Below are positions 1 through 64,000 of a stretch of 64,000 bases of DNA, in pieces; the stretch's first letter is position 1; each line of letters opens with the position of its first letter. Origin of the DNA: Limisphaerales bacterium. GTDB taxonomy: Bacteria; Verrucomicrobiota; Verrucomicrobiia; Limisphaerales; SIBE01. Position numbers and translations under genes: made by a program. The DNA is taken from NCBI GenBank assembly GCA_044225505.1, contig JBGAIN010000015.1, positions 1 through 64,000 of the forward strand. The letters are read 5' to 3'. The notes under the pieces were generated by a model that made no database searches, was not told the origin of the DNA, and saw nothing but the letters and a program-made list of their open reading frames with translations.

Positions 1-173
1 CTGCGTTGGTGACGTGCGGTCTGAGTCGGTCGGGGCAGGGTAGGACCTGGGACCGCGTTGGTTCCGGGTTTGCCCGTGGTTGAGTCCTAGCGGTTCGCGG
101 GATGGCCCTCTTTGCTGGCCGGATTTCTGTCCAGGACGATCTCGTGAATAAAACGGAGCTTATCTACTGCCTC

Positions 174-1184
174 CTACCAGAGAACGAACGGATAGTGGAC
201 GAGTATACCCAAACCCCGGTTGAATTCATTCAGCGCATACGTCAGGGGAAGCCAGTGGTGCAAAATTCGATCAAAGCTGGAATCGTTCTCGGCGACGGCT
301 TTTGGATTGGCCGTCATGGCTTTGGCATCGGGATGTTTGGGTTTGAGGCTGACGCCGAAACTGGCTGCCGTTTCTAGCGTGTCGCGAATGTGCAGGTAAT
401 GAGCCCACGTCTCGGCCCAATCTTCCCATGGGTGTGCGCTGGCGTAGGCGCTGACATGGTGCAAGGGCCACTCGGCATTGGGACCTTGTTGGTAATAAGC
501 GGCCAGGGCTTGTCCGTAATCCCGGGATTCGTCACCGAAGAGTCGACGGAATGGATCTGATAGAGGTGTATTGGCGATAAGTTGATCCCAATAGTAATGG
601 GCAATCTCGTGGCGGAAGTGCCCGAGCAGGGTCCGGTAAGGCTCATGCAAACTGACGCGCCGCTCCTCGCGAACGGCGTCATCTGCTTCAGCGATATTGA
701 GCGTGATAAGGCCTTGGCTATGCCCGCTCAACACGGGCGGCCCGCCAGGAGGGTCGGCCAGAAAACTAAAACGAAGAGGAGCGCGTTGTTCGGAAACATT
801 TCCTTCCACTGGAAGTTGCAGCTGGATCAGAGTGTAGATCAAGCGCCGTTTCGCGGTCTCCAACTTAAACCACCGTTCCCGGTTTTCTGGCAAGGAAAGG
901 TCCGGAATAGTCTGGTTCAAACGGCATGAATAGCAGAGTGGGTTTGCGTCGGAGTCTGGGATCAGCCAGTTACAGGTCTGGTACTGAATGGCGTTTTGGC
1001 AGGAGCGATACTGCTGGCCTTTGGCGACCGGTGAAAGGGCTCGCCACGCCTTATCGTTCTCTGCCTCCAACGTGCTGATGTCCAGGGCATCGGGGAGAAA
1101 GCCAAGGGATTTTTGGCACTTTATACATTTTACGTTTTCGAAGAAGACAAGGCTGCCGCACTCGTCGCAGGAGAAGATTTTCAT
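174..1184 (-). CDS. Putative zinc-binding metallopeptidase with N-terminal zinc ribbon (DUF2248/Peptidase_Mx-like); likely truncated by an in-frame TAG at 174-176, with the frame continuing to 87
   Basis: N-terminal CxxC...CxxC, CYSCRLN, HEPYRTLLGHFRHEIAHYYW (HExxH) and YASAHPWEDWAETWAHYLH are typical of this family. After the TAG the frame reads EAVDKLRFIHEIV, the usual C-terminal motif. Confidence 0.85.
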   Translation of the reverse strand: MKIFSCDECGSLVFFENVKCIKCQKSLGFLPDALDISTLEAENDKAWRALSPVAKGQQYRSCQNAIQYQTCNWLIPDSDANPLCYSCRLNQTIPDLSLPENRERWFKLETAKRRLIYTLIQLQLPVEGNVSEQRAPLRFSFLADPPGGPPVLSGHSQGLITLNIAEADDAVREERRVSLHEPYRTLLGHFRHEIAHYYWDQLIANTPLSDPFRRLFGDESRDYGQALAAYYQQGPNAEWPLHHVSAYASAHPWEDWAETWAHYLHIRDTLETAASFGVSLKPKHPDAKAMTANPKAVAENDSSFDRILHHWLPLTYALNEFNRGLGILVHYPFVLW

Positions 1185-2101
1185 CGCATGGAAACCGCAG
1201 CAGAATCGGTGGCGATGGACTCGCCAGCGACCACGTCGACGCTCACATGCAAACGGTGGTCGTCGCCCCCCAGGAGCACGCCTCGGACCGGGCTAACGTC
1301 ACTAAAATCGCGGCCCCACGCGACACGGATATGCTGCATCAAAGGCATCACGTTGTTTGTAGGATCAATATCCAACCACCCTAGCCCAGGGCAATAAAAC
1401 GAAACCCAGGCATGTGACGCGTCCGCCCCCACTAACTTGACTTGTCCGGGTGGCGGCAGCGTCTCCAAATATCCGCTAATGTAGCGCGCTGGCAAGCCCA
1501 GGCTCCGCAGACAGGCGATGAGTAAGTGGGCGAAGTCCTGGCACACTCCCCGACGCTGGTCCATGACTTGTTGGAGCGGAGTGCTGACGGTGGTCGCGGT
1601 AGGGTCAAACTTAAAATCCGCGTGAATGCGGCGCGAAAGGTCCAGAACCGCGTCCAAGATCGGCCGGTCGGCCGGGAATGACTCCTCGGCATAGGCAAAA
1701 AACTGTGGCTCGCGCGGGACGAGGGGGGAGGCAAACGTGAACTCGGTTGCTTCCAGCGCGGGGACCGAGCGGTCACTGTCGCACAGCGTGCGGACACTCT
1801 CCCACCCTGGCGTTTCGGCCGCCTCGGGAATAAAGGAAGGGGCGATGCCCACCCGGCTTCGCGCGGAGATGACTAAGCGCCGGTGTGCGCCTTCGAGCGT
1901 GACAAAGGTCACTTCATTACCAAAGTAGTCTTTGCGTCGACTCAACGCGGCGGGAACGGGATCGATGGAAATCTCGTGCGAGATGGGAATTTGACGAGGC
2001 AAGGTGCGCGGGCTCAGGCGGAGGAGATGATGGCCGACCGTGACGGGCGAACGGTATTCGTAGGTGGTGACGTGCGAGATCTCAAACAGTTGCGCCTTCA
2101 T
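1181..2101 (-). CDS. Transglutaminase-like protein (Bact_transglu_N + transglutaminase core)
   Basis: GVCQDFAH (catalytic Cys), ARYISGY, ASHAW (His), WLDIDPTN (Asp), GRDFSDVSP; 4-nt overlap with the peptidase gene. Confidence 0.93.
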   Translation of the reverse strand: MKAQLFEISHVTTYEYRSPVTVGHHLLRLSPRTLPRQIPISHEISIDPVPAALSRRKDYFGNEVTFVTLEGAHRRLVISARSRVGIAPSFIPEAAETPGWESVRTLCDSDRSVPALEATEFTFASPLVPREPQFFAYAEESFPADRPILDAVLDLSRRIHADFKFDPTATTVSTPLQQVMDQRRGVCQDFAHLLIACLRSLGLPARYISGYLETLPPPGQVKLVGADASHAWVSFYCPGLGWLDIDPTNNVMPLMQHIRVAWGRDFSDVSPVRGVLLGGDDHRLHVSVDVVAGESIATDSAAVSMR

Positions 2102-4630
2102 TTAGTTCGGCCGGGGTTGAACGTGGCTGAAAAACAAGTGGGTCAGGACTTCGGACATCTCGCTTAACCCGTGTGCGAAAGTGGAGAGGAAGGCCAGTGT
2201 CTCTGGGTTGGACTCCGCCGCGGACAGCGTTACGGGATCGAGTCCTTGCAACGATTTCACCAATCGTCCGACCCGATCGACAACATCGCGAACTCCTTCC
2301 GGATGAATCCCCGTCGGCAAGGCCCGGGCGTGTTCTTCGATGCGAAGAATCTGAAACGCCAGGGATCTGGGATTGGCCGGTTCCGTCAAGAGAAGGTCCA
2401 GCAGCCCGTCGAGTCTGGGGAGAGCAAAGTAGCGCCAGCGGTAAGTCATCATGGAATCCGCGATTTCCAGGACCGGTTCAAACAGAAGTTCCAGCTCTTC
2501 ATGGTGGACGACGACCGCATCGATCAGTCGAATGACTCCCAGAGCACGTTCTAGGCGACGCCCTAAATCGAGAAACGCCCACCCAAACCCGCGCGTAATA
2601 TTCTCCATTTCCATGCCGCTGAACCCGGCCAGATCCAAAATGAGCCCATTGAGTAAGCCCGCGGCTTGTACCAGAGGCAACGGGCCCAACCGCGGCGGTG
2701 CTGTGGTCCCGATGCGCATGAGCAATCCCCAGGTGTCGGCCGAGAGGCGGTGGCGGAGAGAAAACGCTCCCAGGCGTATTCGCTTGCAGAGCTCTCGAAT
2801 GCTGGAGGCATCTTCTTCGCCCGTCAGCAGCCGCAGAACCTCCCCTTGCAAGCTCTCCCGCACGGCCGCGGACGAAAGCGGGTGTTTGAGTAACTCGACG
2901 CGCATCAGCAAATGTCCTAGCGCTGCGAAATCCGTATCGCTTCCAGGCCCAGCTTCATCAGATAGGCGATTCACGACGCAACGCGCAATGCGGGTGCGGT
3001 ATTCCAACCGCTCGGTATAGCGGCCCATCCAAAAGAAGTTGTCCGCTGCACGGCTGGGCAGGTCGGCGGGGGAACGTTCGACAATGGGAGGGAGAGCAGG
3101 GGCGCCGGTGTGGATCGTTGGCCCGTCTGTGGGTTGGGGCTGCAGGACCCACACGTCTTTGCTCGGCCCGCGCATGGTCATGGCCACGGATCCAATGCAA
3201 TCTCCGTCAATGACTCGGGCTAGGCCTCCTGGGACCGCGGTGTAGGAATTGCCGTCAAAAAGGACAAACATGCGCAAGATACACGCTCGGGTAGACCAGC
3301 TTCCATTGGCGAAAACCGGCGCTTGGGATGCCCGGATGGGAAGTTGCCCTACCCATTCGTGCCCGGCGAAGTCCTGGCCGGCCAGAAGAGGCTCGGATTC
3401 TTTGTGTCCGGTGGGGCGAAGATGAAACGCCGAGCAAAGCGCAAGGCGATGGTTGTGCTGGCGAACAAATTCGCGGTCCCTGCGTTCACCGCACCACCAG
3501 GTCGGGATCGAGGGCAGCTTTAACTCCTCATCGAGTAAATGCCGGCAGAGAGACTCTGTGTACGGTAGGAATCCCGGGCTTTCCAGCAAGCCGCTGCCCA
3601 AACTGTTCGTGACGGCGACATGGCCTGCCCGCGCGGCTTCGACCAGTCCGGGAACGCCCAGCAGGGAGTCACTCCGCAGCTCGAGTGGATCGCAAAACGA
3701 GTCGTTGACCCGGCGCCACACCACATCCACGGGGCGTAGTCCATTGAGGTTTTTTAGCATGACGCGGCGGTCTCGCACACTGAGGTCGGCGCCTTCCGCG
3801 AGCGATAATCCGAGCAGACGAGCGACATAGGCGTCTTCAAAGTAAGCCTCGTTGGCCGGACCGGGCGTTAAAAGGACCACATCTGGATTTTCGGTGGGAC
3901 GACCGAGCAACCATTGAAAAAGATCGCGCCGGAGACGGAGGCTCTCGCTCAACGGGCTCGGTTGGGCTGTTCGCAACGCTTCCGGTAGAATGCGGGCAGT
4001 AATGCTTCGGCCTTCTTGGGCGAACCCGAGTCCGACCGGAGCTTGGGTGCGGTCCGCGAGGACGTGCCAGTGGCCTTCTGGATCACGGACCAAGTCAGCG
4101 GCGTAGCTATGGAGGTAAGCGGCTCCCGGTACGTGCATCGCCTGGCATGCGCGAAGGTAAGCGGGATTGGCGTAGATCAACGGAGCTGGAATGAATCCGT
4201 CCCGGACGAGGCGCTGCACCGAATAGAGGTCGTGTAAGACGGCATTCAGCAAACGGGCACGCTGGACTAATCCGGCCGAAAGCCGCTGCCACTCCTCGGC
4301 AGACAGGACAAAGGGCATGAAATCCAGGTCCCATAATCGTTCCGCCATCCCTGGCTCACGGGTCGCTCCGTAGGTCACCCCTTGCTCCCGCAGCATCCGT
4401 CGCCCGTTCTCGACGCGAATGGCGAAGTGCTCCGCTCCGAGTCTCTGGATCGAATGAACTAGCCCCTGCCAAGCGGGCCGGACGTGCCCTTCGGCATTAA
4501 GCGCTTCGTTAAACGCGCCACGGACTGGAGTGGCCTGCAAGCCGGCCGGTCCAGTCCACTCCCCGTGCGGGGACTCCGTGAGACTGCTCATGTTGGAGCG
4601 CAGGCTACCGGAGAGCGCACTCTGGAGCAA
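2102..4630 (-). CDS. Circularly permuted ATP-grasp protein fused to a C-terminal alpha-E domain (alternative start ATG at 4591)
   Basis: VLADRTQAP, VVLLTPGP, DPLELRSDSLLGVPGL, PGGLARV and SKDVWV, then alpha-E motifs SRAADNFFWMGRYTER, LGRRLERA and NPRSLAFQ. Confidence 0.9.
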   Translation of the reverse strand: MLQSALSGSLRSNMSSLTESPHGEWTGPAGLQATPVRGAFNEALNAEGHVRPAWQGLVHSIQRLGAEHFAIRVENGRRMLREQGVTYGATREPGMAERLWDLDFMPFVLSAEEWQRLSAGLVQRARLLNAVLHDLYSVQRLVRDGFIPAPLIYANPAYLRACQAMHVPGAAYLHSYAADLVRDPEGHWHVLADRTQAPVGLGFAQEGRSITARILPEALRTAQPSPLSESLRLRRDLFQWLLGRPTENPDVVLLTPGPANEAYFEDAYVARLLGLSLAEGADLSVRDRRVMLKNLNGLRPVDVVWRRVNDSFCDPLELRSDSLLGVPGLVEAARAGHVAVTNSLGSGLLESPGFLPYTESLCRHLLDEELKLPSIPTWWCGERRDREFVRQHNHRLALCSAFHLRPTGHKESEPLLAGQDFAGHEWVGQLPIRASQAPVFANGSWSTRACILRMFVLFDGNSYTAVPGGLARVIDGDCIGSVAMTMRGPSKDVWVLQPQPTDGPTIHTGAPALPPIVERSPADLPSRAADNFFWMGRYTERLEYRTRIARCVVNRLSDEAGPGSDTDFAALGHLLMRVELLKHPLSSAAVRESLQGEVLRLLTGEEDASSIRELCKRIRLGAFSLRHRLSADTWGLLMRIGTTAPPRLGPLPLVQAAGLLNGLILDLAGFSGMEMENITRGFGWAFLDLGRRLERALGVIRLIDAVVVHHEELELLFEPVLEIADSMMTYRWRYFALPRLDGLLDLLLTEPANPRSLAFQILRIEEHARALPTGIHPEGVRDVVDRVGRLVKSLQGLDPVTLSAAESNPETLAFLSTFAHGLSEMSEVLTHLFFSHVQPRPN

Positions 4631-7600
4631 CTAAGCGCGTCGCAAATCTAACGTAAACGGAAAATCATGCGTCAGCGCGGCGGGATGAGGCACGACTTTG
4701 CCTCCGGTATGGCCAATCCTCTCAAAACGGGCCAGGCGCCGACTTTCGGCTTCATACGCATTGACTGGGAAAGTGCCATAACTACGGCCGCCAGGGTGAA
4801 CCACATGATAGGTGCACCCGCCAAGACTGCGATTATTCCACGTATCCAGAATGTCGAAGGTCAACGGCGAGTGCACTCCAATCGTAGGGTGCAAACATTC
4901 GGGCGGCTGCCATGCGCGAAAGCGGACCCCGGCCACAAACTCGCTCGCAACTCCGGTCGGATGCAAGGGGATGGTATGCCCGTTGCACGTGATGATGTGC
5001 CGCGAATTGGTCAGGCCCCGGGCTTTTACCTGCAAACGCTCCACGGATGAATCCACATACCTAACGGTGCTTCCGGCAAAGCCTTGTTCTCCGAGAACGT
5101 GCCAAGGTTCCAGGGCTTGCCGGACTTCCAGTTGAATTCCGCGATAAGCGACATCGCCATACTTCGGAAACCGAAACTCGTAATGCGGGGCAAACCACTC
5201 CGGCTTGAGCGGAAAGTCGTTTTGTTGCAGGTCTTCCAACACATCATTGAAGTCAAGTTCGAGGAAGTGCGGAAGCATGAACCGGTCGTGGAGTTGCGTG
5301 CCCCAGCGCACGAGCGGCTGTTTGTAAGGGCTGCGCCAGAACCGGGCGATCAGAGATCGCAGGAGGAGATTCTGCGTCAGACTCATCTCGGCATGGGGCG
5401 GCATTTCAAAAGCGCGCAACTCCAATAATCCGAGGCGCCCGGTGCTGCCATCCGGTGAGAAGAGTTTGTCAATGCAGAACTCGGCACGATGCGTGTTGCC
5501 CGTCGAGTCGACCAGCAGGTTTCTAAAGATGCGGTCGACGAGCCATGGGGGACTGTCTCGACCGTCGCGAATCTGCTGAAACGCGATTTCCAATTCATAA
5601 AGGGAATCCTGGCGCGCTTCGTCCACTCGAGGATGCTGACTGGTAGGCCCTACGAATAATCCGGAGAACAGAAACGAGAGCGAAGGGTGGTTCTGCCAGA
5701 AACATGCGAGACTCCGAAGCAAGTCAGGACGACGCAAGAGTGGACTGTCCGCGGGCGTGCTTCCACCTACGACAATATGATTGCCGCCGCCCGTTCCAAC
5801 ATGCCGCCCATCCATCATGAATTTCTCCGTGCCGAGCCGGGACAAGCGAGCTTCGTCATAGATCGCACGGGTTTGGGCGACCTGGTCGTCCCAGCTCGTG
5901 ACGGGAGGAACGTTGACTTCTATCACGCCGGGGTCCGGCGTAACTTTGAGAACGTTCAACCGAGGGTCATGGGGCGGTTTCTCGCCTTCGATGACAACCG
6001 GCAAGCCCAGTTCCCGAGCCGTCGTTTCAATCGCGGTAATGAGCTGTAAGTAATCCTCGGTCGTTTGGACTGGGGGCATGAAAACGTGCAAGCGACCTTG
6101 GCGCGGTTCCACACACAAGGCCGTTCGGACGATCCAATCGGCGGACACCTTTGCCCCCGGGCGTTGCGCGGCGCCAAGTGCGAGCGTGCCTTCTGCAGAT
6201 CGAAGCGCGGCATGAGTTGTGCGCGGAGCCATGACCATTTGCCGCAGTTCCTCTGGCTTGGGCAGCTCTGGAAACGCACCCATTGGATCCGGTGGAGTGA
6301 CATACGGGTAGTCGCTTTTACTCACCCAAGGGAGCGAGTCGAGGGGGAGCCGCAATCCCATGGGAGACTCCCCGGGAAATAGATAACAACGCTCTCGGCG
6401 GAGGAACCATGGTCCACTCGACCATCGGGATCCGGAGGCTTCCGTCACTCGCTGCAACGGGAGGGCATAACCCACGACGGCCTGCAGGCCTTGGTCGAAG
6501 ATCCGAGCAAGCCGTTCCCGCTCTTCTTTTTCCTCGAGCTTCGAATCGAGGGGATCGACATTGGTCGGGAGGCGCCTCTCCCTCCAAAGATAATACCAAA
6601 TGTCTTCGTAACCAGGCATGACATGGTCAGGCTGGACCTCCAGGTTACGCGCCAGTTGGTTGATAAACGCTTCAGCGTCTTTGGCCGTGTGCGAATAGTC
6701 TTGGGAAGTCTCGGCTAGGAGAGCGTCGTCTTTCCATACTGGTTGCCCATCTTTGCGCCAATAGCATCCCAACGCCCAACGGGGCAAGGATTCTCCCGGA
6801 TACCATTTTCCTTGTCCAAAGTGTAGGAGCCCGCCCGGTGCAAAGCGCTTTTTCAGGCGGCGAATGAGCGTATCGGAAAGCCGCAACTTCTCCTCGCCCA
6901 CAGCGGTGAAGTTCCACTCTTCCCCATCCATATTATCGATGGAGATAAAAGTCGGTTCGCCCCCCATACTCAGCCGGACATCCTGGGCGAGAAGCTCCGC
7001 ATCGACCTGGCGGCCAGTTTGCTCGATTTCAGCCCACTGGGCTTCGGTGTAAGGTTTTGTGACGCGAGGCGATTCGAAAATCCGCGTGATCGCCATCTCA
7101 TGCGTGAATTTAGCTTCGCATTCGTCAACAAGACCGTCGATGGGCGCGGCGGTCGACGGTTCTGGGGTGCAGGCGAGTGGCAAATGACCTTCGCCAGCCA
7201 ACAGGCCCGAAGTCGGATCCAAACCGATCCATCCGGCGCCCGGCAGAAATACTTCACACCAAGCGTGCAAATCGGTGAAGTCATGGGAAGTCCCGCTCGG
7301 ACCATCCAGTGCTTTCAGATCCGGCTTCAACTGGATGAGATACCCTGAGACAAACCGGGCAGCGAGACCCAAGTTGCGCAAGAGCGCGACGAGCAACCAC
7401 GAGGTATCGCGACAAGATCCTGAGCGCCGTTGCAGGGTCTGTTCCGGGGTTTGAACACCCGGCTCGAGTCGGATGACATAGGCGATGTCCTGCGAAAGCT
7501 TGCGATTGATCTCTACAAGAAAGTCGATCGTCCGTTGCGGCTTGACTGAGACCGTCGAGAGATAGCTGGCCAGCAATGGGCCAGGCGAGCTGAAATCGAG

Positions 7601-7951
7601 AAATGGCTTCAAATCTCGTTTTAAGCCAGCTTCATACTGAAATGGGAAATTCTCCGCCTCGGGCTCGAGGAAAAAGTCAAACGGGTTGTATACGGACATC
7701 TCCGCGACCAGGTCGACCTCGACGAGCAGTTCCGTGGTCTTATCCGGGAAGACAACCCTAGCGAGGTAATTTCCAAAGGGGTCTTGTTGCCAGTTCAGGA
7801 ACTGTTTTTTGGGTGCGACCCTCAGGGAGTAGCTCAGGATGCGCGTACGACAGTGGGCTGCCGGACGCAACCGAATCACGTGTGGCGAATGCGATACCGG
7901 GCGGTCGTAGGCGTAGTGGGAACGATGGTGAAGGGCAACGTGGATTGACAT
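4631..7951 (-). CDS. Transglutaminase + DUF2126 (putative COOH-NH2 amidoligase) fusion, 1106 aa
   Basis: GSCRDTSWLL, ARFVSGYLIQL, DFTDLHAWCEVFLPGAGWIGLDPT, then MGGEPTF, TPDPGVIEVN, GTGGGNH, GNTHRAEFCIDK and LELRAFEMPP. Confidence 0.93.
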   Translation of the reverse strand: MSIHVALHHRSHYAYDRPVSHSPHVIRLRPAAHCRTRILSYSLRVAPKKQFLNWQQDPFGNYLARVVFPDKTTELLVEVDLVAEMSVYNPFDFFLEPEAENFPFQYEAGLKRDLKPFLDFSSPGPLLASYLSTVSVKPQRTIDFLVEINRKLSQDIAYVIRLEPGVQTPEQTLQRRSGSCRDTSWLLVALLRNLGLAARFVSGYLIQLKPDLKALDGPSGTSHDFTDLHAWCEVFLPGAGWIGLDPTSGLLAGEGHLPLACTPEPSTAAPIDGLVDECEAKFTHEMAITRIFESPRVTKPYTEAQWAEIEQTGRQVDAELLAQDVRLSMGGEPTFISIDNMDGEEWNFTAVGEEKLRLSDTLIRRLKKRFAPGGLLHFGQGKWYPGESLPRWALGCYWRKDGQPVWKDDALLAETSQDYSHTAKDAEAFINQLARNLEVQPDHVMPGYEDIWYYLWRERRLPTNVDPLDSKLEEKEERERLARIFDQGLQAVVGYALPLQRVTEASGSRWSSGPWFLRRERCYLFPGESPMGLRLPLDSLPWVSKSDYPYVTPPDPMGAFPELPKPEELRQMVMAPRTTHAALRSAEGTLALGAAQRPGAKVSADWIVRTALCVEPRQGRLHVFMPPVQTTEDYLQLITAIETTARELGLPVVIEGEKPPHDPRLNVLKVTPDPGVIEVNVPPVTSWDDQVAQTRAIYDEARLSRLGTEKFMMDGRHVGTGGGNHIVVGGSTPADSPLLRRPDLLRSLACFWQNHPSLSFLFSGLFVGPTSQHPRVDEARQDSLYELEIAFQQIRDGRDSPPWLVDRIFRNLLVDSTGNTHRAEFCIDKLFSPDGSTGRLGLLELRAFEMPPHAEMSLTQNLLLRSLIARFWRSPYKQPLVRWGTQLHDRFMLPHFLELDFNDVLEDLQQNDFPLKPEWFAPHYEFRFPKYGDVAYRGIQLEVRQALEPWHVLGEQGFAGSTVRYVDSSVERLQVKARGLTNSRHIITCNGHTIPLHPTGVASEFVAGVRFRAWQPPECLHPTIGVHSPLTFDILDTWNNRSLGGCTYHVVHPGGRSYGTFPVNAYEAESRRLARFERIGHTGGKVVPHPAALTHDFPFTLDLRRA

Positions 7952-7987
7952 GCGCGAAATGCTCGGACTCAGCGGCGAAGTTCGAGA

Positions 7988-8974
7988 TTATTGGCTGTGC
8001 TGCAAAAGAGATTTCTTTCCCATCTCCGGTCGACGCAGAGCGAAGAAGGTCTCGTAAATGCCGTGAGCTACTTTGTTCATTCGGGTCTGGAGATCATCAA
8101 GATACTCGTGAAGCCCCCATTGAATGACCTCGTCGACGTTCGCGTAGGCCAAGTCTGAACAAAGCTGACCGATCAGCTTTTCGGCCGGGTTCTTGAAGGC
8201 GCCCAGCGGTGTCCGGGATATGGCGTGCAGCGAATGCTGCGCTCGGTCCATGCAAAAGCGGATCGCTCGCGGGAACTCACTATCCAAGAGTAGGAACTCA
8301 ACGATCCGGGTCGGCGCGATTCGTCCATGCCTCTTCCGATACATTTCAAAGGCGCTAGCCGAACGGAGAACAGCCGCCCATTGGATTTCATCCAGAGGCG
8401 TCCCCACATCTGCGACCGATCGAAGCAGAAGATAATACTTCACATCTAGGATACGGGATGTTTTATCAGCCCGTTCTAGCATTCGTCCCAAATGCAGAAA
8501 ATGCCACGGCTCACCGTGGGTCATCGTGGCGTCGGTAATCCCGGCGAAAAGCTGGCTGGACTCCTTGACCTGCGCGTAAAATTCATTGGGCTTGGCCGAG
8601 GCGTCGGGACGGAGCGACGCATCCTTGACCATCAGGTAAAACGTATTGACCTGTTCCCACATTTCGGACGAGATAATTTCGCGAATGGATCGCGCATTCT
8701 CGCGCGCCGCCCGCAGACACGAGAGTATCGAATTGCCGTTATTGGGATCGAACGTCAGAAAATGGATGACGTTCTCCCGCGTTGCCGCTCCGAAACGCTT
8801 GGCAAAGACCTCATCGTCGCCGGTTGTCTTCACCAGCGGTTGCCATTGTTCTTCCCGTCCAACCGGGGCGTCGAGCACTAGATTTAAGGTGACATCGACG
8901 AAGCGCGCCACGTTTTCCGCTCGTTCCACGTAGCGGCTCATCCAATGAATGGAATCGGCAACTCGGCTAAGCAT
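7988..8974 (-). CDS. Stand-alone alpha-E domain protein (DUF403)
   Basis: MLSRVADSIHWMSRYVERAENVAR, ARENARSIRE, LERADKTSRILDVKY, FPRAIRF. Start is placed at ATG 8974, which overlaps the upstream stop. Confidence 0.92.
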   Translation of the reverse strand: MLSRVADSIHWMSRYVERAENVARFVDVTLNLVLDAPVGREEQWQPLVKTTGDDEVFAKRFGAATRENVIHFLTFDPNNGNSILSCLRAARENARSIREIISSEMWEQVNTFYLMVKDASLRPDASAKPNEFYAQVKESSQLFAGITDATMTHGEPWHFLHLGRMLERADKTSRILDVKYYLLLRSVADVGTPLDEIQWAAVLRSASAFEMYRKRHGRIAPTRIVEFLLLDSEFPRAIRFCMDRAQHSLHAISRTPLGAFKNPAEKLIGQLCSDLAYANVDEVIQWGLHEYLDDLQTRMNKVAHGIYETFFALRRPEMGKKSLLQHSQ

Positions 8975-10463
8975 GGGTCTGTTCGGCTCGCATTGGGGCT
9001 GGGGTGGCGGGATCGGTCGGAACGGATCGGTTATCACTCAAAACCCACGTATCCTTGCTTCCTCCGCCTTGAGATGAGTTAACGACCAGGGAACCTTTGC
9101 GCAAGGCTACCCGAGTAAGTCCTCCTGGCAAAACAAAGATCTCTTTCCCGTAAAGTATGTAAGGTCGCAAATCAACGTGGCGCCCTTCCATGGCTCCATC
9201 GCAGAGCGTCGGCACTCGAGACAAAGCCAAGGTTGGTTGAGCAATGTAGTTTCGCGGGTGAGCTCGCACTTTCTCGGCAAACTCAGCAATCTGGTCCTTT
9301 GTGGAGTGGGGGCCCACGAGCATGCCGTAACCGCCGGATTCGTTGGCCGATTTGACGACCAGTTCACCCAGGTGCTCCAACACGTAGGCTAAGTCGTCTT
9401 TCTCGGAACAAACGTAGGTTGGCACATTTGGAACGATTGGATCTTCCCCCGTGTAATACTTGATGGCTTTAGGCACATAAGCGTAAACCACTTTGTCGTC
9501 GACCACGCCGGTGCCTGGCGCGTTGGCCAGAGCGACATTGCCCGCTTTGTAAACCCGCATCAAGCCGGGAACGCCCAGGAGGGAGTCCGCTCGAAACGAT
9601 TCCGGATCAATGAAATCGTCGTCAAGGCGTCTGTAAATGACATCCACACGCTCAAATCCTTGCGTCGTTCGCATCCAGACATATCCATCGTGCACGACCA
9701 AGTCACTCCCTTGAACCAGCTCCACTCCCATCTGCTGCGCCAAGAATGAGTGCTCAAAATAGGCCGAATTATACATCCCCGGCGTCAGCAAAACCACCCG
9801 GGGAGTTGCAACGGAATCGCCCGCGAGAAATTCCAACATGTCGCGCAACTTGAGCGGATAATCTGAGACTGGACGAATGCGAGCCGCGTTAAACACCTCT
9901 GGAAACAGGCTCTTCATCAAGCGCCGATTCTCCAAAACGTAAGAAACGCCTGACGGGGTTCTTAGATTGTCTTCGAGGACGTAAATGATCCCGTCGCGAT
10001 GCCTTACCAAATCGGTGCCTGTAATATGACACCAGATGCCGCGGGGCGGATTCAGACCGACGCATTGCTTGCGAAATCCCTGCGACGATTCCACCACTTC
10101 GCGAGGCACAACTCCATCACGAACAATCTTTTGATCGTGGTAGAGGTCGTCAATAAACTGGTTAAGCGCGAAAATGCGTTGCTTTAGCCCTCGCTCCAAA
10201 CGGTCCCACTCGCCAGCTGGGACAATGCGCGGGATGAGATCAAAGGGAAGGGTTTTCTCAACGCCTTGGCTGTCGCTGTAGACATTGAAGGTGATCCCAG
10301 ATCGAATCAACGCCACCTCGGCCGCCTTTTGGCGAAGCCCAAGTTCGCCATCGGGAAGAGATTCAATCTCCCTCAGCAGTAGCCTCGCGCCCGGTCGAGG
10401 AGAGCCACTCTCCGCAACCAGTTCGTCAAAAAAATCACCGGTTTGATATTGATTAAATCGCAT
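8967..10463 (-). CDS. Circularly permuted type 2 ATP-grasp protein (DUF404/407)
   Basis: GITFNVY, PFDLIPR, VLEDNLRTPSGVSY, NSAYFEH, LVVKSANESGGYGM, RHVDLRPY, PGGLTRVAL, NSSQGGGSKDTWV. Start is placed at MRFNQY, downstream of the sigma54 motif. Confidence 0.94.
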   Translation of the reverse strand: MRFNQYQTGDFFDELVAESGSPRPGARLLLREIESLPDGELGLRQKAAEVALIRSGITFNVYSDSQGVEKTLPFDLIPRIVPAGEWDRLERGLKQRIFALNQFIDDLYHDQKIVRDGVVPREVVESSQGFRKQCVGLNPPRGIWCHITGTDLVRHRDGIIYVLEDNLRTPSGVSYVLENRRLMKSLFPEVFNAARIRPVSDYPLKLRDMLEFLAGDSVATPRVVLLTPGMYNSAYFEHSFLAQQMGVELVQGSDLVVHDGYVWMRTTQGFERVDVIYRRLDDDFIDPESFRADSLLGVPGLMRVYKAGNVALANAPGTGVVDDKVVYAYVPKAIKYYTGEDPIVPNVPTYVCSEKDDLAYVLEHLGELVVKSANESGGYGMLVGPHSTKDQIAEFAEKVRAHPRNYIAQPTLALSRVPTLCDGAMEGRHVDLRPYILYGKEIFVLPGGLTRVALRKGSLVVNSSQGGGSKDTWVLSDNRSVPTDPATPAPMRAEQTHA

Positions 10464-10512
10464 GACACCGATGGCCGTCGTGTGCTGGCCGCTAGAGCGT
10501 TTCTGTTTACCA

Positions 10513-10528
10513 AGCACGGCATATGCCA
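10513..10528 (-). promoter_or_regulatory. Putative sigma54 (RpoN) -24/-12 promoter of the ATP-grasp/transglutaminase operon
   Basis: Minus strand reads TGGCATATGCCGTGCT, i.e. GG-N10-GC with the TGGCA flank, about 50 nt upstream of ATG 10463. Confidence 0.65.
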
Positions 10529-11382
10529 TCACAAATTTAGACCACGGCACTGCCATTTCGCACGATTCCAACCAAATTTAGGTTCCAGCCTGTTCTTGCC
10601 TACCGCAGACTCGCGAGCTTCACGTTATGCGGCCTGGCGAACTTTATCCACCCTGTTGTTTTCGCAACAATACGTAGCCACGCTTCTGAATCCTCTCGAA
10701 GCCGCGATCCTATGGCCGCTTGCCCAGCCACTTTCCTCATCGCTGCCGCAGAATCGATTGCAGCTGACCCCATCCATCGCGCTTCCACTTACCGTCTCGA
10801 CAGAGTTTGCTGGGACCGTGATGGACTAGAAAGACGAAACCCTGAGCAGACTGGAGTGTGTGTGAGTTTCAGCGGTTGAGCAAGCGGGATTGTACGTAGT
10901 CTACCGTATTGCCTAAACTCTTGAAGGTGGCAGTATCACTCTCAGTGCGCCTTCAAAGATGCCAACCAGTAAACTAAGGTAGTTTCCCGGATTTGATATT
11001 TCGGCTTGTCGATACCGGAACGGTTTCACCAGGGATACGTTCCGGCAATTATCGTTGCGGCTTGCACGGTCGCTTCATGACTCCCGTAGATAAATTAAAA
11101 AATCCTAGAATTGACCGGTGTTCTCTTTGGGGGAAGGGCATGACGGCAGCAGCGAATCGGTAGGAGACACGCTAGAGAATACCGACGTCTATCGATTGAA
11201 TGAGGCTTATTTTATTCTGATTACTAGTGGCGTATGTAGCACCAACAACTGTTACCGACTCTTCAATCGAGAAGTTCGCCGGTCCGCGACTCGTCTCGCT
11301 TGAGTTGAAAGCTTGGGACAGTTTCGGCATCTCCTGCGCATCTTTCGCAAGGCGTTGCTTTCAAAAAACAACCTGATTTGGA

Positions 11383-12684
11383 TTGAAGACAAAAATTAAG
11401 TTGGATTTATCGGCAAGTGACTCGAGCGCCATGGCGGCTTGGTCCAAGCTGGAGTTGGTCGTGGTCACCCTGGGTGTTGCGGCGTGGACCGCCTCAGCGC
11501 AAGAGGCGTTGCGGAGCACGTCGGAGCTCTACAGCACAGGAAAGCCGCCAGAACTGTTGCGCCGTTCTGACGATTACACCTTTAAGAGCGGCGATTTCCG
11601 AATGCTCGTCACGCCGTCGTTAGCGATGGACTGGAGCGATAACATCAACCTTTCCAAGGACCACAGCTTGGACGACTTCATCTTTAAGCCCCTTGTGCAG
11701 TTCGACGCTACCTATCCAATCAGTCGCCGCCAGGAATTACGAATGAGTGCGGGCATTGGATACGACTATTACACGCGACACCAAGAGTATAGTGCCCTGC
11801 GCATCGTATCCGGCTCTGAAGTGGCGCTTGACGTCTTCATCGGTGACTTTTTGCTGAATTTCCATGACCAGTTCGAATACATTCAAGATCCAGCAGAGCA
11901 AGCCGCAGTGACAGGAAGCGGCCGTTACGGCGGGTTCAACAATTCGGCAGGACTGACAACAACCTGGAACCTGGGCGACGTCTTCCTCACTTTGGGTTAC
12001 GATCACCGCAATTTTATCGCGTCCTCCTCGAGTTTCGATTACCTCAATCGCTCCTCAGAGCTGTTTTTAAGCCGGGTCGGTTTCCGTCTTTACAACGAGT
12101 TTACGACAGGAGTTGAAGCGACTGGCTCCTTAACGTCCTACGATCGCGAAGTGCTCAACGAGGGCGCTGGCTATAGCGCTGGTGCTTTCGCCGAGTGGAA
12201 GCCGGGCGCGCGCTTCCGGACATTGGCCCGTGCGGGGTATGTCTCCTACTTGTTTGATCAAACCAGCCGGGTCCTAAAGGCAAATGATCGCGACAGTTGG
12301 TATGCGAGTCTTTACCTCGGGCATAAAGCGACGGAGTTTTTTACTTATTCGCTGACCACCGGGCATGACTTGCGGTTGGGAACGAAGACTGACGCGATCG
12401 AAGAGTGGTACGTCCGTCCCGCAGTGGACTGGAACATCATGGAGCAGCTCAGCGCATCGACCTACCTTTCATTCGAGCATGGCGACGAAGGTTCCGTCAG
12501 CCAGGTTGCGCGCCCGTCGGAGACTTACGATTGGTTTGGATGGGGCCTCAACTTGGGACACTCGTTTAGCAAGAAATTCGATGTCTCTCTGAAATATCGG
12601 CTCACCCTGCGAGCTTCAGAGCTCGCGAGCGAGGAATACGGGCAGAATCTGGTTGGTCTCCGCTTCAGCTACCGGATGCAATGA
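11383..12684 (+). CDS. Outer-membrane beta-barrel protein associated with polysaccharide export
   Basis: Signal peptide (…AAWTASA-QEALR), alternating aromatic beta-strands, C-terminal strand NLVGLRFSYRMQ; first gene before wza/wzc homologues. Confidence 0.75.
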   Translation: MKTKIKLDLSASDSSAMAAWSKLELVVVTLGVAAWTASAQEALRSTSELYSTGKPPELLRRSDDYTFKSGDFRMLVTPSLAMDWSDNINLSKDHSLDDFIFKPLVQFDATYPISRRQELRMSAGIGYDYYTRHQEYSALRIVSGSEVALDVFIGDFLLNFHDQFEYIQDPAEQAAVTGSGRYGGFNNSAGLTTTWNLGDVFLTLGYDHRNFIASSSSFDYLNRSSELFLSRVGFRLYNEFTTGVEATGSLTSYDREVLNEGAGYSAGAFAEWKPGARFRTLARAGYVSYLFDQTSRVLKANDRDSWYASLYLGHKATEFFTYSLTTGHDLRLGTKTDAIEEWYVRPAVDWNIMEQLSASTYLSFEHGDEGSVSQVARPSETYDWFGWGLNLGHSFSKKFDVSLKYRLTLRASELASEEYGQNLVGLRFSYRMQ

Positions 12685-13448
12685 ATTCATGCCCAATGCC
12701 ATCGCTCCTTGATCGCTCGTTCCGAAATGGCCTTTTCAGGACGATGTCGCTGATCGTCGTTACTGCCTGCGCGATGGTAGGCCCACTGCACTCGGCTGAG
12801 TCGTCGAAAGCGCATGAAAGTCGCAGTCGAGATTTATCCGCGGGAACCAAGGTTGTTTCAGCGACCTCTCAGTTGGGGAACGGCAGCATGGAAAGTCTCG
12901 ACGATAAGCGGCGTCTCGTCATCGGGGACAAATTGAGTTTTCGAATTCTGGAGGATCAAGAGGATCCTGCCGAGCCCATTGAGCCACGCTCCTTAACGGT
13001 GACAGACGCGGGGGACTTGGAAATCCCTTATCTGGGGCGCATGCCCGCCGAGAATCGCACGTGCCGACAATTGGCTTTCGAAATCAAAACGGCTTTGGAG
13101 AAAGAGTATTACTATCAAGCGACGGTAATCATCGCCGTGGATATCATGACGAAGATCCGCGGAAAAGTTTACGTGGCCGGCCCTGTTCACATCCCTGGCC
13201 CGCAGGAAATCCCGAGTGATGAAACCTTGACCCTATCCAAAGCAATTCTCCGAGCGGGCGGCTTCGAGGAATCGGCGGACAAACGCAATGTTCGCATCAT
13301 TCGGAAGGGGAGCCGGCCGGACTCGGAGAAGAAAGGCGGACTGGTCGTCGACGTTGAAGAGATTTTCGACAAAGGGAGGATCGACCGGGACGTGCCGTTG
13401 GAGCCCGGGGATTTCATAGTGGTGCCCACTCGTCTGATCCGTTTCTAG
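12681..13448 (+). CDS. Polysaccharide export protein (Wza-like Poly_export + SLBB)
   Basis: LVIGDKLSFRI, GDLEIPYLG, VYVAGPVHIPG, AILRAGGF, DVPLEPGDFIVVP. Confidence 0.88.
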   Translation: MNSCPMPSLLDRSFRNGLFRTMSLIVVTACAMVGPLHSAESSKAHESRSRDLSAGTKVVSATSQLGNGSMESLDDKRRLVIGDKLSFRILEDQEDPAEPIEPRSLTVTDAGDLEIPYLGRMPAENRTCRQLAFEIKTALEKEYYYQATVIIAVDIMTKIRGKVYVAGPVHIPGPQEIPSDETLTLSKAILRAGGFEESADKRNVRIIRKGSRPDSEKKGGLVVDVEEIFDKGRIDRDVPLEPGDFIVVPTRLIRF

Positions 13449-13457
13449 ATTCCAGCG

Positions 13458-15605
13458 ATGAGAATCACGTTGCCAGCGAAACTGTCGCCATCTCTGCCGC
13501 CTGAGTTGCGATACTCCGCTAACGGCCTGAGCCCTGAACCAATATCGTCCCGGTCCAATTCGGGAGAAAAGTTCCTCTGGTCGCTTCGTCAGTTCTGGTG
13601 GATCCCCTTGTTTTTGGCCGGACTTTCAACGGTTGCGGCGATCGGTATTATCCCATTCATTCCACCGACCTATCTCTCGCAGGCGTGCCTTTGGGAGACT
13701 GAGAAGCTTCGGATGCCTGAAAGTGGAGGCTTCACGGAAGACCCGCAAAGCTATTACGCGACGCAGACGGAGCTTTTGAAAAGTGAACGTTTGGCCAATG
13801 CTGCCTACGTCCGTCTGCAAACGTCTCCGACCAACTCGGTACCGGTGGACCGTTCTGGGAAGCCACTGGCGGTTCGCCTGCGTGTCTCCCAGGTCCCGAA
13901 GACGACTCTGTTCGAAGTCGAAGCCTCGAGTTCCGTTCCATGGTTTACGCAAGCTTACCTGGGCGCTCTCCTGGACGAGTACCTGAAGTACCGTCGAGAT
14001 GTCCGCAAGGCGGTCTCAGGTGGCACCATGGCCTCAATCTCCGACCAGTTGCTGAGGTTGGAGCGCGAACTGAAGGCGGATCAGAACGCGCTCTTGGCCT
14101 TTGAGCAAGCCAACAATTTGGCGGTGCTGGAAGAAGATAGAAAAGTCGCTAGCGGTGTTTTGGCAAAACTCGAGACGGAACTCTCCGAGTTGAAGCCTGA
14201 GTCACAAATCTTGGAGGCAACGACTATCGCCCAAGCCCAATCGGACAAAACGAACGGCGGACGCATGGCGTTTACGACGGTGCGGAACGTGGATAACGCT
14301 GCTTCTTATGCCGTGGCCACAGAACGACAGGCTGCCTTTAAAGAATTGGCGGCGCTCCGTCTCAAGCGAGAAAAACTCAGCAAGTACTTCCGGCCTCGAC
14401 ATCCCAAGATCGTGAAGTTGGATGGTGAGATCGAGCAAGCTGAGAAACTCGCGCAGATCTATCGCGACCAGAACCGAGATCAGCTTTCGGCGGTCAGTCA
14501 GGCAATCAAGATGCGGGTGGAAAGCACTCGGGCTGCCATTCTGGAATGGCAAAATAAAGTTGTCGCGGCCAATCAGCGAATAGCGGAGGCGGATCGACTT
14601 AAGTCTAACGTCAGCCGAACCCAAAGCCTCTACGACCGGTTACAGATCCTCGTGCAGAATGTGGACGTGACACGCAACCTGGACCAGCAAACCCTGGCCG
14701 TGCTCGAACCTCCATCCGAAGTCCGTCGCACTTACAAAATGGAATTGGCCCTGTTAGGGCTCGCTATTTTCTGTGGGCTGTCAGTTGGCACCGGCATCGT
14801 TTACGTCGTTGGCAGCCGAGATGATCGCTTCCGATCAGCGTCCGACGTGACGGAGCAGTTCGGTGACACCATCCTGGGGCGCGTTCCAGAGGTCCGGGCG
14901 TTGCGCAAAAAAGGACGCTCTCCATTACTGGCGAATGGTGATGAACCCTATGCGTTTGCCGAGGCTTACCGAAGCCTCCGATCTTCGCTGCTGTTCCTGC
15001 CCGTGGCTGGGGAACGGCCCCGTGTCATTCTAATCACGAGTGCTACCGCACAGGAAGGCAAGTCCACCATCGCTGCGAACCTTGCCAAAGCGCTGGCTTT
15101 GGGGAGTTCCAGAGTCTTGCTTGTGGATGGGGATTGCCGCAAAGGGCGGCTCCACGATCAGTTGGGATTGCATCGATCTCCCGGTTTGACCGATCTCTTG
15201 AACGATACGGCGGAACCGGAAATCGCTGTGCAGAAAGATGCGCTGCCAAATCTATCCTTCGTTTCAAGGGGCACCAGTCATCGTAGCCCAGGAGATCTGT
15301 TGCTGCGCCCTAAAATGGACCACCTTCTCGCTCGCTGGCGCCAGGAATTTGACTTTGTGGTGATCGACAGTTGTCCGGTTTTGTCGGCCGACGATGCCAC
15401 AACATTGGCCGCTAAAACCGATGGTACTCTATTTGTGATGCGTCGGCGCTTTTCGCGTGCTGCCATAGCGAGTGAAGCTTTGAACTCTTTACTGGAACGC
15501 CAGGCCAGAGTGCTCGGCATTGTGTTTAACCGAGTGGACGCTTCTGCGAAATCGTACGTGTATTACAAGGATCCGGACTATCACGACTCCGCCATCAATT
15601 TGTAA
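13458..15605 (+). CDS. Polysaccharide co-polymerase/tyrosine autokinase (Wzc/GumC-like)
   Basis: Two TM segments flanking a coiled coil; EAYRSLRS, Walker A ITSATAQEGKST, VLLVDGDCR, VVIDSCP, Tyr-rich tail SYVYYKDPDY. Confidence 0.92.
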   Translation: MRITLPAKLSPSLPPELRYSANGLSPEPISSRSNSGEKFLWSLRQFWWIPLFLAGLSTVAAIGIIPFIPPTYLSQACLWETEKLRMPESGGFTEDPQSYYATQTELLKSERLANAAYVRLQTSPTNSVPVDRSGKPLAVRLRVSQVPKTTLFEVEASSSVPWFTQAYLGALLDEYLKYRRDVRKAVSGGTMASISDQLLRLERELKADQNALLAFEQANNLAVLEEDRKVASGVLAKLETELSELKPESQILEATTIAQAQSDKTNGGRMAFTTVRNVDNAASYAVATERQAAFKELAALRLKREKLSKYFRPRHPKIVKLDGEIEQAEKLAQIYRDQNRDQLSAVSQAIKMRVESTRAAILEWQNKVVAANQRIAEADRLKSNVSRTQSLYDRLQILVQNVDVTRNLDQQTLAVLEPPSEVRRTYKMELALLGLAIFCGLSVGTGIVYVVGSRDDRFRSASDVTEQFGDTILGRVPEVRALRKKGRSPLLANGDEPYAFAEAYRSLRSSLLFLPVAGERPRVILITSATAQEGKSTIAANLAKALALGSSRVLLVDGDCRKGRLHDQLGLHRSPGLTDLLNDTAEPEIAVQKDALPNLSFVSRGTSHRSPGDLLLRPKMDHLLARWRQEFDFVVIDSCPVLSADDATTLAAKTDGTLFVMRRRFSRAAIASEALNSLLERQARVLGIVFNRVDASAKSYVYYKDPDYHDSAINL

Positions 15606-15926
15606 CCAGGCGGCGGCGTTGAAAGCGTCAATTAATCATTCGCTGGTGAATTAGGAGTGGTCATCCATCGAGGCACGGCGTGTTGATATTGTTCTGCGGG
15701 CCATCGCTCGAGCATGGCGTTGAGGCAGAAAGCTAGGTTGGCGACGACCATGCCCGCCACGGCAGACGCACCAGATCCGATTTAATCTCGGCGCTCCTCT
15801 TCGCTCGCCAGATGGGAATGGCGTTGCGACGTCACCGGCACGAAGTGTCAACAGGGAAGGACGCCTGCAACGCAGTGCGTCATTCCGGATCTTAACGAGC
15901 GGCAAAGAGTAAGTATCTTGGCAGTT

Positions 15927-17273
15927 ATGGAGTATATACCATTCTACAAACCGTGCTTGGGGGACAACGAAATCAGCGAAGTCGTTGAGACGCTTCGCAG
16001 CGGCTGGCTCACTACCGGTCAGAAGACAAAGGAGTTCGAGCGGGCTTTTGGCGAATACTTCGACGTGCCGCACTCGGTTGCGCTGAATTCATGCACCGCC
16101 GCGTTGCATCTCGCTCTCGAGGCCGTAGGGATCCAAGCTGGCGAAGGGGTGATTGTTCCGACCATGACGTTTGCCGCCACTGCGGAGGTTGTCCGTTACC
16201 TGGGCGCTCGGCCGATCCTGGTCGATTGTCGCCACACCGATTTCAATTTGGATGTCTCTTCGGCCGAAGTTGCCATCCAGGCGGCCCTCCGCCAAGGACA
16301 GCCTGTCAAGGCCATTATGCCGGTCCATTATGCCGGGCAGATCGGCGACGTCTCCGGAATCGCGGCTTTGAGCAAAAAGTATGGCCTAAAGATTATCGAG
16401 GACGCTGCGCATTGTTGCCCAGCGTATTACCGTCCCACACCCGCTCCACCACTTCCAGCTTCGACCCACTCGGCGACCACGATACCGATCACGAACGCCA
16501 GCGACGCGAACTCTTCGTTGCGAGCCGAAGGATGGCTGCCAGTCGGCACGGGTGCAGACGTTTGTTGCTTTTCATTTTATGCGAACAAGTGCATCACGAC
16601 GGGGGAGGGCGGGATGGCATGCACCAATTCAGCAGCATATGCCGACCGTATGCGAATCATGTCGCTACATGGCATTTCCCGGGACGCTTGGAAACGCTTC
16701 ACTGCCCAAGGCTCATGGTATTACGAGATTCTGGCACCGGGATATAAATATAACCTTACCGACATTGCCGCAGCCCTCGGCATTTGCCAGTTACGCCAAA
16801 TTGAAGATTTTCATCGGCGCCGCTCCATTCTTAGCCAACTCTACCGACAGCGTTTGGGCGACTTGTGTGAGCTTATTATGCCTGAGGAGATGCCTGAGCG
16901 GATCCATTCTTGGCATCTTTTTGTGATTCGGCTTCGATTGGACCTTCTTTCTATCACTCGAGGAGATTTTATTACTGCACTTGGCAAGGCTGGGATTGGA
17001 ACCAGCGTCCATTACATGCCGTTGCATATGCATCCTTACTATCGGGAGACCTATGGATACTGCCCCGAGGACTTGCCCTGCATGGCTCGAATCTATCCGG
17101 AGATTGTCACGCTTCCACTTTATCCCACGATGACCGAAGAACAGTTTGATTACATCTGCCAGACGATTCGCAAGTTGGTGGCAGAGCATTCGCGTCGAGT
17201 TGTGGCCGTTTCACCTCCCACCAAGGTGAGGCAGAAAGTCGCGGCTCAGCCCGCTAGAATGATCTCTGGCTAA
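15927..17273 (+). CDS. DegT/DnrJ/EryC1/StrS-family PLP-dependent sugar aminotransferase
   Basis: SGWLTTG, NSCTAALHLAL, PVHYAG, IIEDAAH, FSFYANKCITTGEGGM (PLP lysine), GYKYNLTD. Confidence 0.94.
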   Translation: MEYIPFYKPCLGDNEISEVVETLRSGWLTTGQKTKEFERAFGEYFDVPHSVALNSCTAALHLALEAVGIQAGEGVIVPTMTFAATAEVVRYLGARPILVDCRHTDFNLDVSSAEVAIQAALRQGQPVKAIMPVHYAGQIGDVSGIAALSKKYGLKIIEDAAHCCPAYYRPTPAPPLPASTHSATTIPITNASDANSSLRAEGWLPVGTGADVCCFSFYANKCITTGEGGMACTNSAAYADRMRIMSLHGISRDAWKRFTAQGSWYYEILAPGYKYNLTDIAAALGICQLRQIEDFHRRRSILSQLYRQRLGDLCELIMPEEMPERIHSWHLFVIRLRLDLLSITRGDFITALGKAGIGTSVHYMPLHMHPYYRETYGYCPEDLPCMARIYPEIVTLPLYPTMTEEQFDYICQTIRKLVAEHSRRVVAVSPPTKVRQKVAAQPARMISG

Positions 17274-17348
17274 GCAGTGGTTTTGCTGGCACACGGCTGA
17301 GCTGCCGGTGGGTATTTGTTAATCCGATTGAATGCCTAAGGAGTCGGG

Positions 17349-18674
17349 ATGAGTAAGGCCGAAGTACGTTCCAGCTATCTTGTTCTGAAGCGGGCCTACG
17401 ACATTGCCGGTTCTGTTTTGGGCCTCATTATTCTCGGGCCGATAGGGCTTCTGATTGCTATTGCGATCAAGCTTTCTGATGGAGGACCTGTCTTCTACCG
17501 GCAACGGCGCGTTGGGCAACAGGGTGTTGACTTTCGCGCTCAAGACGCACGGATCACACGGATTGGCCGCATACTGCGAAGGACAAAGATCGACGAACTG
17601 CCGCAGCTTTGGAACGTGCTCATGGGTGAAATGAGCTTTGTTGGCCCGAGGCCGGAAGTTCCGCGCTACGTTGATCGCTACACCCGGGAACAACGGCAAT
17701 TGCTCTCGTTTAGGCCTGGCATCACTGATTTAGCGACGCTTGTGTTCCGAGACGAAGAGACGCTCTTGCGTCATGCGGTGGACGTGGAAGCGTTTTATAT
17801 TGAGCACTGTATTCCCAGAAAATTCCACCTGAACATGCAGTATGCCCGTCAGGCTAACTTGTGGCGAGATACCGTCATCATTTTGAGAACGCTTTGCCCA
17901 TACTGGCTTGGGATTGGCGGCGCTTACGGATTGCTCTTGTCGGTCAGTCTCTATCTCGCTTATCAACTCCGTTTTGATTTCGCAGTCCCACCGAATGAGC
18001 TTTCCGTCCTTCTCCAGACAGGCCCGTTCTTTGTGGCATTACAACTTGTCGCTCTTTATTGGTGGCGGCAGTTCAAGGGTCTACTGAGCTTCTTCGGTCC
18101 GGCTGAAATCCAGCAATTAGGCTTTGCTCTCGCTGCCGCGGCTGGCATGCAGTACCTTCTCTGGATTTTTTCGCAAGGCCGGTGGATGGCACCGCGCAGT
18201 GTCATTGTGACCGACTGGTGTATAGCGTTTCTCATGATCGTTGTCGCGCGCACTTCGCTTCGATCTCTTCATGAACTTCAAGCCCGACGGCGTTCGAAAC
18301 CGCACGTTCCTGGGACCTCGATTCGAGTCGGCTTGGTTGGGGCGGGAAACACCGGAGCGTGGTTGATCAACGAGATCAATCGGAAGCAGCAAGGATCTCA
18401 TAAGGTCGAAGTGGTATTTGATGATGACCCGTCAAAATGGCACCGGCAAATCCACGGCATTCCGGTAGTTGGAATGCCCGAATGTATTCTCGATGGTTCG
18501 TGGCGAGATCGACTCGACGAAGTCATTGTTGCTGCCGGAGATGCCAATCCAGAACGGGTCGAGCAAATTAAGGCTATTCTTGAGGGGGCCAATATTCGCG
18601 CCCGTTTGATCCCCTCGCTGCGGGAGATTCTCTCCGACATTCGTCTGCCCAACGCGGGCCCAAATATCCCATGA
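17349..18674 (+). CDS. Priming sugar (phosphoglycosyl) transferase domain fused to a CapD-like TM + Rossmann N-terminal module; carries an internal in-frame deletion
   Basis: [62 protein letters not shown], then four TM helices and [15 protein letters not shown]. Confidence 0.85.
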
Positions 18675-20662
18675 TCAAGTCTCATCTCTTCGCGGATCCG
18701 AAAGCGATTCTGCACGAAGTGTCGCTCGCGCGCGGAATCTTCCGACGAGCGCCAACCTTGCTAGCGTGCGAGGGGATCTGCCTGGCGACAAGCCTGGGAC
18801 TGGCTTACATGATTCGCTTCGATTTTGCAGTGCCTGAGAACGAGCGAACCAAGTTGCCGCTACTGATTCTCGGGGTCGTCGGACTGAAATTTCTACTGCT
18901 ATACCTGTTCCGACAGTTCCATTCATTGCCAGATTACTTTTGTCTGCCGGACTTTTGGCGCTTGGTCTATGCAACGTCTGTCGGTTCAGTGCTCCTCGGG
19001 ATAGTGCACTGGCTCTCTGAGGGAAGGATAGCACCGCCGTACGGGGTCAACGCCATCGATTTTTTGCTGTCTCTTTTGTTGCTGTCGGGCCTCAGACTTG
19101 CGTGGCGTCATAATCTTCGGCACCGCAATGCCCGCGAGGTCGTTCGCCCGAAATCCGTGCGACGAGTCGGGATCGTGGGGGCTGGGGAAGCTGGAGCCAT
19201 GCTCGCACGCGAGCTGAAGTCGCAGCCTCGTTTGGGCCTCGAACCCGTGGCCCTGTTCGATGACGACAAGCGAAAGTGGGGGGGGTACGTTCATGCCGTG
19301 CGGGTGCTCGGCTCACCTGAACTCTTGAGCAGTCGCCTCAGTGCAAAACTGCGTTTGGACGAAGTCATCATCAGCATGCCATCCGCCCCTCCGGATCGGC
19401 TTCGGGAAATTATTCGTATGCTGCGCACCGTTTCCATTCCATTTCGAACTGTTCCGTCGCTGACGGAGTTAGCCACAGGCAAAATTAAGGTTAGTCACTT
19501 GCGACCCGTCGAGATTGAGGATTTGCTCGGCCGCCCCGCGATCACTCTGGAGACTGCACAAATTCGTAATCTCCTCATTAACCAATGCGTCATGGTGACC
19601 GGCGCGGGCGGCAGCATTGGTAGCGAGTTGTGCCGTCAGATCGCCAGTTTTGGACCGGCGCAGCTCTTGTTGGTGGAGAGATCTGAAGTGCAGATGTTCG
19701 TCATTGAGCAAGAGCTAGTGCGGCGCGGGTACCGAGGCATCATCCGTCCACTTGTCGCCGACATTCTGGACGAGAAACGAATGCGCAGGATCATGGAGCA
19801 CTATCGGCCAAAATCGGTTTTCCATGCCGCAGCTCACAAACACGTTCCAATGATGGAAAGCCAGCCAGCCGAAGCGATCCGCAACAATACCTTGGGAACG
19901 GTTCAGTTGGCGGAGATGGCCGCAGACTATGGGATCGAACAGTTTGTTTTAATCTCGACCGACAAGGCCATCAATCCTACCAGTGTCATGGGCGCTACCA
20001 AGCGCTTGGCTGAAATGTTTCTGCAGTCTTATTATGCAGCTCACTCGCGCGGAACTCGGTTTAGCGCGGTTCGTTTTGGCAACGTTCTCGGTTCGTCCGG
20101 AAGCGTGATCCCTATCTTTAAAGAACAGATCGCCGCGGGCGGTCCGGTGACGATCACACATCCTGACATCACTCGCTATTTTATGACGATTCCTGAGGCG
20201 GTCGGCCTAGTCCTCCAGAGTGCCGTTCTTGGAACCGGTGGAGAGATCTTTGTTTTGGACATGGGCAAACCGGTGAGGATTGTCGACTTGGCACGCCAGC
20301 TCATTCAGCTGTCGGGATTTGAGCCTGACCATGACATCAAAATCGAGTTTGTCGGCCTGCGCCCTGGCGAAAAGCTTTTCGAGGAATTGAGTCACTTTCA
20401 GGAAGCGCTTTCTCCGACGGCTCACTCTAAAATCCTGCGTCTTTGCACGTCGCCTCGTCCGCTGGCGGACCTCCGCAAGGCATTACATCACTTAACGGAG
20501 CGCTTGCTGGACATGGAACCTGATCAACTCAAAGGGAAGTTGAGAGGGATTGTCCCGGAATATACGCCGGCTCTTTCGAAGCCCAGGTCTGAGCCTGCCC
20601 CCGCGCCACTGCCAGGCCCGAAGGAGCCCGCCAATGTTCCCGAGTTGGTGACGCCCCGTTAA
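18671..20662 (+). CDS. Nucleoside-diphosphate sugar 4,6-dehydratase (CapD/PglF/WbpM-like)
   Basis: IEDLLGR, VTGAGGSIGSELCRQ, HAAAHKHVP, ISTDKAINPTSVMGATKR, VRFGNVLGSSGSV, GLRPGEKLFEEL. Confidence 0.95.
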   Translation: MIKSHLFADPKAILHEVSLARGIFRRAPTLLACEGICLATSLGLAYMIRFDFAVPENERTKLPLLILGVVGLKFLLLYLFRQFHSLPDYFCLPDFWRLVYATSVGSVLLGIVHWLSEGRIAPPYGVNAIDFLLSLLLLSGLRLAWRHNLRHRNAREVVRPKSVRRVGIVGAGEAGAMLARELKSQPRLGLEPVALFDDDKRKWGGYVHAVRVLGSPELLSSRLSAKLRLDEVIISMPSAPPDRLREIIRMLRTVSIPFRTVPSLTELATGKIKVSHLRPVEIEDLLGRPAITLETAQIRNLLINQCVMVTGAGGSIGSELCRQIASFGPAQLLLVERSEVQMFVIEQELVRRGYRGIIRPLVADILDEKRMRRIMEHYRPKSVFHAAAHKHVPMMESQPAEAIRNNTLGTVQLAEMAADYGIEQFVLISTDKAINPTSVMGATKRLAEMFLQSYYAAHSRGTRFSAVRFGNVLGSSGSVIPIFKEQIAAGGPVTITHPDITRYFMTIPEAVGLVLQSAVLGTGGEIFVLDMGKPVRIVDLARQLIQLSGFEPDHDIKIEFVGLRPGEKLFEELSHFQEALSPTAHSKILRLCTSPRPLADLRKALHHLTERLLDMEPDQLKGKLRGIVPEYTPALSKPRSEPAPAPLPGPKEPANVPELVTPR

Positions 20663-20917
20663 GGACATGCACCGTGCTGAAATCACCGAATCGTGAGTGG
20701 TATCGTGCCCCTAGCGACCGAGCATACCCTGAGACGGCGTTGGCTTCCGTTTACCTCGGTTTGCCCAAAGAATCTTCTCGAAGCCCGTTTTCTGGGCGGA
20801 TCGCAAAAACGACTCTCTCCGCGTTCTCAAACGTGAGTACAAAATGAGTGTGAGTTATCGACCGCCTTGGCTTGAAATTTAGCTGTTACGGCCCAAACCG
20901 GGTGCGAGGATCGGACC

Positions 20918-22483
20918 ATGCAACCTCGGTGTAATACCTGCTCCATAACTCGTGTGAGACGCGATGCGGGAAATCTTATGACAGCAGTCTTGGCTGGGGT
21001 GGTCTGGGGTAGCATCCCTCAGCTTGTAATGTCGGTAGAGCCTCCGTCTAATCTCAGGGTGGTCGAAGCGGGCTCCGACGCGGCTCCGGATATTCTGGGG
21101 CAGCCTGGGAATCAGGGCGTCATGGTGGGGCAAAGCGCCACGTTTACTGTCCACGCGAGTGGAATCGGCCCGTTCCACTACCAGTGGACTTTTCACGGCA
21201 CGCCGGTGGGAGGCAATGAGGCGTCCTATACGCGGTCAAACTGTCAGCTCACCGATTCGGACGCGCGGGTACGCGTGGCTGTCAGTAACGAGGGCGGCGT
21301 TACATTGAGTAGTTGGGCGACGTTGATCGTGACTCCAATGCGGAGCACCTACTTCGCTTCAATCACCGGGTCAAGCAGGAATTCAGGGCTTTCTCCAGAG
21401 GCGCCGTGGTCACTCCCTTACGCTTTGGCTCAAGCGGGTCCGTCCAACATTATTACTTTCTTACCGGGCATCTATCCAAGTATTGAGATCTCGCGGTCTG
21501 GCACGATTTTGCGTTCACAGGTCAAATGGGGAGCCAAAGTGCTCGGCACCCGTGGCACGCATGGAATTTGGACTACGGGAGAGGGGAGCGTTTCCAACGT
21601 TGTCGTTGATGGATTCGAGGTTGCGTATTCTTATATCGATGGCGTTAAGTTTAACGGCGATAACTCGACGGTGCGAAACTGTTGGATTCATCACGCCGGA
21701 AAAGGGGATCCTCGGGCAGTCTTGAATTCGACGGGTCGATATTCTGGGCAAGGGATAGCTGCTCACAATAAGTATGGAACCGTTATTGAAAACAATCTCG
21801 TCGAATACTGCGGGATGTGGCAGAAGCATGATCACGGAATTTACATCAACGGCACTAATAACATTGTTCGAAACAACGTGTTGCGGTTCAATCTGGCGCA
21901 CGGGATTCAAGTCTATGAAGACAGCCCTCAAGCCGCCGCGGACTGCCAGATCTACAACAATCTAATTTACGGTAATGGCCGAGGAGTCGTAATTTATACC
22001 CAGTTTGGTCACACGAACTACGTTTTTAACAATACGATCATCTCCACCAACCTCGCGGTTGAGGCAACCCCGATTCTCGTGCGATACGCACCCCACGTTA
22101 TTGCAAAGAACAATATCTGCATTGGAAATGGGTCTTCCATAGGTTCCGATGAGGACATTCCAGTTACCGAAGACTTCAATGTCGTTACCACCCGAGCTGG
22201 AGGGAGCCACGATGTCGTGACTAAGCGCATTGGATTCGTGAATCCCGCAATAGGCCTTTATTGGTTAGCCGCGGACAGCCCTGCGCGCGGCCATGGCGAT
22301 GCTACCGTCGTCGCTCCGACGGATTTTTTTGGTGAGCCATCGATCCTCGGGACGCAACATGTCGGTGCGTTTGCCTATTCGGCGGTCTACGCGGCTGATT
22401 CGAGAGTGCTCGAGCCGTCCCCGCCCGGCGGGGCGGATTATTGGGGGACGCTCGGGCAAGCTCCGGCGGTCTCAGGGAAATAA
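20918..22483 (+). CDS. Secreted Ig-like + right-handed parallel beta-helix protein (probable polysaccharide lyase or modifying enzyme); start uncertain
   Basis: Ig I-set-like segment (QPGNQGVMVGQSATFTV…YQW…Y), G.G....PW motif, and Asn-rich beta-helix repeats (NNIVRNN, IYNNLIYGN, VFNNTI) with HDHGIY. Confidence 0.75.
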   Translation: MQPRCNTCSITRVRRDAGNLMTAVLAGVVWGSIPQLVMSVEPPSNLRVVEAGSDAAPDILGQPGNQGVMVGQSATFTVHASGIGPFHYQWTFHGTPVGGNEASYTRSNCQLTDSDARVRVAVSNEGGVTLSSWATLIVTPMRSTYFASITGSSRNSGLSPEAPWSLPYALAQAGPSNIITFLPGIYPSIEISRSGTILRSQVKWGAKVLGTRGTHGIWTTGEGSVSNVVVDGFEVAYSYIDGVKFNGDNSTVRNCWIHHAGKGDPRAVLNSTGRYSGQGIAAHNKYGTVIENNLVEYCGMWQKHDHGIYINGTNNIVRNNVLRFNLAHGIQVYEDSPQAAADCQIYNNLIYGNGRGVVIYTQFGHTNYVFNNTIISTNLAVEATPILVRYAPHVIAKNNICIGNGSSIGSDEDIPVTEDFNVVTTRAGGSHDVVTKRIGFVNPAIGLYWLAADSPARGHGDATVVAPTDFFGEPSILGTQHVGAFAYSAVYAADSRVLEPSPPGGADYWGTLGQAPAVSGK

Positions 22484-22499
22484 AGGCTGAGCATAGAGT

Positions 22500-23498
22500 T
22501 TGGGCGTTCGCCTCTGCACGACAAAAACTCGGTCTTCGTCAAAGGGGTTTGCTTTTTTTTCCATGGCAAGTCATTTAGCAGATTTACGTCCACGCCTGCG
22601 CCGAAGCGATGACTTGACAGCGAGCATGGGCGGGTTGGCTCGCTGGAGCGATCGGGTGCGACGTCTGCGCTGGCTCGGTTGCAGTGCGTTTGCTTCGCCG
22701 CCGGCTGAGAAGGAGTGGCTTTTGTTTCCGTTTTACCATTGGGTCTTGGACGATGAACGCAGGGTTTTTGCCGATCAACTGAGGTATCTGCGCCGCTTTG
22801 GCGACATCATCGGTCTCGATGAAGCCATGGAAGCGTTGCGCAATCCCGGGGGATTGGGAGGTCGCTACTTCTGCATCACATTTGACGATGGCTTTAAGAA
22901 TTGGATTACCAACGCGCTTCCGGTGTTAACAGAGCTCCAAGTCCCGGCCACGTTTTTTGTTCCGACGCAGTATATTGGCCTCGACTTGGACCGCGACTGG
23001 ACGGACATCGGCCCTTTTTATCAGCGTTCTTGGTCGCAGTATGAGCGTTTCTTCGAATTTCTTACATGGGACGAATGCCGGCAAATCGCCACAGCGGGTT
23101 TCACGATCGGCTCACATACTCACTCGCATCGGCGTTTGAGCCAGCTAACGCTCTCCGAAGTCGAGAAGGAGATGAGCATTTCCAAGGGAATTCTAGAGCG
23201 AGAACTTGGGAAGCCCTGCCGGCACTTCTCCTGCCCTTGGGGGAAAGCGGGTCGGGATTTTGATGCGGCGAAACATCCGGAGATCGCGCGAAAGCTCGGG
23301 TTTGAAACTTTCCTGACGACCGAGATCGGGCTCAACCGTAACGGCGATTCGCCGTACGCCGTTCGTCGGATTGGAACTGATCCAGATCTTGGCTGTCTCC
23401 GATTGCGCTACGCTCTCTTTCCGTCGTGGTTTCGTTCACTGCAGTGTCGTTTGACTCGCGACGAGCGAGCTGCTTCTTGTCCACTTGCAGTCACTTAG
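22500..23498 (+). CDS. Polysaccharide deacetylase (CE4/NodB); probable start ATG 22563
   Basis: FYHWV, CITFDDGF, ATFFVPT, IGSHTHSH, FSCPWG. Confidence 0.9.
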   Translation: MGVRLCTTKTRSSSKGFAFFSMASHLADLRPRLRRSDDLTASMGGLARWSDRVRRLRWLGCSAFASPPAEKEWLLFPFYHWVLDDERRVFADQLRYLRRFGDIIGLDEAMEALRNPGGLGGRYFCITFDDGFKNWITNALPVLTELQVPATFFVPTQYIGLDLDRDWTDIGPFYQRSWSQYERFFEFLTWDECRQIATAGFTIGSHTHSHRRLSQLTLSEVEKEMSISKGILERELGKPCRHFSCPWGKAGRDFDAAKHPEIARKLGFETFLTTEIGLNRNGDSPYAVRRIGTDPDLGCLRLRYALFPSWFRSLQCRLTRDERAASCPLAVT

Positions 23499-23534
23499 AC
23501 TAGTGGCGCTGGCCGGAGTTTTTGCAGATCCAGA

Positions 23535-24908
23535 ATGCCGTTGCCTCATTCAACGTTATGTTTAGATGGAAGCACTTTACTGGCGCAACGCGTCCGGGCT
23601 CTGCGAGAACCCAGGAAGCCCCTGGCGGACCGATGGCGGCAGCCTTGGCTGAAAGCGGTGGGTTTCCTGATGATGGCCTACATCGTCAGCTCACAAGCGT
23701 TGATGGGCTTTGGCCCGTTCTCGGTGCTCGGGTTTGGATCCGCCGTGGTCTTGGCTGGGTTGTTGGTGGTCGGGCGCTTCTTCGGATTGTGGACCCAAGA
23801 TATTGGCGGCTGGATCTGGTTCCCGATTGTCTTTGTCGTCTACTGCGCGATACGAAGTTTTTCAGGGATCCGGCACACGAACCCGCTCGATGTTTTATCG
23901 GCCGTATTTAGCGCCTATCTCGGAGGGATAGGGGTTGCGGCGGCGATGCAGGCGGGGGTTCCGTTTCGCAAGGTCGTCCTCGCGCAGATGATCAGCGGAC
24001 TTTGCCAGATTGGTGCAGGCGCGGTCGGGATTGGCACAGAACCGACAATCACTGGTGAGGAGGTGCGCTATGCGGGGCTCACGGGCAATGCCAACGAGTT
24101 TGGACTGCAGCTAACCTTGGGCGCCTGTCTGATCTGGCTCGTCCCCAAACAAGCCGGACTGAGTGGTTGTCTTTTCGCTTTTGGCGCGGTGGTTTATGCG
24201 CTGGTCACTTCTGGTTCAAGACAGGCTTTGCTGGTTGGGTGTTTGTTTGTGGGGCTTGTCATCATTCAGCTGTGGCCAGAGTTAAAAAAGCGTCGGGTCA
24301 TTTTGAGTGTCGCTTGTGTCGGGCTTTTGGCCGCTAGCGCATTGTTGGGGCCGATTCTGGTCGAGCGCGGCCGAGATATTCCTGCGGTTCGCCGAGCGCT
24401 GGAATACCATTCTGACAGTTCGTATCGCAAGCGCGTGACGCTCATTCAGCAAGGGCTGAGGCTCTGGAGAGGTTCTCCGCTTTTGGGAAATGGATTGGAT
24501 TCATTCCGTGGGTTGTCTGGCCAAGGCACCTACGCTCACAACGACTATGTCGAACTGTTGTCGGACCTAGGCTTGATCGGGTTACTCCTGTTCTACGCCA
24601 TGCATGTGAAGATCCTCATTGGTGCGAATCGTTTGCCTGGAGCTTTGCGGCTTTCCTGCTGGGTATTGATCGGGCTTTTGATGCTGCTGGACACAGGTAG
24701 CGTCGGCTACAAGCGAAAACAAACAGTCGTCTTGTTGATGGTTTTGGTGAGCCTGACGCGGAAGCTACCTGCGGTCGAATTGCCTGAAACGTTCGACCTC
24801 CGGCGAGTGCGCACTCCCATCCCGTCGCTGGGTTCGCGCGAGTTTAAGCAGCCCGCGGACGCCTTGTCGAGACGCAGCAACGACAGCACAAAGGAGTGGA
24901 TTGGCTAA
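23535..24908 (+). CDS. O-antigen ligase/Wzy polymerase-family membrane protein
   Basis: About 10 TM helices, GNANEFG, SGSRQA, PLLGNG…YAHNDYVELLSDLGLIG. Confidence 0.85.
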   Translation: MPLPHSTLCLDGSTLLAQRVRALREPRKPLADRWRQPWLKAVGFLMMAYIVSSQALMGFGPFSVLGFGSAVVLAGLLVVGRFFGLWTQDIGGWIWFPIVFVVYCAIRSFSGIRHTNPLDVLSAVFSAYLGGIGVAAAMQAGVPFRKVVLAQMISGLCQIGAGAVGIGTEPTITGEEVRYAGLTGNANEFGLQLTLGACLIWLVPKQAGLSGCLFAFGAVVYALVTSGSRQALLVGCLFVGLVIIQLWPELKKRRVILSVACVGLLAASALLGPILVERGRDIPAVRRALEYHSDSSYRKRVTLIQQGLRLWRGSPLLGNGLDSFRGLSGQGTYAHNDYVELLSDLGLIGLLLFYAMHVKILIGANRLPGALRLSCWVLIGLLMLLDTGSVGYKRKQTVVLLMVLVSLTRKLPAVELPETFDLRRVRTPIPSLGSREFKQPADALSRRSNDSTKEWIG

Positions 24909-26376
24909 AAAAGGTCTAGCTTCCAACTTTGTTTTACGGTTTTTCGTGACGGTTGCTGAGAAGCTGGCCGGTATCGCTGTTTTGCCTTTGCTGGTTGATG
25001 CGCTGGGCGTGGCGGGCTACGGGTACTTTACGCTCGTCTGCAGCCTTAGCCTGGTGTGCAAAAATGTCCTCACGCTGCGCTTGCCGTTGGCCGTGATTCG
25101 GTTCTACCCGTCACATCGCGAACAGGCCGGGCCGGTCGTTGCGGTAGGTCTACTCTATTGGGGATTCCTAATCCCTCTATTTGTGTTGGTGTTGCCTTTC
25201 TTTGGTGACCTTTTGGCAGTTCAAGCCTTTGGCAAACCTGGGTTTACTCAATTGCTCGTGGCGTCTGTGATGTTGGGAATGCTGGCGATGCTCTACGAGT
25301 TCCTGACGATCACTTTTCGCGCCGAGAATGAATTCGGGTTTATCTCGGCCGTGGACGCACTGGAGCGAGTTTTATACGTGCTTCTATGCGTGGTCGCGGT
25401 ATGGTTAGGCTGGGCATCTGTGCTGGTGATTTGCGTGGTTCTGATGATGACCACTTTGGCCAAGATCGTGGTCGCTGTTCGCCCTTCGCTCAGCCGGATC
25501 CATTGGGCCTGGCCAAGTAAGGATTTGGTTCAGCGAATGTTTCTCTTTTCTCTGCCTTACTTGCCCTTCTTGGCCGGGCTTTGGATCCTAGAGCGGGGAG
25601 CCTTTTTCTTTCTAGAACGGAGTTATGGTCCGGCAGTCGTGGGCACGTTTTCGATCGCCTTCTCGCTGGCTGCCGTCCTCGAAAGCGCGATGGGACCATT
25701 GCAAACCGTTCTTTATCCTGCCGTCCGGAAGACGCATGCCACCGGGACGCACGGTCAGGTCAAACACCAACTCACAATGGCGCTGAGGTTTATTCTCTTT
25801 GCAGGCATCTTTGGAGCGCTTGTGCTTTGCCTGGGAGTTCAACACATCTTCCGGATTCTGTCGATTAAAGCGGAGCCTCCAAGCACCGCTGTGGTTCTAG
25901 GCTTAAGCTCGGCTGTAGTCGTTTCTCTTGCACGCCATGTGCTCGTGACGGTGCTTAATCTCGAGATGAATACCAAAGCTTTGGCCTGGACGACGCCATT
26001 GGTCGCGATGGCCTTTGTTCCGGTCTATCTGACCCTGATCAGCCAGTTCGGCGCCAGTGGCGCAGCGTTGGCGTCGTTCCTCGCGGCGGTGGTTAACACA
26101 GTGGTCTTGGCTCGATTTGTGCCGCGCAGTTTGTTCCCGCTTCCGTCGCGCCGGTTCGTTCTGGCGCTAATATCGGCCACGGCCGGAGCGGTTGCCGTTC
26201 TGTATATGTTCCGGCCGCTGCCCACCTGGCAATTCTTGATCGGCTGCGGCTTCGCGGCGCTGCTTTACCTGGGCATTTCGTATTGGCTCGGGGCGTTCAC
26301 GGAGGAAGAGAAACAGCAATTGCCACGTTTCTTTCGTGGGATTGCTTTGCGTGTGCAACGTGCCGATCAAGGATAA
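24901..26376 (+). CDS. Wzx-type oligosaccharide flippase
   Basis: 12-14 TM helices, LPLLVDALGVAGYG, VGTFSIAFSLA, LISQFGASGAALA. Confidence 0.85.
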   Translation: MAKKGLASNFVLRFFVTVAEKLAGIAVLPLLVDALGVAGYGYFTLVCSLSLVCKNVLTLRLPLAVIRFYPSHREQAGPVVAVGLLYWGFLIPLFVLVLPFFGDLLAVQAFGKPGFTQLLVASVMLGMLAMLYEFLTITFRAENEFGFISAVDALERVLYVLLCVVAVWLGWASVLVICVVLMMTTLAKIVVAVRPSLSRIHWAWPSKDLVQRMFLFSLPYLPFLAGLWILERGAFFFLERSYGPAVVGTFSIAFSLAAVLESAMGPLQTVLYPAVRKTHATGTHGQVKHQLTMALRFILFAGIFGALVLCLGVQHIFRILSIKAEPPSTAVVLGLSSAVVVSLARHVLVTVLNLEMNTKALAWTTPLVAMAFVPVYLTLISQFGASGAALASFLAAVVNTVVLARFVPRSLFPLPSRRFVLALISATAGAVAVLYMFRPLPTWQFLIGCGFAALLYLGISYWLGAFTEEEKQQLPRFFRGIALRVQRADQG

Positions 26377-26456
26377 CCCGTCTCCCCACTCGCTCGTGCC
26401 TTTCCGTATTTGAATTCTTCACAGCGTTTTGCCTTAAACGCTCCTCCCGTCGTTCT

Positions 26457-27068
26457 ATGCTCGGTTTTTTTAAGCAGCAGCTGCTAAAGTTCCTGAATGA
26501 ATACAAAGCCAGCCAGATACGGACAGTTGTGACTTTGAAAGGATCGGGCCATGAATTTGACCGTACCACCTATGTTCGACTCGCTGACGGATCCGACAAG
26601 CGAGACATCGTGCTTGGGGATCACGCCAGAATCTATGGGCAGCTTGCGTCAGAGAATCACGGTAAGATTGAATTTGGCGCTCATACGTATCTCCGGGAAA
26701 ATAGCCTGATTGGCGCGGTGAACTCGGTCGTCATCGGTGACTATACCTCGATCGCTGATTTTGTTGTTGTCATGGATAACAATAATCACCCGATCAATCC
26801 GGATGATCGGCGTATCAAGGCAGTTTCGGATCGTGGTTCCGACGCGCGCAAGTGGAGGCATTCAGACTCGGCTCCCATCATTATTGAAAGCAACGTTTGG
26901 ATTGGCCAGTTTGCCAGGGTCTGCAAGGGCGTTCGGATTGGTCTGAACTCCGTGGTTGCAGCAAACTCTGTGGTCACGAAAGACGTCCCGCCAAACTGTA
27001 TCGTCGCAGGGAATCCGGCGCGGGTCGTGAAGACGGAAATCGACAAGGTTCGGCGAGTTTTTCAGTGA
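26457..27068 (+). CDS. Hexapeptide-repeat O-acyltransferase (LbH)
   Basis: DNNNHP, PIIIESNVWIG, GVRIGLNSVVAANSVVTKDVPPNCIVAGNPARVV. Start is placed at MLGFFK. Confidence 0.9.
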   Translation: MLGFFKQQLLKFLNEYKASQIRTVVTLKGSGHEFDRTTYVRLADGSDKRDIVLGDHARIYGQLASENHGKIEFGAHTYLRENSLIGAVNSVVIGDYTSIADFVVVMDNNNHPINPDDRRIKAVSDRGSDARKWRHSDSAPIIIESNVWIGQFARVCKGVRIGLNSVVAANSVVTKDVPPNCIVAGNPARVVKTEIDKVRRVFQ

Positions 27069-27123
27069 ATTGGTAACGATTCGCGTTGTGTGATTCTTTC
27101 GCCTTCTTGGCTCAGCTGCTGCC

Positions 27124-28554
27124 ATGAATCCCGTGGAAATAGTTAGTGATCCAGAACCAGCGCTTCTGGAGAAGTTCCCTTTTCCGTATCGGGCGGCATT
27201 CTCTGTATCGTCGGACATCGACAGTGCGAGTGTGGCACGATTCCGGGCGGTGCATGCGATGTTTTGCAGCAATAATCCGGTTAGGGAGTCGAGTCCAAGT
27301 TGGGAGGCACTCGGTCTCTCGACAGCATCCACTCATTTTCGAGAGGCGGTGGGTGGAGTCCCTGGCCTGGGACTCGAATTTGGGGATTCCTTTTTCTTGA
27401 TTGCCGATCCGACGACTTTCGGTATGCACCGATATGATCCAACGCAGAAGGATTTTCAGGAGGATCATCAGGACGATGAGTGCTGCAGTACGCTGATTTG
27501 GGATGGATTGCGCCGTCAGAAAATCGATACCTTTCACGCGTTCCTTCATTATCCGCGTTCTCAAGTGGAACCCTTGCTTCGGCGCTTTTATACGGAATGC
27601 GCTCGCCAGAACATTCCTCCGCCAAAGGTCTGGGTAAACCATTCGACCGCGGCTACGCCGACCGGTCTCTGCCCAGATCGTCTGCAATCGAGCGTGCCGT
27701 ATCGGTTGACTCGGCTAGGCATTCGCTACCTTATCGGTCCAATGCTCGGGCGGCGCCGGCAGCCATTACGAAACGCTTTCGTCCGCTATCGAGGGGACAC
27801 GCCGGGTAGCGCTTACTATATTAACGATCTCTTGGCTGCGAACGGACTGCGCTATGTTTGGTTGAACGTGAATGACCTTTGCCGGGACCAAACTGCGTTG
27901 TCAGAGGAACATCTGAATGGCCGGTCGACCATACTCCATCCGATAACGATGGATGACGGCGTTCGCTATTGGAGATTCGACCGGTGCTGTCTAGGCCGTT
28001 CGGAAAACGTCCACGGAGAGGCTTACTTGCGGGATTCCCCGGAGGGTTATGATGCGTCGCGGTGGATTACATCTCAGCGGTTGGCCGAACTCTGTCGCCT
28101 TCAAGGGACCTGCATCCTCTACACACACTGGACCCACCATCGGTCAATGCCAATCTCGGATGAGACAATTTCCAGATTCGAACTGCTTCGTCAATGGCGT
28201 GATCTAGGGAAAGTATGGGTGACTTCCACCTCGCGACTTCTTGATTGGACCCGGCTCCGAACCTTTATTCGGATTGCTGCTCATCGAGAGGGAAGGCGAT
28301 TGATCCTGAACATCCAAGGGATCGATGACCCTCTCTACGGATTCGAAGCACTCCAGTTGAAAGACGTCGACGGTCTCTGTGTGCGGTTGCGCCAAGTCGA
28401 GCCGTCTGTCGTCTGGGCTATTAACGGTCGACCTCTAAGCCCAGAGTTCGTGTCGCGATCCGGAGATTTCTGCTGGCTGCACTCGAGAGCTCCGATTGGG
28501 AACGGTGGATTGGGAACCGATGGCACCCACCAGTCAGGAACAATGCACCGATGA
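27124..28554 (+). CDS. Hypothetical protein in the EPS operon, possibly a deacetylase-like barrel
   Basis: Long ORF overlapping the downstream GT start; FPFPYRAAFSVSSDID, DTFH, VWVNH, ILYTH, VWVT…LL resemble NodB/GH57-type barrel elements. Confidence 0.6.
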   Translation: MNPVEIVSDPEPALLEKFPFPYRAAFSVSSDIDSASVARFRAVHAMFCSNNPVRESSPSWEALGLSTASTHFREAVGGVPGLGLEFGDSFFLIADPTTFGMHRYDPTQKDFQEDHQDDECCSTLIWDGLRRQKIDTFHAFLHYPRSQVEPLLRRFYTECARQNIPPPKVWVNHSTAATPTGLCPDRLQSSVPYRLTRLGIRYLIGPMLGRRRQPLRNAFVRYRGDTPGSAYYINDLLAANGLRYVWLNVNDLCRDQTALSEEHLNGRSTILHPITMDDGVRYWRFDRCCLGRSENVHGEAYLRDSPEGYDASRWITSQRLAELCRLQGTCILYTHWTHHRSMPISDETISRFELLRQWRDLGKVWVTSTSRLLDWTRLRTFIRIAAHREGRRLILNIQGIDDPLYGFEALQLKDVDGLCVRLRQVEPSVVWAINGRPLSPEFVSRSGDFCWLHSRAPIGNGGLGTDGTHQSGTMHR

Positions 28555-29663
28555 ACATCGCGATTGTGGTGGACAGTCTTGCGGTTGGCGGCGCGGAGCG
28601 CCAGGCGATCCTGTGCGTTTCCGAATTGCGCAAGCTGGGTCACTCTGTCGATTTAATCCATTACCATCCCAGGGTCGAGTTTGTTCAGATGTTAGAACGG
28701 AGCCAGGTTCAGCCGATCTATGTCGCTGCGGCTACTTTCGTTCAGCGATGTCGTCTGCTGCGCCAGCACTTCCTTCGGCGCGACTATGATGTTGTCCACG
28801 GCTTTAAGATGGCCGCGGAGGTCTACGCCGCCTTGGCGGGCGCTTGGGCTCGGGTGCCACGGCGCTTCGGATCTTACCGTTCCATATACGCTGCCAAGTT
28901 CAAATCGTGCTTAACCCACTTTCTCGTGGATAAGTTGTTGGACGGATGGATCGTGAACTCTCAGGTTGGCGCCGAGTCCATGGCCAAGCACACCCGGATC
29001 TCACTGCGGAAGATTCAGGTCGTACGAAATGCACTTCCGCCGGAGATGCTTTTGCCAACGACACCCTCGGATGGAGCAAAGCAAAGACTGGGTATTCCAA
29101 ACGATGCTTTGGTCGTGACTTCGATTGCGCGGCTGGAAGCACCCAAGAATCATCGGATGTTCTTAACGGCAGCCGCGCGCGTGAATCAGCGGTTCCCCGG
29201 CGTCTGTTTCTTGGTGATTGGGAAAGGCTCGCTGCTGGCGGAGCTTCGTCAGTTTGCCGCGGACCTTGGCTTGAGCGAGCGCGCGATATTTCTCGGAGAG
29301 CGATTCGACATTCCTGAAATTCTGGCCGCGACGGATATCTCCGTCTTGACAAGTGATTACGAAGGGCTTCCCAACGCGATTATTGAGGCAATGGCTGCGG
29401 GCAAGCCTGTCGTCTGCACAAGCTATCGCGGTCACGCCGAGATCATGACCCACGAATCGAATGCGTTGCTCTCGCCGTGCGGGGATGCGAATGCATTCGC
29501 GGGTCATCTCCTACGCCTCATCTCCGATCCACCACTTCGGCAGCGTCTGGGAAATAATGCCCGGCAATACGCTCGCGCGCAGTTTTCTCCCGAAGCGATG
29601 GCGCGTCAGTTGGAGTTTGTCTATAAGGGACGCGCTTCCGGGAGTGGTGTTAAGAAGTCGTAG
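28551..29663 (+). CDS. Glycosyltransferase family 4
   Basis: GGAERQ, ARLEAPKNH, FLGERFDIPEIL, EGLPNAIIEAMAAGKPVV. Confidence 0.94.
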   Translation: MNIAIVVDSLAVGGAERQAILCVSELRKLGHSVDLIHYHPRVEFVQMLERSQVQPIYVAAATFVQRCRLLRQHFLRRDYDVVHGFKMAAEVYAALAGAWARVPRRFGSYRSIYAAKFKSCLTHFLVDKLLDGWIVNSQVGAESMAKHTRISLRKIQVVRNALPPEMLLPTTPSDGAKQRLGIPNDALVVTSIARLEAPKNHRMFLTAAARVNQRFPGVCFLVIGKGSLLAELRQFAADLGLSERAIFLGERFDIPEILAATDISVLTSDYEGLPNAIIEAMAAGKPVVCTSYRGHAEIMTHESNALLSPCGDANAFAGHLLRLISDPPLRQRLGNNARQYARAQFSPEAMARQLEFVYKGRASGSGVKKS

Positions 29664-29678
29664 TTTCTGAGTTTTACC

Positions 29679-30638
29679 ATGCATAGCCTTGGATTGCCCC
29701 GGTGGCTGCATCGGGTTCATTACTGGAGCCGAATGTTTGCCGGGAACAGCTATTATCATCAACAACAGGCGCTTGGCCGAGCGTTTGTTCCCGGAGAGCT
29801 CAAAGGCTATTTCAATGACATGACCGGGAAGACTCAGTGGATCGGTCAGTGCGATTCGGAAGGGTTGCCCGTCAGTCGGTTATCCAATGGAACGACGATA
29901 CATTTCCCGATTCTCCTCTGCCAAAAGGCCTTGGGGCATTGGGATCTCTGGTTGCTCGAACGGCGCGACCGAGATCGCGAGGAGTTCTTGAAGATCGCGT
30001 GCTGGTTGAGAGACACCCAGGATTCTGCTGGCGGATGGGATACCTGGACCGCTTTGGGACAACCGCGCAAGTACGCTTACTCCGCCATGACTCAGGGCGA
30101 GGCGATATCCACTCTGGTCCGCGCTCATCGGTTAACGAACGATCCAAGTTTCGCCACAGCGTCAGAGCATGCAATGGTTGGGATGCGGAGGTCGTTGCAG
30201 GATGGGGGAGTTTGCATCTACGAAGCGGACCATGTGATTTTGGAGGAGTACCCTGGAACGAGGCGCGATACCGTTTTGAACGGATGGTTGTTTGCTTTCT
30301 TTGGCGTGCGAGATTATTTGCTGCAACTGCCGAATGCTGATGTTGAGAGTTTCTACCGAAGAACCTTGCGTTCATTGATTGAAATGCTGGGGGATTTTGA
30401 CGCTGGGTATTGGTCGTACTACAGCAGCGGCTCACAACGGCTAGCCAGCCCGTTCTATCATCGGCTTCACCTAAGTCAATTGGAGGCCCTCCGCCAGGTT
30501 GAAGACTCCTCGGTAATTCAATCAACATACGACCGATGGGCGGCTTACGATCGCAATTCGTTCTATCGAGCCTGGGCGGTATTCGTGAAAGGTTATCAGA
30601 AGCTACGCGAGCCCGATGAGATCACAATTATTGGTTGA
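29679..30638 (+). CDS. D-glucuronyl C5-epimerase family protein (C5-epim_C)
   Basis: YSAMTQGEAISTLVRAH, GGV…LEEYP…VLNGWLFAFFG, FDAGYWSYY, ASPFYHRLHLSQL match the conserved GLCE C-terminal domain motifs. Confidence 0.88.
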   Translation: MHSLGLPRWLHRVHYWSRMFAGNSYYHQQQALGRAFVPGELKGYFNDMTGKTQWIGQCDSEGLPVSRLSNGTTIHFPILLCQKALGHWDLWLLERRDRDREEFLKIACWLRDTQDSAGGWDTWTALGQPRKYAYSAMTQGEAISTLVRAHRLTNDPSFATASEHAMVGMRRSLQDGGVCIYEADHVILEEYPGTRRDTVLNGWLFAFFGVRDYLLQLPNADVESFYRRTLRSLIEMLGDFDAGYWSYYSSGSQRLASPFYHRLHLSQLEALRQVEDSSVIQSTYDRWAAYDRNSFYRAWAVFVKGYQKLREPDEITIIG

Positions 30639-31686
30639 TCCTCGCGAACGTCCGGCGCGAACAGCAGGCCTTTCTGTGCTTGCCGTGACGAATATGTACC
30701 CGACGCCCGAGAAGCCGGCTTGGGGAGTATTTGTTGAGCAGCAGGTTCAGGGCTTGCGCCAACTCGGAGTTAAAGTGGACGTGTTTTACGTCGATCGGAG
30801 GCAATATGGCATGCGATCCTACTATCGCATGGCGACGCCGCTGCGGGAGGCCGTGGCCCATTACAATCCGTCGATACTTCATGTCATGTATGGCGGCGTG
30901 ATGGCATCCAAAGTGACCTCTTGGCGGTGGCCTATCCCGAAGATTGTCACCTTCCACGGGTCTGACCTTCTTGGCGATAACTTGAGTGGATTCATTCGCA
31001 AATGGATCGGCCGTTACGGGGTTTACTGTTCAGGCCGGGCGGCGCGTAACGCGGATGGAGTTGTTGTGGTCGCCGGTCGGTTACGGCAAACTCTTGGTTC
31101 CCGCGTCCCGGAGTCAAAAATCCGAGTGATTCCTTGCGGGATTGACCTCAGTCGATTTCGGCCGATGGACAAATGGGGGTGTCAGGAGCAGCTAGGTTGG
31201 AACGACCAACATTTTCACGTTCTCTTTCCGGCTCACCAAAAAAATGCTGTTAAGCGTCCGTGGCTTGCCGAAGCGGCGGTCCAAGAGTTGCGTAAAACCG
31301 GGAGTTCGGTGGAGTTGCATTACTTGAACGGAGTTACAAATGCGGAGGTCCCGGTCTGGATCAATGCGAGTGACGTGGTCCTTCTGACATCGGCGCATGA
31401 AGGATCACCCACGGTCGTCAAAGAAGCGCTCGCCTGCAATGTGCCGGTCGTATCCGTCGATGTTGGCGATGTAGCAGAAAGGATTCGCGAGATCGAAGGC
31501 TGTTTCCTGGCTGCTCCTGACGCAACGGAACTTGCGGAAAAGCTGACGCTGGTAAGACAGCATAAAGCCCGAATCCATGGTCGCAACAAGATGCAGGAAC
31601 TCAGCATTGAAGCGAGCGCTCGAACACTTTCGAGTTTTTATGTCGAAATTCTCGACGCCATGCGCTGTTGCTCTGCCTCTTTCTAA
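30616..31686 (+). CDS. Glycosyltransferase family 4 (TuaC-like)
   Basis: VTNMYP…GVFVEQQV, TFHGSD, VIPCGID, EGSPTVVKEALACNVPVV. Confidence 0.9.
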   Translation: MRSQLLVDPRERPARTAGLSVLAVTNMYPTPEKPAWGVFVEQQVQGLRQLGVKVDVFYVDRRQYGMRSYYRMATPLREAVAHYNPSILHVMYGGVMASKVTSWRWPIPKIVTFHGSDLLGDNLSGFIRKWIGRYGVYCSGRAARNADGVVVVAGRLRQTLGSRVPESKIRVIPCGIDLSRFRPMDKWGCQEQLGWNDQHFHVLFPAHQKNAVKRPWLAEAAVQELRKTGSSVELHYLNGVTNAEVPVWINASDVVLLTSAHEGSPTVVKEALACNVPVVSVDVGDVAERIREIEGCFLAAPDATELAEKLTLVRQHKARIHGRNKMQELSIEASARTLSSFYVEILDAMRCCSASF

Positions 31687-31779
31687 AGCTGTTAAGCGTG
31701 CAGACCTGAACCCACCGTGCGAAAGGTCCCGCACGTTACGGCCTATTCTTTAATCAATTCACAAAGACCTCACGAATCT

Positions 31780-33123
31780 ATGAAGGTGTATATTTATGGC
31801 GCTGGCTACGTCGGTTGCGTTTCCGGCGCTTGTTTGGCAAAGATGGGACATAACGTCGTTGTCGTTGACGTGGTGCCATCCAAGGTGGATACCCTGCAGA
31901 GCGGGCGTAGCCCAATTCTGGAGCCGGGTTTGGACGAATTGGTCGCTTCCCAAGTGGGCGCTGGCCGACTCCGCGCAGAGGTGGCAGCGGAGAACAGTTC
32001 AAACGGGTTATTGGACGCCGACGTGGCAATAATCTGCATTGGCACACCGAGTCGTCCAAACGGTGTGATTGATACCCATGCGCTCAGACGCGTCTTCCAG
32101 ACGATCGCCAAGCAGGTCAGCCAACGGCAGCTGCCATTGACGGTGGTGGTTCGGTCCACGGCGTTGGCTCCGCTTCTAAGGCAGATCCTCGCGGAAACGG
32201 AACCCAAGGACGGTGCGGAAAAGATGCGTCTCGTAATTAACCCAGAGCTTCTCAGAGAAACCACGGCGATCGCTGACTTCTTTCATCCGCCGCTACTGGT
32301 TGCGGGTGGAGATGACGCATCAGCCGTGGATTTAGCTTTGCGTCTATATGATGGAATTGAGGCTCCGCGATATCGGGTCAGTCTTGAGACGGCGTCTATG
32401 TTGAAGTACACCTGCAATGCATTCCACGCTTTGAAAATCGCGTTTGCCAATGAGATCGATACCTTGGCCGCGCTGGTTGGAGCCAGCGGCGCTGAGGTGA
32501 TGAACCTGATGGTGCAAGACAAGGTGCTAAACATCTCGCCAGCATATCTGCGGCCGGGCTTTGCCTTTGGGGGATCGTGCTTGCCAAAAGACTTGCGGGC
32601 ACTAGAGGCTCTGGCTCGGGAAAACCATCAACCATTGCCCGTCCTTTCTGCCGTCTTGCCGAGCAATCGACGGCGGATTGACCAAGCTATAGAGGCAATT
32701 CTTTCCAGACCGGCTCGACGTCTCGGAATCATCGGTCTTACGTTCAAGACTGGCAGCGACGATTTGCGCGAAAGTCCCTACGTCGAGTTGGCGGAGAGAC
32801 TTCTTGGAAAAGGGTTCACAGTTAAGATCTACGATTCTGATCTCGATCCAAAACGCCTTGTGGGTGCGAATATGGCGCATGCCATGGAACGGTTGCCCCA
32901 TTTAGCGCGAATTCTGGTGGGATCGATCGAGGAGGTGTGCATGGAATCAGAGGCGGTGGTGCTCTGCAAACGTCTCATTTCTCCGCAAGCACTGCAGGCG
33001 GCATTGACTGAGAATATTGTCATTTACGACCTGGACCGGATGGTTAGTGTCACCGGCTCGAAGTGTGCTCAGGCCCAACCTATCCAGCATGCATTACAAC
33101 TAATTCCACATGGCCAAGCCTGA
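31780..33123 (+). CDS. UDP-glucose/GDP-mannose 6-dehydrogenase family protein (AlgD-like)
   Basis: GAGYVG, CIGTPS, VVRST, NPELLRE, KYTCNAFHALKIAFANEI, YLRPGFAFGGSCLPKD (catalytic Cys), FKTGSDDLRESP. Confidence 0.93.
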   Translation: MKVYIYGAGYVGCVSGACLAKMGHNVVVVDVVPSKVDTLQSGRSPILEPGLDELVASQVGAGRLRAEVAAENSSNGLLDADVAIICIGTPSRPNGVIDTHALRRVFQTIAKQVSQRQLPLTVVVRSTALAPLLRQILAETEPKDGAEKMRLVINPELLRETTAIADFFHPPLLVAGGDDASAVDLALRLYDGIEAPRYRVSLETASMLKYTCNAFHALKIAFANEIDTLAALVGASGAEVMNLMVQDKVLNISPAYLRPGFAFGGSCLPKDLRALEALARENHQPLPVLSAVLPSNRRRIDQAIEAILSRPARRLGIIGLTFKTGSDDLRESPYVELAERLLGKGFTVKIYDSDLDPKRLVGANMAHAMERLPHLARILVGSIEEVCMESEAVVLCKRLISPQALQAALTENIVIYDLDRMVSVTGSKCAQAQPIQHALQLIPHGQA

Positions 33124-34387
33124 TGCTCCCATGCTACGAAACGTTCTCATTCTGACACAATACTATTGGCCTGAGCCCGGGGCTCCTCAGATTCGCTTGC
33201 GCAATTTCGCCCGCGAACTGAAAGAACTCAAAATTGGGGTGCGAGTATTGACCGGAATGCCAAACTACCCGCTCGGTCGAATCTTCGATAACTACCGCGG
33301 ACGGTTTCGTATGAAAGAGTCCATCGATGGAATTCCTGTGGAGCGGGTCTGGCTTTACCCAGCAGCGGGACGAGGTTCGATCAAGCGGCTGCTCAACTAT
33401 CTCTCGTTCACGACGACGGTGGTTCCTTCACTGCTTTTTGGGCCGAAGCCAGACCTGGTATTTGTCGAAGCCCAACCGTTAACTCTGGCCTTTCCAGCGG
33501 CGGTGCTTTCGCTATTGCGCGGAGTACCGTATGTCTACAACACTCCCGATCTCCAAGTGGAGGTTGCTGCGGAAGGGAAGTGGATCGGAGCGGCTTGGTT
33601 GATTCGAGCGGCCAGGGCGATGGAGCGGATTTTGATGCGCCGCGCTTTGTCAGTCACCACCGTGACTCATGCCTTTATCGAACACTTCGTTCAAAACCGC
33701 GGTATACCTCGCACTCGGATCAGTTTTCTACCAAATGGTGCGGACATCGAGACGCTTCGTCCACTTCCCCATGATGATGGGTATGCCCGCACTTTGGGAA
33801 CAAATGGACGCAAAGTATTTACTTACGCTGGCACTCATGCTCATTACCAAGGCCTGGAAGTCATCGTTGCGGCGGCTAAGTTACTGCGCGATCGGAAGGA
33901 CATTGTGCTATTGATGGTCGGTAAGGGGCCAGTGCGAGATCAACTGATCCAGTCGGCTACCGAAGAGAACCTCGATAATATTCTATTTCGGGATTCTCCT
34001 TTTGAAGACATGCATCGGCTCATGTCGATCACGTATGGTTCGTTGGTAGTCCTCAAGAATATTCCGGCGTCGACCAAAATGCGGCTTTCCAAGGCTATTC
34101 CGCCGTTGGCCTGCGGTGTCCCCATCATCTACGCTGGGCTGGGCGAGAGTGCCGAAATCGTTCGCCGGGAGTGCTGTGGCGTGGTCGTTGAACCGGAGCG
34201 TCCAGATAGACTTGCGCAGGCAATTCGTGAACTGGCCGATCATCCTGAGCGTCGGAACGAAATGGGGCAGCGTGGGCGCAGTCTTGCGGAACGAGAGTTT
34301 TCCTGGCGCTTCTTGGTTCGAGACTGGCTTCGGCAGCTGACCTGCATCGAGGCAGGCGAGGATCCCCGCGTTCCAGGCATGGCCTAA
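33110..34387 (+). CDS. Glycosyltransferase family 4 (WbuB/WcaI-like)
   Basis: LTQYYWPEPGA, TGMPNYPLG, RLLNYLSF, YAGTHAHYQGLE, LACGVPII. Confidence 0.9.
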   Translation: MAKPDAPMLRNVLILTQYYWPEPGAPQIRLRNFARELKELKIGVRVLTGMPNYPLGRIFDNYRGRFRMKESIDGIPVERVWLYPAAGRGSIKRLLNYLSFTTTVVPSLLFGPKPDLVFVEAQPLTLAFPAAVLSLLRGVPYVYNTPDLQVEVAAEGKWIGAAWLIRAARAMERILMRRALSVTTVTHAFIEHFVQNRGIPRTRISFLPNGADIETLRPLPHDDGYARTLGTNGRKVFTYAGTHAHYQGLEVIVAAAKLLRDRKDIVLLMVGKGPVRDQLIQSATEENLDNILFRDSPFEDMHRLMSITYGSLVVLKNIPASTKMRLSKAIPPLACGVPIIYAGLGESAEIVRRECCGVVVEPERPDRLAQAIRELADHPERRNEMGQRGRSLAEREFSWRFLVRDWLRQLTCIEAGEDPRVPGMA

Positions 34388-34421
34388 TCCTTACAGGCCG
34401 AAAGTATTTGGTTTTTCGGGC

Positions 34422-34456
34422 AAGCCCGCTTGTGTTCAAGCGGGCTTTTGCTTTTT
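34422..34456 (+). terminator. Rho-independent terminator ending the EPS operon
   Basis: Perfect 11-bp stem AAGCCCGCTTG-tgtt-CAAGCGGGCTT followed by TTGCTTTTT, 35 nt after the last GT stop. Confidence 0.85.
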
Positions 34457-34565
34457 AAATTGGCGAATGGAAGCAGATAGGCGCGGACCAACAGTTTCTT
34501 AATTTTTTGGCGCGCGCGACAAAGGGCTCACAAATATCCCCACGAATCGACAAACGATAGGATCT

Positions 34566-35690
34566 CTACAAGGGAACGGCTTGCGAGGTGTTGCGCCGTC
34601 CAGTCATGGCTGGCGGTCCCGGAATCACTCGCTCAAGAAGGCCTTTGAGACGCTTGGCCCAGGGGATCTCGAGCTGGCGATTGATGAAATAGGCCGATAC
34701 GAGCATGATAGCGATCGTTCCCGCCACGATCATGCTGCTGCTGAATCGGGGATACAGGCGGTCAAACAAGATGAATCCAATGTGCTGGTGGATTAAGTAA
34801 AGCGGGTAGGTGAGGGCGCCTAACCAGAGCCACTTCGGGCTTCCAAAATCACGCCTCCGACTCACCACGATGGCTAAGAGCACGATATAGAATACGGAAA
34901 TCGTCAATGCAACCACGACGGCACTAATCGTCCCATGGTAGTAGGACGCGACCTCTGCAGCCTTCCGTACGCCAACGATGAGGGCTAATAAGTATGCCCC
35001 TAGCAAGACAAGCGCTTTGTAAAGGCTCCACCCCTCTTTCCACACGACATAAAACATCGCTCCGGAAACGAAATAGGCTGCGTAGTCCGGCGCAAACACT
35101 CCCGAATGCTTCACGGGCCACCATTCCGCCGCCGCCGATAATAATAACCAGCCTCCCAAGAACAGTTTCACCCGCTCAATTTGCCCGAAAAGTAACACCG
35201 CCAATACCATTGCGTAAAACCGGAGTTCAATAAACAGAGACCAATAAACTCCGTCAATGGAGGCGACCCCCACAAACTCATTCAACATCGTCATGTTCAC
35301 CGCATATTGCCGCCAAGTCACGGCGTAATGGGTTCCGCCAATAAGCAGACTTGTCAGGAAGGTCAGCGTGCAACAGACCCAAAATGCGGGAAACAGTCGC
35401 ACCATTCGAGAGATCACGAACGCTCGCGCAGAACCTTTGGAGGCTGTCATTAGGATAACGAAGCCACTGATCATGAAGAAAAGGTCGACCCCAAGGTATC
35501 CGTACTTGGCAACTGGAGCCAAACTCGGGCAGGGCATTTTGGTCTTCGCGGCCGCATAACCGGCAAAACCATAATGGAAAAGGACGACGCAGCAGGCTGC
35601 CAAGAACCTAAGCAAATCGATCTCGTAGAAACGGGCTTGTTTCGTTGCGGTCATCCAGTATTTGAAGGCTGCCCGACCTATCCAAGACAT
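34566..35690 (-). CDS. Acyltransferase family 3 (OafA-like membrane O-acyltransferase)
   Basis: IDLLRFLAACCVVLFH, GVDLFFMISGFVI, RMVRLFP, YWSLFIELRFY, LGALTYPLYLIH. Confidence 0.93.
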   Translation of the reverse strand: MSWIGRAAFKYWMTATKQARFYEIDLLRFLAACCVVLFHYGFAGYAAAKTKMPCPSLAPVAKYGYLGVDLFFMISGFVILMTASKGSARAFVISRMVRLFPAFWVCCTLTFLTSLLIGGTHYAVTWRQYAVNMTMLNEFVGVASIDGVYWSLFIELRFYAMVLAVLLFGQIERVKLFLGGWLLLSAAAEWWPVKHSGVFAPDYAAYFVSGAMFYVVWKEGWSLYKALVLLGAYLLALIVGVRKAAEVASYYHGTISAVVVALTISVFYIVLLAIVVSRRRDFGSPKWLWLGALTYPLYLIHQHIGFILFDRLYPRFSSSMIVAGTIAIMLVSAYFINRQLEIPWAKRLKGLLERVIPGPPAMTGRRNTSQAVPL

Positions 35691-36003
35691 TTGTCAGGCA
35701 GGAGAACGAGCCGGCAGAATAATAGCAAAATCCAATTCAGAGCTCAAGCCGGACGTTGGGGCTATCGCTCGACCGATAGGACCCCTCGGACGGCCTTTCT
35801 CATTTTTCACGCACAATCGTCGGGTGAAGAGGCAGGCTCATGCTAACGCCTTGTGACCCTAGTGCTTTTCGGTATTCACGGGAATCGCGTTCGAAGTGAA
35901 TGTCGACGCCAGACTTGCGCGAAGGGTTTCTCACGGCCAGATTAGGGCCTCGCCTCGATGTCCGGAGCAAACGAGAACCGCCCGGGGTCGAAGTGCGCTA
36001 ACT

Positions 36004-36534
36004 ATGGAGTCATCCGCTCTGACGCACAATCCGTTTGCGGTCCTAACCTTTATTGTTGCGCCTGCTCTTCTTACGAACACTTCCAGTGTGCTCGCCATGA
36101 GTACGATCAACCGGATGCTAAGGACTCGGGATCGAATGCATGAACTTTTTACCAAATCAGAGGCGGGCGATTTAGGGGCCGAGGGAGGACGGCTCGTCGA
36201 GCAAGTCAACCGAGTCGAGAAGCAAGCCAGCTTGCTTTTGGGTGCGTTGCGCGCGATCTACGTCGCACTCGGCTCGTTTGCGGGAGCCACGCTGGCGACA
36301 TTGCTGGGGACGAGTTTGGCTGCGTTTCCCGGTGTGCCATGGTTCCGCGGGTTTGCTGCGATGGGACTGTTGCTGGGGTTCACCGGAGTGGTTTCGCTGG
36401 CTGTCGGTTGTTCCTCTTTGTTTCGGGCGACTCGGTTATCGTTGATTAGTATTCACGAAGAGGCGGACATCATTCGTGAACGTGTCGGCCAAGGGGCTGT
36501 TCCTGATCCCGCCGCTTCACTTCGTGAGCGATAG
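36004..36534 (+). CDS. DUF2721-like membrane protein
   Basis: VLTFIVAPALL…STINRMLRTRDR, followed by two further TM helices. Start is placed at MESSAL. Confidence 0.7.
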   Translation: MESSALTHNPFAVLTFIVAPALLTNTSSVLAMSTINRMLRTRDRMHELFTKSEAGDLGAEGGRLVEQVNRVEKQASLLLGALRAIYVALGSFAGATLATLLGTSLAAFPGVPWFRGFAAMGLLLGFTGVVSLAVGCSSLFRATRLSLISIHEEADIIRERVGQGAVPDPAASLRER

Positions 36535-36617
36535 AATTGGTATTTTATCTGGGGAGAAACGCATCAACAGGGCGAATCCATTTGACTTAGCCTTGTCTCT
36601 CCCAAAGATTCGCGCGC

Positions 36618-37358
36618 ATGGATTGGATCACCAACCCGGAAATTTGGATTAGCCTCGTGACATTGACGTTGCTGGAGATTGTCTTAGGCATCGACAATAT
36701 CGTTTTCATCTCGATTCTTTCCGGCAAGCTGCCGCCGGAGGAGCAAAAACGTGCTCGTCGTTTGGGCCTTGGCCTGGCTTTGATCACCCGCATATTGCTT
36801 CTCGTCGGCTTGGCTTGGATGGTTCGTTTGACCAGCCCACTCTTCCATGTCTTCGGCCAAGCGGTTTCTGGCCGAGATCTGATTTTGTTGGTCGGTGGTT
36901 TGTTTCTGTTGGGAAAATCAACTCACGAGATCCACGACCGATTGGAAGGTGAAGATGGAGAAGTCACGACGCGAATTGCACCGCGCTTTAGCGCGATTAT
37001 CGTGCAAATCTTGCTCTTGGATATCGTGTTTTCTCTCGATTCCGTCATTACCGCGGTTGGGATGGTGCGACAGATCCCAGTGATGATTGCAGCGGTGATT
37101 ATTGCGATGATTTTCATGTTAGTCTTTGTGAACAAGGTGAGCGCCTTTATTGATCGGCATCCTACGATCAAGATGCTCGCCTTGAGCTTTCTCATTTTGA
37201 TCGGTTGCGCTCTTATCGCTGAGGGCCTACATCGCGAGGTCCCGAAAGGTTATATCTACTTTGCCATGGCGTTTTCCTTGGGGGTGGAAATGCTTAATAT
37301 CCGTTCCAAGTCGAAGGCAAAGGCCTCAAAAGTGGAATTACACCAACCTTATCGGTAG
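36618..37358 (+). CDS. TerC family membrane protein
   Basis: LEIVLGIDNIVFISI, GRDLILLVGGLFL, LDIVFSLDSVITAVG, PKGYIYFAMAFS. Confidence 0.94.
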   Translation: MDWITNPEIWISLVTLTLLEIVLGIDNIVFISILSGKLPPEEQKRARRLGLGLALITRILLLVGLAWMVRLTSPLFHVFGQAVSGRDLILLVGGLFLLGKSTHEIHDRLEGEDGEVTTRIAPRFSAIIVQILLLDIVFSLDSVITAVGMVRQIPVMIAAVIIAMIFMLVFVNKVSAFIDRHPTIKMLALSFLILIGCALIAEGLHREVPKGYIYFAMAFSLGVEMLNIRSKSKAKASKVELHQPYR

Positions 37359-37422
37359 ATTCAAGCGAGCTCAGAAGTGCGACGATGCCAGGCGCCATGG
37401 TCTATTGAGGCTTTCATAAAGT

Positions 37423-38853
37423 GTGAAGACCGTCATCCATTGGTTCCGGCGCGATCTGAGAATCACGGACAACACCGCGCTAAGTGTGGCAAGCGCACGG
37501 GCCGAGCGTGTCGTTCCGGTCTTTGTCTTGGAAGATGCGTTTCGCACTGGGCCTGACGTTGGCGCCGCCCGCTTGGGATTTCTCTTGGAATCCCTAAAGT
37601 GTTTGCAGATGAATCTGGCAGCGCTAGGGTTTCCGTTGATTCTGCGATTCGGTCGGTCGGATGATGTTCTCCCGGCGTTGTGTCTGGAGTTGAAGGCGGA
37701 GGCGGTCTTCTGTAATCGCCGGTACGAACCCTACGCGAGCGCGCGGGATGAGCGAATCGGAAGATCGCTTGGTGAGATCGGCGTTGCTTTTGAGGTCTTC
37801 AAGGATGCCGTCGTATGGGAAGGACGAGACCTACTGACTGGCTCCGGCGCGGCCTATACCGTCTTTACGCCCTATGCCAAGAAGTGGCGGACCGAGAGCG
37901 TGCCGCAGCCACGACCGGCACTGAGTGGCAAGGCAGCGGCGCCAACCTCCATCCCTACGGAGTCCATTCCGGCCGGGCCAGAACAGTTGGGCGGTCATGC
38001 TCTCAGGCACTCCATTCCAAAGGCGGGCGAAAGAGCCGGGCAGGAGTGTCTTCGACATTTTCTAGCAGAGTCAGTTGGCTCATACAGCAATGTTCGAGAT
38101 TTTCCAGCGCTTGATGGGACGTCGCACCTCTCCGCTCATCTTCGTTGCGGAACAATTGGGATTCGCACGGTCCTGGCCAAACTCTCGGCAGCGCGCCGAT
38201 CGGCAACAAGTCAAGCCGAGCGAACAGGTTGCGACGTTTTTCTGAATGAATTGATTTGGCGGGAATTCTTTTTGCAAATTCTAGCTAACTTTCCCAGAGT
38301 TATGAAAGAGAGTTTTCGACCGCAATATACTCGCCTAGAATGGTCCAACGAGGAGAGCCATTTTCAGGCTTGGTGCGAAGGGCAGACAGGGTACCCGATT
38401 GTCGATGCGGCGATGCGTTGTCTGAACGCCACAGGGTGGATGCATAATCGCCTGCGCATGATCACGGCCATGTTCCTGACAAAAGACCTTCTAATCAACT
38501 GGCAGCGTGGCGAGCGCTACTTCATGCATCGATTGGTGGACGGAGATATGGCGGCCAATAATGGCGGTTGGCAATGGTCAGCGGGTACTGGGACGGATGC
38601 TGCCCCCTATTTCAGAATTTTTAACCCGGTTTCTCAAGGTGAACGATTTGATCCAGGAGGAGCATTTGTGCGTCAGTGGGTGCCAGAATTGGCCGGTTTG
38701 CCCGACGATACCGTGCACCAGCCTTGGAGAGACGCGGTTTGGGCAGCCCGGGCCAGCTATCCGAAGCCGATTGTCGACCATACGGTGCAACGGGAAAAGT
38801 GCTTGAGGATGTACCAAGCGGTAGGGACTAAACCCACCCAAATTAGTAAATGA
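37423..38853 (+). CDS. phrB: Deoxyribodipyrimidine photolyase (class I CPD photolyase)
   Basis: WFRRDLRITDN, TSHLSAHLRCG, ELIWREF, GQTGYPIVDAAMR, GWMHNRLRM, NNGGWQWSAGTG, PYFRIFNP. Confidence 0.93.
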   Translation: MKTVIHWFRRDLRITDNTALSVASARAERVVPVFVLEDAFRTGPDVGAARLGFLLESLKCLQMNLAALGFPLILRFGRSDDVLPALCLELKAEAVFCNRRYEPYASARDERIGRSLGEIGVAFEVFKDAVVWEGRDLLTGSGAAYTVFTPYAKKWRTESVPQPRPALSGKAAAPTSIPTESIPAGPEQLGGHALRHSIPKAGERAGQECLRHFLAESVGSYSNVRDFPALDGTSHLSAHLRCGTIGIRTVLAKLSAARRSATSQAERTGCDVFLNELIWREFFLQILANFPRVMKESFRPQYTRLEWSNEESHFQAWCEGQTGYPIVDAAMRCLNATGWMHNRLRMITAMFLTKDLLINWQRGERYFMHRLVDGDMAANNGGWQWSAGTGTDAAPYFRIFNPVSQGERFDPGGAFVRQWVPELAGLPDDTVHQPWRDAVWAARASYPKPIVDHTVQREKCLRMYQAVGTKPTQISK

Positions 38854-39084
38854 CCATTTAAGGCGAGGGATTAAGTTACCGTGGCCTGGAGCCGCAGGCG
38901 GCTCTCACTGTTCCAGGATAGATCACCCCGTTGGCCATCAGGCAGCGACCTTTGGCTCATCTCGAACGGAATCTTCTTCTTTTGACACCGGTCAACGCTT
39001 GGCCCACCCCGGGGGGGCAGAATCCAGCCGCAGCAATTAACCGCGGCGCCTTTGTCGTGAGATCAAGCGTGAAGAAGAACGATC

Positions 39085-40392
39085 ATGAGCCAACCTATTC
39101 GCTTTACTCTGCCCCAGGCTGAAATACCTACCCACTGGTACAATCTGCTTGCAGATTTTTCAGAGCCCCTTCCCCCGCCGTTGCATCCGGGTACGAAACA
39201 ACCGATCGGGCCAGAGGCGTTAACAGCCATCTTTCCAGAGAACCTGATCCAGCAGGAAGTAAGTTCGGAGCGATGGATCGAAATTCCGGAGGCTGTGCGT
39301 GAGATTTACTCGCTGTGGCGTCCAACTCCCTTGCTGAGGGCTGTCCGCTTGGAGAAAGCGCTCCAGACGCCGGCTCACATTTACTACAAATATGAAGGTT
39401 CAAGCCCGGCGGGCAGCCATAAGGTCAATACGTCCGTTCCGCAGGCCTATTTTAATAAAGAGGCAGGTACCAAACGGCTCGCCACGGAGACTGGTGCTGG
39501 TCAATGGGGTTCATCTTTGGCCTTGGCGTGCAGGTTGTTCGGATTGGATTGCACCGTCTACATGGTCAAAGTGAGTTACGGTCAAAAACCCTATCGGCGT
39601 ATGCTAATGCACACTTGGGGTGCAACCGTTTATCCCAGTCCCAGCGATCAGACGGAGTATGGGCGTAAGCTGCTGCACGACGATCCTCATTGCCCTGGCA
39701 GTTTGGGTATGGCCATCAGCGAAGCGATTCAGGACACCGTCACCCATCCGCACACGAAGTATTCACTCGGGAGTGTTTTGAATCATGTTTGCTTGCATCA
39801 GACAGTGATTGGTCAGGAAGCCATCAAGCAGATGGCTTTAGCGGGTGAAGAACCTGATGAGATTTTTGGTTGTGCGGGAGGCGGGAGCAACTTTGCCGGG
39901 TTGGTCTTCCCGTTCCTACAAAGAAAAATCGAAAAGAAGAAAAACTACCGGATTGTCGCGGTCGAACCGTCCGCTTGCCCATCTCTGACTAAAGGGGAAT
40001 TGCGGTATGATTTTGGAGATACTGCGCAACAAACCCCGTTGATGATGATGTATACCCTTGGTCATGACTTCATGCCGCCATCCATTCATGCAGGCGGATT
40101 GCGATACCACGGGATGGCACCGACGGTCAGCCACGCCTTGAAGTTAGGATTGATTGAAGCCCAGACCCAACATCAAACCAAGGTTTTTGAAGGGGGGACA
40201 CTTTTCGCCCGCACGGAAGGCATTGTGCCTGCCCCAGAATCGGCGCACGCAATTCAATCGGTCATCGACTCGGCAATCCGAGCGCGCGAAGAGGGGCGCA
40301 AACGAGTTCTCCTTTTCAATTTGTCCGGCAATGGACTGCTCGATTTAAGCGCTTACGAGACGTATCTCGCTGGCAAACTGCAGGATGTCTAG
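39085..40392 (+). CDS. trpB2: TrpB2 (tryptophan synthase beta chain 2-like PLP enzyme)
   Basis: [71 protein letters not shown]; no trpA adjacent. Confidence 0.92.
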
Positions 40393-40421
40393 ATTTCCGA
40401 AATCACACTTCTCAAGTCCTC

Positions 40422-41321
40422 ATGAAGAACTCGAACTGTTTCCTTGGAATATCGCTCAGTGTTTTTCTTGCCGGTCTGATAGAGCAGAGCCAAGCCGCAA
40501 CCTTCTCCGGGCATTACCCCTCCGGCGCCGAAGGAATCAAGGGTGCTAGCTTGCCTCCTCCGGGGTTCTACCTCCGAGACTACAATCTGTTTTACTATGC
40601 AGACCGATTTCCAGGCGGGCCACCCAATTTCAAAGCGATCGCCTATATTAATGCTCCGCGGGCGATCTACATGACGGACTTCAAAATTCTAGGTGCGACG
40701 TATGGCCTGGATTTGCTAGTGCCGTTTTACTACGGGGATGTTCAGTTTCAAACGCCTGGCGGAAAGTTCAAGGATAGCACGTTCGCGATGGGTGACCTGC
40801 AGTTTGAGCCTCTCTTGCTGGCGTGGCATTTCAAGCAGGTCGATATCGGAGCTGGATACGCCTTTTGGGCACCTAGCGGCGATTATAATCGCTCCGGTGC
40901 TCGGCCCTCTCGCCTGCTCGCCAAGGGTTTTTGGTCGCACATGATTACCGCAGGCGCAACCTGGTTTCCCGATTCGGAAAAGAGTTGGTCCATTTCAGCG
41001 CTAAACCGCTACGAGATTCACATGGAGAATGAAGATCAGGACTTTACGGCAGGCGACACGGATACTCTGGAGTTTGGCTTAAGTAAGTCCGTCACCAAGT
41101 TCATCGATATCGGCGTTTCTGGTTATTACCAAAAGCAAACGACAGGATATAGCCCGTCAGGAGCAGGTCCGTTGGATCGCGTCATGGGGTTGGGACCGGA
41201 AATCAGCGCTTTCTGCCCAAAACTTGGGTTGTTCACGTCGTTGCGGTATATTCGTGAATTCGATGCTAAAGACCGCCCCGAAGGTAACACGTTTACTTTG
41301 ACGCTGACCAAGCGGTGGTGA
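40422..41321 (+). CDS. SphA/Phenol_MetA_deg-family outer-membrane channel
   Basis: Signal peptide, HYPSGAEG…ASLPPPGFY, GDLQFEPLLLAWH, APSGDYN, C-terminal strand TFTLTLTKRW. Confidence 0.82.
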   Translation: MKNSNCFLGISLSVFLAGLIEQSQAATFSGHYPSGAEGIKGASLPPPGFYLRDYNLFYYADRFPGGPPNFKAIAYINAPRAIYMTDFKILGATYGLDLLVPFYYGDVQFQTPGGKFKDSTFAMGDLQFEPLLLAWHFKQVDIGAGYAFWAPSGDYNRSGARPSRLLAKGFWSHMITAGATWFPDSEKSWSISALNRYEIHMENEDQDFTAGDTDTLEFGLSKSVTKFIDIGVSGYYQKQTTGYSPSGAGPLDRVMGLGPEISAFCPKLGLFTSLRYIREFDAKDRPEGNTFTLTLTKRW

Positions 41322-41338
41322 GTCAGAGCGAGGCGAGG

Positions 41339-41408
41339 TTCGGCCAAAAGGCCGAAGATCGATTTGTGCCCACAGGAAAGCGCCGGGTGATTGAGCCTGG
41401 CGCTTTTC
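41339..41408. terminator. Two hairpins between convergent genes (probable bidirectional terminator)
   Basis: TTCGGCC-aaaa-GGCCGAA (41339-41356) and AAAGCGCCGGG-N8-CCTGGCGCTTT (41377-41406), the latter with A and T runs at its base. Confidence 0.6.
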
Positions 41409-41441
41409 ATTTCGACCCGGTCCAAAGAACCTCGTTGGAGA

Positions 41442-42995
41442 TCACCGAGTCTCGGCCGATACTCGGACCAGCACTACCCCGTGTCTTGGAACCTGTGCCG
41501 TGAACTGATGCCTAAACTCGCCCAAATACTTCTGGCGCCAAAGATCGCGGACATGTTGAGTGCCTGCCAAACCTAAGTCTTCCCAGCGTGCGGCAATAAC
41601 TGGTTCACCCGCGCCACGGTTGAATAGTCCAACCGCCTTGGCGCCATCTTCCAGGTCGCGAACCCATACTTCCAGATCTCCATTCTTAGAGACGCGGTGT
41701 CCGGGTTTACCAAGCGCGTCCTGGTCGACGTCGATGACTTCATCGTTGGTCAGGAGGCTCAGAGTAAACTCGTCCATCCGCGATATATCGCCACTGAAAA
41801 TTAGGGGTGCAGCCAAGAGCGCCCACAGTGATACGTGAGTGTACTGCTCGTTCGGTGTCAGTGGCGTCGGAACCGTTTGGCCTTTCCAATTGCTGAGATA
41901 ACCCAAGAGCAGGTAGTCCGGATCATTCCAGGCTCCTGGACCCCCAAAGCGATGGAGCTCGTTTTGTGCGTAAACGTCGAAGCCATCGCGAAATAGGGCC
42001 GCGGCGATTCCTTCGAACGACCCTCCAAGATCACCAGCTGTGCGCCAACTATGCCCACCCACGCTCTTTCCCCAGGACCAGACATTGCCCATGCCATATT
42101 GGCAAAGGTTCAGGATCAGGTCGCGAGGTTGCTGTGCTAGTATGTCGCCGATTTGGCGATACGGTTTCTGCAATTCTTCCACGCTATTCCGTTTCGCGAT
42201 ATCGCCATAAGAGCACCAATCATATTTAAGGAAATCAAATCCCCATTCCACGAACCGTTCGACGTCCTGGCGTTCATGCTGATACGCTCCGGCATGGCCG
42301 GCGCAAGTTGTCGGCCCTGGCGAGGTGTAGATGCCCGCTTTTAATCCTTTGCTATGGATATAGTCGGTCAGTGCTTTCATGTCGGGAAACCTCTTGTTGG
42401 CGTTGACTTTGCCAAAAGCGTCACGAGGTTCGCCACCCAGGGACGGGTCTGTGGATCCTGGTTTCACGGCCCAACAATCGTCGATGTTCACGTAGCTATA
42501 ACCGTGATTGATCATGCTGCTGGTCACCATGGCATCGGCGGCGTCCCGTACGATCTGATCTGTCACGTGATTTTCCCATACGTACCAGCTATTCCAGCCC
42601 ATATGGGGGGTGAGAGCGAGTTGATCGCCACAGACGAATTTCAACCGAGACGTAGTACTGCCCAAAGCGTTCGCTGCTCTTAGCGTCACAACGTAGTCGC
42701 CACGTTCTCGGAGCGTCCCGGTGATCAGGCCACTCCGCGAATCAAGGCTTAGGCCGGTGGGCAATCCGTCAGCGCTGAACTCCATCGGACGATCTCCAGT
42801 GGCCGCGACCGTGAACAGCAGTGGAGATCCGGGGCGAACACCAAAGACTCTTGCTCCATTAATCCGTGGAGTCCTCAATGGCTTTGGCGTCAAGATTAAG
42901 GCCGTTTCTTTGGCAGGTGAAGGAGACTCTCCGGCGGGCGTAGAGTTGGCAGAGCCGAGGGTCGCGACGACGAGGCAAATCAGGAGTGTTCTCAT
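41442..42995 (-). CDS. Secreted GH27 alpha-galactosidase-like protein with He_PIG Ig domain
   Basis: Signal peptide MRTLLICLVVATLG, ADGLPTGLSLD…GLITG, TPHMGWNSW, NIDDCW, GLKAGIY, DFLKYDWC, SWRTAGD, WNDPDYL. Confidence 0.93.
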   Translation of the reverse strand: MRTLLICLVVATLGSANSTPAGESPSPAKETALILTPKPLRTPRINGARVFGVRPGSPLLFTVAATGDRPMEFSADGLPTGLSLDSRSGLITGTLRERGDYVVTLRAANALGSTTSRLKFVCGDQLALTPHMGWNSWYVWENHVTDQIVRDAADAMVTSSMINHGYSYVNIDDCWAVKPGSTDPSLGGEPRDAFGKVNANKRFPDMKALTDYIHSKGLKAGIYTSPGPTTCAGHAGAYQHERQDVERFVEWGFDFLKYDWCSYGDIAKRNSVEELQKPYRQIGDILAQQPRDLILNLCQYGMGNVWSWGKSVGGHSWRTAGDLGGSFEGIAAALFRDGFDVYAQNELHRFGGPGAWNDPDYLLLGYLSNWKGQTVPTPLTPNEQYTHVSLWALLAAPLIFSGDISRMDEFTLSLLTNDEVIDVDQDALGKPGHRVSKNGDLEVWVRDLEDGAKAVGLFNRGAGEPVIAARWEDLGLAGTQHVRDLWRQKYLGEFRHQFTAQVPRHGVVLVRVSAETR

Positions 42996-43132
42996 AAAGT
43001 CTCGATCGAACGACTTTATAGTTACGCAGCCTGCGTGATGGTTCTCCTTGACCACGGTCAATGGTCCTAGAGTCGTGAGGGTGACCTGTGGGTGTCACCC
43101 TGCTCAAGAGGTCTTAGTGCTAGAGCTTTGGC

Positions 43133-43261
43133 CTAGCCAAGGCCTTTGACATTCCACCGCGTCATTACTTTAAAAATGAAATATGCGGAGCTCGCGATAA
43201 GGCCAAAGAAAAAGAGGATCAGCACGGCGTTGACGATCCGGTCTTTGACGCTGGCGCGCAT
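43133..43261 (-). CDS. Putative 42-aa single-pass membrane protein (not in the ORF track)
   Basis: Manual translation gives MRASVKDRIVNAVLILFFFGLIASSAYFIFKVMTRWNVKGLG*, a ~22-aa hydrophobic segment flanked by basic residues. Confidence 0.5.
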   Translation of the reverse strand: MRASVKDRIVNAVLILFFFGLIASSAYFIFKVMTRWNVKGLG

Positions 43262-43529
43262 TGCAACTCTTGTTAGACGGAGTCACGCTACCAGTTTGCA
43301 GAGGAATGCCAAGAATTCGCTTGAGCGAACATTTGTCGAGTAAGACATAAAGCCTTTAGTCCGCTGGGGGCTATTCTTGCTAATCTTGGCGCTCAAAGCT
43401 ACCATGACTTGTCGGCAATTCGAACCGGTTGAAAGACGCGCTTTGACTACGATGACACCTCGGAGGGTTTCAAAGAGCGGTGTCTCACTGCGGTGGAGTG
43501 GCATTTCAAAAGTCGGCGGACAAAATCCT

Positions 43530-43802
43530 ATGAGCCAAGCAATCATGGATCCGGAGAGTGTGCGGCGTTTCGCAGAGGAGCTGCAGCGATTCAATCGCGA
43601 CGTCGAGGCGAGAATGGCGATCCTACAGGCGCGGTTTGCGGCGCTGGGCGACACCTGGCAAGACCAGGAGCACATCAAATTCTCGGAGGAGTTCAAGCAG
43701 ACGATGAAAGCCCTGAAGAAATTCGTCGAAATCTCTGGTCAACAGACGCCTTACCTCCTGAGAAAGGCGCAGCGGATTGAAGAGTATTTGCATCAACGCT
43801 AG
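43530..43802 (+). CDS. WXG100-family (type VII secretion substrate-like) protein, 90 aa
   Basis: MSQAIMDPESVRRFAEEL…LGDTWQDQEHIKF…RKAQRIEEYL: ~90-aa helix-turn-helix with a central W-x-D turn, upstream of an FtsK-like ATPase. Confidence 0.85.
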   Translation: MSQAIMDPESVRRFAEELQRFNRDVEARMAILQARFAALGDTWQDQEHIKFSEEFKQTMKALKKFVEISGQQTPYLLRKAQRIEEYLHQR

Positions 43803-43805
43803 CCA

Positions 43806-44402
43806 ATGTCCGAAGGTGCCCAAGTCAACTCCGTTGAAGCGATCGGCCAGTTTCGAGCATCGCTTGTCGTTTTTGTTTCGAAAGCCCGGGCCGCTTTGGA
43901 GGAGGCTTTGGACGAACCCCGACGATTGCAGACCTGGCTTGAGAACGATTGCCGGAGTTACTGGCAAAGGGAATTACGACGACGGCAACGCCTACTCGAT
44001 GAGACGCAACAGGAACTTTTTCGAAGCAAGCTCTCAACCCTTGGCGCCCAGACGTCGAATCAAGTCTTGGCCGTCGAACGTGCTAAGATGGCCGTCCGGA
44101 AAGCCGAGCAAAAGAACGAGGCAGTGAAACGGTGGACGCGCGAGTTCGAGAACCGGGCGGCTCCGTTAACGAAGCGAGTGGAGCAATTGCAGACCTACGC
44201 CGAGACGGACCTCGGCAAGGCGGTTGCCTCTCTAGCCGGTGTCATCCGGGTTTTGGAGAGCTATTTGGCGCGTGATGGCGTAGACCCGATGATAGTGGTC
44301 AGCCCAATCTCCTCACAGAGGCCATCGACCGCAACAAATTCACCGAACTCAGAATCCAATGCTAATTTAGAGTCTTCTGCGACGCCTTCTGATCTAACAT
44401 GA
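43806..44402 (+). CDS. Coiled-coil protein, elongated WXG100/LXG-like, with Ser/Thr-rich tail
   Basis: All-helical heptad pattern; its N-terminus parallels the upstream WXG100 protein and it ends its helical part with LESYLARD; 3-nt gap upstream and ATGA overlap downstream. Confidence 0.7.
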   Translation: MSEGAQVNSVEAIGQFRASLVVFVSKARAALEEALDEPRRLQTWLENDCRSYWQRELRRRQRLLDETQQELFRSKLSTLGAQTSNQVLAVERAKMAVRKAEQKNEAVKRWTREFENRAAPLTKRVEQLQTYAETDLGKAVASLAGVIRVLESYLARDGVDPMIVVSPISSQRPSTATNSPNSESNANLESSATPSDLT

Positions 44403-44620
44403 GCCTCAATGCCACACGGGCCCGATTGGAGCAGCTGGCCAAAGAACTCTTCCGGAATTGGGACGAAACCAAAGCGGTCTGGCGCGACTCGCGTGCGCAG
44501 GAGTTCGAGGAGAAGTTCATTCCTGAGCTCAGCACTCGTCTGCGGCAAGCGGAAGAGGCGATGGAGAAGCTCGATCAATTGATTTCTAAAGTCAGGGAGG
44601 ACTGTGACGAGTCGTATTGA
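44399..44620 (+). CDS. Short WXG100-like protein, 73 aa
   Basis: …WDETKAVWRDSRAQEFEEKFI…: W-x-D turn followed by F, as in the 43530 protein; overlaps both neighbours. Confidence 0.72.
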   Translation: MSLNATRARLEQLAKELFRNWDETKAVWRDSRAQEFEEKFIPELSTRLRQAEEAMEKLDQLISKVREDCDESY

Positions 44621-47600
44621 TGTTGCTTCGACGAGGCGCTTGCTGGAGGAATTGCAGGCGACGGTGCGGGAGTTCATCTCCAAGGAGCGGATCCTAAGGG
44701 ATCAGCATCAATCGCGGCGCACGGCGGTGGAGCGCGACCAACGTCTCGCCCAAGACCGGAGACACGCGCAAGCTGCCGAACAGACTCAGGCACTGCAGGC
44801 GGAGCTTGCCCGACGCCAAGCAGCGCTACAGGAAACGATGCGACTTCGGCTAGAACGTGTTGAAAAGGCGGCCAAAGCCAGTCGAAAGCGCTTGCTCGAG
44901 ACCATCGAACAGAAAGAAGGCCGCCTCAAGTATGCCATTCAGAAACGGTCGCTGGAGTCGGAACGACAGTGGGAAAAAGCGTTGTCGGACGCAGCTCAAA
45001 AGCTCGAGCAACTGCAGACCCAGGTCAAGACCTCGCAGGAGGAATATTCTAGGCTGACTGCGGCGGCGCGACGCGCACTCTCGGGTGTTCCCGAGTTTCG
45101 TGCTTGGCTAGGGGCTGGCCCTGCGTGGCCGGAATTTCCTGCTCCCTCGGACGAGTATCAGATCCTCGATGAGCTTGATCAAGCACGGGTCCGTGCCGAT
45201 CAGACGCTTGTTCCTTTGATGCGAAACCCATGGCTCCGTTTGTTTCGCGTGTTGCCTTTGTGGATTTGGATTGTCCTGGGAATTGTGGGATATGTTGTGG
45301 CGGTTTTCGGAATGCCGCATTTGACCCTGAAATTTGTCACGGCTGGCCAGGCGGCTGCGTGGGTGACAGGAGCGGTAAGTTTCGTCATCGGGCTCTATTA
45401 CCTGGGAAAACGCATGACTCGACCAGCGGCGTTGGAGATTGCAGGCACGGTCGCAAAGGCTCTCCAATGGCACGAGCTGGCCCTCAGACTGGCAGAACAG
45501 CGGCGCCAAAATACTGAGGCGCGCCTTCGAGAGGAATCCGAGAGCGACAAGCGCGCTCGACCAGTGGCAGCAAATTCCTCGACGAGGTTCAGCGGGATCG
45601 TACGAGACCAGGAGCGCTTGAGGCGAAACGAACTCGGATTCGTGAGAAGCTGGCGGCACTCCAAACGAAACGATCGAGCGAGTTGGACGCCTGGGCGACC
45701 GGGGAGACTCATAGGTTGCAGGAGCAAAGCGTCATTCAAGAAAAGGACTTAGCGACTTCGTGGCGAGGATCGTTGGCGGGCGTCGACCAAACATTTCAAG
45801 CAGAATTGACCGGCCTGAAGGCGGATTGGGAGGTGTCGCTGAACTCTCTTCGCGCGCAAGTCACGGCCGCGCGCGACTTCGCCGAACCTTTGAGCGCGGC
45901 CTGGACACAAGCGTACGTGCGTAATTGGACCCCGCCGAGCGAATTTGAGCATGCTGTCCCCTTTGGGACGGTAGTTGTCAATTTGCCGGCCCTGGCCGGC
46001 ATCTCGCTCCAGGAGTCAGCCTTGACCGTTCCTGGTGGGCCGGACTGGACTATGCCTTTGATCCTGACTTACCCTGATTCTGGCTCATTGCTCATCGAAA
46101 CTGGAGAATTCGGTGGCCGTGAAGCGGTCTCGGCGCTGAATGCCATTACTTTTCGAATGCTTGGTCTTTTTCCTTCCGGCAAGTTGGGATTGACCTTGGT
46201 CGACCCGACTGGGCTAGGACAGAACTTCGCCGGCCTTATGCATTTGGCTGACTATGAAGAAGGTCAGCTCCACAACCGTATTTTGACGCAACCGGCGCAG
46301 ATTGAAGAGAGGCTCGGAGAGTTGACCGAGCACATGGAAAAAGTGATCCAGATGTATTTGCGCAACGAGTATGCGACGATTGCAGACTATAACGCGCAAG
46401 CTGGGACAGTGGCCGAAAAATATCATCTCGTCGTCATTGCCGGGTTTCCGACACATTTTAGCGAAACGTCCGTGCGCCGCTTGCTGAACATCGCTTCGTC
46501 CGGGGCTCGGTGTGGTGTTTTCACCCTGATTCAGTGGGATCTTCGTGCCGAACTCCCTCATGGGTCGCTTCTCAGCGAGTTGCGTCAAAACAGTGTTCGG
46601 CTCGCGGCGAGGGCACGCGGATTAACGTTGGCGGATCTTCCATTTCCAGGAATTGAATTGCAGGTAGCTCAGCCTCCGCCCCCTGAGATCGCCATTGATT
46701 TCCTGCGGAGAGTTGGTGCGAATCTGAAGAGCGCCGCCCGTGTGGAGCTGCCATTCTCGAACATTAGCCCCTCACAGACGGAGCGGTGGACGTTAGATGC
46801 GGCGGAAGAACTACGGGTCCCAATTGGGCGTACTGGGGCGACGAAGCGACAGTACTTGGTGCTTGGCAAAGGGACGCGTCAACACGTTTTGATTGCCGGC
46901 AAGACAGGCTCTGGCAAGTCCACATTGTTTCACGTGTTAATTACAAACCTAGCGCTCTGGTATGCGCCCGACCAAGTCGAGTTTTACCTGGTTGACTTCA
47001 AGAAGGGCGTTGAGTTCAAAGCGTATGCCAACCGCAAATTGCCGCATGCCCGAGTTGTGGCAATCGAAAGTGATCGGGAATTTGCTTTAAGTGTTCTCCA
47101 ACGCGTGGATGACGAATTACGGCTTCGGGGTGACATGTTTCGCAAACTCCAGGTCCAGGACTTGGAGGGCTACCGACGATCGAGTTCACGTCAGGACCTC
47201 CCGCGGCTCCTCTTAATGATCGACGAGTTCCAAGAGTTTTTCACCGAAGAAGATCGCATTTCCCAAACGGCTGCCGTGCTTTTGGATCGGATTGTTCGCC
47301 AGGGGCGTGCGTTCGGCGTTCATGTTTTGCTGGGGTCGCAGACATTGGGCGGCGCCTATTCGCTAGCACGGGCGACGATGGGACAAATGGTGGTCCGCAT
47401 TGCTCTGCAGTGTAATGAAGCGGATGCCTACCTGATTATGGACGAAGGAAATGCGGCGCCACGACTTCTCTCACGTCCTGGGGAGGGGATCTACAACGAT
47501 ATGGCAGGCGCCGTGGAAGGTAACAGTCCATTTCAAACGGCGTGGTTGTCCGATGAAGCCCGGGACGGTTACCTCGCGGAATTGCGAGGCCTGGCCGAGG

Positions 47601-48484
47601 AGCGATTGACCAGCGTGCCGCAGCCCTTTGTCTTTGAAGGGAACGCGCCGGCTGTGCTCACAGAGAATAGAGAACTCATGGAAAGGGCAGGTCGCCTACC
47701 AATGGCCGCACCACCCTTTGCGCGAATTTGGCTGGGAGCTCCAAATTCGATCAAAGGCCCAACGGAAGTGCAATTCCCTCGACAGAGCGGCAGTCATTTG
47801 CTGGTGGTCGGTCAGTCCGAGGATGCGGCATTCGGAATACCGGCACTGGCGCTGCTGAGCTTGTCGGCACAATACCCTGCGGCGGCGCTCGAGCTCATCC
47901 TTGTTGAGAGCACCGCTCCTGGGTCGATGATGCGCGGGTTTCTCGATCGAGTGACGGGACTGCTGGTGCATCCCGTCCTTCGACCGAAGCGCACCGAGTT
48001 ACCCGTAATCTTAAATCGATTGGTCGATGAACTGTCCCGGAGAACGGGCGACGAAAACCCAGAAGCCGTTCGTTCCACTTTTCTTATTATCACTAACCTG
48101 CAAGAGCTAAAGACGCTCCGTCCTGAGGATGAGTTTGGCTACGTTAGTGCCGACCCTGGGGCAGCCCTGAGCCCAGCTGCGGCGCTGATGCGGTTGATCG
48201 CGGAAGGACCCGGGAAAGGTATCCATGTGATTGCTAGTATCGACACTTACAATGATGTCAGTCGGTTTTTAGGGCGAAAGGGCCTTAGTGAATTTCAAAA
48301 TCGCGTTCTGTTTCAGATGAGCGCGAGCGACTCTGCCAGCCTAATCGATACCCCGGAGGCGGGCAGACTCGGCCTGCATCGGGCGCTGCTCTACCAGGAG
48401 CGGGAAGGCTACCTGGAAAAGTTTCGCCCTTACACGCTGCACGGAGATTGGGCAAGCCAATGGACCGGCGGTAGAGGCTCGTGA
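44604..48484 (+). CDS. Membrane-anchored FtsK/SpoIIIE (EccC/EssC-like) ATPase, ~1290 aa if joined; appears as ORFs 44604-45752 and 45683-48484 because of indels near 45550-45575
   Basis: The N-terminal ORF has a coiled coil and two TM helices. The C-terminal ORF has HVLIAGKTGSGKS (Walker A), FYLVDFKKGVEF, LLMIDEFQ (Walker B) and RQGRAFGVHVLLGSQ. The downstream frame is open and helical from about 45572 (KFLDEVQRD…). Confidence 0.85.
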
Positions 48485-48552
48485 TCCGAGCACCGGCTGT
48501 GTTCCGGGGCGCTTCAAAGCTTCGTCCTTGCTGGGCGGCGTTTGGATCCGCC

Positions 48553-50469
48553 TCAAAGTGACAGCAAGAACTCGATCAAGTCGTCGACCTCTTCGGCTTT
48601 TAAGTGTGAGGTCTGTCCATGTTTATCGTCTGCATTGCGACGGATCAGTACCTCCCGTAGTGTCGTGGCAGATCCGTCATGCAAATAAGGGGACGTCCGC
48701 CAAAGTTCGAACAAAGTTGGCGTGTCAAACTTGGCAGCACTGCTCTCCGAAGAGGAGACTCCCCAGATAGCCCGGTACGGAGCCGATGTTCCAACGTCGT
48801 AATCCGTCAAATCGGTCCAAAGCGGCGGCGCATGACATCCTGAGCACCCGACTCGCGTGCTGAAGAACAGGCCTTTGCCGCGTGCCGCCGCGGCGGAGAG
48901 TTGACCATCGACGAGATGCGGGCTTGGCATAGGATGGAGAGAGGTCAAATAGGCGTCGATCGCTGCCGGCACAGCATCCGGTTGATGAGTAAAAAGGATA
49001 TGGTGAACCCCGGCACGAACTGCTACCTGAGCATTGGACCGGATTCCTAAAGCCATTGCTGGCGCGGTTTGGTGTGCCGAGACCAGACTCTTCGTATTCT
49101 TCGGATTGCCAACGCCATCGTTCATCAAGTCCCAGTTAAGGGCATCGGTGCGCGCGTCGGCGTCGTGGCAACTGGCGCAGCTTTGCCAACCTTGTGCACA
49201 AAGACGTCCATCATTGAAAAGCATTTCGCCCATGCGCTCTTGGGTAACTGCCGAGGAGCTCCAGATTGGGATTATATCAATCTCGGCGTTTGGGTCCGTC
49301 AGATCCACTCGGCAGAGATGATCAGAGAAGTAGTTGGCAACGTAGACCGTTGATCCGCAGATCGCGAGGCCTCGTGGGCCCTCTCCGGGAAGTGCGATTC
49401 GGCGCGTCACTCGCAAGGGGCGGATTGGCGTAGAAGGAAGCGGTTCATCCATCTGGGCGTAGCGGCTCAGCTCAAGGCTCGCGAAGTTCCAGTGCTCTCC
49501 CTCACCTGGGAGTTGGACCACGCTGAGTTCGTGTGTGCCGGCATGTGAGACCATGAGATGCCGGCCATCAGGGGTCCATGCAACGGCCCAAGGGTTGGCC
49601 GCACCTCGGCAGGTTTGATCAAGGAGGACGGTGCCAAGAACGCTCCATCGATTCAGATCAAGGAAGGTTAGGGCGTTGGCATTGATCCGTCCCAGATCGA
49701 CGCTTGTTGTCGGAAGCCAGAACATCGACCGTAAATGCGTGACTGCCGCAAACCGCCCGTCCGGAGAGACGGCGATGCCACGCCCAAGGCTGCTTCCCAT
49801 GGGCAGACGAATCGTGTGGATCAATTGGCGGCGAGACGTGTCAATGACGCTAACTCCGATCGCAGCCTCGACTTGGTTGGCCGGGCCACGATGCAAGTGA
49901 TTTACGACGAGAAGGTGCTTCCCACTCGGCGTAAGCGCGGTGGCGACCGGTTCGCGTTCCACTGGAATACGCACGGGCGCGTCGTCGGTCGACAAGCGGA
50001 TGATAGCCACGTCGTTGTCGAAGCGGTTGCAGACGTAGAGCGTCTGGCCGTCGGGGCTCAACGCAGGCGCCATGGTCGTGTGTCCAGTCCTCCATTCCCG
50101 GGTGACCGTGCCATGGGTTGTGTCAATTTCGCATACTCGACTTGGACTGTTCGCGCAAGTGACGTAAAGCCGAGAACCGTCCACCGAGGTGGCCAAGCCG
50201 GAGGGGTTTGGCGGCACGCGGAGGCGCGTTACGATCTGCTCCATCCCGAGATCTACCGCCGCAACGTGGGCGGCAGTCGCACATGCGACATACGCGGTCA
50301 TTCCGTTTGGACTAATGCTGACCGCGATCGGGGAGCCGTAGGTAGGTTCGAAAGGTTGACTATATTGCGCCGGGGGGAACCCGGGTTCCATGATTGGAGT
50401 GGGCGGCGTTGCTCGCCCAAGGAGGCAAGCGATCAGTGTTCCCAAAAGGACCCAAATGCATTTTTTCAT
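48553..50469 (-). CDS. Secreted YVTN beta-propeller + di-heme cytochrome c peroxidase/MauG-like protein
   Basis: Signal peptide MKKCIWVLLGTLIACLLG, SPDG-type propeller repeats, two CxxCH motifs (CASCH, CSGCH), FDTPTL…SPYLHDGS. Confidence 0.85.
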   Translation of the reverse strand: MKKCIWVLLGTLIACLLGRATPPTPIMEPGFPPAQYSQPFEPTYGSPIAVSISPNGMTAYVACATAAHVAAVDLGMEQIVTRLRVPPNPSGLATSVDGSRLYVTCANSPSRVCEIDTTHGTVTREWRTGHTTMAPALSPDGQTLYVCNRFDNDVAIIRLSTDDAPVRIPVEREPVATALTPSGKHLLVVNHLHRGPANQVEAAIGVSVIDTSRRQLIHTIRLPMGSSLGRGIAVSPDGRFAAVTHLRSMFWLPTTSVDLGRINANALTFLDLNRWSVLGTVLLDQTCRGAANPWAVAWTPDGRHLMVSHAGTHELSVVQLPGEGEHWNFASLELSRYAQMDEPLPSTPIRPLRVTRRIALPGEGPRGLAICGSTVYVANYFSDHLCRVDLTDPNAEIDIIPIWSSSAVTQERMGEMLFNDGRLCAQGWQSCASCHDADARTDALNWDLMNDGVGNPKNTKSLVSAHQTAPAMALGIRSNAQVAVRAGVHHILFTHQPDAVPAAIDAYLTSLHPMPSPHLVDGQLSAAAARGKGLFFSTRVGCSGCHAPPLWTDLTDYDVGTSAPYRAIWGVSSSESSAAKFDTPTLFELWRTSPYLHDGSATTLREVLIRRNADDKHGQTSHLKAEEVDDLIEFLLSL

Positions 50470-52618
50470 AAGCGGCTTTGTCCTTCTACCTTTCATGCGG
50501 AATTTTCCGGCGGGGAAGCTCAAGAGCCGTCGTGACTTTCCAAGCGCATTCCGTCCTGTTAGAAACTGTCAAATGCGACGAATGCCCGTTTTCGCGCGAT
50601 TCCATGGCCCGGACCAATGTCCATCGGTGGACCGTCGCCTCGATCCGAGAGGGAACGTGCTCCTGGTTTGGTTCACTTTGCTTTGTTTGTGCCACAGGGC
50701 GCACGCACCGTTCGGGCAGCCCGCGGGAGTGGACCCAATTCCAAATGGGGTGGCGGCCGGCGAAGTCACTGCCAGTTCCGCGATTCTTTGGACACGAACC
50801 TTGAACGTTGGACCCGTGGTTTTCACCGTCTCGCGAGACGCGGATTTTGGGACGACGAACTCGGTCTGGGGCGCCGACGTGGCCGATGCGTCAATTCCGG
50901 TGAAGGTGGCACTAACCGACTTGAACGATGCCACGACGTATTACTATCGAGTCACCGACGTCTCAGGCGCTTCCGCGGTGGGTCGGTTTCGGACCGCAGC
51001 AAAACCTGGCAAGTTTCATGGATTGCGTTTTGGCGTCTCGGGCGATTGGCACGGCGAGTTAGCGCCTTATCCCTCGGTAGCAAACGCCGTAAAGCGAGAC
51101 CTACAGTTCTTCGCTGCCTTGGGCGATACCATCTATGCCGATTATCCATCACCCGCGGTGCCGAAAGTCCCGATCACCGCGGTGGAAGAGTTCCGGGCCA
51201 AGTATAACGAGGTCTATTCCGAGAAGTTCGGGAATAACGGTCTGACAAATCTCCGGGGGTCGACAGCCTTTTTCGCGGTCATTGATGATCACGAGGTGAT
51301 CAATGATTTCGCGGGCGGCGCCCTGGCGCAAAGCGATTCCCGATTCGACACCAACGGAGTCTTTATCAATGAAACCAAGCTCTACCGTAGCGCGCTGCAA
51401 GCGTTCGAAGAATATCATCCTTTGGTAGTCGAGCCTTACCATACCCCTGAGGATCTTCGCACGCATCTTAAACCCAAACTCTACCGCACCCAGGTCTATG
51501 GCGACGACGCTGCGATCTTTCTTTTGGATACGCGCAGTTTTCGGGATAAGGAACTGCCTGGCGTATTGAACCCGTTTGACACGGCTGGCGCCCGGCGGTT
51601 TTCCGCTACCGCGTTCGATCTTGACCCGGACACTGGCGAAGCAGGGCCGCGACGGACTTTGCTGGGTGCCGCGCAGTTGTCAGACTTAAAGGCTGATCTC
51701 CTCCGAGCCAAACAAGCGGGCGTCCTTTGGAAATTCATTTTACTCGGTGAACCGATCCAGAACTTGGGGTTTGCCGACGCGAGCGATCGATTTGAAGGGT
51801 ATGCGCGTGAACGAACGGAACTTCTCCAGTTCCTGAACGACAACGGCATTCGCAATGTCGTGTTTGTCAGTGCGGACATTCACGGAACCGTCGTGAACAA
51901 TGTGAGCTATCAAAAGGCGCCTGAGCAACCGTTGATTCCGACAGGATCCTTTGAGGTCGTAACGGGGGCCGTGGCACACGACAAACCATTCGGTCCTACC
52001 ACCTTCGACGTCGCCGCGGAGATCAAGGTCTTGCCAGGGCTAACGCTTCTCGGTGGGTTGCTCCGTTACGTCGAAGTTCCAGATCGAGCCACGTTCGATG
52101 GGCTACCGCTTGCGGAACGTGACCGACTCTTCCAGCGAATCATGGATGTGCAGCTAGACGCATTAGACTTGGATACGACGGGATTGGAAGGGTCGGACGT
52201 GCAAGCGACGCTTCTTCAAGGGAACTACGTGGCTGCCCATACCTACGGCTGGACAGAATTCGAAATTGACCGGGATACCCATTGGCTCAGCGTCACGACC
52301 TACGGCATAACTCCTTACTCAGCCGAACAGGTGGAACCTGCAATCTTGCAGCGAGTCCCTGAGATCGTTTCTCGATTCATAGTCCTTCCTCAAAGCGAAG
52401 CTCCGGGCTTTCCGGCTCTGCGCGCGGCGCACGCGGGTAAACAGATAGAAATCCGGTGGCCGGTTTGGGGAGAACAATTTGTGTTGCAGAGCTGGACGGG
52501 GCTAAGCGACGCAACGTGGACTGATATGGCGGATGAACCGTCTCGCCAGGCGGACGATTATGTCGTGACCCTTCAATCCGGGAGTGATGCTCTGTTTTTT
52601 CGCCTACGCCATCGCTGA
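50390..52618 (+). CDS. phoD: Alkaline phosphatase D (PhoD)-family protein with C-terminal extension; true start probably between 50573 and 50657
   Basis: GVAAGEVTASSAILWTR, GRFRTA, LGDTIYAD, DDHEVINDF, LDTRSFRD, RTLLGAAQL, DRFEGYARER, SADIHG. The ORF-track start overlaps the divergent gene. Confidence 0.85.
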   Translation: MIGVGGVARPRRQAISVPKRTQMHFFISGFVLLPFMRNFPAGKLKSRRDFPSAFRPVRNCQMRRMPVFARFHGPDQCPSVDRRLDPRGNVLLVWFTLLCLCHRAHAPFGQPAGVDPIPNGVAAGEVTASSAILWTRTLNVGPVVFTVSRDADFGTTNSVWGADVADASIPVKVALTDLNDATTYYYRVTDVSGASAVGRFRTAAKPGKFHGLRFGVSGDWHGELAPYPSVANAVKRDLQFFAALGDTIYADYPSPAVPKVPITAVEEFRAKYNEVYSEKFGNNGLTNLRGSTAFFAVIDDHEVINDFAGGALAQSDSRFDTNGVFINETKLYRSALQAFEEYHPLVVEPYHTPEDLRTHLKPKLYRTQVYGDDAAIFLLDTRSFRDKELPGVLNPFDTAGARRFSATAFDLDPDTGEAGPRRTLLGAAQLSDLKADLLRAKQAGVLWKFILLGEPIQNLGFADASDRFEGYARERTELLQFLNDNGIRNVVFVSADIHGTVVNNVSYQKAPEQPLIPTGSFEVVTGAVAHDKPFGPTTFDVAAEIKVLPGLTLLGGLLRYVEVPDRATFDGLPLAERDRLFQRIMDVQLDALDLDTTGLEGSDVQATLLQGNYVAAHTYGWTEFEIDRDTHWLSVTTYGITPYSAEQVEPAILQRVPEIVSRFIVLPQSEAPGFPALRAAHAGKQIEIRWPVWGEQFVLQSWTGLSDATWTDMADEPSRQADDYVVTLQSGSDALFFRLRHR

Positions 52619-52696
52619 CTCGAGTCGACCGGAGCGTTGTGGCGGGGTGCACAGTTGCACGAACCGCCGCTTCTCACGCAGCAGGCAGGCAGGCTG

Positions 52697-55264
52697 TCAG
52701 TCCGGTTCCGCCGCCATGCCTTGGGGATCGTTCATGGGCCTTGGCAACCCTTGGGCTTGCGTCGAATTTAGTAACGCGCTCTTTGCTTCCTCTGGCAGAG
52801 ACGATCCATGAATCCAGGCGCGGGCGGCGTTTTCGTCAGATTCCAGCCAACGCTGAGCGACGGATTGCGCGGCGCCATTCCGAATGGTCGTGTCCGCGAC
52901 GGATGCAATCCACTTCGCGGCTGTCGCAGGATCTGTCGCAGCCAAACTCTGGGCGTAAGCGCCGACGGCTGTATCCCGCGACGTGCCAGGTGCCAATTGG
53001 TTGAGCCATTCCGCCGTTCCGACCACGTCTTGCTCGCCCCAATGCCGTGCCAATGATTCGAGAGCGTTTTCACGCAACGGCCCGTCTGGGAAGTTGGATG
53101 CCCAAGCCGCTGCCGTCTTCGGATCTGTGTTCATCCAGCCGGAAAGGACGGAGAGAACTGCTCCTTGCTGTTGTTCGTTCGCCGGCAATAGTGCGATCAG
53201 GTTTGCGGCTTGCTGCGGTGCAATGTTGGCCAATTGAGTGGCCAGGCTGGTTACGGCCCGATGGCGTGTCTCGCCTTCTGGCAATGCGGTAGCCCAGGCA
53301 CTGGCCGCGGCGGGGTCTTCGGATGCCCATTGGCTTGCAACACTAGCGACGAAATCGTTCCGAGTGGCGGTCGGTAGACTCTCGGCAAACGTTAGAGCGT
53401 TACGCGGATCTGCTTGCGCCCAGGGAACTGCCAGATTGGCCAGCACCATCCGTTTATCCGCGCCCTCCGGCATCTCTCGCATCCATCGCAATGCGGCGTC
53501 CAGATCGGTATTGGCCCACTGCGACGCGACCTGTCCCAGAAACTCATGGCGCATTGTTCCGGCAGGCAGTTGCGAGGCAAACTCCAAACCTTTTTGCGGA
53601 TCCGACGCGACGATCTGGGTACCGACAGCACGGAGGGCCTCTCGTTGGGTCTGCCCGGCAGGAAGGGATCGAGCCCAGTCTGCGGCAGCGGTGGGGTCCG
53701 ATTGTGCCCAACGTGCCGCGACGGCCGCGGCGGCGGTGTTTCGATGCGGTCCTGGTTCCAGTTCACTGACCATGGTGGCGGCCTCTTGTGGATTATTCAT
53801 GGCCCAGGTGGACACGACCTGCTGCAGAGCCTCAGAACGGGTGTTTCCAGGAGGCAACGTTTTCGCCCAAGCAACCGCTTCCGCGGGGTTCTCGGAGGCC
53901 CATTGCTGCGCCACGTTCACCGCGAGCCACGGTTGGGAAGTGGCAAGTCCGCTCCGTTCAAGAAGCTTTAGCCCTGCTTTGGGATCATTCTGTTGCACAC
54001 TTTGCACAATCGATTGCCACGCCGCATTGCGGGCCTGCCCAGGCGGAAGGGATTCGACCCAGGCCACTGCCGCCGTGGGATCCGTTCCAGCCCAAGACGA
54101 GGCTAGCGACGAGATCATAAACTGCCGAGATGGGCCGCTCGGCAGATTGTTGACGAAAGCGACGACGCCGTCAGGGTCCGTTTGCGCCCAGAGATACGCG
54201 ACGCTCAGGATCGCCGCTTGTTTTTCAACGCCCTCCGGCATCGATTTCATGAAGTTGACTGCTCCCGCGACATCCGTTTGAGCCCAACGACCAACGGTTT
54301 CACGCATCATTTCGGTCCGGGCGGTTCCAGTCGGCATGGCCAGCGCCATGGCCGCGGCTGCTTTCGGATCAACATTCGCCATGCCTTCCAGCAACCCGCT
54401 TAAGGCCGTGCTGCGTCGGGATTCAGGCAGGGTTTCCATCCAGGCGCGCGCGGCCTCGAGATCCGTTTCGGCCCAGCGCGCCGCGATGTTGCGGAGCGAC
54501 TGCTGCGCTTCGTTCCAAGTCAGAACTTCATTGGCCTTGGCGGCGGCAGTGGCAGGGTCGACGGAAGCCCAGCGATCAAGCAACCAGCTCCGGAGCCCAC
54601 GCCGATCGACGGGCGACAATAGTTGTTCGGACAAAGCCCAGGCCTGCTCTGGCCGGGTTTGCGCGACGGCGGTGACGAGCGCGCGGTGCGCCTCGGCACG
54701 TTGAGTGGTGGGGAGTTGCTGGCTCCAGGCAACGGCGGCCGCTGTGTCCTGAGCGGCCCACGAGGTCAGCACCGAGGCGATCGCCTGCTGGCGCTGGGGT
54801 GAACTTGGCAAGCTCTGCGCGTGTTGCATGGCGGCGGCGGCATCTGTTTCTCCCCAACGTTCCAACAGCGCCCGCATAAACCCGGACTGGAGCTCCGAGT
54901 TCCGGAGGCTTGGGATTAGGCCCCAGGCTTGCGGAAAGTCCGAGGGGCGTAGCTGGCGCGTGATCCGCGCCAATGCTTCGAAACGGCGGCTCACATCGGT
55001 TTCGCCGCTTAGTGTCCGCAGAGCGGATTCTACTTCTGACAATGTCAGCGAAGCGGTGGCGGTAATTTTGGCGCCGCGGGCGGCTTCACTGGCATCGCGC
55101 CTCGCGCGTGGGGCGTGGGAAGCATTTGTCCCGAAGGGGTCTTTTTCAAGGCTTGAGCTGGCGGCGGTCGTGGAGCGGCGGGGCAAGAGAACTTGTCGGT
55201 CTAAGACAACGCCTGCTGCGATCCCCACGCTTAGAAATACCACCGAGACTGTTGCCGCCTTCAT
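52697..55264 (-). CDS. Membrane-anchored alpha-solenoid repeat protein (WAxxDPxAAxxWxxxLPxG repeats)
   Basis: N-terminal hydrophobic anchor MKAATVSVVFLSVGIAAGVVL followed by roughly 18-19 tandem ~37-38-aa repeats. Confidence 0.8.
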   Translation of the reverse strand: MKAATVSVVFLSVGIAAGVVLDRQVLLPRRSTTAASSSLEKDPFGTNASHAPRARRDASEAARGAKITATASLTLSEVESALRTLSGETDVSRRFEALARITRQLRPSDFPQAWGLIPSLRNSELQSGFMRALLERWGETDAAAAMQHAQSLPSSPQRQQAIASVLTSWAAQDTAAAVAWSQQLPTTQRAEAHRALVTAVAQTRPEQAWALSEQLLSPVDRRGLRSWLLDRWASVDPATAAAKANEVLTWNEAQQSLRNIAARWAETDLEAARAWMETLPESRRSTALSGLLEGMANVDPKAAAAMALAMPTGTARTEMMRETVGRWAQTDVAGAVNFMKSMPEGVEKQAAILSVAYLWAQTDPDGVVAFVNNLPSGPSRQFMISSLASSWAGTDPTAAVAWVESLPPGQARNAAWQSIVQSVQQNDPKAGLKLLERSGLATSQPWLAVNVAQQWASENPAEAVAWAKTLPPGNTRSEALQQVVSTWAMNNPQEAATMVSELEPGPHRNTAAAAVAARWAQSDPTAAADWARSLPAGQTQREALRAVGTQIVASDPQKGLEFASQLPAGTMRHEFLGQVASQWANTDLDAALRWMREMPEGADKRMVLANLAVPWAQADPRNALTFAESLPTATRNDFVASVASQWASEDPAAASAWATALPEGETRHRAVTSLATQLANIAPQQAANLIALLPANEQQQGAVLSVLSGWMNTDPKTAAAWASNFPDGPLRENALESLARHWGEQDVVGTAEWLNQLAPGTSRDTAVGAYAQSLAATDPATAAKWIASVADTTIRNGAAQSVAQRWLESDENAARAWIHGSSLPEEAKSALLNSTQAQGLPRPMNDPQGMAAEPD

Positions 55265-55289
55265 ACGCCTAACCTGCCACTTCTCTCTG

Positions 55290-56891
55290 TTACGTTGACT
55301 TTCCGAGCTGCCACGAGGAATCGACTGCACTTGGACTGCCCGCTGGGGCTGGGTCCATCGGCACCGAGGTCTGATGACGTAGTTGCCGTTTCGGAGTTGA
55401 TCCCGAATGGGCAACCGACACCCCCCCGAATCCTGCCGGGAGGTGCGGGCGCAAAAAGACCGGCCGATCCGAACGTCCACCGCGTTGGTAATCGCGCCAA
55501 AGTATTTCGGCGGCCCGTCGGACGTCGACGCCGCACTCTTCCGTTAAATATCGGAAGAACAGTTCCGTGAGCACGACGAGGGCGATTCCGTGATTTCTCC
55601 CCAAACGCTCGTAAAGAAACTCGCTCCAGCCCATGAATGCTGCAAAGGGGGAATTGCCGCGGTGCCATAGCAACGGGGTGCTTTCTACAAAGTTGCCACT
55701 ATTCGCAACCAAGTCCCAGTGACGTGCGAATCGACGGAGCCGCTGCATTTGTTCGAAAGAGATCAGCCGGTTTTGCAGAATTTCGTAAGGCGCCTGCGGA
55801 CTGTAAACCATGGCCCATTCGACGTCGTGCCGCACGATGGGGGTGCCGCGCAAACGTTTCAGAATCCCCACCTGAATCTCTTGCGGGCGGAGCGCGATTA
55901 ATTGGTCGAACCCGGCCCCAAAACTCTCCACGGTTTCACCGGGCAACCCAATGATCAGGTCGGCGTGGATATGCACCCCGGTCTCGTCGCGCAAGAACCG
56001 GAAGTTGTCGGCTAACTTGGCGTAGTTCTGACGCCGCCGAATGCGTTCTGCGACCTCGACATTGAAGGTCTGGATTCCTACTTCAAATTGCAGGGTGCCC
56101 GCTGGAAATCGTGAAATCCGAGCCCGCAACCCTTCCGGCAGCCGGTCTGGGATCATCTCGAAATGGAGAAACAAACCTGGACAGTTGCGCTCGAGAAAAA
56201 AGTCGAGGATGGTCTGGCTGGTCGCCAAATTCAGGTTGAACGTCCGATCGACGAACTTGAACTGTCGCAACCCGCGGCGGAGCAGCTGTTCAAGACTTGC
56301 CAAAAACTCTGGCAGCGGAAACTGTCGCACGGGAATCTCGAGTGACGAGAGGCAAAACTCGCACGTAAACGGACAACCACGCGACGCTTCCACATAGACT
56401 ACGCGATGCTGAAGATCGCGATCCTCGTAAAGGGCGTAGGGCTGCTGGACATGGCCCAGCTCCGGAACCGGCGCCACTTGCACTTTTGCCGCGGGCTTTG
56501 TTCCGTTGAGCAGCGCGTCACAAAGGGCGGCGAACTGCAAATCCGCTTCCCCGGTGATCACGTAGTCTGCCAATTGGACTATCGGCTGCGATTCCCATTC
56601 GTAACTCACTTCGGGGCCGCCTAAAACAATCGTAACTCCGGGCGCCAAGCGTTTGAGCAATTGCACCACTTCCAAACTCAGTTGGGCGTTCCAGATGTAC
56701 ACGCCAATCCCGATGATTCGCGGGTGGTGCACGAGCAAAGCCTCCACGATATCGACCGCCCGCTGTTGCAGATCGAATTCGACGAGCTGCGACCGGGCGC
56801 GGAGCGCACCGAGATTCGCCTGTAAATAGCGCAACCCAAATGCCGCGTGAATATACTTCGCATTAAAGGTTGTCAGAAGGATGTCCGCCAT
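55290..56891 (-). CDS. B12-binding radical SAM protein with DUF4080
   Basis: [36 protein letters not shown] (CxxxCxxC), [31 protein letters not shown]. Confidence 0.9.
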
Positions 56892-57050
56892 ATCCGATGC
56901 TCCAAACGGTGGCACGAGCCCGCCCTTTCAGCCAAGCACCTTATGCCGAAATAAAGAGGCACCGCTGTCGAGTGCCGCCACTCCCTGTCGAACCGCAATC
57001 ATCCACTGGTTTTTCATTGCTGAGCGAGGGATTCTGACTTTTAGTGCGGC

Positions 57051-57623
57051 ATGCTTCTCTTTCGTGCGAAGGTTCCAGGGGACTGGGTTCCCCGCATGCT
57101 CGCCAATCTGCCCGCTGTGCTGGTCGATCACGCGCACCTCGAACGTAAGGCTGCGACGACCGCTTTGAGCCTGGAGAAATACCGCGTTCTTTTCGATCGG
57201 GTCGAAGAGCTCAATGCTATTGCCATCGAAGAATTGCAGCACTTCCAGCTCGTTCTGAACTTGCTCAAGAAACGTTCGATTCCGTTCGGGCAGGCGTTTC
57301 CCAGTCCGTGGATCTCCGGTCTGATGCGCGCCGTACGCTCCGGCCACCGCCAGCAACCGGTGGATCACCTTATCTGCTGCGCTCTCATTGAGGGGCGCAG
57401 TTGCGAGAAATTCCAAATCCTGGCTCAGGAACTCGCCTCTTGCGACGTCGAGTTGAGCCAGTTCTATGGAAGCTTGGTGGAGTCCGAGGGAAATCACTAC
57501 GCCACCTATATTCTTATGGCCCGCGCTATCGACGACGCTGAGACGGATCGGCGTCTAGACTTTTTTCTGGATCTAGACGCGCAACTGATCTCGATCCCGA
57601 ACCCGGTGCCGATGCTCCATTGA
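57051..57623 (+). CDS. miaE: tRNA-(ms2io6A37) hydroxylase-like di-iron protein
   Basis: LVDHAHLERKAA, EELQHF, LIEGRSCEKF, FYGSLVESEGNHY. Confidence 0.85.
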   Translation: MLLFRAKVPGDWVPRMLANLPAVLVDHAHLERKAATTALSLEKYRVLFDRVEELNAIAIEELQHFQLVLNLLKKRSIPFGQAFPSPWISGLMRAVRSGHRQQPVDHLICCALIEGRSCEKFQILAQELASCDVELSQFYGSLVESEGNHYATYILMARAIDDAETDRRLDFFLDLDAQLISIPNPVPMLH

Positions 57624-57634
57624 AGCGCCTTCGC

Positions 57635-58099
57635 CTACACGCTGGAAGCATTCACCCCCGACACCATCGCGGTAATGGCTGCCGCTGGTCTAGTCCCAGA
57701 CGAACGCTTTACCTCCTTGCCTCCCACGAAGACCGCAAGGGTTGGAATGGAACTAATGCCTAAGCGCGAAGATAACGCCGGAACAGAGTCCGTGTTAACC
57801 TTTGTGACTAACGCCTCGCCCACGAGCTGGAAGGCGGCTTGCTCAAGCTCCGAGGCCATCATCTTGCAGGGCCCGCACCAGGGCGCCCAAAAGTCCGCGA
57901 GCACAGGGATCGAACTCAGCTGGATAAGAATATCAAACTCTGCTTCCGTTTGGATCTCAACTGGCCGCGCCACGGGAGGAATGGCCGTGCGGCATTTCCC
58001 ACATCGTGCCAGTTGATGCAAGTGCACAAACGCCACACGGTTCCGTTGTCCGCAATCCGGGCAAACTTGGATGATCCCTTGGGTATCAATCTGCTCCAT
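57635..58099 (-). CDS. trxC: Thioredoxin 2 with N-terminal zinc finger
   Basis: CPDCGQRNRV…CGKC and DFWAPWCGPCK, SIPTL. Confidence 0.9.
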   Translation of the reverse strand: MEQIDTQGIIQVCPDCGQRNRVAFVHLHQLARCGKCRTAIPPVARPVEIQTEAEFDILIQLSSIPVLADFWAPWCGPCKMMASELEQAAFQLVGEALVTKVNTDSVPALSSRLGISSIPTLAVFVGGKEVKRSSGTRPAAAITAMVSGVNASSV

Positions 58100-58208
58100 G
58101 GCAGAATTTAGCGCGCTTCATCTCGGGAGTCGACCTGACAATGGACGCCGGGATAGGAGGAACAAAAACTGCAGGGATTGGGTGTTACCCGTTCCGAAAG
58201 AAAGTCAC

Positions 58209-58246
58209 TTGACTTCTACTACTGAGGTAGTATTACTTGGGTAGTT
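58209..58246 (+). promoter_or_regulatory. Promoter with BlaI/MecI/CopY-type operator(s)
   Basis: TTGACT (-35, 58209-58214), perfect inverted repeat TACTAC-tgag-GTAGTA (58217-58232) and an overlapping imperfect copy TATTAC-ttgg-GTAGTT (58231-58246), just before the repressor start. Confidence 0.75.
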
Positions 58247-58259
58247 AACCCAAACGTTT

Positions 58260-58646
58260 GTGATTCGCCCTAAAATCCATCGCCTCGGCGATCTGCAGCT
58301 CCGTATCATGAAGCTCCTCTGGCAGCGGCCGGAAGCGACCGTCGCTGACCTTCATCAGCAGCTTCAGGATGAAAAAGAACTGGCCTACACCACCGTCGCG
58401 ACCATGGCCCGCAAAATGGAGGCCCGTGGTCTCCTGGCGCATCGGGTCGACGGCCGCACCTTCGTCTATCGTGCGGCGGTCCGCGAAGAGGCGGTGACTC
58501 GTGGAATGGCAGATCACCTGGTCGACCGCCTTTTTTCGGGGAGTCTGACGGATGTGGTGAGTCATCTGTTGAACACTCGCGAGGTGGGCATGGAAGAATT
58601 GAGTGAACTGGAACGGCTGATTGCGGAACGAAAGAAGGATTTATGA
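58260..58646 (+). CDS. BlaI/MecI/CopY-family transcriptional repressor
   Basis: LGDLQLRIMKLLW, ATVADL, LAYTTVATM…KMEARG, GRTFVY, LFSGS…VSHL. Confidence 0.93.
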   Translation: MIRPKIHRLGDLQLRIMKLLWQRPEATVADLHQQLQDEKELAYTTVATMARKMEARGLLAHRVDGRTFVYRAAVREEAVTRGMADHLVDRLFSGSLTDVVSHLLNTREVGMEELSELERLIAERKKDL

Positions 58647-61159
58647 CTTTACCTTCCGAGTGGCGGCCTTGTTTAGAACTCGCCATTCAATTGGCGCTGG
58701 AAGCGGCAGTGATCCTCGGTTTGGCAGGCTGGGCGCAGAGCCGAAGTCGATCTCCGCTCTGGCACCGGGCGATCTGGCAAGGAGCGATCATGGCACTTGG
58801 GCTGATCGCCGTGGTGCAACTGAGCGGGCTTGCGGGCGATCTTGAACGTTCGATCCGCTGGGCGAAAGACCTTCTTGGATCGCCTGCGGAGAGCGACGCT
58901 GCCGTTCCGCTCGGATTGACAGATCAATTCCGACACGACGTGCTCGATCGGATCGCGGGAAGGGCTAGCGAGATCGGGTCGCAGAGCGGAGGCGTGCGGC
59001 AAGTGCCCCTTCTCGACGTGGTGGAAGTCCCGCTCGTCGAGGGGCATTCGCTGCCTTGGCCTGAGTTGGTGTGGGGAGTTGGAGCAGGGGCCGGCTTCGT
59101 TGTTATCGGACTGGCACATTTGCTTTTTCGCGGGCTGTTCCGACGTCAGCGTCGCGTCATCCAAGACGCAGCGTTGCACCAACGACTGCAAAGTCTGAGC
59201 GCGCATGTGGGGTTTCGGGGGCGGTTGCGAGTGTTTGAGTCGCCAAATCTTACCGGGCCAGTTGCTTTTGGTCTTCTGCGGCCGACCATTGGGCTGCCGT
59301 GCGAGTTCACGCAACGGTTTTCTCCGGCGCAACAGGACGCGATGTTGGCGCACGAGTTGGCACATCTCGCCGGGAACGATCCCTTTGGGCAAGCCGTAGC
59401 AGACGCCGTCGCTTGTCTGTTGTGGTGGCATCCCGTGGTTTGGTGGGCGCGGTTTCGGTTGCGTGCGGCGGCAGAGCTGGCCGCCGATGAAGCAAGTTTG
59501 CTCTTGCCCGCGGGGCCGGAAGTTCTGGCGGAATGCCTGGTGCAATTGGCTGGGCAAGTCGTGCGACGGCAGTCATTGGGGGGCATCGCCGCTACCGGCC
59601 CGGCCTATCGATCGGGGTTAGGCAAACGCATTGCACGTTTGATTAATTTGCGAGGACGGACGTGGGCTCCGCTTCCTCGTGCGCATCGCAACATTTGTAA
59701 AACTGTCTGGCCAATCGCCTTAATCATGGCAGCAGTGCTGTCAGCGGGATGGGCCAGACCACAACCTGAGAGTAAATCTATGAGAACGATTGGACAGACG
59801 TGGAAACGGTCTTTGGCAACATTGGGTCTGTTAGCGGCGCTACCGACCGAGGCGGCGGAATTGGGCGGAACAGCCTCAGCCTCCAGAGTCCGCACCGAGC
59901 AATCCGCCCCGCAGCCCATTGCGACGACGTCCCTGGTCAGCGACGCCCGGTTGCTCATCGAAATGGGCAAGCTCCAGCTTGCAGAGTCAAAGTTAGACCA
60001 AGCGCTTCGCCGAGATCCGGCCAACGGTGAGGCCATCCGATACTTAGGGCAGATCAAAAACTTACGAGAAGGACAAGCGGAACCAAAGCGCGATCCAAGC
60101 AGTTTACCAAGTCCGGTCGCTGTCGATTTAGCTGAACCGGCCCCGGTGCTTATGGCGGCCGCCGATCCGGTCAAGCCGACCCCAGCCCCGGCGGCCCCGG
60201 CGGAGCCGGAAGAACCGGCAACCGCGCCCGCGGAAGCGTCATCCCAGCCTGTTTTTAGAATGGATCCGGCCTTGATGCGACGTTACGGGTTGAGTCCGAC
60301 ACACCCTGCGCCGCCTGGAGCGAACGCGGCGCAAGGCCGAATGAGTCGAGGCAAACAGCAAATCGAGAATAAACTTAACGGGATTGTGTTGAACGAAGTG
60401 TTCTATGATGGGATTCCGTTAGTCGAGGTGATCAAGGACCTTCAAGAAGAAGCGCGGAAACGCGATCCAGCGCGCCAGGGTCTAAATTTCCTGATGAGTA
60501 ATGTGCCGGAAGGCCCGACCCACACCGGAGTTGATCCTACGACCGGACTCCCAATCCCCAGTGGCAACGTCGATCTGGCCAACGTCATTGTTCGCTTGAA
60601 ACTGCGCGATGTGCGGCTCAAAGACGTGCTCGATGCGCTTACGCGCGTGGCGGATCAACCGATCAAATACACGGTCGAAGATTATGGGGTCGTTTTAGCG
60701 CCTGGGAGCGGACCTGGTTTCTGGCCTCCAGCGTCAGGGAGGGCAGGGGAACCGGCGCGGTTGGTGGTGCGCACGTTCCGCGTGGACACCAACACCTTTC
60801 TGCCTGGGCTGGAGAACGCCTTTGGCATCACCATTGCCTCGGGATCTGGCAGCGGAGTGGCAAGCGCGAACGACCGCACCGAATCCAAGACTAAGGCGTC
60901 TACCGGCCGCGATGTGCAACAAGCGATGCGCACGCTCCTGCACCAGCTCGGTGTGAGTATGGACGGTCCGAACAAATCGGTTTTCTATAATGAACTCACG
61001 GGCATCTTGATGGTTCGAGCGGGCGAAGAAGACCTGGAGCTTGTCCAGGCCGCCATTGAAACGCTAGGTGGAAAAGCGTTGCGGCCAACCCCGGGCCGCG
61101 ACGGCGCAGCGGCTGGGACAGATCCCGAACGCCGCTCTGGCGGCAACCAGCTTTTCTAA
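58643..61159 (+). CDS. BlaR1/MecR1-type M56 peptidase fused to TPR and secretin-N/STN-like domains
   Basis: TM helices, GPVAFGLLRPTIGLP, LAHELAH, WWHPVVW, ELAAD; then a TPR-like segment (ARLLIEMGKLQLAE…DPANGEA) and secretin N-domain-like segments (LKLRDVRLKDVLDAL, SVFYNELTGILMVRAGEEDLELVQAAIETL). Confidence 0.85.
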   Translation: MTLPSEWRPCLELAIQLALEAAVILGLAGWAQSRSRSPLWHRAIWQGAIMALGLIAVVQLSGLAGDLERSIRWAKDLLGSPAESDAAVPLGLTDQFRHDVLDRIAGRASEIGSQSGGVRQVPLLDVVEVPLVEGHSLPWPELVWGVGAGAGFVVIGLAHLLFRGLFRRQRRVIQDAALHQRLQSLSAHVGFRGRLRVFESPNLTGPVAFGLLRPTIGLPCEFTQRFSPAQQDAMLAHELAHLAGNDPFGQAVADAVACLLWWHPVVWWARFRLRAAAELAADEASLLLPAGPEVLAECLVQLAGQVVRRQSLGGIAATGPAYRSGLGKRIARLINLRGRTWAPLPRAHRNICKTVWPIALIMAAVLSAGWARPQPESKSMRTIGQTWKRSLATLGLLAALPTEAAELGGTASASRVRTEQSAPQPIATTSLVSDARLLIEMGKLQLAESKLDQALRRDPANGEAIRYLGQIKNLREGQAEPKRDPSSLPSPVAVDLAEPAPVLMAAADPVKPTPAPAAPAEPEEPATAPAEASSQPVFRMDPALMRRYGLSPTHPAPPGANAAQGRMSRGKQQIENKLNGIVLNEVFYDGIPLVEVIKDLQEEARKRDPARQGLNFLMSNVPEGPTHTGVDPTTGLPIPSGNVDLANVIVRLKLRDVRLKDVLDALTRVADQPIKYTVEDYGVVLAPGSGPGFWPPASGRAGEPARLVVRTFRVDTNTFLPGLENAFGITIASGSGSGVASANDRTESKTKASTGRDVQQAMRTLLHQLGVSMDGPNKSVFYNELTGILMVRAGEEDLELVQAAIETLGGKALRPTPGRDGAAAGTDPERRSGGNQLF

Positions 61160-61169
61160 AGTCTGCCGG

Positions 61170-62399
61170 TCACTCGGAGATTTCTTCCACCAACGCGTCG
61201 GCTTTGCGGCCGGCGCGTCCCCATTTTAGTTCTGGAACGAGCAAAGCACAGGAGCTCAGGATCAAGGCGGTGGCGATCCAGCCGAGGGTGTGAATCTCCA
61301 AGGCTTGGATCGCGTGGAAAGCAGTGATGGGCGCCAAGACCCCACGCACTCCAGTAAAGAAGGTGTGCACGGACATGTAGTCAGCCACGTGGTCAGGAGG
61401 AGCAAACTTCGTCACCCATAAACTCCAGGCAACATCTCCGCCGGCATTGGAAATCCCAAAGACGACCGCTCCCCAGATCAAGCCCCTTGTATCGGTGCTA
61501 GTGAAGAAGGCCAGAATACCGATGGCAAACCCGAGGTTTAATGTGATGCGCAAGGCGAAAAAGTTCATACGGTCGAAGAGCCATCCCCAAACCGGACTCA
61601 TGACCAGGCGGGCTAGGTTAGGAATCACACCGGTCAGGAAAGCGATTTGACTCACGTTCAAGAGCAACCCGTATTTCGGATTCGCCAGATACTCTACTCG
61701 CATCGGCAGCATCATCAGATTGGCGAAACCCATGAGCATCCAGCAAATCAGAGTGCGGCGAAAGAGCGCGTCTTCGCGGACGAAACGAAGGGCGCGCAAT
61801 GGGTGCGTTCCTCCGGTCGCGGTTAATGGACGGGAAGGGCACCGCTGCAAACACCAACTGCCAAAGGCGAAAGCTGCGGCGAAGATCAGGAGCAGCCAGC
61901 GGAATCGTTCGATATGGCCCGATAGCGCCTTGCCAGCGAGGTGACTAAACAGCGCCGCGACGGCAATGCGGATCATTACAGTACGGGAGAAGAGATGGCC
62001 GCGCGCTTTCTCGGGGTAGTTATCCTGGTAGATCTGCGTCAGAAGCGGAATGATGGCCGCGGAGGCGGTTAAGCCCAAAATACTGCCCAACACGAACACG
62101 GGAAGAACCGGAAACAGGGCCATGACGATGCAACAGACCGCTCCGGCGCGCGCGATGCGGGAGGCGGCAAGGGCTGCTGGCCATCCGAGCCGAGCCACCA
62201 GAGAGACTACCACCGGCGACAACATCAGCCCTACGCTGCCTCCGCCCGCAACCAACGCCTTGGCGGTGGCGCCTGCTTGGAACCAACGCACCGCCGCTAG
62301 CAGGAAAAAGGTTGTGCCCGCCGTTTCCAGAATTCCGCTCGAGACCGCCCGCCACTTTTCAAAGCGGTAAGTTCGTGCGGTTTGGGCTTGGGCAAACAC
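61170..62399 (-). CDS. MFS transporter
   Basis: About 12 TM helices, YPEKARG, WGWLFDRMN, TKFAPP…YMSVHTFFTGVRG. Confidence 0.85.
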   Translation of the reverse strand: MFAQAQTARTYRFEKWRAVSSGILETAGTTFFLLAAVRWFQAGATAKALVAGGGSVGLMLSPVVVSLVARLGWPAALAASRIARAGAVCCIVMALFPVLPVFVLGSILGLTASAAIIPLLTQIYQDNYPEKARGHLFSRTVMIRIAVAALFSHLAGKALSGHIERFRWLLLIFAAAFAFGSWCLQRCPSRPLTATGGTHPLRALRFVREDALFRRTLICWMLMGFANLMMLPMRVEYLANPKYGLLLNVSQIAFLTGVIPNLARLVMSPVWGWLFDRMNFFALRITLNLGFAIGILAFFTSTDTRGLIWGAVVFGISNAGGDVAWSLWVTKFAPPDHVADYMSVHTFFTGVRGVLAPITAFHAIQALEIHTLGWIATALILSSCALLVPELKWGRAGRKADALVEEISE

Positions 62400-62558
62400 G
62401 GCCTCACATTAACGACCACATCCTGTTGCGCACGATCAAAGTGGGATAGGTCGCCGGGGATGACCTAGGCCGGGGCAAATCTTGAATGAGAGCTAAACGC
62501 TCTCAAACCGAGGCCCATCCGGGTGTCTCATCCGTTAACCTTAATGACATTGAGTTGG

Positions 62559-62578
62559 TTGGAGACAATTGTCTCCAA
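62559..62578. promoter_or_regulatory. Perfect 20-bp palindrome, candidate operator
   Basis: TTGGAGACAATTGTCTCCAA, 160 nt upstream of the MFS start. Confidence 0.5.
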
Positions 62579-63683
62579 ACGCGGCTCACCTGCTGGCTGT
62601 GCAACCTTTGGGGCTTTGGCGCAACGCCCAGCCTTCGAGTCGATCGAGCCGTTGTGAGGCGAGGTCGCTTTCAACCTGATTTGGTGGGGAAGGTTGCCCG
62701 AATGGGGGGACACGTACCTGAGCGGGATCAGTTGTTGCCTGACGCGGCTCACGGCCTGGCGTCGGTTTCGGCTTGCACTGGTCAGGTCCAGGGCTTGAGT
62801 CGGTCGGACAGCCTTTCACCTGCCCAGAGCCTTCCCAGAACCTGCTTTGCACTGATTGACATGGCGTTGCCGAGAGCGTTAGCCTCAGGGATCATGAATT
62901 CCGGGTGCGGAGTTTGCTGGCTTTTCCTCCATCAGCAATTGCTGATCCGGCTGTAACTAACTCGGATTTAGATATCAAAAAGGAGTCTTTGGGAATTTTT
63001 ACCAACGGCGCAGCTTTGCCAGATTCACGCGCCACCTTTGCAGAAACGTTTGCCGGCGCGCGGTCGTGGAAATGTCTCCCAGGTCGTCCACAATTGTGGA
63101 CGCGGTCGCAACACATATGGCCGCAATGAGTTCGGGCGCCGCGTACATCGGTAACCTCACAAAACGGGTCGCCGCGGTTTACGCCGCTGGTGCAAAAAAG
63201 TCACCAAATCCGGGGCGGAATCTCGAGCCGACGTCAAAACACAATCCCGCAACGCGCGACCGATGGCAACCAGGTCGTTTTCAGCTGCTGACGAGAATAC
63301 TTGGGAATCTTTGCCGGCGCGGGTTGCCGGTCCGTTTCATGGAACCAATAAGGTGTGCCGAAAGGCGAGTGCAACCGCTCGATTCGCGCGCCCTCACGCT
63401 CTCGAGTAAACAGCGCTCGGAGTGGCGCGAGGTTCCCAGGTCGCGATGCCAGAGACGGCGTATTGCGGTAGGCAGGGCTTGGCCTCGAAGACTGTGTCAA
63501 AGAATGGAGTGGTAGCGACCGAGTGCAATGAACGGCGGGAGGCCGCCCTGAAGGATGTCGACGACGATTGTCCCTCCGTCATTGACTCGGGCTGCTCGCT
63601 TGAGCTGCAAAGCGCGAGGATCTGTTTGATTGTTGCCGTCGTGAGGGGATACTTTGGCACGAACGTTTTGGGCAACCATCGCC

Positions 63684-64000
63684 ATGCATACTCAACAGAA
63701 TTTCATCGGAGGCCAGTGGGTCGCCGCGAAGTCGGGTCGCACTTTCAAGAACGTCAACCCGGCTGACACAAGACAACCTGTCGCGGAATACCCGCTAAGC
63801 GGGAAGGAAGAGGCGGTGGCGGCCATTGAAGCGGCCCGCCAAGCGTTCCCGGCGTGGAGCGCCCAGACGCCAGTGGCGCGGGGTCGGATTCTGAGCAAAG
63901 CGTCGCAGATCCTGGAGGGGCGCAAGGCGGCGCTGAGCGAAGCGTTGACCCGCGAAGAAGGCAAAACATTGGCCGAAAGCACGGGCGAAGTGCAGCGGGC
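63684..64000 (+). CDS. Aldehyde dehydrogenase family protein, 5' part (runs off the window; absent from the ORF track)
   Basis: Manual translation: MHTQQNFIGGQWVAAKSGRTFKNVNPADT…AIEAARQAFPAWS…RGRIL…LTREEGKTLAESTGEVQR. Confidence 0.92.
   Translation, partial: MHTQQNFIGGQWVAAKSGRTFKNVNPADTRQPVAEYPLSGKEEAVAAIEAARQAFPAWSAQTPVARGRILSKASQILEGRKAALSEALTREEGKTLAESTGEVQR

What the first reader, a model, noticed from the sequence alone, without database searches (positions are those of the whole stretch)
43530..48484. Minimal type VII secretion-like module (3 WXG100-like proteins + one membrane FtsK ATPase) in a diderm, probably verrucomicrobial, genome
Seen: four tightly coupled genes (3-nt gap, ATGA overlap, 17-nt overlap). 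They encode a 90-aa WXG100-like protein, a 198-aa coiled-coil protein, a 73-aa WXG100-like protein and a coiled-coil + 2TM + FtsK ATPase. The same window encodes outer-membrane barrels and Wza, so the host is Gram-negative-type. Established: characterised T7SS occur in Actinobacteria (EccB/C/D/E, MycP) and Firmicutes (EsaA, EssA/B/C). WXG100/FtsK genes have been predicted in other phyla, but I know of no functional study in PVC bacteria. Inference: no EccB/D, EssA/B, EsaA, toxin or immunity gene flanks the locus, so this may be a stripped-down third type of WXG100 system. It could export helical bundles into the periplasm, or do something other than secretion, such as membrane remodelling or defence.
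Basis: partly seen in the sequence, partly recalled or inferred. Interest (0 to 1): 0.88.

Follow-up and report, generated by a model that had tools for sequence, protein, structure and literature searches.

The report
Cargo-free minimal type VII-like export module
This is a conserved four-gene set in Verrucomicrobia that likely encodes a stripped-down type VII-like protein exporter; the motor and its small partner were already noted in print, but the second gene is an empty version of a carrier that bears interchangeable toxin-like domains in related bacteria, which makes the untested export idea directly testable.

Summary
The four genes and their spacings are real. The ATPase gene is split by a frameshift in the window, but contigs from two independent studies restore the frame (1295 aa), so this is likely an assembly error. 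A is a WXG100 protein closest to H. pylori HP0062. C is probably a shortened WXG100-like partner. B is not WXG100 but a long two-helix hairpin. D has coiled coils, two membrane helices and three FtsK-type modules, only the middle one with Walker motifs. That ATPase plus a solo WXG protein was noted for verrucomicrobia and planctomycetes in 2012, and this scan found the module before in five findings on other genomes. It occurs in 160 of 251 sampled genomes of the order, nearly always once, without other T7SS parts in this genome. New here: in a related lineage the B domain carries swapped C-terminal domains (Tox-GHH, CdiA-C with an immunity gene, metallopeptidase, ParB-like; 24 of 44 loci). 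B is therefore likely an LXG-like carrier, left empty in PVC bacteria. Most likely function: ATP-driven export of helical bundles across the inner membrane (untested). Main rival: an intracellular defence or stress switch.

The parts
43530..43802 (+). Gene A: 90-aa WXG100 (EsxA/HP0062-type) protein, WQD in place of WxG
   Evidence: PF06013 E 8.6e-8, 32.8 bits over cut-off 27.3; best PDB hit HP0062 3fx7 E 1.6e-5; 80% mean column identity in 63 homologues; 69 of 70 are exactly 90 aa
43806..44402 (+). Gene B: about 155-aa antiparallel two-helix hairpin plus a low-complexity tail; cargo-free form of a domain that carries swapped C-terminal domains elsewhere
   Evidence: AlphaFold2 model of residues 1-160, H5-76 and H81-157, pLDDT 90.5; tails rich in P/A/S/E/G in 149 representatives; B profile hits the N-terminus of 24 long proteins in the same module, E 4e-6 to 2e-33
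44399..44620 (+). Gene C: 73-aa probable WXG100-like partner of B (WRD motif, invariant W21, W28, D30, F36, C69)
   Evidence: Same W-x-D-x5-F spacing as A and HP0062; hhalign to A only 5% probability; 5 of 62 members hit PF06013 weakly; ATGA overlap with B in 55 of 70 loci
44604..45590 (+). Gene D, 5' part: about 200-aa coiled coil, two-helix membrane hairpin (about aa 213-268), start of a second coiled coil
   Evidence: Profile of 71 homologues covers aa 2-318, E 7e-46; two hydrophobic segments in 63 of 71 homologues
45545..45603 (+). Frame break in D, likely an assembly error
   Evidence: Four indels, net +7 nt, in contigs of runs X2 and X3; X1 contigs have a hole at 45542-45608; frame open with placeholders
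45591..48484 (+). Gene D, 3' part: coiled-coil stalk, degenerate FtsK-type module, active module (Walker A near 46898, Walker B near 47222), degenerate third module
   Evidence: PF01580 E 2.8e-31; Walker A G/K and Walker B D/E invariant in 96 sequences, absent from modules 1 and 3; module 3 vs 2 hhalign 98.7%, module 1 vs 3 96.1%; TIGR03924 EccCa 112 bits vs FtsK 21.6

Best explanation
The four genes likely encode a minimal type VII-like exporter, in which the membrane-anchored ATPase D is predicted to form an EccC/EssC-like ring and would push small helical bundles made of A, B and C across the inner membrane into the periplasm. Shown: gene coupling, the HP0062-type WXG100 protein A, the hairpin fold model of B, the two-TM three-module ATPase with one intact active site, and that the B domain is fused to many different C-terminal domains in a related lineage. 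Inferred: A acts as the EsxA-like core substrate (dimer, as reported for HP0062); C binds B as a Lap/PE-like targeting partner; B is the LXG/PPE-like carrier; the dead modules read the substrate and the middle module powers transport. In this genome and nearly all PVC loci seen B has no cargo, so the exported bundle itself would be the product, with an envelope role rather than killing. No outer-membrane step is encoded.
For: D is closest to EccC/EssC/YukB: TIGR03924/5/8 at 112/98/85 bits vs FtsK 21.6; PDB profile hits EccC 1e-54, YukB 7e-39, FtsK 3e-17. Two-TM hairpin kept in 63 of 71 homologues. WXG100 plus EccC/EssC-type ATPase are the two parts common to all T7SS (PMC10765036 passage). A-B-C-D in order in 68 of 72 loci; D in 160 and B in 159 of the same 251 genomes. 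B-C ATGA coupling in 55 of 70. In 24 of 44 distinct, complete metagenome loci with B, it is 250 aa or longer, with tails in 11 BLAST groups: Tox-GHH (L166, L180), CdiA_C (L152), DUF6782 metallopeptidase (L172), Imm33-like (L198), all over Pfam cut-off; L152's next gene is a SitI3 immunity protein over cut-off. This repeats the LXG + two small helical partners layout of T7SSb (PMC10801868 abstract). Control: the B profile finds only B in 117,135 ORFs of the own genome, next E 0.03.
Against: No export was shown, and reviews say Gram-negative WXG100/FtsK loci are not confirmed as secretion systems. EccB, EccD, YukD, YukC and EsaA, essential in characterised systems, were not found. Three Prosthecobacter-labelled D proteins have no TM segment yet keep A, B and C. 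In 14 of 24 long-B loci C follows B within 74 nt, leaving no slot for an immunity gene. The acidic position of the C-terminal HxxxD/E pattern (PMC3935865) is not present in A (read). B has no specific fold match to LXG or PPE. No cargo-bearing B was found in the window's genome.
Confidence: 0.55

Rival explanations
1. The module is an intracellular defence or stress switch. D holds or remodels the A/B/C bundle at the inner face of the membrane and, on a trigger such as phage infection, releases B with its nuclease or protease tail inside the same cell. Cargo-free PVC copies would signal or scaffold instead.
For: 14 of 24 long-B loci lack a slot for an immunity gene. TM-less D occurs. Distant relatives sit in TerY-P/CoCoNuT defence clusters (L105, L111-L113; PMC11090510 passages) or beside TerD (L103). 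No outer-membrane conduit is encoded.
Against: No defence or other neighbour recurs in more than 7 of 81 loci. Single copy and all-or-none presence by family (f80 8/8, f84 7/7, f72 0/7, f77 0/8) is unlike most defence systems (my knowledge). PADLOC gives only P-loop and coiled-coil matches. Real toxin-immunity pairs exist (L152).
Confidence: 0.25
2. A, B and C are a membrane-shaping or repair polymer (PspA/Vipp1/ESCRT-III-like) that D assembles and recycles, linked to the complex envelopes of PVC bacteria.
For: B is a long hairpin; the cargo-free form is concentrated in PVC-labelled loci; A is very conserved.
Against: Vipp1 and Vps24 appear only among background coiled-coil matches (E 0.42; Z 9.9 within a flat list). 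B has no hydrophobic segment. The same domain carries toxin-like tails elsewhere. Only 16 of 401 sampled genomes of the phylum have D.
Confidence: 0.1
3. D is a DNA translocase or conjugative coupling protein and the small genes are accessory.
For: FtsK/SpoIIIE family membership; weak hits to FtsK, TcpA-type coupling protein structures and PADLOC SspH/mad8.
Against: Much stronger match to EccC/EssC; three tandem modules; no relaxase or T4SS neighbour recurs; the genome has its own FtsK on contig C62; no match for A in viral contigs.
Confidence: 0.04
4. The locus is a decaying pseudogene in this strain.
For: D is frameshifted in the window.
Against: Near-identical contigs from two studies have the frame intact, and the possible source run has a hole exactly there.
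Confidence: 0.06

Closest known systems
[quoted passage not shown] 2012, PMC3482391, Table 1 note 6)
   Same: Same ATPase design, a solo WXG protein, and verrucomicrobia and planctomycetes are named.
   Different: [quoted passage not shown] Here the PVC form looks mostly vertically kept, and long-B loci include one whose A clusters with Ca. Electronema and one in a same-order genome (L120).
H. pylori HP0062/HP0066 and TerY-P / Type III-A CoCoNuT WXG100-EssC-like cassettes (PMC4978471, PMC11090510, PMC3397514)
   Same: A is closest to HP0062 and 1e-25 to the Caballeronia WXG100. Order WXG, coiled-coil-nuclease, small protein, second WXG-like gene, ATPase parallels A-B-C-D.
   Different: Those ATPases lack TMs, are about 28-36% identical, form a separate branch, sit in defence clusters and carry a nuclease. 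My B profile does not detect their coiled coil (E 0.3).
T7SSb LXG-Lap1-Lap2 and T7SSa PE-PPE / EsxAB substrates with EssC/EccC
   Same: Long helical carrier with variable C-terminal toxin, two small helical partners, TM-anchored multi-module FtsK-type ATPase.
   Different: No LXG hit, no EssB, EsaA, YukD, EccB or EccD; no FHA hit in D; one active module; all EccC/EssC scores below the family cut-offs; diderm LPS host.
T7SSc-T7SSj (Garrett et al. 2024, PMC11217815)
   Same: Share the WXG100 protein and the ATPase.
   Different: Described only in Bacillota and Actinomycetota, mostly with a ubiquitin-like TsxB and extra membrane parts (abstract and passages); none found here.

Membership tests
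Solo-WXG / middle-active YueA-like ATPase module (Zhang 2012) | WXG-type small protein beside the ATPase | tested here: met
   PF06013 over cut-off, only copy in the genome
Solo-WXG / middle-active YueA-like ATPase module (Zhang 2012) | Three HerA/FtsK modules, only the middle with Walker A/B | tested here: met
   motifs invariant in module 2 of 96 sequences, absent in 1 and 3; hhalign 3 vs 2 98.7%, 1 vs 3 96.1%, 1 vs 2 13%
Solo-WXG / middle-active YueA-like ATPase module (Zhang 2012) | Mobile element behaviour | tested here: inconclusive
   Flanks vary but single copy, presence by family and a tree that groups same-genus and named-family loci suggest mostly vertical descent; no marker-gene tree was compared
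WXG100 (PF06013) | Gene A: about 90-100 aa with central WxG-type motif | tested here: met
   32.8 bits over cut-off 27.3; WQD variant as WRD in HP0062; below TIGR03930 cut-off
WXG100 (PF06013) | Gene C is a member | tested here: inconclusive
   5 of 62 weak hits, best 0.0019; shared W-x-D-x5-F; hhalign 5%; not folded
WXG100 (PF06013) | Gene B is a member (about 100 aa, WxG at the turn) | tested here: not met
   155-aa hairpin, no WxG at the turn, no Pfam hit
LXG / PPE carrier domains | Sequence or fold match of B to LXG or PPE | tested here: inconclusive
   No PF04740 match in the genome; fold searches give only generic coiled coils
LXG / PPE carrier domains | Conserved N-terminal helical domain fused to variable toxin domains, next to small helical partners | tested here: met
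   In relatives, not in the window: 24 of 44 loci
T7SSa (ESX) | EccB and EccD present | tested here: not met
   0 matches in the 95%-complete genome; controls rang in Corynebacterium
T7SSa (ESX) | EccE, MycP | not tested
   No search run
T7SSb (Ess) | EssB/YukC, EsaA, EsaB/YukD present | tested here: not met
   0 matches; controls rang in Bacillus subtilis. EssA not searched
T7SS (any) | TM-anchored EccC/EssC-type ATPase | tested here: inconclusive
   Best matches are EccC/EssC and two TMs are present, but scores are below equivalog cut-offs
T7SS (any) | ATP-dependent export of WXG100 bundles across the membrane | not testable with these tools
   Needs fractionation with a Walker A mutant

The most novel reading that the evidence does not exclude
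A, B, C and D define a complete four-protein type VII exporter that works in LPS diderms, with B as a new LXG-like carrier family for polymorphic toxins; PVC bacteria keep a cargo-free version vertically and use the exported helical bundle itself as a periplasmic or envelope component.
Probability: 0.3. Interest if true: 0.85.

Novelty: new variant of a known kind. Interest (0 to 1): 0.52.

Why it matters
Reviews still list Gram-negative WXG100/FtsK loci as unconfirmed secretion systems (PMC10765036). This work narrows the unit to four genes and points to the likely substrate: B, which comes with natural cargo in some lineages and none in PVC bacteria. That gives a ready reporter for export and a way to ask which parts a type VII machine really needs. 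It would also add a carrier family and a set of uncatalogued toxin-like domains. The core observation itself is in print, so the surprise is moderate.

Tried and rejected
A structure of D could not be obtained, so whether module 1 equals the EccC DUF domain is open; the profile search against PDB showed no such match. Fold searches with B gave only generic coiled coils. RNA: two contigs of run X19 cover 43427-43847, gene A only; one study, found by that gene, so not used as evidence. Promoter and terminator scans were at chance level. Longer B homologues: the word search found none among 8000 candidates and the L120 N-terminus found only itself; the fusions were found through gene neighbourhoods instead. 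Orphan cargo-bearing B in the order: 7 of 159 genomes had a second match; one is L120 (G526); the other six plus two weak single matches were unrelated coiled-coil proteins by eye, and all 10 long open frames checked were short B with upstream sequence. Only 15 candidates per genome were scored, so remote copies may be missed. Viral contigs: none for A. Phage hits were other FtsK-like proteins, none covering 80%. PF28217, precomputed on 2 of 33 B homologues, is not in the local Pfam, so its name is unknown. Anantharaman 2012 is not held; I know it only through citing passages. Paper searches for a functional study found none; subscription papers and supplements were not seen and may describe B.
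Full report
Observation. D is split in the window into 44604-45752 and 45683-48484. A profile of 71 full-length homologues follows the first frame to aa 318 and the second from about 45590. Contigs of runs X2 and X3, from two studies, carry four indels at 45545-45603, net +7 nt, and the possible source run X1 has a hole at 45542-45608. With placeholders the frame is open for 1295 codons. I read this as an assembly error. The neighbours are unrelated: an alpha-galactosidase upstream and a beta-propeller cytochrome c downstream, both on the other strand. The genome has LpxC; most close loci are labelled Verrucomicrobiota; a same-order genome's protein is labelled Limisphaera.

Anatomy. A passes PF06013 and is closest to H. 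pylori HP0062; 69 of 70 homologues are exactly 90 aa. C shares the W-x-D-x5-F spacing with A and HP0062, but the profile evidence is weak. B models as one long antiparallel hairpin, pLDDT 90.5, with no specific structural match, and ends in a low-complexity tail. D has a 200-aa coiled coil, two hydrophobic segments in 63 of 71 homologues (3 have three, 2 one, 3 none), a second coiled coil and three FtsK-type modules. Only the middle one keeps Walker A and B in 96 sequences. D scores best to EccC/EssC/YukB, below their cut-offs, and far less to FtsK. EccB, EccD, YukD, YukC, LXG and EsaA were not found in the genome, with controls ringing. A, B, C and D are single copy.

Distribution. Of 80 best genome loci, 72 had 1.5 kb or more upstream of D and 68 show A-B-C-D in order. 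One of the four misses, L077, has C, and L001 is complete but fell under the flank cut. No real neighbour recurs in more than 7 of 81 loci. D is in 160 of 251 genomes of the order, 17 of 41 relatives and 16 of 401 of the phylum; B is in 159 of the same 251, two of them weak false hits. Presence runs by family. Gene-A clusters of short-B loci hold Gemmataceae, Phycisphaerales and Lentisphaera members, and the nearest large Atlas cluster for B has 2908 members, mostly Planctomycetota where known. In two genomes A-B-C lie on another contig than D.

The new piece. A same-order genome, G526, has a second locus (L120): D, two WXG100-like genes, a 317-aa protein whose N-terminus matches B (E 9e-11) and whose tail has an HExxH motif, a 150-aa gene, then C. 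The tail resembles SprT-like and Tox-MPTase4 clusters (0.92-0.93, a lead). A metagenome scan with that D gave 80 loci; 48 hold B. After dropping 3 duplicates and 1 cut copy, 24 of 44 have B of 250 aa or more and 20 have short B. The alignment keeps the B signature across both kinds. The 24 tails fall into 11 BLAST groups. Of 23 long or near-long B scanned, five pass a Pfam cut-off: Tox-GHH twice, CdiA_C, DUF6782 and Imm33-like. Seven loci share a ParB-like motif with weak support, four have CxxC repeats, one has a weak Cas4-like hit. The gene after the CdiA_C protein is a SitI3 immunity protein, and YbjN-type genes follow both Tox-GHH proteins. Against a plain toxin-export reading, 14 of the 24 have no room for an immunity gene between B and C. 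Two of 10 long-B clusters had taxon names: Caldilinea and Ca. Electronema. Trees put the window with its same-genus locus inside a Verrucomicrobiota clade (SH-aLRT 99, 100), within a mostly short-B group (97, one long member); the mostly long-B group has 85 (quick search, 45 of 180 rows; FastTree of all 180). Gain or loss of cargo is not resolved.

Mechanism. Most likely (0.55) D works like EccC/EssC: a ring anchored by TM hairpins that takes a helical bundle of B with C, helped by A, across the inner membrane. Ring formation, binding and export are inferred from EccC/EssC and from the LXG-Lap and PE-PPE pattern (PMC10801868, abstract and introduction seen), not shown. In this genome B has no cargo, so the bundle would end in the periplasm. 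The main rival (0.25) is an intracellular defence or stress switch, favoured by TM-less D variants, missing immunity genes and TerY-P/CoCoNuT contexts of distant relatives. Membrane remodelling (0.1), a true pseudogene (0.06) and DNA translocation (0.04) are weaker.

What is known. [quoted passage not shown] Bell 2024 (PMC11090510; passages) describes TM-less versions with two WXG100 proteins and a coiled-coil nuclease. Uchiyama 2016 (PMC4978471; passages) calls HP0062/HP0066 a minimal T7SS; PMC3397514 (passages) reports the HP0062 dimer. Boardman 2023 (PMC10765036; passages) says Gram-negative loci are unconfirmed. Garrett 2024 (PMC11217815; passages) covers Gram-positive variants only. Poulsen 2014 (PMC3935865; passages) gives the C-terminal pattern. 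PMC13492133 passages added nothing. No supplements were read; those of Zhang 2012 and Bell 2024 may list B-type proteins. Eight paper searches found no functional study and no description of B as a carrier. Five earlier findings of this scan report the same module on other genomes; I consulted them after reaching my reading, and a word search for the carrier idea returned nothing.

Verdict. A real member of a module known from comparative genomics, not a member of T7SSa or T7SSb. The membrane-anchored, cargo-free PVC form and the carrier role of B make it a new variant. Interest 0.52.

Noticed in passing
L138:3130-7114, L166:5345-7122, L180:5212-6639, L183:4453-5475, L145:6544-7539: In several long-B loci the N-terminal coiled-coil part of D appears (by eye) as separate, sometimes repeated genes, fused to WD40 or FGE-sulfatase domains, beside a TM-less ATPase.
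   Followed up: partly
window 44597-44620 and homologues: C ends in D-C-E; the Cys codon is TGT in 56 of 69 loci, where it can supply the GTG start of D, but TGC in 13, so the Cys is partly kept for its own sake.
   Followed up: partly
L065, L078, L080: Prosthecobacter-labelled D proteins lack both TM segments but keep A, B and C.
   Followed up: partly
L002:2376-8231, L003:6432-8285, L013:7624-8276, L020:3063-3966: Unrelated genes, by eye a transposase, an HNH/PIN pair and a HigBA-like toxin-antitoxin pair, have inserted at the C-D or B-C junction without breaking the genes.
   Followed up: no
L103:6330-11760: Rhodococcus plasmid carries a TerD-fused D, a B-like protein with a ParB-like tail, a C-like and an A-like gene next to ter genes.
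   Followed up: partly
L121:8949-16137, L123, L122, L104: A more distant type (TM-less ATPase, two WXG-like genes, long coiled-coil protein) occurs as a second locus in some genomes of the order and on a Deinococcus plasmid.
   Followed up: no
L135:1677-3837: JAB and ThiF (ubiquitin-like system) genes lie directly upstream of D in one long-B locus.
   Followed up: no
window 52697-55480 (-): 927-aa protein of many short helical repeats with an N-terminal anchor; only weak Pfam hits.
   Followed up: no
window 48553-50523 (-): Beta-propeller fused to a di-haem cytochrome c peroxidase-like domain, converging on D.
   Followed up: no
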